Below, one piece after another: positions 1 through 16,381 of a DNA stretch of 16,381 nucleotides. The position numbers were made by a program, and so were the translations under genes. Below the pieces are notes generated by a model. The model was not told where the DNA came from. It did not search any database and saw only the letters and a list, made by a program, of their open reading frames with translations. The stretch covers positions 1-16,381 of the forward strand of contig JAWDOO010000009.1 in the NCBI GenBank assembly GCA_046533775.1. The letters run 5' to 3'. Numbering within the stretch: the stretch's first letter is position 1; each line of letters begins with the position of its first letter. The DNA is from Candidatus Nanopusillus sp. Lineage in GTDB: Archaea > Nanobdellota > Nanobdellia > Nanobdellales > Nanobdellaceae.

Positions 1-1321
1 AATGAATTCCTCCAACTTCTGTCCATCCAATTTCATCTAAATATATTTCTATATCAAAATGATACATATTATAGAAAGATTTTTCATTATCTGCTAATTG
101 ATAAAATCTTATCCTTTCCTTTGGAATTTTTAATATATTTATATAAAATTCAAATACTTTATATAAGAAATATAAATAGAATTTATCTATTTTTGTTTCA
201 TTATATATTTCTTCTAAACTTTTTTCAATATATGGCAATTTCTTATCCCTATCTTTTACTAATAATACATTAATATATTTATCTTTATAGAATTCAAATT
301 CATTTTCAAATGGATTATTATAATAATCAAAGAAAATTTGCAATTCTGCCTGTGTAAATTCCCTCATTCTTATTAACGCATTTCTTGGGGATATTTCATT
401 CCTAAATGCTTTTCCAATCACATATAATCCTAAAGGTAATCTATATCTATTAATTATTATTTCAATTGGGAAATTTACATATGGACCTTGTGCAGTTTCT
501 GGTCTTAAAAACATTTCATTATTCTTTAATTCAATATAACTTTTTATTAAATTATATAATTCATTTATATTAAAATCTACTTTTATTTCTTCAGCATTAT
601 TTAATATTTCTAAATAATTTTCATTTTCTTCTTTTATTTCAATATTTTCTGGATAAACATAATATTCATCATTTTTAATCTTTATTATTATTTCTTTATT
701 TTCATCAAATATATATTTTTCATTATTTAAATTTATTGAATACATTTTTTTATTTTTCAAATAATTTTTTATTATATAATTTAGTTCTTTTTCATTTATT
801 TTTCTATATTTTTTTATTAAAAAATCGTATTTTCTTTTTAATTCTTCTAAAATTAAGAATAAATCATATACAGGTCCTACATATATTGGAAACATTAAAT
901 TGAATAATTTAACATTTGATAATCTTGATCCACATTCGGGACAAACAATCTTTTCTTCATCAAATATTTTATTCATTTCTTCAATTGTTAAACTTTCTGC
1001 TTTAATATTTAATTTTTCCTCAATTAATTTATCTGCCCTAAATCTATGTCCATTTTTACATTCAACAATTGGATCATTAAATAATTCTAAATGTCTTGAT
1101 GCAATAAACGTATTTTTATGCATTATTTCTGAAGGTTGTATTTCATATATATTATCAAATAATTTTCCAAAATATATTCTCCATAAATTTTCAAATCTTC
1201 TTTTTAATAATACACCTAAAGATCCATAATCGTAAAATCCAGATCTACTTCCATATATACTTTGAGATTCATAGAAAAATCCTCTATTAATAAAGAATTT
1301 TATTTTTTCATTTAAGTCCAT
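1..1321 (-). CDS. glyS: Glycine--tRNA ligase (class II, archaeal/eukaryotic alpha2 type); the C-terminal part runs off the window
   Basis: Absent from the supplied ORF track because there is no stop inside the window. Manual translation of the minus strand from the ATG at 1321..1319 stays open down to position 2 (440 codons). It reads [90 protein letters not shown] (motif 2) and [32 protein letters not shown], all hallmark GlyRS strings. Confidence 0.9.
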   Translation of the reverse strand, partial: [440 protein letters not shown]

Positions 1322-1355
1322 CTAAAAAATATAATCAAAAATTTTTAATATTTTT

Positions 1356-3800
1356 CTAGATTAAAAATATTATTGATGCAATTATTCCTACAAGTATTAA
1401 TATATAATTAATATTTTCTGATGCAATTAAAGAAGAATTTTTTGTAGGTCCATTTACAACTAAATTATATTGAGCATTTCCAATATTTTGTCCATTTACA
1501 TTAAAATTAAGTAATAATGAAGAAGATCCAATATATAATGGTAATATATTAAATTGTAATATATATGATTGATTTGGTTGTAATTGATTTATATTTATAT
1601 TATTTAATGATTGTATTGGAATTTGATTATATAATATTTCTGGTACATTTCCTAATTGTAACAAATTTATTGTAATATTATTTAATGTCATATTTCCTAT
1701 ATTTGTTATATTTAATGTTAAAATATATTCTGGATAATCTAAACTAAATTCTAAATTATTTCCAATTGGTCCATATGTAGTATTTATATTAATTGGCTGA
1801 ACATATGCTTTTAATTGAATTATACCATAATAAATATATGTTTGAGCCACATTTAAATTAAATATCTCTGTTACGCAATTAGATTGTCCATTTGTTAATG
1901 TAGAACATACAGTTATATTTCCATTATTTGAATATGGTAATTGTAAATTAAATGAATAATAATTTGTATTTACATTACTATTTGAATATACATTATTATT
2001 ATTATAATATACATTTATTGATTGTATATTTTGATTTGATCCATTTACTGAAATTGTTGTATTTATATTTTGATTTGTTATATTTAATATATTAATATCT
2101 ATAATTGGAACTGTTATTCCTGATGAAGGTATATTTAAGTTAACTGTATTTGAATTAACACAATTTCCATTATAACATCCTTGTGCATATACTGAGTAAC
2201 TTCCAGAATATGAAACAATACATAAAGAATTTATATTTTGAAATTGTGAATATGAATCATAACAATATGGAGAATTATTTACATATAATGTATAATTTTG
2301 AGCACAACCTGTTATATAAATATTATAAGAATTCTGAAAGTTTGAACTTTGCTGAGATGAGATAGAAATTTGCTGACCTATATTATATGTATATGTTGCT
2401 GATGCTGAAGATCCTGAAATTGAAGCTGTCACTGTTACTGAATATGAACCTGGAGGCATTGTTGGAGATGAATTTACATATAATGTTGTTGAACAGGAAG
2501 ATCCGCTAGTAGTACATGATGATGGATTAAGCGAACATGTTATACCAGAAGGTGCTGAACAAGAAAAAGTAACTGTTGTAGAAGCACTACTAGGATTATT
2601 TAAGTTAGCAGTTACTGTTGATGATGTTTGAGTACCTGGACAAACTGTAGAAGAACTTGATGGATTTAATTGAACTGATGAAACTGAAACTGCAGGTTGT
2701 ATAGAAATTGAAGGCATTACATCATTGGGTGGTAATGATCTTAATAAAACCCAATATAAGTATATATTATTACCTGAGCTTTGTTGTCCTATTGTTATTG
2801 GTAAACTAAATGAACCAGGTATTATTGTAGTACTTAATATTTGAGTATAATTTACTAAGAAATATGTATAACTACTAGAGAATCCTATTTCATATATTGT
2901 TGGAGCATAATTATATGTTGTACTTCCTACTCCATTAGTTCCAACAACTAAACCAAATTGACCCGAGTTTCCTGAATTTGGATATGTAAATGCAGCACCA
3001 TCATTATTACCAGCAGCTATAAGTCCCCCACCACAACCAATAAAGTATTCACACATTGAATTTGCTTCACCTACCCCTAATGCTATAATATCCCAACTTG
3101 TACCGCTTGTAGTTGGAATGGAAGCATAAATTTCCAATATATTATTTTGAATATTAAAGTTTACTGTAGTAGTAATACCCTCATTACCTCCACCCCAAGT
3201 AGAAGACGGAATAATTATATAATCTGTTGAAAAGGAAACACTATATTCCTCCCGATATACAGGAGTCCATGATGAAGGTAATGAACTCAAACCTCCAAAA
3301 TTTTGATAATAATTAAATACATCCTGTCCATTATCATACTGAGAAGTACTTAAAACTTGTATAGGCGCACCAACATATGGATAATATTGAGAATAATAAT
3401 TATCACTAGAAGATCCTATATACATAAATATTGTTATCTCTGAATTAGCATTAATTCCTTGAGGTAAATTAATCCACCATACATCACAATATGTATTACC
3501 ATAATTTAATTGACCTTCATACCATGAATATATATTTGGTGAACCTCCAGCAGTTGTGGAAAAATAAACATTTTGTCCGTTTGAATCTATTTCATTAAAT
3601 AATGTCGGATTATTTACATACGCAAAATTATTACCTATATTAATATCTCCATTACATATTGCTATATCCTGTTGGAATGGTTGTGGAGTTGCTTGAGATT
3701 GAGTATTTGTTATAGTAATAGCATACCATCCCTGAGAATACACAAACTTTGATATTAAAATAACTAGCAATCCAAATAACAATATTTTTAATAATTTCAT
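1356..3800 (-). CDS. Large secreted, C-terminally membrane-anchored surface protein (814 aa). The N-terminal half is DUF2341-like plus LamG/ConA-like lectin-type, followed by an S/T/C-rich Ig-like region and an N/Y/I-rich beta-rich region
   Basis: ORF track. The N-terminal signal peptide is MKLLKILLFGLLVILISKFVYS|QG. The pattern WYAITITN...VYF...YSWYEG...VWWINLPQGINANSEITIFMYIG matches the DUF2341 consensus as I remember it. The following DVFNYYQNFGG...SSW resembles the start of a LamG-like domain. There are many N-x-S/T sequons, and the protein ends in the hydrophobic helix YILILVGIIASIIFLI. Confidence 0.8.
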   Translation of the reverse strand: MKLLKILLFGLLVILISKFVYSQGWYAITITNTQSQATPQPFQQDIAICNGDINIGNNFAYVNNPTLFNEIDSNGQNVYFSTTAGGSPNIYSWYEGQLNYGNTYCDVWWINLPQGINANSEITIFMYIGSSSDNYYSQYYPYVGAPIQVLSTSQYDNGQDVFNYYQNFGGLSSLPSSWTPVYREEYSVSFSTDYIIIPSSTWGGGNEGITTTVNFNIQNNILEIYASIPTTSGTSWDIIALGVGEANSMCEYFIGCGGGLIAAGNNDGAAFTYPNSGNSGQFGLVVGTNGVGSTTYNYAPTIYEIGFSSSYTYFLVNYTQILSTTIIPGSFSLPITIGQQSSGNNIYLYWVLLRSLPPNDVMPSISIQPAVSVSSVQLNPSSSSTVCPGTQTSSTVTANLNNPSSASTTVTFSCSAPSGITCSLNPSSCTTSGSSCSTTLYVNSSPTMPPGSYSVTVTASISGSSASATYTYNIGQQISISSQQSSNFQNSYNIYITGCAQNYTLYVNNSPYCYDSYSQFQNINSLCIVSYSGSYSVYAQGCYNGNCVNSNTVNLNIPSSGITVPIIDINILNITNQNINTTISVNGSNQNIQSINVYYNNNNVYSNSNVNTNYYSFNLQLPYSNNGNITVCSTLTNGQSNCVTEIFNLNVAQTYIYYGIIQLKAYVQPININTTYGPIGNNLEFSLDYPEYILTLNITNIGNMTLNNITINLLQLGNVPEILYNQIPIQSLNNININQLQPNQSYILQFNILPLYIGSSSLLLNFNVNGQNIGNAQYNLVVNGPTKNSSLIASENINYILILVGIIASIIFLI

Positions 3801-3823
3801 ATTTTATTATCATAATTACTTAC

Positions 3824-3831
3824 TTATAAAA
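3824..3831 (-). promoter_or_regulatory. Candidate archaeal TATA box (TTTTATAA on the minus strand) for the 814-aa surface protein gene; implies a leaderless mRNA
   Basis: The minus strand reads AAATTTTATAAGTA, with exactly 23 nt between the octamer and the ATG at 3800. The octamer therefore spans -31..-24 relative to the A of the ATG, the canonical TATA position if transcription starts at or next to the ATG. An identical octamer with identical spacing precedes the 641-aa surface protein gene. Caveat: A/T octamers are frequent in this composition. Confidence 0.35.
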
Positions 3832-3884
3832 TTTATCATGAAGTAGAGCTTACATATAAACTTTATATACTAATTTTATTAAAA

Positions 3885-5213
3885 ATGGAAATTGAAATTT
3901 TTCCAATAGGTGGATATTCATATATAGGAAAAAATATGAGTGCAATAAGAATTGATGATAAAATAATTATAATAGATATTGGAATAAATGTAGATAAAGT
4001 ATCTCAATTTGGAGAAAGGGAAGATATAACTAATAAACCATTAAAAGAATTATATGATTTAGATATAATACCTGATGATTCAATTTTAGAAAATTATAAA
4101 GATAAAGTAAAGGCAATAATATTAACACATGGACATTTAGATCATATAGGAGCAGTAAATTTTATTGCACCAAAATATAATGTTCCAATATATGGATCTC
4201 CATATACAATTGAATTAATAAAACAACAAGAAAAAGAATATGGAATTGTTTTACCAAATGATTTAAAGAAAATATCTCCAAATTCTTCAATTAAAATTTC
4301 TGAAGATATTTCAATTAATTTTATTAATATTACTCATTCAATTCCTCAACCTTTAATGATTGATATTCAAACAAATAAAGGTCATATAATATTTTCAGGT
4401 GATTTTAAATTTGATAATTTCCCAATTATTGGTAAAAAACCAGATAAAGAAAAATTAAAGAAAATTGGAAAGGAAGGAGTTTTATTATTAATTTCTGAAA
4501 CAACAAGGGCGGAAGAAAATTCAAAATCACAATCGGAAATTATTGAAAAATATATGTTATATGATGTATTACATTCAATAGATACAAAGGGAATAATTAT
4601 AACAACATTTTCCTCACATATTGCAAGATTAAAATCAATAATTGAATTATCAAAAGAAATAAATAGAAAACCAATATTTATTGGAAGAAGTTTAGGAAAA
4701 TATATTAGTGCAGCAGAAAATATTAATTTATATAATTTTTCTCAAGAGGCGGAAATATATTTTGATCCAAGAGATTATAAAAAAGTTTTGGAAAGAGTAG
4801 AAAAAAATAAGGAAGAATATTTATTAATTGTTACTGGACATCAGGGTGAACCTGGCTCTATTTTAGATAGATTATCAAGGGGAGAATATAATTTTGATCT
4901 AAGTGATACAACAGTAATATTTGCAAATAATATAATTCCACATCCAATAAATGAAGCAAATAGAAAAATATTGGAAGAAAGATTGAAAAGAAAAAAAGCA
5001 GAAATAATAAAAGATATACATGTATCAGGTCATGCAAAAAGTCAGGATCATATAATGTTATTAAAAATGTTAAATCCCGAATATATAATACCAAATCATG
5101 GAGATATAAATAAAAAAGCCTCATATTATAATATTGCATCAGATTATGGATATACATTGGGAGAAGATATATTTTTCCTAGAAGATTATCAGAGAAAAGT
5201 ATTTAATATATAA
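3885..5213 (+). CDS. rnj: Ribonuclease J-like metallo-beta-lactamase/beta-CASP RNase (archaeal type, 442 aa)
   Basis: ORF track. It has the HxHxDH motif in AIILTHGHLDHIGA, an N-terminal IGGYSYIGKNMSAIRIDDKIIIIDIG, the beta-CASP region, a late HVSGHA motif and NHGD near the C-terminus. Length and motif order fit archaeal RNase J. Confidence 0.85.
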   Translation: MEIEIFPIGGYSYIGKNMSAIRIDDKIIIIDIGINVDKVSQFGEREDITNKPLKELYDLDIIPDDSILENYKDKVKAIILTHGHLDHIGAVNFIAPKYNVPIYGSPYTIELIKQQEKEYGIVLPNDLKKISPNSSIKISEDISINFINITHSIPQPLMIDIQTNKGHIIFSGDFKFDNFPIIGKKPDKEKLKKIGKEGVLLLISETTRAEENSKSQSEIIEKYMLYDVLHSIDTKGIIITTFSSHIARLKSIIELSKEINRKPIFIGRSLGKYISAAENINLYNFSQEAEIYFDPRDYKKVLERVEKNKEEYLLIVTGHQGEPGSILDRLSRGEYNFDLSDTTVIFANNIIPHPINEANRKILEERLKRKKAEIIKDIHVSGHAKSQDHIMLLKMLNPEYIIPNHGDINKKASYYNIASDYGYTLGEDIFFLEDYQRKVFNI

Positions 5214-5228
5214 AGTTAATATATTTTT

Positions 5229-5747
5229 ATGAAATCGATACATATTTACATTGAATATATTTTAATAATATTACTATCAGCATTTACATTTTATTTTGTT
5301 TTTACGTGGTGGAATAATAATAAAATATATGCAATAAATTTTTATAACCAAAATAAATTTCAATATGAATCAAAATATATAGAAAATGTATTAAATAATT
5401 TAGAAGATGATTTATATTTTAATATAAATTTTAATTTAAATGGATATGATATATATTGTATAAATAATTTAACATTAATTAAATCTAATAATTTTTGTAA
5501 GACAACATTAAATAATATAACATATCAGGGAGAATTAATATATTCATATGGAAATTATTATGTATATGATCCAAAAATGAATGGATATTATTTATTGGAA
5601 AATAATAATAATATTACATTGTATGGATGTTTTGAGGATTATTTATCATTAATAATATTGACAAATAATTGTACAGGAATATGTTATGGAAATTGCAATT
5701 TAAATATAGTTAAAAATCAAACATCAATATATTCAATAATACAATGA
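5229..5747 (+). CDS. Pilin-like / class III signal peptide candidate: a small Cys- and sequon-rich secreted protein (172 aa)
   Basis: ORF track. The N-terminus is MKS-IHIYIEYILIILLSAFTFYFVF, a short basic leader followed by a hydrophobic helix carrying a Glu (IEYIL), as in archaeal type IV pilins. It sits directly upstream of the pilus ATPase and platform genes, and its stop overlaps the next start by 4 nt. It has six Cys and several N-x-S/T sequons. Confidence 0.5.
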   Translation: MKSIHIYIEYILIILLSAFTFYFVFTWWNNNKIYAINFYNQNKFQYESKYIENVLNNLEDDLYFNINFNLNGYDIYCINNLTLIKSNNFCKTTLNNITYQGELIYSYGNYYVYDPKMNGYYLLENNNNITLYGCFEDYLSLIILTNNCTGICYGNCNLNIVKNQTSIYSIIQ

Positions 5748-5983
5748 AAACACAATTATTATTAGAACAAGTATTATTTATTTTTTTAGTTTTATTATTT
5801 ATATCAGGTTCATTAATATTTTATTATAATTATCTAAATAATTTAAATTATAAAAATTCAATAATAAAAAATCAAATATATAATTTAACATTGGAAGATG
5901 CAAAATTAAATAATCAATCAAATTTATTGTACTATCAAGGTTATTACTATCCAGTTGGTACTATAATAATTAAAAATTCATAA
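5744..5983 (+). CDS. Very small pilin-like protein (79 aa), class III signal peptide candidate
   Basis: ORF track. The N-terminus MKT|QLLLEQVLFIFLVLLFISGSLIFYY has Q at +1 and E at +5 of the putative mature end, resembling the archaeal QxSxE-type and bacterial E5 pilin motifs. It has an ATGA overlap with the upstream pilin-like gene and lies 15 nt upstream of the ATPase gene. Confidence 0.55.
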   Translation: MKTQLLLEQVLFIFLVLLFISGSLIFYYNYLNNLNYKNSIIKNQIYNLTLEDAKLNNQSNLLYYQGYYYPVGTIIIKNS

Positions 5984-5998
5984 GTAGGTTAAAATTAT

Positions 5999-7546
5999 AT
6001 GAAAAAAATTGTTGCAGAAGAAATACTGAAATATTTTGATAATGAAATAAAAAAGGAATCCTTTATACCAGAAATAAGGTCTAACACTGATAAATCAAAG
6101 ATTGATATAATTTATCCACTAATTGGAAAACTTGCATATGCACATATTTATTATGATAATATATCTGAAGAACTCGTATATGAATTACTAGAACCAGAAA
6201 TATCCGATGAAGATAAAATATTAATAGAAAAAATAAAACAATATATTTTGGATGAAATGTACAAAGATCCTGAAGAATTTTTAAATAAAAATAAAGAATA
6301 TGTATTGGCTAAGAAATTGGAAGAATTTGTAAATAGATATAAAATAAAAATAGAAAGAGATGTATTCATAAAATATTACTATTATTTATGGAGAGATATG
6401 TTAGGATATGAAAAAATTCATCCATTATTTTATGATATATTTATTGAGGATATTTCATGTGATGGATATGATATACCAATATATGTACATCATAATAAAT
6501 TTGGAATATTAAGGACAAATATAATTTTATCTAGGGATGAATTAGATAGATTTATAGTAAAATTAGCACAGAAGGCTGGAAAACATATATCATATGCGGA
6601 ACCAATTCTCGATGCAACATTAGATGATGGATCAAGAATAAATGCAACATACTCACAAGAAATTACTACAAATGGTCCAACATTTACAATAAGAAAGTTC
6701 AAAAAACAAATGTTATCATTAGTAGATTTGATAAAATCAAATATGTTAGATTCTGAAGTTGCTGCATATTTATGGACATTAGTAGAATATAGAGCTAATA
6801 TATTAATTGCAGGTTCCACATCTTCTGGAAAAACAACATTATTAAATTCAATTGCTCAATTTATACCACCAGAAGCAAAAGTAATATCTATTGAAGATAC
6901 AAGAGAATTACAATTATATCATGAAAATTGGATTCCTGCAACAACAAGAAGGGGTTTCTTTGTTGGAGATAAATATTATGGGGAAATTGACATGTATAGA
7001 TTATTATCAGAATCTTTTAGACAAAATCCAGATTATGTAATTGTAGGAGAAGTAAGGGGAGAAGAAACATATGTAATGTTCCAAGGAATGGCTTCTGGTC
7101 ATTCTGCATTATCTACTATACATACCGATAGCTGGAGGACATTAATAAGAAGATTAACCACAGCACCAATTAATTTAACTTTAGATCATGTTGCATTATT
7201 AGATGCAGTAGTATTTACAATGAGGGCAAGGAATATTTCTCCCTCCGCTAGAAGAGTAAGAGAAATTGTTGAAGTTGGAAAATATTTAAATGGAAAGATT
7301 GAAAATGAAACAGTTGTAAAATGGAATTTCGAAGATGATACATTTGAGAAAAAAGATTTAGGAAAATATACTGAAGAAACATTAAAATATAGAGTTGGAT
7401 CAAATATAAGTTTTAAAGATTCAATAGAAGAAAAAAAAGAAGTAATAGATTATTTAGTAAAGAAAAATATAAGAGAAAATAAAAAAATTGCTGAATATGT
7501 AAGGCTATATTATACTGATAAAGATTCTTTATTGAGAAAAATATGA
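5999..7546 (+). CDS. Archaeal type IV filament assembly ATPase (FlaI/ArlI / PilB / VirB11 superfamily, 515 aa)
   Basis: ORF track. It has Walker A in LIAGSTSSGKTTLLNS, an Asp box in VISIEDTRELQL, Walker B in PDYVIVGEVRGEE and a His box in GHSALSTIHT. Confidence 0.9.
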   Translation: MKKIVAEEILKYFDNEIKKESFIPEIRSNTDKSKIDIIYPLIGKLAYAHIYYDNISEELVYELLEPEISDEDKILIEKIKQYILDEMYKDPEEFLNKNKEYVLAKKLEEFVNRYKIKIERDVFIKYYYYLWRDMLGYEKIHPLFYDIFIEDISCDGYDIPIYVHHNKFGILRTNIILSRDELDRFIVKLAQKAGKHISYAEPILDATLDDGSRINATYSQEITTNGPTFTIRKFKKQMLSLVDLIKSNMLDSEVAAYLWTLVEYRANILIAGSTSSGKTTLLNSIAQFIPPEAKVISIEDTRELQLYHENWIPATTRRGFFVGDKYYGEIDMYRLLSESFRQNPDYVIVGEVRGEETYVMFQGMASGHSALSTIHTDSWRTLIRRLTTAPINLTLDHVALLDAVVFTMRARNISPSARRVREIVEVGKYLNGKIENETVVKWNFEDDTFEKKDLGKYTEETLKYRVGSNISFKDSIEEKKEVIDYLVKKNIRENKKIAEYVRLYYTDKDSLLRKI

Positions 7547-8376
7547 ACTTTTTAGTAAAAAAATTGTATCCATATTTTAAGGATAAAAAATATGATATAT
7601 TTTATACACAATTTAAAACATCTATTGAAGATTATATAAAAACAACATTGAAATATTCTTTCCTAACATTTATATTATCTTTTATATCTTTATCATTAAT
7701 ATTTATCTTCTATCTAAATTTCTATAATATAGTATTATTTTTCGTAAGTATTTTATTTGGAATTATTGTTGGCTTTTTAACATTTATTTATTTTTATATT
7801 TATCCATCATTAGCAAAGGCAGATTATATAAAAGATATAGAAGATAATTTACCATTTTTTGCATTATATTTTTATTCATATTCAGGTTCCCAAATGAATA
7901 TAATAGATATATTTAAATTATTAAATAAAGAAAAAAGATTTGGAGCAATAAATAAAGAAATTTCATATTTATTAATATTGATTGATAATTTTGGATATGA
8001 TATTTTATCAGCATTATTAGAATTGGCTCAAAAAACACCTTCAGAAAAATTCAAAGAATTTTTATATGGATTAATATCAGTAATTAGATCTGGAGGTTCT
8101 TTAAAAGATTTTGCAAGAATATATGCAAAGCAAAATTTAGAAGAATATGAAATACAATTAAAGGAATATAATGAAAAAGTCAATTTATGGGTAACATTAT
8201 ATGCATTTTTCTTTATAACATTTCCAATGGTATTATTAATTTTAGCATTCTTATTTTCAATTGCATCAGGAAATGCAAATATTTTAAATTCATTATTATT
8301 CTTCTTTATTTTAATTATTCCATTTTCTTATATTACATATTTATATATGATACATATATATCAACCAAAGATTTAG
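7543..8376 (+). CDS. FlaJ/TadC-like type IV filament platform membrane protein with a single T2SSF-like unit (277 aa)
   Basis: ORF track. It has an ATGA overlap with the ATPase gene. The layout is TM pair, cytoplasmic helical segment (NLPFFALYFYSYSGSQMNIIDIF...EFLYGLISVIRSGGSLKDFARIYAKQ), then TM pair, as in one T2SSF repeat. Confidence 0.75.
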   Translation: MNFLVKKLYPYFKDKKYDIFYTQFKTSIEDYIKTTLKYSFLTFILSFISLSLIFIFYLNFYNIVLFFVSILFGIIVGFLTFIYFYIYPSLAKADYIKDIEDNLPFFALYFYSYSGSQMNIIDIFKLLNKEKRFGAINKEISYLLILIDNFGYDILSALLELAQKTPSEKFKEFLYGLISVIRSGGSLKDFARIYAKQNLEEYEIQLKEYNEKVNLWVTLYAFFFITFPMVLLILAFLFSIASGNANILNSLLFFFILIIPFSYITYLYMIHIYQPKI

Positions 8377-8543
8377 AAATTAACGAATCCTTTCTTTGCT
8401 AAATCAATCGCTTCTTTTTTTAATTTTCTAAAACAAGATATATGAAAAATCATCCTTTCACCATTTAAATTTATTATTCTATATTTTTCATCATCATATA
8501 CTGGTCTATTACAATATTTACATTCACCAATTTTATTTCCCAT
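8373..8543 (-). CDS. Small zinc-binding protein candidate (56 aa, CxxC...HxxC)
   Basis: Hand-translated because it is below the ORF-track size cutoff. It reads MGNKIGECKYCNRPVYDDEKYRIINLNGERMIFHISCFRKLKKEAIDLAKKGFVNF*. The ATG is at 8543..8541 and the stop (TAA) at 8375..8373. It fills the otherwise empty gap between the platform gene and EF-2, on the same strand as EF-2. The metal-ligand pattern is C8/C11/H34/C37. Confidence 0.5.
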   Translation of the reverse strand: MGNKIGECKYCNRPVYDDEKYRIINLNGERMIFHISCFRKLKKEAIDLAKKGFVNF

Positions 8544-8573
8544 AAAAAATAATTATTTTTATTATATAAAAAT

Positions 8574-10778
8574 TTAGTGAACCCCTTCAGGTATTCCCTT
8601 TCTTTTTCTAATAGAATCTATTATTTGTTGTTGTAAATCTTTCGGTACTTTTTCATATACCTGATCTTCTAAGAACCAAACACCCCTTCCAGATGTTGCA
8701 GATCTTAATTCGTCTGTAAATCCAAACATATTTGCTACAGGTATCTTTGCCTTAATTACTGCTCTTTCTTCTTCAATATTCATTTCCAATATTTGTCCCC
8801 TTCTTGATTGTAATATTGATGTTACATCCCCAACAGTTTCTGGAGGAGTATCAATCCTTATAACTTGTAATGGTTCATATAATGTTGGTTGTTCAAGAAT
8901 AGCACTCTTTATTGCATCTTTTGTTGCAGGAATTATTTGAGCAGGACCTCTATGAATTGCATCTTCATGTAATACTGCATCAATTAATTTTACTTTCATC
9001 ATTATACCAGGTTCCCATGCTAATGGACCCTGATCCATTACTTCCTTGAATCCTTCCACAATATATTCTATTACTTCTGGCAAATGAACAATACCCCTTG
9101 TCATATCAATCAATACATTTCCATTATGTACCATTATAATTCTCCTTGCTTCTTCCTTATCAAATCCAATTTCATTAAATACTTTCCATAAATCTTCCTT
9201 TTTAATTCTCCCTTCGGGTAATTTTCCTTCCCTAATATATTCCCTCATTTTTTCATATATTTCATATGGTAAAGGTTCAATTTGTATATATATTTTATTA
9301 TGCTTGTTTGGAGACTTTCCTTCATATACTTGTGTAACTCCATTAACAGACTCTCTATAAATTACTATTGGATTTCCAACCTTTACAGGTATTCCAAAAT
9401 CATTTTGTACCCTATATTCTATTATTTGTAAATGTAAATCCCCCAAACCAGATACTAAAATTTCTCCAGTATCTTTTTTCTGCTCAACCTTTATTGTTGG
9501 ATCTTCTCTTGTTAATAGATCTAATGTTTCAATTAATTTTGGCAAATCATTTGGATTCTTTGGTTCAAATGATTTTGTAACTACAGGATCTAACCAGTGC
9601 CTCATTTCTTCAAATGTTTCAACACTTTTTGGATCTTGAACTTTTCCAACAATTGTTTCTCCTGGATATAATCCTCTTATTCCAACTAAAGCAATTATAT
9701 TACCAGCTTTTACAGAATCTACATTTATTCTTTGTATTCCTTTCCATATAGCAACCTGTTGTATTTTTATTTGCCTTCCAGCTTGGATTAAATATACATC
9801 ATCACCTTTTGATAATGTACCTGAAAATATTCTTGCAGTTGCAATTTCTTGTTTTGATACTTTATCAATTATTACATTTGTTACATTTATTACAATTGGT
9901 CCATTTGAATCTAAATTTAACATTGCTTTTCCAACATCTGAATTTATATCCCCCTTCCATATATGAGGAATTCTATATTTTTGAGCTTCAACTGGAGAAG
10001 GTAAATGTCTTATAACCATATCCAATACAACCTTTGCAACAGGTGCCTTTTTTCTCATTTCCTCTTTTAATTTTTCTTTATCTTCTAAAAATTGATTATA
10101 TATTTCAATTATATCTTTAAATGAAACATTATATTTTTTCATAAAAGGTACTGATAATGCCCAATGGAATTTTGCAGATCCAAATGCAACAGATCCATCA
10201 TTTACATTTACATTCCATTTTCCTTTAAATTCTGGAGGAGAATATTTATCAATTAATCTATTTATTTCAATAACTATTTTTCCAATTCTCTCCATAATCT
10301 GTTGTGGAGATAATTTTAATTCTGTAATTGCTCTATCAGCTTTATTTATAAATAATACTGGCTTTACATATTCTTTTAATGCAGTCCTTAATACAGTTTC
10401 TGTTTGTGGCATTATTCCATCAACAAAATCTACAACAACAATTGCACCATCAATTGCTCTAGTAGCTCTAGTAACTTGTCCAGAAAATTCTACATGCCCC
10501 GGAGTATCTATTAAATTTATTAAATAATCTTGATTTTCATAATTATGAACCATTGAAACTGCTGCTCCATATACTGTCATTTCCCTTTCCCTTTCAGTTT
10601 CATGCCACCATGTAAACATTGCCTCACCTGCAAGTTCTTCTGCTAACATTCCTGCACCTGCTAATAAAGAATCTGTCAATGTTGTTTTCCCATGATGTAT
10701 ATGCGCAATTATACCTATATTTCTTATATTATTCGGATTATTCATAACTTGCAATATTCTTTCAGTTAGACTAGCCAT
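8574..10778 (-). CDS. fusA: Archaeal translation elongation factor 2 (aEF-2, 734 aa)
   Basis: ORF track. G1 is AHIHHGKTT, G3 is DTPGHVEF and G4 is NKAD. It also has EAQKYRIPHIWKGD, YRESV, the GKSPNKHNK loop and the diphthamide site HEDAIHRGPAQIIPA (His609, codon 8952..8954). Confidence 0.97.
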   Translation of the reverse strand: MASLTERILQVMNNPNNIRNIGIIAHIHHGKTTLTDSLLAGAGMLAEELAGEAMFTWWHETEREREMTVYGAAVSMVHNYENQDYLINLIDTPGHVEFSGQVTRATRAIDGAIVVVDFVDGIMPQTETVLRTALKEYVKPVLFINKADRAITELKLSPQQIMERIGKIVIEINRLIDKYSPPEFKGKWNVNVNDGSVAFGSAKFHWALSVPFMKKYNVSFKDIIEIYNQFLEDKEKLKEEMRKKAPVAKVVLDMVIRHLPSPVEAQKYRIPHIWKGDINSDVGKAMLNLDSNGPIVINVTNVIIDKVSKQEIATARIFSGTLSKGDDVYLIQAGRQIKIQQVAIWKGIQRINVDSVKAGNIIALVGIRGLYPGETIVGKVQDPKSVETFEEMRHWLDPVVTKSFEPKNPNDLPKLIETLDLLTREDPTIKVEQKKDTGEILVSGLGDLHLQIIEYRVQNDFGIPVKVGNPIVIYRESVNGVTQVYEGKSPNKHNKIYIQIEPLPYEIYEKMREYIREGKLPEGRIKKEDLWKVFNEIGFDKEEARRIIMVHNGNVLIDMTRGIVHLPEVIEYIVEGFKEVMDQGPLAWEPGIMMKVKLIDAVLHEDAIHRGPAQIIPATKDAIKSAILEQPTLYEPLQVIRIDTPPETVGDVTSILQSRRGQILEMNIEEERAVIKAKIPVANMFGFTDELRSATSGRGVWFLEDQVYEKVPKDLQQQIIDSIRKRKGIPEGVH

Positions 10779-10900
10779 TATAATAAAATTAAAGAATAAT
10801 ATTTTAAAATAAATTTTATGATATTACATACATATTAGAAAATAAATATTTTGATAAGTCATTATATCTTATTTTTAAACACAAAAATAATAAATCAAAA

Positions 10901-11077
10901 TTATTTATTAATTTTTAATTCAAAAGCTTTTGCCTGAAATCCTACTTTTCTATGACTTCCATCGCAATATGGTTTATTTTGTGAATTACCACACCTACAT
11001 AAATGATATAATACTTCTCCATTTACCAATATTTCGTATGGTCCATTTTCATATCCCCTTATTACAATTTCTACCAT
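10901..11077 (-). CDS. CDGSH-type iron-sulfur domain mini-protein (58 aa)
   Basis: Hand-translated. It reads [58 protein letters not shown]. The string [16 protein letters not shown] matches the CDGSH consensus C-x-C-x2-S-x3-P-x-C-D-G-S-H exactly. The ATG is at 11077..11075 and the stop at 10903..10901. Confidence 0.8.
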
Positions 11078-11115
11078 TATTAAAACCTTTTAAAAAATCT
11101 TAAAAATATTTTATT

Positions 11116-11709
11116 ATGAGATCTTATTTTTATACAATAATTCTAGGAATAACATCTATATTAATATTATTTTTTATATTTTTATTAAATAATGTAAAAT
11201 TTAATAATAACTATATTTTAGAAAAAACAAATATTATAATTGATAATCAAAATATATCATTATATTTATTGAATATATATGGAAATGGATGTTATTTATA
11301 TAATATTACTGACGGATATTTTATAATAAAAAATGAAGGACCTGGAATAAATTATATAATACCATTAGCAGAATATATTAATACTACTTCATTTATATTT
11401 TGTAATCAAACATTTTATTATAATATAACAATTGAAGAATGTTTACCAATTCCATGTAATATAACATGCGAACATGGAATATTATGTCCAACGATAAAAT
11501 GTATTGAATATTCATTTTGTTCTAATATAACATATTATATTAATATAACATATCCACTAATAATTGTTAATAATGATATATTTTTATATAATAATAATGT
11601 TTATTGCTATTCAAAAAGTTATAATATAATTTATAATAAATTACCTGGAAATTATTTATACAACTTAATATATAATTTAATAAGTTCTATACCAAAAAAT
11701 ATGGTATGA
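11116..11709 (+). CDS. N-terminally anchored, Cys-rich, sequon-rich exported protein (197 aa); possible third pilin-like protein
   Basis: ORF track. The N-terminus is MRS-YFYTIILGITSILILFFIFLL, the same M-[KR]-[ST] plus hydrophobic helix layout as the two pilin-like ORFs at 5229..5983. It has nine Cys (for example CLPIPCNITCEHGILCPTIKC) and many N-x-S/T sequons. Its stop overlaps the Dph6 start (ATGA). Confidence 0.55.
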   Translation: MRSYFYTIILGITSILILFFIFLLNNVKFNNNYILEKTNIIIDNQNISLYLLNIYGNGCYLYNITDGYFIIKNEGPGINYIIPLAEYINTTSFIFCNQTFYYNITIEECLPIPCNITCEHGILCPTIKCIEYSFCSNITYYINITYPLIIVNNDIFLYNNNVYCYSKSYNIIYNKLPGNYLYNLIYNLISSIPKNMV

Positions 11710-12371
11710 AACTTGCAGTATTATATTCTGGAGGAAAAGATTCAAATTATTCATTATATGTTGCATCAAAATATCATGAAATATCTGTACTATTAAATAT
11801 AATTCCAAAAAATAATGAAAGTTATTTATATCATTATATTAATAATAATTTAACTGAATTACAATCAAAAGCATTAAATATACCTATAGAAAGATTTTAT
11901 ATAAATAATAATGAAGAAGAAACATTGCTTGAAGCATTGAAATATTTAAAGGAAAAATATAATATTAATGGAGTTGTTACTGGGGCAATTAGATCTACAT
12001 ATCAAGGATCAAGATTTCAAAGAATATGTAAAATATTAAATCTATGGTGTTTTAATCCATTATGGTTAAAAGATGAAAAAGAATATTTATATGAATTACT
12101 AAAAAGTAATTTTCAATTTATAATTGTTGGATGGTATACATATCCTTTAGATATAAATATTTTGGGAAAAGTTGTTGATGAAAATATAATAAAAAAATTA
12201 ATTGAATATAAAGAAAAATATAAGATAAATATTGCGGGAGAAGGTGGGGAATATGAAACATTTGTTTTATATCAACCATTATTTAAGAAAAGGATAATAA
12301 TAAAAGATTATGAAATAAAGGTAGAAAAAAATTATGCAGAATATATTATAAAGAATGCCTATTTAGAATGA
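11706..12371 (+). CDS. dph6: Diphthine--ammonia ligase (diphthamide synthetase, MJ0570/Dph6 family PP-loop ATPase, 221 aa)
   Basis: ORF track. It has the MKLAVLYSGGKDS PP-loop, ESYLYH, GVVTGAIRSTYQ..R and NIAGEGGEYETFVL. These align along the whole length with the M. jannaschii MJ0570-type sequence as I recall it. Confidence 0.88.
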   Translation: MKLAVLYSGGKDSNYSLYVASKYHEISVLLNIIPKNNESYLYHYINNNLTELQSKALNIPIERFYINNNEEETLLEALKYLKEKYNINGVVTGAIRSTYQGSRFQRICKILNLWCFNPLWLKDEKEYLYELLKSNFQFIIVGWYTYPLDINILGKVVDENIIKKLIEYKEKYKINIAGEGGEYETFVLYQPLFKKRIIIKDYEIKVEKNYAEYIIKNAYLE

Positions 12372-12895
12372 TTGGGATAATTCATACAAATAAAGAAGAA
12401 CTATCAAAATATGAATTTTTATATCCAATAATAAATATTTTAAAAGAATTGAATATTAATTATAAAGTTTTTTCATATAAAGATAAAATAAATGAATATT
12501 TCGAAAAAATAATAATAACAGGTACTGCAATAATGGATTTTGATTATTTAAATTATATAAAAAATTTTGAATTTATAATTGAAAATAATATAAAAACTCT
12601 TGCAATATGTTCTGGAAGCCAAATATTAACAAAATTATTAAATTATGATTTTGAAGATAAAGAATTGATTGGAAAATATTATGTAAGAATAATAAATAAA
12701 GATAAAATAATTGATAAAGATTTTGAAGCATATTTTTTAATAACAAAAATTCCAAAGATTGATGAAAAATTTTATATAATTGGAAAAGTAGAAAATATTC
12801 CTGTATTATATAAATATAGAAATATATATTTTTCATTGTTCCATCCAGAAGTTTTAAATAAAGATATAATAATTAATTTTTTAGAATATATATAG
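12368..12895 (+). CDS. Stand-alone class I glutamine amidotransferase (GuaAA-like, 175 aa)
   Basis: ORF track. It has an ATGA overlap with dph6. The nucleophile elbow is LAICSGSQIL (Cys81; C-x-G-x-Q pattern), and LFHPEV (His159, Glu161) lies near the C-terminus. The size is typical of archaeal GATase subunits. The glycine-rich SGGP segment is degenerate (ITGTA). Confidence 0.72.
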   Translation: MIGIIHTNKEELSKYEFLYPIINILKELNINYKVFSYKDKINEYFEKIIITGTAIMDFDYLNYIKNFEFIIENNIKTLAICSGSQILTKLLNYDFEDKELIGKYYVRIINKDKIIDKDFEAYFLITKIPKIDEKFYIIGKVENIPVLYKYRNIYFSLFHPEVLNKDIIINFLEYI

Positions 12896-12949
12896 CCCCT
12901 ACTAGGGTAACCTTAGATAGATGAAAAAGGTTGAGTTAGTAGGGGTACA
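12895..12949 (+). ncRNA. GC-rich hairpin followed by an ACA box: H/ACA-like sRNA candidate (or a processing/stability hairpin)
   Basis: This is the only GC-rich patch in the window. The lower stem CCCCTACTA (12896-12904) pairs perfectly with TAGTAGGGG (12937-12945), plus a G12895/T12946 wobble. A symmetric internal loop (GGGT / GAGT) follows. The upper stem AACCTT (12909-12914) pairs with AAGGTT (12927-12932), and the 12-nt loop AGATAGATGAAA contains GATGA. ACA at 12947-12949 follows the stem directly and lies 14 nt from the base of the upper stem. The pocket is small for a real pseudouridylation guide. Confidence 0.4.
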
Positions 12950-12951
12950 AA

Positions 12952-12999
12952 ATGAAGAAACCGTCCCAGGCTGAAAAATGATGAATTAAAGCTAACAGA
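12952..12999 (+). ncRNA. C/D box sRNA candidate (2'-O-methylation guide)
   Basis: The layout is C box ATGAAGA (12952-12958), a 12-nt spacer AACCGTCCCAGG, D' CTGA (12971-12974), 3 nt AAA, C' ATGATGA (12978-12984), an 11-nt spacer ATTAAAGCTAA, and a D-like CAGA (12996-12999). Box order, the 12/11-nt guides and the 3-nt D'-C' linker match archaeal C/D sRNA architecture. The terminal C and D boxes are both non-consensus at the positions that normally form the U.U pair (A/A here). Confidence 0.5.
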
Positions 13000-13006
13000 T
13001 AAAAAA

Positions 13007-14932
13007 TTATTCTTCAGCTTTTTCCTTTTCTTTTTTACCTCCCTTTCTTGATTCTATTAATACTGCAGCTATTATTATTATTGCCAATATTACTAATATC
13101 CAGAATATTAATTCTGATGAGGGCAATGATACTGAAGGTACTTGAGATACTGAATATGTTTCATTTAATGAATATAATAATTGTCCTGTTTGTTGATCTA
13201 TTATATTTACATATACTGTTACATTATTACTTTCTGCAGTTACATTCAGTGGTATTTGTTCTGTATATGTACCTCCTATTTGTATTTCTTGTTGTTCTGG
13301 ATATACTTCTCCTCCAACAGCATATGCCTGTATTAATAAGTTATATATCTGTGTTGTATTTGAACTTATTATTAAATATATTGTTGAATTTTGTCCATAT
13401 TTTAATGATATATATCCAACCAAAGATGCACTTATTGGTTGTGGTACTATTACTGTTCCATTTACATATAAATTATATGTATATGTTTGTGATATTCCAT
13501 TATAATTAAATACAAATTCTATTGGATAATATCCTGCTGTTAAATTTCCTGGAATATATATTACTACTGGTAATTGTATTACTTGATTTGGTGATAATGT
13601 TATTGTTGATAATTGTTGGAATATATTTAATTGTGGTGATTCTACTATTGGTTGTACTTGTATATTCATTGGTAAGTTAGATTCTAAATTTGCATATAAT
13701 TCTATAAATTGTCCTGGTTTTACATTAAATGTATTTGTATATACACTTAATACATTTACCGGTTGTATATTTTGTTCATCTACTGTTATTGTATATTTAT
13801 ATTGATATACTTCTACTCCATTTTGATATACATATAATATTATTGTATAATATCCTGGCTGTAATCCTACTGTATTTAATGGTAATATTACCTCTCCCTG
13901 AGAACCTGGAGGTATTATTTGTGAACCTTGTAAATTATATATTAAATCTCCATATTGATCATATAATAACATTTGAACTGTTGCATTTACTGTTTGATAA
14001 CCTGGATTATTTATTAATACTTCTACATTATATATAGAATTTATTAAATTATTCAATGAATTAAAGTTTGGTGATACTGAAATTACTTGTATATTTTGTC
14101 CATTTTGATTATTTGATATATAGAATGATTGTTCTGTTTGTTGTGTCAATACTTGTCCATTAGATAGTACAACATTCAATTGTTCTAATACATACATTTC
14201 TCCTTGTACATTTTCTAAATAATAGTTTGGTATATTTACAGTTAATAAATTTTCTCCTGGTTGTAAATTTACATTTTCTTGTGTTTGGTATATAATATTT
14301 CCTTGAGAATTATATAATGTTAATATTAATGTAGAAGACTGTATATTTGTTTCAACATTTTGTAAATATACTACTGATTGTATATTTATTCCATATTGTT
14401 CTGCTTGTTGTTGTGAAATTGCTTCTGGTAATTGTACTAATGATAATGTCAAATTATATGGTACAAATGTTAAATTATATGTTTGATTTGCTGTTACATA
14501 TTCTAAACCTGATGAATATAATAATGTTACATTTGCCTGTACTGTGAAATTATAATATTGTTCTACTGAACATCCATAATATGTACATGAACTTGTTGAA
14601 CTATACTGTTGTACTAAATTTTCTAATTCTAAAGGATTTACTGATACCTGATATATGTTTAATCCTGTACATACTGATATAGGTTCATAATATTGATATA
14701 TTAATTGTCCATTTGGTGCATATATATTAAAGTACAAATCTGCCTCTTCCGGAGTTTCATTTACTCCATATAACTTTATTATAAATGTTAAATTATTTGC
14801 TGCATTTGCTAATATTGTTTGTGTTTGTGGTTCTATTATTATTTGTTGTGAATATACTCCCAATCCTAATAATACTAATCCTATTAAAAAACTAAACAAT
14901 CTTCTTATTGTTACTACTACTTTGTTATCCAT
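13007..14932 (-). CDS. Large secreted, C-terminally anchored adhesin-like surface protein with diverged repeated beta-sandwich (CARDB/Ig-like) modules (641 aa)
   Basis: ORF track. The signal peptide is RRLFSFLIGLVLLGLGVYS|QQ. A recurring module signature appears four times: NIYAPNGQLIYQY, TLYNSQGNIIYQT, LLYDQYGDLIYNL and NIIDQQTGQLLYSL, each followed by a PG-containing strand. There are at least a dozen N-x-S/T sequons. The C-terminus is a TM helix (LIFWILVILAIIIIAAVLI) plus a basic tail (ESRKGGKKEKEKAEE). Confidence 0.8.
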   Translation of the reverse strand: MDNKVVVTIRRLFSFLIGLVLLGLGVYSQQIIIEPQTQTILANAANNLTFIIKLYGVNETPEEADLYFNIYAPNGQLIYQYYEPISVCTGLNIYQVSVNPLELENLVQQYSSTSSCTYYGCSVEQYYNFTVQANVTLLYSSGLEYVTANQTYNLTFVPYNLTLSLVQLPEAISQQQAEQYGINIQSVVYLQNVETNIQSSTLILTLYNSQGNIIYQTQENVNLQPGENLLTVNIPNYYLENVQGEMYVLEQLNVVLSNGQVLTQQTEQSFYISNNQNGQNIQVISVSPNFNSLNNLINSIYNVEVLINNPGYQTVNATVQMLLYDQYGDLIYNLQGSQIIPPGSQGEVILPLNTVGLQPGYYTIILYVYQNGVEVYQYKYTITVDEQNIQPVNVLSVYTNTFNVKPGQFIELYANLESNLPMNIQVQPIVESPQLNIFQQLSTITLSPNQVIQLPVVIYIPGNLTAGYYPIEFVFNYNGISQTYTYNLYVNGTVIVPQPISASLVGYISLKYGQNSTIYLIISSNTTQIYNLLIQAYAVGGEVYPEQQEIQIGGTYTEQIPLNVTAESNNVTVYVNIIDQQTGQLLYSLNETYSVSQVPSVSLPSSELIFWILVILAIIIIAAVLIESRKGGKKEKEKAEE

Positions 14933-14955
14933 AATTTAATTTATGATAGAAAAAT

Positions 14956-14963
14956 TTATAAAA
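14956..14963 (-). promoter_or_regulatory. Candidate archaeal TATA box (TTTTATAA on the minus strand) for the 641-aa surface protein gene; implies a leaderless mRNA
   Basis: The minus strand reads AACTTTTATAAATT, with exactly 23 nt between the octamer and the ATG at 14932. The octamer and spacing are the same as at 3824-3831 upstream of the other large surface protein gene. Confidence 0.35.
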
Positions 14964-14967
14964 GTTA

Positions 14968-15732
14968 TTACTTGATAGATAATATATCACTATCACCAGG
15001 AAGATATCCTAATATAATATTGTAATCAACTTTAAAAACATTTTCTAACTGTTTTGCAATATCTATTGGTTTTTTATTTCCTGGAATTAATATAACATAT
15101 CTTTTATATTTATCTTTTATACTTTCAGGTACTCCTGGAATAATATTATAATCTTCAAAAGCCAACGCAATTTCCAAATTCACTTTTATATAATTTTTCT
15201 CTCCATATATCATAAAAGATCCTTTTTTTAAATACATTCCAGAAGGTGCCTTTTTAGATACCTGATCTGGATATACATAATATATATCTATAGAAGATAA
15301 CTTATTTTTCCATGCTCTAGAATATGATCCAACAAATTTTGCAGCTTCATATATATCTATTTCACTTGCATTTTTTCCATTTTTTAATATACCAAAGGGG
15401 GATCCTACAATATCTGCATGGAATACTAAATCATTTTTTTCTAAATATTTATTTATAATAATTTCATTTGTAATAGAATCTTTCCCAGCAATTAATAGAA
15501 AATTATTTGTTGTAAACATCCATCTAAATTTCTCATACCATTTTTTATTTCTCTTAATTTCTTCTTTTCTTTTTTCAATAATTATTTTTTCCTCAATATT
15601 ATTTAATTTTTCTTCCAATTCTTTTATTAATTTTTCTATCTTTTGCTTTTTATTCTTTAATTCTTTTATTTTTTCATATATTTCATTTATATTTTCATAT
15701 ATACTTTTTCTAGTATCAATTTTTATTTCCAT
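14968..15732 (-). CDS. NFACT-family (Rqc2/NEMF/FbpA-like) protein, C-terminal half only: coiled-coil helix + NFACT-R (DUF814) + C-terminal domain (254 aa from Met at 15732)
   Basis: ORF track (14968..15810), with the start moved to the internal ATG at 15732 (MEIKIDTRKS...). It has a long K/E-rich helix followed by KKWYEKFRWMFTTNNFLLIAGKDSITNEIIINKYLEKNDLVFHADIVGSPFGILK. This is the characteristic W-[FY]-E-K-F-R-W-F ... D-x-x-F-H-A NFACT-R signature. Confidence 0.85.
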   Translation of the reverse strand: MEIKIDTRKSIYENINEIYEKIKELKNKKQKIEKLIKELEEKLNNIEEKIIIEKRKEEIKRNKKWYEKFRWMFTTNNFLLIAGKDSITNEIIINKYLEKNDLVFHADIVGSPFGILKNGKNASEIDIYEAAKFVGSYSRAWKNKLSSIDIYYVYPDQVSKKAPSGMYLKKGSFMIYGEKNYIKVNLEIALAFEDYNIIPGVPESIKDKYKRYVILIPGNKKPIDIAKQLENVFKVDYNIILGYLPGDSDILSIK

Positions 15733-16381
15733 TTTTCCAACAAATATTATAAAATGCACATTTTTTGCATTTTTCTGAAAATTTCTTTCCAGGATCTTCT
15801 TTTTTATCAATCATATCAATTATTTTATCTTTTATATCAAGTATTTTTTTTATTTCATTATTATTTCTAAACTCTATTTCTATTTTATGATTATCTTTTG
15901 CATATAATAGTATACCTTTCCTTATATCATAATTTGGAAATTCATCCTTTAATAATAAATAATATGAATATAATTGTGTAATATGTTCCCTTCTAAAAAA
16001 TCCAGATTTTATTTCATAAGGTATTATATACTTTTTATATATTTCTAATCTATCTATTCTTCCAACTATATTATATTTTAAAGATGTAACATCAAGTTCC
16101 GTCTTTATTTTTGGTTCTAAGAATTCCCATAATTCTATTCCATATAAATCATTATCTTTCATAAAATTATATACATTTTTTGCTCTATCTTCTATATCTT
16201 TTATTACATAACTATATGCCCTTATTTTTATATCGTTTTTATCTAAATTTAAATTTTTTATTTGTTCTTCAAATTCTTTTATAGATTCTTCCAACAATTT
16301 TATTAAAAAACTATTATATAAATTTAATATTTTTTCATATTCAACAAACTCTTTTATATTAAATATTATTTCTTTCTCTTT
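15716..16381 (-). CDS. Cas4-like PD-(D/E)xK nuclease with a C-terminal Fe-S cysteine cluster; the N-terminus lies beyond the window
   Basis: ORF track (15716..16297, TTG-initiated). The same frame remains open to the window edge (KEKEIIFNIKEFVEYEKILNLYNSFLIKLLEES...), so the true start is probably upstream of 16381. The nuclease core is VGRIDRL...IPYEIKSG...QLYSYYLL (D, ExK, QxxxY), and the C-terminus is CKKCAFYNIC (C-x2-C-x5-C). The expected N-terminal fourth Cys is not in the visible part. Confidence 0.78.
   Translation of the reverse strand, partial: KEKEIIFNIKEFVEYEKILNLYNSFLIKLLEESIKEFEEQIKNLNLDKNDIKIRAYSYVIKDIEDRAKNVYNFMKDNDLYGIELWEFLEPKIKTELDVTSLKYNIVGRIDRLEIYKKYIIPYEIKSGFFRREHITQLYSYYLLLKDEFPNYDIRKGILLYAKDNHKIEIEFRNNNEIKKILDIKDKIIDMIDKKEDPGKKFSEKCKKCAFYNICWKNGNKN

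Follow-up and report, generated by a model that had tools for sequence, protein, structure and literature searches.

Modular type IV pilins, in which adhesin or lectin modules are grafted onto the pilin, are exemplified by PilB and PilC of Streptococcus sanguinis, while the Tad/Flp pili of bacteria (TadA/CpaF, TadB, TadC and Flp) function in adhesion. FlaFind-positive PA14 proteins of archaea (Makarova 2016) are a further example of such grafting. Archaeal type IV filament loci of 'system 2', such as PilB3-PilC3 of Haloferax volcanii and GspE of A. fulgidus (2OAP), have one platform gene and encode pilins of which only some carry SPIII motifs; large adhesin-like proteins are a frequent component (Sivabalasarma & Albers, bioRxiv 10.64898/2026.04.22.720090). 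Nanoarchaeal ATPases have already been assigned to clade 2 (Makarova, Koonin & Albers 2016). The ATPases of Nst1 were placed in clade 2 (three), clade 3 (one, archaellum) and clade 4 (one) (Makarova 2016). In Nanobdella aerobiophila, surface proteins with lectin, pectin-lyase and Ig folds have been described (Kato et al., bioRxiv 10.1101/2023.10.27.564410).

The window analysed here (16,381 nt) is one entire contig from a MAG of Candidatus Nanopusillus sp., whose DNA is ~92% identical to that of N. acidilobi. Candidatus Nanopusillus is a host-dependent nanoarchaeon, in line with the DPANN/Nanoarchaeota-type organism supposed in the initial annotation. The window is best explained, with a probability of roughly 0.6, as holding two separable things, a minimal locus of the euryarchaeal 'clade 2 / system 2' type for assembling a type IV filament other than the archaellum, and an anchored 814-aa surface protein, where the clade assignment is drawn from scores, context and literature. 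A system 2 locus with an adhesin-like neighbour is of a kind already outlined for archaea; new here is the recombining cassette of the 814-aa protein, which occurs also on pilin- or archaellin-like proteins. Judged by their sequences, the genes of the window may plausibly constitute a putative host-recognition or attachment toolkit.

Gene layout and synteny

Rechecking of the ORFs returned all the genes and coordinates of the initial annotation, and its estimate that about a third of the window encodes exported or filament proteins agrees with the 5724 of 16,381 nt (35%) occupied by such ORFs. The housekeeping gene rnj (RNase J; 3885..5213, plus strand) is identified by Pfam RNase_J_b_CASP (2e-18), Lactamase_B and RMMBL, and is followed on the same strand by genes for a 172-aa pilin-like protein (5229..5747), a 79-aa short pilin-like protein (5744..5983), a PilB/FlaI-family ATPase (5999..7546) and a half-size platform protein of 277 aa (7543..8376). 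As described before, gaps of 15 nt separate rnj from the 172-aa gene and the 79-aa gene from the ATPase gene, while the 172-aa gene overlaps the 79-aa gene, and the ATPase gene the platform gene, by 4 nt each. The pilus genes are probably co-transcribed behind rnj. The gene of the 814-aa protein (RXQ68_02845; 1356..3800, minus strand) diverges from rnj, the two starts lying 84 nt apart, and therefore lies outside the operon.

The gene order rnj, 172-aa protein, 79-aa protein, T2SSE ATPase and single-T2SSF platform recurs at nine Nanopusillaceae loci (the window, L001, L002, L007, L090, L003, L004, L089 and L088, the operon being partial in L088), and rnj directly precedes the pilus genes at all nine. 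Conserved co-localisation in relatives, the check proposed in the initial annotation, thus holds for the core operon but not for the position of the 814-aa gene, which shifts among genera. L089 additionally contains an operon of three pilin-like genes with MRG leaders, 5 kb away from the pilus operon, one of which encodes a pilin-DUF2341 fusion.

The pilin-like proteins

The 172-aa protein is modelled by AF2 as a lollipop (pLDDT 88.5) with a helix at residues 2–58 and a beta-sandwich at residues 63–171. A short basic leader precedes a hydrophobic helix with the conserved motif [ILV]EY and a beta-sandwich with six cysteines, and both the Cys pairs and the EY motif are conserved across the family alignment; the Glu of the window protein is at +6. 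The 79-aa protein has a TM segment at residues 1–31, and its orthologues carry an MKG or MRG leader followed by Q+1 and E+5, a class III-type arrangement, while the leader in the window is MKT, its −1 residue being T and not G, A or S. The pilin-like character given to these two genes in the initial annotation is supported by the fold and by the orthologue leader ([KR]G↓Q...E5), although none of the Pilin_N, Class_IIIsignal and Arch_flagellin HMMs (Pfam, NCBIfam) matches either protein. A Foldseek comparison of the 172-aa model with the PDB returned no pilin (best E 0.18), and hhalign to Nanopusillus pilin N-domains reached a probability of 29%, over the helix only, which counts against the pilin-like reading, as do the T at −1 and the Glu at +6 in the window. 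Both families are tiny and clade-restricted, with no arCOG or Pfam assignment encountered here: the 172-aa family comprises just 11 clusters among 1.84 billion representatives, and the 79-aa HMM matches syntenic loci only. The orthologues of the two proteins in Nanobdella, MJ1_0697 and MJ1_0698 as counted by gene order, were not flagged as filament proteins by Kato et al. (bioRxiv 10.1101/2023.10.27.564410).

In the mechanism proposed here, the short basic leaders would be trimmed by a class III signal peptidase whose gene lies elsewhere, and the hexameric PilB/FlaI-family ATPase, docked on the platform, would pull the pilin helices out of the membrane and build a thin filament by stacking them. 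The filament itself, or a priming or minor-pilin complex, may consist of the 172-aa and 79-aa proteins, and PilA-type pilins from other genome sites may be added. A prepilin peptidase was not located, which counts against the pilus reading. Instead of such a pilus, the operon might make a short pseudopilus, or the tube or filament of a nanobdellotal attachment organelle for symbiont-host transport, as relatives possess a filament or tube of 6.6–8 nm passing through a cone portal and a second type of appendage (PMC11420986, PMC11104419, 2026 preprint). [quoted passage not shown]

The ATPase and the platform protein

The assignment of a FlaI/PilB-type ATPase and a platform protein in the initial annotation is confirmed by Pfam T2SSE (1.8e-33) and T2SSF (4.4e-15), respectively. 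The ATPase is of the minimal type (515 aa), and the residues of its Walker A and B motifs, Asp box and His box do not vary within the family alignment. The platform protein has TM segments at residues 36–88 and 213–272 and aligns to the N-terminal half alone of the UpsF and ArlJ models; with its single T2SSF domain, it is about as large as TadB or TadC. Its family consists of 27 clusters, 25 of which span 277–293 aa, the others being a 223-aa partial sequence and, from a short contig, a 411-aa readthrough that joins ATPase and platform. It is unusual for a half-size platform to occur singly, and a partner encoded elsewhere may be needed; in the mechanism proposed above, the platform presumably works as a homo-oligomer.

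Both proteins share a superfamily with the archaellum motor, and upstream of them, where ArlF and ArlG would sit, are two small helix plus beta-sandwich proteins. ArlF and ArlG themselves, at ~150–170 aa, combine a helix at the N-terminus with a beta-sandwich. The pair could accordingly be an ArlI/ArlJ motor, with arlB, arlF, arlG and arlH scattered and the small proteins serving as ArlF/ArlG-like stators. The top NCBIfam match of the ATPase is indeed the FlaI model, its minimal size is like that of archaellum ATPases, the Nanobdella orthologues of both proteins are publicly annotated as FlaI and FlaJ, likewise in JGI records, and relatives are motile by archaella (PMC11104419). However, the ATPase scores 347 bits on the NCBI FlaI equivalog model, far under the cutoff of 550 and not above the 364–424 bits of DPANN ATPases from two-TadC, non-archaellum pilus loci. 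Its best PDB match is the pilus-type GspE of A. fulgidus (2OAP, 356 bits), against 238 bits for FlaI of S. acidocaldarius (4II7). By synteny, the Nst1 orthologue is Nst1_260, which Podar et al. listed among FlaI paralogues located apart from the archaellum cluster, the latter having its own FlaH, FlaI and FlaJ (PMC3655853). That FlaJ has 549 aa (Makarova 2016), compared with the 277 aa of the platform here. Neither arlH nor archaellin genes flank the operon at the nine syntenic loci, and the small proteins have no Arch_flagellin match. An archaellum motor is thus improbable, in keeping with the pilus rather than motility function favoured in the initial annotation, and the ATPase, as far as sequence comparison goes, proves not to be an ArlI.

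The filament locus favoured here resembles system 2 in that the ATPase is nearest to 2OAP, the platform gene is single, some of the pilin-like genes have canonical SPIII motifs and some do not, and a large adhesin-like protein is encoded close by. It differs from system 2 in its half-size platform with one T2SSF domain, the position of the operon behind rnj, the lack of N- and C-terminal extensions in the ATPase, and the clade restriction of the two pilin-like families. Similarities to the bacterial Tad/Flp system include the half-size single-T2SSF platform, the tiny pilin, the match of the ATPase to CpaF (1.5e-39) and a function in adhesion, the last being putative here; the Flp pilin motif G↓xxxxE(Y) may be compared with G↓Q...E5 in the 79-aa protein and [ILV]EY in the 172-aa family. 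Unlike in Tad, there is one platform gene in place of the TadB and TadC pair, the envelope is archaeal, and secretin, TadZ, TadD, TadG and TadV are absent. Membership of the ATPase in TadA was rejected, as it scores 147 bits on the TadA model with a cutoff of 373.

The 814-aa surface protein and its cassette

The AF2 model of the 814-aa protein contains a signal-peptide helix (residues 2–20), a beta domain (24–135), confidently modelled Ig-like domains (370–560 and 690–782) and a TM helix (798–813), with low confidence at residues 160–360. The signal peptide and C-terminal anchor recognised in the initial annotation are thus supported by the model and by hydropathy, while the label 'giant' is an overstatement for 814 aa. 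The protein would be exported by Sec and anchored at its C-terminus, its Ig-like stalk bearing a head of two parts. The first of these, a conserved DUF2341-like module (residues 23–168; 3297..3734, minus strand), is ~73% identical among orthologues and common to 111 of 120 homologues. The second part is a hypervariable cassette of ~180 aa (residues 169–345; 2766..3296, minus strand), and is followed by the conserved junction motif W..R..PPN..MP, the stalk and the TM anchor (1359..2765, minus strand). Of the DUF2341-like and LamG-like domains claimed initially, the former stands through homologues only, as PF10102 (DUF2341) is matched by 9 of 14 proteins bearing the same head module (best 3e-7) and the 814-aa protein itself has no Pfam DUF2341 or Laminin_G match even at E≤1; the latter is not confirmed for the cassette region, where no protein of the head-module set matches a LamG model.

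The cassette is 15–21% identical among orthologues whose stalks are 85–94% identical, but 58–81% identical to heads on pilin- or archaellin-like fusion proteins, and positions 2684–3367 of the window are unalignable to L001 between flanks of 93% identity. These identities show that residues 169–345 are a cassette swapped by recombination. The fusions in Nanopusillus are proteins of 500–560 aa joining a pilin-type N-domain to the same DUF2341/cassette head, and the N-termini of such head-pilin fusions are of the Pilin_N or Arch_flagellin type. Since the same head occurs on anchored and on pilin- or archaellin-like proteins, it would be one putative ligand-binding module that can be presented either at the cell surface or by filaments. 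The cassette most likely serves to recognise a variable partner surface, for example the S-layer or the glycans of the host, viruses being a further possibility. As in modular pilins, the fusions place a putative binding module at the C-terminus of a pilin scaffold. The 814-aa protein differs from those pilins in being no pilin but a stalked protein with a Sec signal peptide and an anchor at its C-terminus, and in a cassette exchanged between anchored and pilin scaffolds, whose lectin activity is putative.

The C-terminal ~320 aa of the protein are homologous to a 908-aa pectin-lyase-like protein of Nanobdella, probably MJ1_0701, encoded beside the same operon. The head of this counterpart is a pectin-lyase-like beta-helix module, in contrast to the DUF2341 module and cassette here. 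Relative to the operon, the gene has three placements in three genera, its position differing in Nanobdella and in YN1.

The strand and the shifting position of the 814-aa gene, and the different head in Nanobdella, mean that its linkage to the operon may reflect general synteny in a compact genome rich in surface genes. On such an account, the neighbourhood is coincidental, and the large proteins belong to the general envelope or S-layer and have no functional relation to the pilus operon. Surface-protein genes are frequent in these 0.6-Mb genomes, ~10% of the N. acidilobi proteome is reportedly devoted to surface glycosylation, and the housekeeping genes rnj, EF2 and dph6 are interleaved in the window; the 814-aa gene runs opposite to the operon and shifts in place among genera, and the orthologues of the 641-aa protein described below are S-layer-anchor candidates. 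Against this, a stalked protein with a variable head is encoded within ~6 kb of the operon in 8 of the 9 loci, from at least four genera, and the ninth, L089, has the pilin-DUF2341 fusion near the operon instead. Adhesin-like genes are also common in system 2 loci (bioRxiv 10.64898/2026.04.22.720090), and the head module itself recurs on pilin- or archaellin-like proteins. A coincidental neighbourhood is thus rather unlikely, and the operon and the 814-aa protein may cooperate. The head-filament link provided by the fusions is stronger than the link by neighbourhood proposed in the initial annotation.

The 641-aa and 197-aa proteins

The 641-aa protein (13007..14932, minus strand) starts with a signal peptide, contains a TM helix at residues 600–632 and is 62–77% identical to syntenic proteins of 632–645 aa. 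Its orthologues are MJ1_0707 and YN1_2560, tags obtained from gene-order counts in L003 and L004 plus published text, both of which have been proposed as S-layer or S-layer-anchor proteins, MJ1_0707 being highly expressed. The earlier description as an anchored, adhesin-like protein is therefore retained as to the anchor but not as to the adhesin, and the protein is best read, from its orthology, as a putative general envelope (S-layer-associated) protein and not as a specific adhesin. The initial annotation had held that large proteins turning out to be the generic S-layer would speak against an attachment apparatus, and the orthology places the 641-aa protein in this category.

The product of 11116..11709 (plus strand), proposed initially as a third pilin, is not supported as such, as no class III motif is conserved in its N-terminus and hhalign gives probabilities of <3% against pilin sets. 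It is provisionally identified as a signal-anchored extracellular protein of 197 aa with nine cysteines, and is conserved upstream of dph6.

Hypervariable head cassette of the 814-aa surface protein

The most informative result of the analysis concerns the 814-aa protein (1356–3800, minus strand), which is encoded divergently from rnj and has exactly the sequence of RXQ68_02845 from a Candidatus Nanopusillus sp. MAG. Among nine orthologues of the same architecture, identity is 85–94% in the stalk and about 73% in head submodule 1 (residues 23–168), and falls to 15–21% in the cassette spanning residues 169–345, with 53% in the nearest orthologue. The DNA is 93% identical to the metagenome contig L001 over positions 1–2683 and 3368–10809 of the window, the 684 nt between them being unalignable. 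Candidatus Nanopusillus acidilobi 7A shares about 92% DNA identity with the window from position 3367 on. The cassette itself shows 58–81% identity to heads at the C-termini of proteins about 500–560 aa long, which form two groups. Those of the first group possess pilin- or archaellin-type N-termini (MKSISPII...) with sub-threshold matches to Pilin_N and Arch_flagellin and are named 'archaellin/type IV pilin N-terminal domain' at NCBI, and those of the second have a helix-first N-terminus (MRLQSE...). As the cassette is close to filament-subunit-like heads and divergent among orthologues of the 814-aa protein, it is swapped between genes for anchored stalks and genes for filament-subunit-like proteins. 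The one pilin-fusion gene examined stands alone among housekeeping genes.

Related heads are also found in other contexts. In L089, a locus from a more distant relative, a three-gene operon (2222–4502) precedes the orthologous pilus operon by 5 kb. Its products, all with MRG starts, comprise an archaellin-type protein (153 aa), a protein of 146 aa and a pilin-like protein of 460 aa that contains a bona fide DUF2341 domain (a pilin–DUF2341 fusion). The DUF2341-like head is also present in P0193, the 1311-aa protein NV1_37 of Nanoarchaeotal virus 1, with 43% identity across about 355 aa (residues 17–372 of the window protein). Many metagenome proteins of about 1150–1300 aa starting with 'MIKKFLKLFGIF...' share the DUF2341-like head as well, and a search of IMG/VR viral contigs with the head profile gave no confirmed match.

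The initial annotation described the 814-aa protein as DUF2341-like and LamG-like, and neither PF10102 (DUF2341) nor LamG matches it, even at E ≤ 1. Head submodule 1 is 60–80% identical to proteins matching PF10102 (9 of the 14 tested with the same module; for example the homologues P0199 with 31.8 bits and P0212 with 27.9 bits, gathering score 23.4), so the DUF2341-like label holds by homology, although the window copy itself does not match. The LamG-like label is left unconfirmed by Pfam, by Foldseek and by the PDB profile search. The AF2 model of the protein (mean pLDDT 64) comprises a signal-peptide helix, a well-predicted beta domain (residues 24–135), a poorly predicted beta-rich region (160–360), confident Ig-like domains (370–560 and 690–782) and a terminal TM helix. 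Foldseek of this model against PDB returned only generic multi-Ig matches with TM <0.2, and the head profile matched none of the PDB sequences.

A clade-restricted type IV pilus-like operon

This operon comprises, all on the plus strand, rnj (3885–5213; RNase J by Pfam), genes for a 172-aa (5229–5747) and a 79-aa protein (5744–5983), a 515-aa ATPase gene (5999–7546) and a 277-aa platform gene (7543–8376), which overlaps the ATPase gene by 4 nt. The ATPase (Pfam T2SSE, E 1.8e-33) is a secretion ATPase of the PilB/FlaI/GspE family in which the Walker A, Walker B, Asp-box and His-box motifs are all intact, and its catalytic residues (G277, K278, T279, T280, E299, D300, G350, E351, R353, G354, E356, H368 and H375) are invariant in the family alignment A4. 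The platform protein (Pfam T2SSF, E 4.4e-15) is polytopic and contains one T2SSF domain, which makes it half the usual size.

The same gene order and spacing are found in the JGI metagenome contigs L001 and L002, N. acidilobi (L007), Nst1, also called Candidatus Nanobsidianus stetteri (L090), Nanobdella aerobiophila (L003), YN1 (L004) and L089, where ATPase identity is 57% and the equivalent of the 79-aa gene is an uncalled 53-aa ORF without a match to the 79-aa HMM. HMMs of the 172-aa and 79-aa proteins match the syntenic loci only, among 6049 ORFs of 90 loci that include about 75 other DPANN pilus-type loci. In 1.84 billion representatives, the 172-aa family has only 11 clusters and the platform family 27, of which 25 are 277–293 aa long, the other two being a 223-aa partial sequence and a 411-aa ATPase–platform readthrough on a short contig. 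The few clusters, their uniform sizes and the confinement of HMM matches to syntenic loci indicate that the operon is a conserved, clade-restricted unit and no decaying remnant. Among the matches listed, a scan of genome contigs gave one orthologue (N. acidilobi) and DPANN paralogues. Neither the ATPase nor P0233, another protein of this MAG, has an identical sequence on record in the exact look-up.

L088 (ENA k141_31045) was dropped as an independent witness of synteny, because 3' of the ATPase gene the contig runs on as another ATPase locus: a 3-kb uncalled gap is followed by ProRS and ParA, an arrangement shared with L006 and L015. The contig may have been assembled chimerically across paralogous ATPase genes, or it may reflect genuine recombination. 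L015 (Nanobdella, 618–640 kb) and L006 (a Nanopusillaceae MAG) represent a second type IV filament locus in the family, which adjoins TGT and S19; its ATPase gene (497 aa) is oriented divergently to a pair of platform genes (459–461 and 272–274 aa). A class III (prepilin) signal peptidase gene is absent from the window; such an enzyme would be expected elsewhere in the genome, given the archaella of relatives (PMC11104419).

Distinction from the archaellum motor

The main test set by the initial annotation for its pilus reading was whether the ATPase and platform are ArlI and ArlJ, and judged by scores and context a pilus is favoured over an archaellum. The best NCBIfam match of the ATPase is the FlaI equivalog NF058587, at 346.8 bits, which is below the cutoff of 550. 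As the same model gives 364–424 bits for the ATPases of two other DPANN loci (L005 and L006), which have two TadC-like genes and no arl genes, a score of 347 bits is background for any archaeal pilus ATPase. Compared with solved structures, the ATPase scores 356 bits to the pilus-type GspE of Archaeoglobus fulgidus (PDB 2OAP) and 238 bits to FlaI of Sulfolobus acidocaldarius. Full-length ArlJ contains two T2SSF domains in about 470–590 aa, whereas the platform protein has one in 277 aa and aligns to positions 4–248 of the 555-position ArlJ model, that is, to the N-terminal half only, as it does for UpsF. No match to KaiC-like ArlH or Arch_flagellin was obtained in the window or among the called genes of the syntenic loci.

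The orthologous ATPase of Nst1 is identified as Nst1_260 by gene order, since its large neighbour is Nst1_264. Nst1_088, 227 and 260 have been listed as FlaI paralogs outside the archaellum gene set, which has its own flaH, flaI and flaJ (Podar et al., PMC3655853), so that in Nst1 this ATPase is not the sole FlaI-type ATPase available to the archaellum. A supplement of Makarova et al. gives Nst1 five ATPases (three of clade 2, one of clade 3 and one of clade 4) and a 549-aa FlaJ, and YN1 has been reported with FlaBDEHIJF. The operon is thus rejected as an archaellum motor on the sub-cutoff score, the half-size platform, the lack of arlH and archaellin genes in these loci and the paralogue status of Nst1_260. 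On the criteria of scores, size, context and literature, the ATPase and platform are not ArlI and ArlJ, and the public annotations labelling the Nanobdella orthologues FlaI and FlaJ are not thereby formally overturned. The operon also differs from the bacterial Tad/Flp pilus, as the ATPase reaches 147 bits with the TadA model TIGR03819 (cutoff 373) and there is a single platform gene instead of a TadB and TadC pair.

Small pilin-like proteins

Three small proteins had been proposed as pilin-like, for two of which some support is found. The AF2 model of the 172-aa protein (pLDDT 88.5) consists of an N-terminal helix of 57 residues and then a beta-sandwich, a predicted fold with the architecture of type IV pilins, archaellin and ArlF/ArlG. 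Its family conserves six cysteines and the N-terminal motif M[KR][SG]...[ILV]EY[IL]L. The 79-aa protein starts in Nanobdella and YN1 with MKG or MRG, then Q, a glutamate at +5 and about 20 hydrophobic residues, a canonical leader (KG or RG before Q...E5), and has KT in the window, where T precedes Q. PilA-type proteins of Nanopusillus start with MKS followed by ISPIIATILIIV, which suggests that serine may be accepted at −1 in Nanopusillus.

Neither the 172-aa nor the 79-aa protein matches the pilin HMMs of Pfam and NCBIfam, and a Foldseek search of PDB with the 172-aa model yielded no significant match and no pilin. In hhalign comparisons with the N-domains of Nanopusillus pilin fusions, the 172-, 79- and 197-aa families show weak similarity, located in the helix; for the 172-aa family the probability is 29% and the alignment covers the helix only. 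The 197-aa protein (11116–11709, plus strand) is rejected as a third pilin, as its leader is not conserved and hhalign relates it to no pilin set, and it is treated as a putative unrelated, signal-anchored Cys-rich protein.

Linkage of the large surface proteins to the operon

The proximity of head protein and operon, emphasized in the initial annotation, is kept across relatives; position, strand relation, copy number and head type vary. The gene for the head protein is located upstream of rnj, in divergent orientation, in Nanopusillus and Nst1. N. acidilobi 7A has at the equivalent place (L007, 2549–7798) two paralogues, Nps_03075 (1052 aa, with two heads in tandem) and Nps_03080 (590 aa), and the site upstream of rnj looks like a hot spot of head-gene rearrangement. 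In Nanobdella, a 908-aa protein is encoded directly downstream of the platform gene and shares only its C-terminal ~320 aa with the 814-aa protein; it is MJ1_0701 by gene count, described as pectin-lyase-like by Kato et al. (bioRxiv 10.1101/2023.10.27.564410). The 928-aa homologue of YN1, YN1_2510, sits beyond EF2. Three small YN1 genes (93, 97 and 138 aa; L004, 6865–7874) occupy the place of the Nanopusillus head-protein gene and may be a toxin–antitoxin-like insertion.

The second large protein (641 aa; 13007–14932, minus strand), previously called adhesin-like, shares 62% and 68% identity with its syntenic counterparts in Nanobdella and YN1, respectively, to which the locus tags MJ1_0707 and YN1_2560 were assigned from gene-order count and the papers. 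MJ1_0707 ranks 12th in the transcriptome and is a proposed S-layer anchor (bioRxiv 10.1101/2023.10.27.564410), lattice formation by such proteins being a proposal of the source papers. By orthology and TM data, the 641-aa protein falls into the Nanobdellota S-layer/S-layer-anchor group. Its syntenic orthology to MJ1_0707 and YN1_2560 argues for a general envelope protein, and a role as dedicated adhesin is rejected.

Relation to known systems and possible role in host recognition

Type IV pilus systems of Nanoarchaeota were reported in 2013, 2016 and 2018, and the newest Nanobdellales genome has also been noted to contain T4P genes. A 2026 census (bioRxiv 10.64898/2026.04.22.720090) describes system 2 loci with one platform gene and with pilins with and without SPIII motifs, which often carry large adhesin-like proteins. 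Since pilus loci of Nanoarchaeota and adhesin-like neighbours of such loci have already been described, the present locus belongs to a known kind; it is no new kind of system and its novelty is modest. It is distinguished by its single half-size platform, by two pilin-like proteins that are specific to the clade and went unflagged in the Nanobdella surface study, and by a head cassette that it shares with pilin-like fusions.

The question addressed is by what means symbionts of the Nanobdellota (DPANN) recognise a single specific host and attach to it. For this the locus offers concrete candidates conserved in the cultivated relatives N. acidilobi, Nanobdella and YN1, namely a type IV filament machine distinct from the archaellum, which includes two pilin-like proteins not flagged before, and a defined hypervariable cassette moving between anchored surface proteins and filament subunits. 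Cryo-ET studies of relatives assign no proteins to three structures, namely a second type of appendage, the 'thorns' that decorate archaella and the filament of the attachment organelle (PMC11420986, PMC11104419, 2026 preprint). The genes of this locus are at most candidates for these three. A fuller reading, given a probability of roughly 0.15 and hence improbable as a whole, would have the operon build one of two structures, either the rough 15-nm second appendage or the thin organelle filament or tube. The cassette would then set the notoriously narrow host specificity of these symbionts, and anchored stalks, pilin- or archaellin-like subunits (which may be the 'thorns' of Nanobdella archaella) and a protein of a nanoarchaeal virus would be interchangeable carriers of it. 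With the cassette and the two small proteins, host recognition becomes testable in existing co-cultures by proteomics, antibodies and correlation of cassette with host.

Other genes of the window

ORF calling recovered all the ORFs and junctions named in the initial annotation as described, so that its observations are largely confirmed, and its interpretation as an attachment apparatus is supported in part. The window is AT-rich (GC about 24%). Rfam and tRNA scans gave no match. A ThrRS gene broken off by the contig end (2–1321, minus strand) encodes the N-terminal 440 residues. EF2 and NFACT-R are further identified by Pfam, and Dph6 and a Cas4-like protein by NCBIfam. At 14968–16381 (minus strand), the NFACT-R gene overlaps that of the Cas4/Csa1-like nuclease, which is broken off by the other contig end; the window contains no CRISPR array or further cas genes.

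Pfam and NCBIfam gave no informative match for the 814-, 172-, 79-, 197- and 641-aa proteins, whose hydropathy, sequon and cysteine counts fit export. These five predicted exported proteins contain 0–16 cysteines (6, 9 and 16 in the Cys-rich ones), compared with 0–2 in the cytoplasmic proteins of the window, a pattern consistent with extracellular disulfides in a thermoacidophile.

Two small genes on the minus strand were absent from the initial annotation. The first (8373–8543) encodes a 56-aa Cys-rich, zinc-ribbon-like protein (CxxC...C), overlaps the stop of the platform gene by 4 nt and keeps the same place in L001, L002 and Nst1. The second (10901–11077), between EF2 and the 197-aa gene, encodes a 58-aa CDGSH iron-sulfur-type protein, the orthologues of which in Nanobdella, YN1 and Nst1 carry Pfam zf-CDGSH.

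Follow-up and report, generated by a model that had tools for sequence, protein, structure and literature searches.

A class I glutamine amidotransferase encoded next to dph6 in a nanoarchaeon: probable glutaminase subunit of a glutamine-dependent diphthamide synthetase

The window, a 16,381-nucleotide stretch of a Candidatus Nanopusillus sp. contig (JAWDOO010000009.1), contains three overlapping ORFs on the forward strand. The first ORF (11116..11709, + strand) encodes a Cys-rich protein of 197 aa with an N-terminal hydrophobic segment, and its stop codon overlaps the start codon of the following gene within an ATGA (11706–11709). No match to this protein was found in Pfam or NCBIfam. It is the first gene of the unit in certain lineages only: it occurs in the Nanobdella and YN1 loci and is missing upstream of dph6 in locus L006 and in other lineages. 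The next gene is dph6 (11706..12371, + strand), encoding a 221-aa diphthine--ammonia ligase of the PP-loop ATP pyrophosphatase type, which is the putative synthetase subunit. The last gene (12368..12895, + strand) encodes a 175-aa Dph6-associated class I glutamine amidotransferase (GATase), the proposed glutaminase subunit, which was assigned from PF00117, a family HMM, an AlphaFold2 model and its linkage to dph6. The stop codon of dph6 (TGA) and the start codon of the GATase gene (ATG) share the sequence ATGA at 12368..12371 (+ strand), and this overlap indicates that the two genes are probably translationally coupled. Both ORFs and their overlap had been described at these positions in the earlier note, and both were confirmed.

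The protein substrate of the diphthamide pathway, aEF-2 (734 aa), is encoded on the opposite strand at 8574..10778 (− strand). Its translation confirmed the target residue His609, within the motif AIHRGPAQ (codon at 8952–8954). The earlier note had the aEF-2 gene ending about 0.9 kb upstream of dph6; the distance is correct, at 928 nt from start to start, but it is the start of the aEF-2 gene that faces dph6, as the two genes are divergent. This neighbourhood of aEF-2 and dph6 is kept only in the Nanopusillaceae and Nanobdella loci. A scan of the window with Rfam at gathering thresholds and with ARAGORN returned nothing.

The product of dph6 carries the PP-loop SGGKDS (residues 8–13, 11727..11744, + strand, located from the translation), which is the ATP-binding signature, along with ESYLYH, STYQGSR and GEGGEYETFVL. 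It also has the SY and YQ positions and the E-GG-E-E motif given as Dph6-specific in PMC3541065. The Dph6 signature first read from the letters in SGGKDS and GEGGEYETFVL is borne out by profile searches, as the protein scores 242.9 bits with TIGR03679 (Dph6_archaeal), above the equivalog cut-off of 197.3, and is thus a member; with PF01902 it scores 202.7 bits (cut-off 23.2, E 6.9e-60). The PP-loop positions are at least 90% conserved in an alignment of Dph6-GATase fusion proteins (A5), and the Dph6 domain of one fusion relative matches the crystal structures 2d13 and 3rk1 with a TM-score of 0.95. The window protein is an orthologue of the described Dph6 enzymes (yeast YLR143W and archaeal MJ0570, PF0828 and PH1257), and the same final amidation is assumed for it. 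The Dph6 enzymes characterised or modelled so far are described as ammonia-dependent, whereas here a glutaminase-like partner is encoded alongside or fused.

The GATase of the window passes PF00117 marginally, with 23.4 bits against a gathering threshold of 22.8; its relatives and the corresponding fusion domains score between 40 and 77 bits. The AlphaFold2 model of the protein has a pLDDT of 88.5, and its best PDB matches by Foldseek are the class I GATases 2a9v, 1o1y, 2d7j and 1qdl_B (TM-scores of 0.76–0.80, E down to 2e-12). The catalytic triad is intact. Column conservation identifies Cys81 in LAICSGSQ (codon at 12608..12610, + strand) as the predicted nucleophile and His159-Pro160-Glu161 in FHPE (12842..12850, + strand) as the remainder of the triad, and Gln85 of the GxCxGxQ context is retained together with the HPE context. 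The GATase-1 catalytic residues singled out in the earlier note therefore hold up, since the same residues are conserved in the relatives: Cys occupies the catalytic column in 129/135 stand-alone members and in 101/106 fusions, and the stand-alone members retain the triad His (132/135) and Glu (135/135). The Gln of GxCxGxQ is found in 117/135 family members. Approximately 4–5% of the family is without the Cys, and in one member (P0009) the catalytic His is replaced by Ser.

A search of the GTDB species genomes with a profile built from a 34-sequence alignment (A3) identified 412 confirmed relatives, and by this measure of sequence similarity the window GATase is a member of a large, discrete family that is widespread in Archaea. 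The closest characterised relatives by both sequence and fold are the archaeal GuaAA proteins, the glutaminase subunits of GMP synthase, and public annotations of family members read "GMP synthase (glutamine-hydrolysing)" or "GMP synthase-like". An ordinary guaAA gene that sits beside dph6 by chance in a compact genome would account for these two observations. Against this, the window protein reaches only 24.7 and 24.1 bits with the GuaAA equivalog models NF001975 and TIGR00888, for which the cut-offs are 198 and 172, respectively. All 34 diverse family members examined match the GuaAA model (best E 1.4e-26), yet they fall far under the cut-off. An HMM built from 34 non-nanoarchaeal Dph6-linked GATases gives the window protein 135 bits and bona fide GuaAA approximately 77 bits. 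By these scores the window GATase belongs to a family distinct from GuaAA. The SGGP oxyanion-strand motif of GuaAA is absent from the family, which has (S/C)G-T-x-L at the aligned position (Gly52 in 134/135 and Thr53 in 107/135), and the C-terminus following HPEV is shorter than in GuaAA. Nst1 and YN1, both terrestrial Nanoarchaeota, reportedly have no nucleotide biosynthesis (PMC11420986, PMC3655853), and besides the linked GATase, no GuaAA- or GuaAB-like ORF was present in any retrieved locus.

The genomic context of the family was inspected for the best 80 of the 412 relatives. In 78 of these 80 loci a dph6 gene lies immediately upstream on the same strand, and the remaining two end at a contig end, so that all 78 evaluable loci are linked to dph6. 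The linkage is near-obligate and covers Bathyarchaeia, Nitrososphaeria, Archaeoglobus, Methanosarcinales, Methanocella, Methanomicrobiales, Thermococci, Theionarchaea, Hydrothermarchaeota and Thermoplasmata, in addition to the Woese-, Pace-, Nano- and Aenigmatarchaeota. The exact overlap of four nucleotides between dph6 and the GATase gene (ATGA, GTGA or TTGA) recurs in 71/84 evaluable loci from several archaeal phyla, which places the arrangement far beyond chance. The synteny and overlap, whose conservation the earlier note proposed to test in related genomes, are thus kept well outside the Nanoarchaeota. In locus L006 the GATase is only 42% identical and the neighbourhood is unrelated, yet the overlapping pair is still kept. 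A third conserved neighbour (Dph2, Dph5 or EF-2) was sought in the 80 loci and none was found; the most frequent additional gene is common to at most 16/80 loci. The distance matrices of Dph6 and the GATase are correlated (r = 0.81), and none of 999 Mantel permutations reached this value.

The two proteins also occur as single-chain Dph6-GATase fusions, which number over 100 when clustered at 90% identity, many of them from Methanothrix. The fusions combine PF01902, PF28410 and PF00117 in one polypeptide, and one of them is encoded as a single ORF on a contig of 3.0 Mb. The AlphaFold2 model of this fusion (106 sequences) has a pLDDT of 94.1 and a pTM of 0.92, with low confidence confined to the linker, and these values predict a defined and fixed interface between the two domains. 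The complex was modelled on this one fusion protein. With covalent fusions in such numbers, linkage in every evaluable locus, including those of the large-genome Archaeoglobus, Methanocella and Bathyarchaeia, and GuaAA scores below the cut-offs, a guaAA gene placed beside dph6 by chance is extremely unlikely, and this reading was rejected.

The overlapping genes are probably those for a two-subunit diphthamide synthetase that depends on glutamine. In this enzyme, Dph6 as the PP-loop ATPase would adenylate the carboxylate of diphthine at His609 of aEF-2, and the 175-aa class I GATase would hydrolyse glutamine through a thioester at Cys81 with the aid of His159 and Glu161. The ammonia would then reach the acyl-adenylate inside the Dph6-GATase complex, with diphthamide, AMP and PPi as the products, and coupling of translation through the ATGA overlap would favour production of Dph6 and the GATase at 1:1. 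The proposal of the earlier note that the GATase feeds ammonia to Dph6 is strongly supported by the linkage, the overlap, the fusions and the fusion model; from these we infer that the partner is active as a glutaminase, that the unfused proteins form a complex, that ammonia is channelled and that diphthine on EF-2 is the acceptor. The position of the family, nearly always after Dph6 or fused to it, argues that many archaea finish diphthamide with ammonia derived from glutamine instead of free ammonia. The cell would probably gain by not having to rely on free ammonium, as in the case of a nanoarchaeon that depends on a host and is without ammonia-assimilating metabolism.

A Dph6-like protein with a GATase could also form a glutamine amidotransferase whose substrate is not EF-2 diphthine. 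A second DUF71 subfamily, for which a role in B12 salvage is proposed, provides a precedent, and the fusion gene of the 3.0-Mb genome comes after a gene for a CbiA/CobQ-type amidotransferase. However, all ten of the linked or fused Dph6 proteins sampled score above the Dph6_archaeal equivalog cut-off, as does the Dph6 of the window, and the fusions retain the Dph6-specific SY, YQ and E.GGE.E positions listed in PMC3541065. The genome of the window is of the symbiont type in the roughly 0.7-Mb class, without cofactor synthesis (PMC11420986, PMC3655853), and it encodes EF-2 with the target His. A different substrate is accordingly very improbable, and this reading was rejected on the equivalog scores, the Dph6-specific positions, the genome type and the EF-2 His.

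The part played by the GATase subunit may vary between lineages. In two close strains (L106 and L107, Dph6 90% identical), an internal part of the GATase gene is deleted in frame, and a 55-aa remnant is left; this deletion surfaced in a metagenome scan with the window Dph6, in which the matches were all near-identical loci (89–97%). Together with the members that are without the Cys or the His, the deletion suggests that the GATase may be accessory, or in some lineages non-catalytic. Yeast Dph6 is cited in PMC3585130 as active in vitro with ATP and ammonium, and so a glutaminase is not intrinsically needed for the reaction.

The GATase-fold partner might instead act with Dph6 on EF-2 in a role other than ammonia donor, as a Cys-His-Glu hydrolase acting on an EF-2 intermediate, as a deamidase, or as a non-catalytic scaffold or activator. 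A hydrolase could, for example, be a functional analogue of eukaryotic Dph7, taking the methyl ester off over-methylated diphthine; a Dph7 homologue is absent from Archaea, where only Dph2, Dph5 and Dph6 are recognised (PMC6143161). Such a role would fit the family members that have lost the nucleophile Cys or the His, the altered SGGP motif, and the presence of PF07722 (peptidase C26 / gamma-glutamyl hydrolase) in the precomputed Pfam lists of many family members; in a direct Pfam scan, PF07722 was found in 3/8 members with scores near the cut-off. Most members nevertheless keep the full glutaminase signature, including the Gln of GxCxGxQ, and the nearest relatives of the family are all true glutaminases. 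Moreover, an adenylating PP-loop enzyme with a class I GATase is the canonical amidotransferase design, and ammonia, a product of a GATase, is exactly what the chemistry of Dph6 requires. A role on EF-2 other than ammonia donation is unlikely on this evidence. It is quite unlikely that the partner carries out an unrecognised fourth catalytic step, such as de-esterification before amidation in the role of Dph7, or a reversal or proofreading of the modification; if it did, the archaeal pathway would contain chemistry that is new to Archaea.

As a glutamine-dependent synthetase, the Dph6-GATase pair would have the same overall design as the two-subunit archaeal GMP synthase of M. jannaschii and P. 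horikoshii (PDB 7d95 and 1wl8). In both systems a class I Cys-His-Glu glutaminase, of approximately 185 aa, accompanies a PP-loop enzyme, by which the acceptor is adenylated prior to attack by ammonia. The partner and acceptor differ, being GuaAB and XMP in GMP synthase and, as proposed here, Dph6 and a modified histidine on EF-2. The order of the genes and of the fused domains also differs, with the synthetase preceding the GATase here and the reverse order in fused GuaA.

Where the ammonia comes from has been recognised as an unsettled point since 2012 (PMC3541065). In that paper, fusions of AsnB (a class II GAT with an Asn-synthetase PP-loop) to DUF71 were proposed as the ammonia source, and the RidA domains of eukaryotic Dph6 were likewise proposed. 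The idea is shared with the present proposal, in that an attached module makes the ammonia for diphthine amidation and the free pool is not used. The modules themselves differ. The AsnB part is a class II (Ntn) GAT with a second PP-loop and is N-terminal, whereas the partner described here is a GATase with the class I triad, located C-terminally or encoded by a separate coupled gene. The AsnB-DUF71 fusions are rare, occurring in only a few Archaea, while the class I partner is phylogenetically widespread. PMC3541065 makes no mention of a class I GATase partner of Dph6, and the literature search found no paper describing one. The remark in the earlier note that no description of the pairing was known holds for the class I partner; for the general idea it does not, as the AsnB/class II fusions were proposed as an ammonia source in 2012.

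All eukaryotes and nearly all archaea carry diphthamide on EF-2. To our knowledge, an acceptor residue on a folded protein would make this, if confirmed, a rare case among GATases. Current descriptions of the archaeal pathway give three proteins, Dph2, Dph5 and Dph6, and take the nitrogen from free ammonia (PMC6143161). A dedicated glutaminase would be a fourth component of this pathway in 412 or more of the GTDB species genomes. It would also explain why minimal nanoarchaeal genomes keep a "putative glutamine amidotransferase", which is carried as an orphan by the nanoarchaeon of PMC3655853. With the natural single-chain fusions as reagent, glutamine-dependent activity could easily be tested directly. 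Thousands of database entries are named "GMP synthase (glutamine-hydrolysing)" or "GMP synthase-like", and these labels could lead to a purine pathway being called wrongly when the metabolism of DPANN and other archaea is reconstructed.

The window has a G+C content of approximately 23%, and its proteins share 69–97% identity with their counterparts in Nanobdella aerobiophila, strain YN1 and related MAGs, all Nanopusillaceae-type Nanoarchaeota. Three consecutive plus-strand ORFs (11116–11709, 11706–12371 and 12368–12895) are linked by 4-nt overlaps, and this three-gene unit is syntenic in Nanobdella and YN1. The first encodes a Cys-rich 197-aa protein with an N-terminal hydrophobic segment that has no match in Pfam and NCBIfam scans; its stop overlaps the dph6 start as ATGA, and it is conserved upstream of dph6 in Nanobdella and YN1 only. 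The second ORF encodes the 221-aa Dph6, which features SGGKDS and GEGGEYETFVL, reaches 242.9 bits against a cut-off of 197.3 for TIGR03679 Dph6_archaeal and matches PF01902 at 6.9e-60. The third encodes the 175-aa class-I glutamine amidotransferase (GATase), with Cys81 in LAICSGSQ and His159 and Glu161 in FHPE, which passes PF00117 narrowly (23.4 bits against a cut-off of 22.8). The earlier note had described both proteins and their 4-nt gene overlap, and the ORF coordinates bear this out, as they do for the proposed target: the aEF-2 gene lies divergently on the minus strand (8574–10778) and encodes His609 within AIHRGPAQ. Between aEF-2 and the 197-aa ORF is a 58-aa ORF (10901–11077, minus strand), the positional counterpart of which in Nanobdella and YN1 is annotated as PF09360 zf-CDGSH.

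The best-supported reading of the dph6/GATase pair is a glutamine-dependent diphthamide synthetase with two subunits, joined into a single chain in some lineages. Dph6 would adenylate diphthine on His609 of EF-2, the GATase would hydrolyse glutamine through Cys81, His159 and Glu161, and the NH3 would be handed to the adenylate inside a Dph6-GATase complex, with both the channelling and the acceptor presumed. The ATGA overlap would couple translation of the two genes. Very probably the GATase serves Dph6 as a dedicated functional partner, and it is likely that diphthine amidation draws its ammonia from glutamine through this GATase. This feeding of Dph6, suggested in the earlier note, is supported by the domain identities, catalytic triad, gene linkage, fusions and predicted interface, with a presumed glutaminase activity. 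The design is that of GuaAA/GuaAB, the split archaeal GMP synthase, whereas here the synthetase is Dph6 and the acceptor is a protein. An attached module was already proposed as the Dph6 ammonia source in 2012, for rare N-terminal AsnB fusions (class-II GAT plus a second PP-loop) and for the RidA domains that Dph6 carries in eukaryotes (PMC3541065). Those AsnB modules are class-II and N-terminal, whereas the GATase here is class-I, a class that PMC3541065 does not mention; full-text literature searches found no paper connecting a class-I GATase with Dph6. A 2018 survey gives the archaeal set as Dph2, Dph5 and Dph6 only (PMC6143161). The Dph6-GATase pairing is well supported by genomics; the biochemical role proposed for it is putative.

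A word-indexed search returned only nine relatives, nanoarchaeal without exception. At one of these loci (L006) the GATase is just 42% identical and the neighbours are unrelated (PIN/MazE, AP endonuclease), with the dph6/GATase overlap still present. An exhaustive profile search yielded 641 representatives (50% identity); 312 had E <= 1e-10, and lengths of 165–200 aa were nearly universal. When 34 diverse members that include zero nanoarchaeal sequences (alignment A3) were searched against one genome per GTDB species, 412 relatives were confirmed. The best 80 of these, scanned with a Dph6 HMM on six-frame ORFs, belong to Bathyarchaeia, Nitrososphaeria, Archaeoglobus, Methanosarcinales, Methanocella, Methanomicrobiales, Thermococci, Theionarchaea, Hydrothermarchaeota, Thermoplasmata and Woese-, Pace-, Nano- and Aenigmatarchaeota. 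In 78 of these 80 loci, dph6 is the immediate upstream neighbour on the GATase strand; in the other two the contig ends within 375 nt and ~190 nt of the GATase, so that the upstream region is absent. The overlap is exactly 4 nt (ATGA, GTGA or TTGA) in 71/84 evaluable loci, so the synteny raised in the earlier note extends well beyond close relatives. The exceptions are four loci with small offsets (-26, -10, +10 and +14 nt), six with inserts of 0.2–3 kb, mainly in DPANN (Woese-, Pace- and Nanoarchaeota), and three where the GATase start could not be placed. Clustering of all neighbouring ORFs gave no third conserved gene common to more than 16/80 loci, and EF-2 is a neighbour in the Nanopusillaceae/Nanobdella group only. 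Distance matrices of paired Dph6 and GATase proteins correlate at r = 0.81, a value reached by 0/999 Mantel permutations.

Several Woese-/Pacearchaeota loci (L053 5750–5998, L063 1632–1877, L072 5733–5990) contain a conserved ~82-aa ORF between dph6 and the GATase gene with the motif YSEIGFGN.SFLSTE ... KFKLLFGI. Further ORFs of ~90–170 aa, GNAT acetyltransferase-like by eye, are present at some loci (L072 5299–5754, L085 5351–5851, L057 3423–3701). The archaeal pair is also found in bacteria-labelled MAGs (L015 Acidiferrales, L074 Limnocylindrales, L079 Omnitrophota; protein P0329, labelled Chloroflexi); since L015 has a junction that barely differs from those of Bathyarchaeia, these contigs are probably binning contaminants.

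Four matches of the profile search, 400–470 aa long, are single chains with Dph6 N-terminal and the GATase C-terminal. A fusion-seeded search returned over 100 separate clusters (90% identity; 388–480 aa; PF01902, PF28410 and PF00117). Many derive from Methanothrix/Methanosaeta MAGs, and Micrarchaeota, Aenigmarchaeota and Woesearchaeota contribute others; their annotations read 'diphthine--ammonia ligase', 'TIGR00289 family protein' or 'GMP synthase subunit A'. The 433-aa fusion P0220 was called as one ORF, on a contig of 3.0 Mb (L087). Its AlphaFold2 model, built with 106 fusion sequences, has a pLDDT of 94.1 (five models, all 92.8–94.1) and a pTM of 0.92, with low confidence confined to the linker (~residues 228–250). 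For domains of ~225 and ~185 residues, this pTM implies that the two are confidently placed relative to each other, with a probably real interface. The N-domain superposes on the Dph6 crystal structures 2d13 and 3rk1 (TM 0.95, 39–43% identity) and the C-domain on GuaAA-type GATases; zero PDB entries span both domains. The partner is, by its sequence, a genuine Dph6: 10/10 linked or fused proteins sampled from nine lineages exceed the Dph6_archaeal cut-off (220–289 bits), and the SY, YQ and E.GGE.E positions listed as Dph6-specific in the 2012 study (PMC3541065) are preserved in the alignment of the fusions. Directly upstream of the L087 fusion gene on the same strand is a CbiA/CobQ-type (GATase_3) amidotransferase gene (6408–7925), probably a coincidence; a proposed B12-salvage branch exists in the DUF71 family (PMC3541065). 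The 689-aa triple-domain protein P0265 has a precomputed Pfam list of methyltransferase families (PF13847, PF13489, PF08241 and others) plus Dph6 and GATase; this could reflect methylation coupled to the amidation module, or it could be a gene-calling artefact.

The trivial alternative in the earlier note was an ordinary guaAA beside dph6 by chance. Public annotations of the family are GMP-synthase-like, and in its AlphaFold2 model (pLDDT 88.5, pTM 0.87) the window GATase resembles class-I GATases, the top matches being GuaAA-type structures at 18–24% identity. On NCBIfam models, 34/34 A3 members match GuaAA best (best E 1.4e-26) but far under its 198-bit cut-off, and no curated model claims the family. 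The window GATase likewise stays far under the cut-offs of all curated GATase models in NCBIfam (PdxT 27.6 vs 181, GuaAA 24.7 vs 198), and on the A3 HMM it reaches 135 bits versus ~77 bits for bona fide P. horikoshii and M. jannaschii GuaAA. Relative to GuaAA, the family carries (S/C)G-T in place of SGGP and is shorter after HPEV. Its host lineages are often large-genomed (contigs of 2–3 Mb). Nucleotide synthesis is reported to be absent from the terrestrial Nanoarchaeota Nst1 and YN1 (PMC11420986; PMC3655853), and an orphan 'putative glutamine amidotransferase' was noted in Nst1 (PMC3655853). A chance guaAA is rejected given the sub-cut-off GuaAA scores, the dph6 linkage and the Dph6 fusions; the linkage and the fusions count here whether or not a guaAB lies elsewhere in the genome.

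For the Dph6-linked GATase, alignments of 135 stand-alone (A2) and 106 fused (A5) sequences indicate that the catalytic residues are under selection: Cys is kept in 129/135 and 101/106, His in 132/135 and 105/106, Glu in 135/135 and 105/106, and the Gln of GxCxGxQ in 117/135 and 93/106, respectively. Gly replaces the catalytic Cys in ~4–5% of members, and P0009 (L006 8343–8882) has FSPE for FHPE, with Ser replacing the catalytic His; such members could represent inactive glutaminase subunits that persist beside dph6. An in-frame internal GATase deletion is found in two close relatives, L106 (3663–3830) and L107 (metagenome contigs Ga0209739_100916 and Ga0080005_110794), where dph6 is intact and Dph6 is 90% identical. 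The remnant is 55 aa (~40 N-terminal and 15 C-terminal residues) and the catalytic core is gone. Because of these deletions, the Cys-less members and the Ser-for-His change, the role of the GATase appears accessory rather than essential. This agrees with other amidotransferases such as GMP synthase and NAD synthetase, since their synthetase domains can use free ammonium too. Yeast Dph6 is active in vitro with ammonium, according to work cited in PMC3585130.

Directly 3' of the GATase stop is a G+C-rich block of ~100 nt (12896–13001, plus strand) that is conserved at almost every base in Nanobdella and YN1, whereas the intergenic DNA on its flanks does not align. It contains a hairpin (CCCCTACTA...TAGTAGGGG) with the inner stem AACCTT/AAGGTT and compensatory changes in the outer stem, and the plus-strand fold has z = -3.1. 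Many archaeal C/D-box sRNA families match positions 12948–13001 below threshold, and AUGAUGA and CUGA boxes lie in this segment; the block is a candidate for an unannotated C/D-box sRNA after a structured element.

Follow-up and report, generated by a model that had tools for sequence, protein, structure and literature searches.

The window analysed here, a stretch of 16,381 nucleotides, belongs to the Nanoarchaeota (Nanopusillus/Nanobsidianus), judging by the homologues of its GATase gene, which reach 93-97% amino acid identity in Nanopusillus/Nanobsidianus, 78% in YN1 and 69% in Nanobdella and are found in other relatives too. This gene converges with an ORF of 641 aa that terminates at 13007, and the gap between the two (12896-13006, 111 nt) contains two RNA-like elements on the plus strand, a hairpin followed by a C/D box-like arrangement. 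The hairpin begins at G12895, the final base of the TAG stop codon of the GATase gene, and the gap closes on a 3' flank (UAAAAAAUUA, 13000-13009) that, read on the minus strand, is an oligo-T run after the stop of the convergent ORF. The sequence-only reading that drew attention to this locus had called it the only GC-rich island in the window. This is not the case, as its G+C content (0.40-0.45 at the scale of 80-105 nt) ranks second to third, with stretches within coding genes ahead or level; among intergenic gaps it is the only G+C-rich stretch located, the other gaps having had no separate comparison. Searching the window for tRNAs detected none, ruling out a tRNA-sRNA dicistron, and Rfam at gathering thresholds gave no match in the window or in 11 related loci. 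A conserved TTTAAA at 12853-12858 was considered as a candidate promoter, but the same letters code for a conserved VLNK motif and persist in relatives without the sRNA, and we have treated it as neutral either way.

The lower stem of the hairpin pairs 12895-12904 with 12937-12946 (G12895.U12946, then C12896-A12904 with U12937-G12945), which makes 10 bp, or 11 with a G12905.U12936 wobble, and 9-11 bp in the relatives. This is followed by an internal loop located where an H/ACA RNA would have its pocket, with the 5' strand GGGU (12905-12908) and the 3' strand GAGU (12933-12936) both invariant, the former in 11 of the 11 aligned sequences. The upper stem joins AACCUU to AAGGUU (A12909-U12914 with A12927-U12932; 6-7 bp depending on how it is counted) and is capped by a loop at 12915-12926. 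An ACA box (12947-12949) lies directly 3' of the lower stem, 14 nt past the last A-U pair of the upper stem. All these parts, including a GAUGA in the loop (12920-12924), had been proposed from the letters alone, and each was found where it had been placed. The folding energy of the hairpin is -23.4 kcal/mol (z = -4.1), a value that none of 200 shuffles equalled, and z-scores range from -2.6 to -5.0 across six lineages.

The comparison with relatives bears on whether this is an RNA at all. Compensatory substitutions, suggested earlier as something to look for in the stems, are present in two lower-stem pairs, 12902-12939 and 12903-12938, which switch between C-G and U-A with both sides changed. 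Where the stop codon is TAA instead of TAG, the pair 12895-12946 becomes A-U. Throughout the alignment 96.7% of the cells form pairs, and no register shift equals that figure. One alternative is that the hairpin does nothing as RNA, being an inverted repeat of the DNA or a product of chance. In its favour, the minus strand also folds (z = -2.5). The G.U pairs found at six positions, however, are compatible with the plus strand only and turn into A.C mismatches on the other. The motif in the loop is conserved as well as asymmetric, and a covariance model of the hairpin scores intact copies higher on the plus strand (75-87 bits) than on the minus (11-19 bits). We consider this explanation highly improbable. 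The compensatory changes and the G.U pairs indicate that 12895-12946 is a real plus-strand RNA structure. The sequence of the upper stem is invariant save for its bottom pair (A-U, G.U or A.A), a degree of conservation that a purely structural role does not explain.

The apical loop is a K-loop and not just any loop with a GAUGA in it. It can be read with A12915.A12925 at the 3n.3b position, the sheared pairs G12916.A12924 and A12917.G12923, a loop proper of 5 nt (U12918-U12922) and an extra bulged A (A12926). The GA dinucleotides and an AUGAAAA are invariant, and so are the GA/GA pairs they form, while the linker of 3-4 nt varies (UAG, UAA, UGG, UUA, UUU, UUAU, UUUG or UCA), as does the 3n base (A, G or C). 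In L006 and L008 a U has been inserted opposite the extra A, which compensates for it. A descriptor of a K-loop hairpin, run on both strands of 86 kb, returned one match per hairpin-bearing locus and four others. The description of the 5' half as an ACA-tailed hairpin with a kink-turn-type loop stands. We have also considered the hairpin as a folded-up C/D sRNA and rejected it, because no C or D box is spaced correctly relative to the loop motifs.

The second element occupies 12952-12999 and has the C / 12 nt / D' / 3 nt / C' / 11 nt / D arrangement that had been described for it. The C box (AUGAAGA, 12952-12958) is followed by the D' guide AACCGUCCCAGG (12959-12970, 12 nt), in which C12966 is the fifth base upstream of D', and then by a canonical K-loop formed by the D' box (CUGA, 12971-12974), an AAA linker and the C' box (AUGAUGA, 12978-12984). 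The D guide AUUAAAGCUAA (12985-12995, 11 nt) and the D box (CAGA, 12996-12999) complete the unit. Archaeal C/D sRNAs typically have guide spacers of about 12 nt, and those of the relatives measure 12-14 nt. The D' guide is invariant within the clade, and across 26 haplotypes there is no variable site from the C box to the C' box. A relaxed regular expression for the C/D layout gave a single match in the window and none in 300 dinucleotide shuffles; a scan of viral contigs for the sRNA also gave none.

The terminal boxes had been flagged as deviant, with A/A at the place of the usual U.U pair and the kink-turn GA pairs spared. The second part of this holds, as AUGAAGA and CAGA, set against the consensus RUGAUGA and CUGA, keep both GA dinucleotides of the terminal kink-turn, but the combination is hardly an oddity. 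Eight of the 26 N. equitans sRNAs verified by RNA-seq carry (A/G)UGAAGA with CAGA, and the two positions involved covary: position 5 of C and position 2 of D are A/A in the clade of the window, Nanobdella and L017, and G/U in YN1, L014, L018 and L019. To judge from these sequences, AUGAAGA/CAGA is a normal nanoarchaeal variant. At a relaxed cutoff Rfam returned matches of 10-17 bits, to archaeal C/D families only (snoPyro_CD, sR52, sR9 and others), and since these families are genus-specific the missing gathering-score match weighs little. Boxes, spacers, K-loop linker, conservation and the match of the D' guide described below all agree with the earlier assignment of the 3' half, and we take 12952-12999 to be a genuine C/D box sRNA.

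It had been suggested that both guides might find complements in rRNA. Target assignment here uses E. coli rRNA and the guide predictions of N. equitans as proxies for the nanoarchaeal 23S, for which a 27-mer derived from the N. equitans peptidyl-transferase centre had no match in metagenomes. The best E. coli rRNA match of the D' guide is at 23S 2247-2258, with 10 contiguous pairs (2248-2257) and the N+5 position at G2251. In N. equitans, C/D sRNA no. 4 (8,800 reads) carries GGCUGUCCCAGG, with the predicted target 23S-2330 GCUGGmGGCGGCA, and for three archaea C/D guidance is predicted at the G2251 equivalent (PMC4644070). The D' guide thus matches the 23S P-loop and is predicted to select the equivalent of E. 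coli G2251. The other half of the suggestion failed, the D guide having no convincing match in E. coli rRNA. Four of its 11 positions are polymorphic among near-identical genomes, and its Nanobdella counterpart (AAGGAGUAGCUA) matches the D guide of N. equitans sRNA14; in the clade of the window the D guide is probably decaying.

The head-to-tail fusion of the two elements is conserved as well. Between the ACA and the C box there are always 2 nt (12950-12951; AA, UA or AG), and the unit of hairpin plus sRNA is found with this spacing in five nanoarchaeal lineages. About 25 metagenomic copies of the hairpin showed the same, with the sRNA directly after each one and the 2-nt spacer throughout. 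A pattern search of metagenomes found no stand-alone hairpin, only Nanopusillus-type copies linked to the sRNA, together with about 28 chance matches in unrelated high-GC contigs. Over 178 kb of nanoarchaeal DNA the covariance model likewise turned up no further copy (a match of 14 bits in L049/L041 lies within a coding region and was dismissed). The sRNA, on the other hand, does occur on its own in more distant relatives such as L017 and in N. equitans, and in the L001/L041 haplotype the hairpin is degraded and the ACA lost while the sRNA is intact. The ACA is present in every lineage with an intact hairpin and absent from the hairpin-less sRNA copies (L017, N. equitans). Any role of the hairpin for the sRNA must therefore be dispensable, and the distribution points to a hairpin added in particular lineages to an sRNA that can do without it.

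Such a tight linkage raises the question of whether the mature RNA stays composite, at about 105 nt, with H/ACA-type and C/D-type proteins on one molecule in the manner of a scaRNA. In favour of this, the spacer measures 2 nt in every lineage although lengths elsewhere differ. The unit may also be closed by a terminal A/U helix between 12874-12883 and 13000-13009, as the flanks of four of six lineages are complementary over 9-10 bp (p about 0.02-0.05 in each of the four). This pairing is tentative: it is made of A/U only, it is missing in the other two lineages and RNAalifold does not predict it. Moreover, 2 nt would presumably leave little room for the PUA domain of Cbf5 beside a C/D kink-turn complex. 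A composite mature RNA is quite unlikely, and more doubtful still is its fullest version, an intact unit of about 105 nt carrying L7Ae, Cbf5 and Nop10 on one part and L7Ae, Nop5 and fibrillarin on the other and possibly serving the 23S peptidyl-transferase region with both enzymes or as a chaperone.

A way to approach the function of the hairpin is to measure it against the known archaeal H/ACA RNAs. Along the 3' strand, the distance from the K-loop to the ACA (G12923-U12946) is 24 nt, and 23 nt in relatives, where the canonical 10/5/9 and 10/6/9 folds have 24-25 nt (PMC4652768). With a U.G closing pair the upper part has 10 layers plus the bulged A and lies 13 nt from the ACA; without it there are 9 layers and 14 nt. 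In canonical archaeal H/ACA RNAs the GA stem counts 10 layers and the closing pair lies 14-15 nt before the ACA (PMC4652768). Their lower stem is usually about 7-9 bp, a length that the hairpin reaches, and an ACA (ANA) box stands directly 3' of it, as in the window. The pocket is another matter. In productive archaeal guides its strands measure 5-8 nt (5') and 5-6 nt (3') (PMC4652768), while the internal loop in the window is 2x2 by minimum free energy and 4x4 at most. In relatives it is 4x3 (YN1 and L014) or 5x4 (Nanobdella, L018 and L019), so that the 3' strand remains shorter than in known productive guides and the sequence-only reading was right to regard the pocket as too small for a standard pseudouridylation guide. 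None of the Rfam matches belonged to an H/ACA family even at E <= 10. In N. equitans an H/ACA sRNA is expressed and a gene of COG0130 (TruB/Cbf5-type) is present; hairpin 1 of that sRNA shares ACCU/AGGU beside the GA pairs with the upper stem described here, a stretch too short to be taken as homology.

The hairpin could still be a working guide of minimal size, in which GGGU and GAGU hold a 5'-ACUC-UN-ACCC-3' target with the help of neighbouring pairs that breathe, and on which Cbf5, Nop10, Gar1 and L7Ae assemble. The H/ACA scaffold is there (lower stem, ACA, K-loop and the 24-nt spacing), the two loop strands are invariant though the stem around them changes, the 5x4 loop of Nanobdella, L018 and L019 is one base below the smallest canonical pocket, and sR435 of S. 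islandicus functions with guide-target duplexes of 8-11 bp at 78 C (PMC11077068). Against this, the loop in the clade of the window does not exceed the sizes given above, the changes flanking the pocket fit no single extended target (column 48 is U or A), the proposed target has no site in E. coli rRNA, used as a proxy, with up to 2 wobbles allowed, and the hairpin has decayed in the L001/L041 haplotype. We regard a minimal guide as unlikely, and in the clade of the window the hairpin is probably not acting as a standard pseudouridylation guide.

The lack of a usable pocket would suit a different role, that of a processing or stability element only, capped by L7Ae, which ends the upstream mRNA and/or blocks exonucleases, thereby fixing where the sRNA starts, without any Cbf5. 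The position of the hairpin, from the stop codon to 2 nt before the C box, is what such an element would require, no hairpin was found apart from the sRNA, and sRNA 5' ends in N. equitans arise by processing of upstream tRNAs. A plain stabilising hairpin, though, requires neither a conserved ACA nor a K-loop at 24 nt from it, and the sRNA matures without any hairpin in L017 and N. equitans. This is a possible, if rather unlikely, account of the whole element.

These observations taken together suggest that two modules are transcribed in tandem, an H/ACA-like one that probably binds L7Ae and a guide for methylation of the P-loop. We favour this interpretation with somewhat more than even confidence. 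The 2 nt between the modules leave no space for a second promoter, which implies one precursor; transcription could run through from the P197-dph6-GATase operon to produce it, or could begin within the GATase gene itself, in its 3' end. On the second module (12950-13001), L7Ae, Nop5 and fibrillarin would assemble at the terminal kink-turn, where AUGAAGA/CAGA would carry A.A at 3b.3n, and at the internal K-loop. The D' guide would then pair with the P-loop of the 23S (CUGGGGCGGU) and direct 2'-O-methylation of its second G, the E. coli G2251 equivalent, while the D guide would be losing its function in this clade. The first module (12895-12949) would keep the archaeal H/ACA scaffold with the pocket shrunk to the small internal loop. 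The most likely protein partner of this module is L7Ae, bound at the K-loop, and Cbf5-Nop10 is a possible second one, at the stem and ACA. The resulting particle would be stable and could mark both where the upstream mRNA ends and where the sRNA begins.

The C/D half is a well-supported addition to a known class, and its distribution suggests that guided methylation of the P-loop G has been kept across the Nanoarchaeota despite their extreme genome reduction. The hairpin is less familiar. Literature searches found no report of archaeal H/ACA and C/D composites or of Nanopusillus small RNAs, and we have found no archaeal description of an H/ACA-shaped, K-loop-capped hairpin with a vestigial pocket located 2 nt from a C/D sRNA, here in several genera. 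The relatives form an evolutionary series, from the sRNA alone to hairpin plus sRNA to decayed hairpin plus sRNA.

Among known systems, the closest to the second module is N. equitans C/D sRNA no. 4 (90898-90954; Randau 2012, PMC3491384). It has the same D' guide core (GUCCCAGG), the same predicted target at the 23S P-loop G (E. coli G2251 equivalent) and the same C/D'/C'/D layout, likewise in a gap between protein genes. It differs in its canonical AUGAUGA/CUGA boxes, its D guide (23S-2587) and its neighbour genes, and its 40-nt upstream flank has no hairpin or ACA. For the first module the nearest architecture is that of the archaeal single-hairpin H/ACA sRNAs with a K-loop, of the Pyrococcus Pf9/Pab160 type (Toffano-Nioche et al., 2015; PMC4652768), which have the same lower stem of about 9-10 bp with the ACA 3' of it, the same K-loop cap and the same 24 nt from the K-loop G.A pairs to the ACA. 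The hairpin in the window departs from them in its internal loop (2x2 to 4x4 versus 5-8/5-6 nt), in its fusion to a C/D sRNA and in its failure to match Rfam.

The best precedent for a pocket-less H/ACA-like particle is sR666 of S. islandicus, a kink-turn hairpin that has no guide strands and yet is recovered together with Cbf5 on purification; in vitro it binds both L7Ae and Cbf5-Nop10 (PMC11077068). The likeness is one of architecture, both being kink-turn-type hairpins without usable substrate strands; sR666 comes from another phylum and is not reported to be linked to a C/D sRNA. If the nanoarchaeal hairpin does bind Cbf5, it would be the second such particle after sR666 and a simple system for asking what pocket-less particles do.

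As regards the tandem itself, the tRNA-C/D sRNA dicistrons of N. equitans (sRNA3 and sRNA8) also place a structured RNA just upstream of a C/D sRNA in one precursor, and processing of the upstream RNA sets the 5' end of the sRNA. In the window the upstream partner is an H/ACA-like K-loop hairpin in place of a tRNA, and RNase Z cleavage is not expected because the hairpin has no T-arm or acceptor features. The eukaryotic composite scaRNAs (U85 and U87 type) combine H/ACA and C/D domains on one transcript, where each domain works as a guide and the mature RNA retains the two, along with Cajal-body signals. The unit described here differs in the vestigial pocket of its H/ACA-like part and in the order and junction of the two parts, and it is from genomic linkage that the tandem is known; should the RNA remain undivided, prokaryotes would have an analogue of the scaRNAs.

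The locus occupies the 111-nt gap that separates a 175-aa amidotransferase (GATase) ORF, ending at 12895, from a convergent 641-aa ORF on the minus strand (13007-14932) without any match in Pfam; in Nanobdella and in the related locus L014, too, the sRNA locus is adjoined by a convergent homologue of this ORF. The GATase ORF (12368-12895) overlaps the preceding one (11706-12371) by 4 nt, and this in turn overlaps the ORF at 11116-11709 to the same extent. The 4 nt shared at each junction fit an operon. Homologues of the GATase are 93-97% identical in Candidatus Nanobsidianus or Nanopusillus genomes (the window clade), 78% in Nanoarchaeota strain YN1, 75-77% in one Nanopusillaceae MAG and two metagenomic contigs, 69% in Nanobdella aerobiophila and 58% in two further contigs. 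These identities assign the window to a thermophilic nanoarchaeon. The DNA of the final ~55 nt of the gene (12840-12895) is almost unchanged even in YN1. It includes a TTTAAA (12853-12858) that equals the nanoarchaeal box A consensus. This possible promoter element also codes for a conserved VLNK, and relatives in which the sRNA is missing retain it as well. Elsewhere the window (23.5% G+C) encodes archaeal proteins such as aEF-2, RNase J, Dph6 and an NFACT-domain protein, as well as an 814-aa minus-strand ORF without a Pfam match (1356-3800). Genes for a T2SSE-type ATPase and a T2SSF-type membrane protein lie side by side at 5999-8376, which suggests a type IV pilus or archaellum-like assembly pair in a reduced genome.

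The sequence-only reading of the gap placed an ACA-tailed hairpin and a C/D box sRNA here, and all of its elements lie where it had put them. Its description of the locus as the only GC-rich island was overstated, as the locus ranks second to third at 80-105 nt, level with intragenic coding stretches. The segment 12952-12999 is a genuine C/D box sRNA whose target can be identified. A relaxed regular expression (C, guide, D', linker, C', guide, D) matched once in the window and never in 300 dinucleotide-preserving shuffles. Across 26 distinct haplotypes of the window clade, no site varies in the 33-nt stretch that runs from the C box to the end of the C' box, against four in the 11-nt D guide. 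The Rfam scan that had been proposed pointed solely to archaeal C/D families, although every match was below threshold. The A/A variant of the terminal boxes noted earlier is present, but its description as a deviation does not imply a defect. The combination of (A/G)UGAAGA with CAGA is found in 8/26 expressed sRNAs of N. equitans, the most abundant one included. Moreover, position 5 of the C box (12956) and position 2 of the D box (12997) covary perfectly across lineages, being A with A in the window clade, Nanobdella and both sRNAs of the related locus L017, and G with U in YN1, L014, L018 and L019. In the kink-turn these bases face each other beside the tandem G.A pairs (3b.3n), and their covariation directly supports the kink-turn fold. 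AUGAAGA/CAGA is a phylum-typical kink-turn variant at 3b.3n.

Guide targets were sought in the E. coli rRNAs, used as a numbered reference. The D' guide varies among lineages (AACCGUCCCAGG; (A/U)ACCGUCCCAGU; UGCCAUGUCCCAGU; AGCUGUCCCAGU) around a core, GUCCCAG, that is kept across the deeper ones, and with the exception of the Nanobdella guide these guides match best at 23S 2247-2258 (ACUGGGGCGGUC), in the P-loop. The guide of the window forms 10 contiguous pairs with 2248-2257, one of them G.U, and the fifth pair counted from D' falls on G2251. Gm2251 is present in E. coli itself, where it is made by a protein enzyme. In N. equitans, sRNA no. 4 (8,800 RNA-seq reads) has the D' guide GGCUGUCCCAGG and a predicted target, 23S-2330 (GCUGGmGGCGGCA), that is the same P-loop G (Randau, PMC3491384). 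The equivalent of G2251 is also a predicted C/D target in three archaea (Dennis et al., PMC4644070).

The complementarity to rRNA anticipated for both guides was thus found for the D' guide, but the D guide AUUAAAGCUAA, which is one base short, A/U-rich and polymorphic, gave no match in the E. coli rRNAs. The Nanobdella D guide, AAGGAGUAGCUA (L012:3618-3633, plus CAGA), agrees at 11/12 positions with that of N. equitans sRNA14 (AAGGAGUAGCUG, then CAGA), for which no target is predicted, and the window guide looks like a decayed copy. In YN1-type relatives the P-loop guide shares its sRNA with a different D guide, GAGAGACGA. [quoted passage not shown] The halves of these sRNAs have thus been exchanged, as is also described for Pyrobaculum, and the arrangement in L017 implies that sRNA halves were fused or recombined.

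Upstream, 12895-12949 forms a hairpin of H/ACA architecture that is conserved as a plus-strand RNA. It folds at -23.4 kcal/mol (z = -4.1), and in an 11-sequence alignment 96.7% of the cells of the 17 proposed pairs are standard, a figure that falls to 32-63% when partners are shifted by 1-3 columns. In the lower stem, two pairs alternate between C-G and U-A through changes on both sides, the kind of compensation in relatives that the sequence-only reading had proposed to look for. Even the first stem base, which is the last base of the stop codon, remains paired (G.U with TAG, A-U with TAA). At six stem positions G.U occurs, which would read as A.C mismatches on the opposite strand, so it is the plus-strand RNA that is under selection. 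A covariance model scored intact copies at 75-87 bits and the degraded copy of L041 at 67 bits on this strand, and 11-19 bits on the minus strand. The apical loop has N-G-A on its 5' side, then a linker of 3-4 nt (UAG, UAA, UGG, UUA, UUU, UUAU, UUUG or UCA) and AUGAAAA. The two GA dinucleotides are invariant, as is the AUGA, and the base facing the first A after the 3' GA is A, G or C. The window clade has an extra A on the 3' loop side, with which an inserted 5' U pairs in L006 and L008. This loop carries the signature of a K-loop.

The H/ACA model has a lower stem of ~9 bp, a distance of 14-15 nt between the closing pair and ANA, a 10-layer GA stem and a 3' pocket strand of 5-6 nt (PMC4652768). 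Here the lower stem has 10-11 bp, the upper stem and non-canonical layers amount to 9-10, against 10, and the 3' strand from the first G.A pair to the base preceding ACA measures 24 nt (23 in relatives), against 24-25 nt. From these near-canonical figures, the two presumed protein anchors appear to be correctly spaced. The missing H/ACA feature is the pocket: in the window, minimum free energy gives an internal loop of 2x2, which can reach 4x4 at most; the loop measures 4x3 in YN1 and L014, and 5x4 in Nanobdella, L018 and L019. As to a possible role in guiding pseudouridylation, S. islandicus sR435 works with duplexes of 8-11 bp (PMC11077068), which puts a 4+4 pocket at the extreme limit of the known range. 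A 5'-ACUC-UN-ACCC-3' site is absent from E. coli rRNA.

The ACA lies directly 3' of the stem in every hairpin-bearing lineage, and the spacer from it to the C box is exactly 2 nt in all five of them. A metagenome-wide scan recovered ~25 true copies, all from the window clade and each followed by the sRNA, the remaining 28 matches being chance hits in unrelated high-GC contigs; the covariance model found no second copy in 178 kb of nanoarchaeal DNA. In L017 the P-loop sRNA directly follows the stop codon, and the upstream flank of N. equitans sRNA4 likewise has no hairpin. As these copies also lack the ACA, the motif does not belong to the flank of the sRNA itself. Within the window clade, a haplotype with a GATase identical to that of the window, recovered independently from an ENA and a JGI assembly (L001:3018-3069 and L041), carries five disruptive changes (two stem deletions, the substitutions G to A and C to U, and an ACA that has lost its first A). 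Its fold falls to -8.8 kcal/mol (z = -0.7) and its C/D core is unchanged. The hairpin appears to be decaying in this sublineage. Together with its absence from L017 and N. equitans, this marks it as an addition which the sRNA can do without. It is under real but weaker selection.

The two structured modules share one strand, and the 2 nt between them leave no space for a separate promoter; a single precursor may arise by operon read-through or from a start within the GATase 3' end. The C/D particle would then assemble and methylate the P-loop G, with L7Ae binding the K-loop of the hairpin and Cbf5-Nop10 possibly binding its stem and ACA. Such binding is reasonable in view of S. islandicus sR666, a hairpin that has a kink-turn but no guide strands, co-purifies with Cbf5 and in vitro binds both L7Ae and Cbf5-Nop10 (PMC11077068), and of N. 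equitans, where an H/ACA sRNA occurs along with a gene for a COG0130 pseudouridine synthase. The GATase end (12874-12883) and the bases after the D box (13000-13009) share 10 bp of A/U complementarity. A similar helix recurs in 4/6 lineages (p ~0.02-0.05 each; 9 bp in YN1, L014 and L018), is absent from Nanobdella and L019, and is not predicted by RNAalifold. It could close the whole unit or be due to chance in A/U-rich DNA, and is no more than a lead.

The C/D sRNA belongs, as a new member, to a known family and has a known orthologue. An H/ACA-like hairpin fused to a C/D sRNA was not found in the archaeal literature searched, and a scaRNA-like composite particle in archaea is possible, with the genomic linkage as its sole support. 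Co-transcription of C/D with C/D sRNAs and of tRNAs with C/D sRNAs is on record for archaea, and the tRNA-sRNA dicistrons of N. equitans illustrate that a structured upstream RNA can set the 5' end of an sRNA in this phylum.
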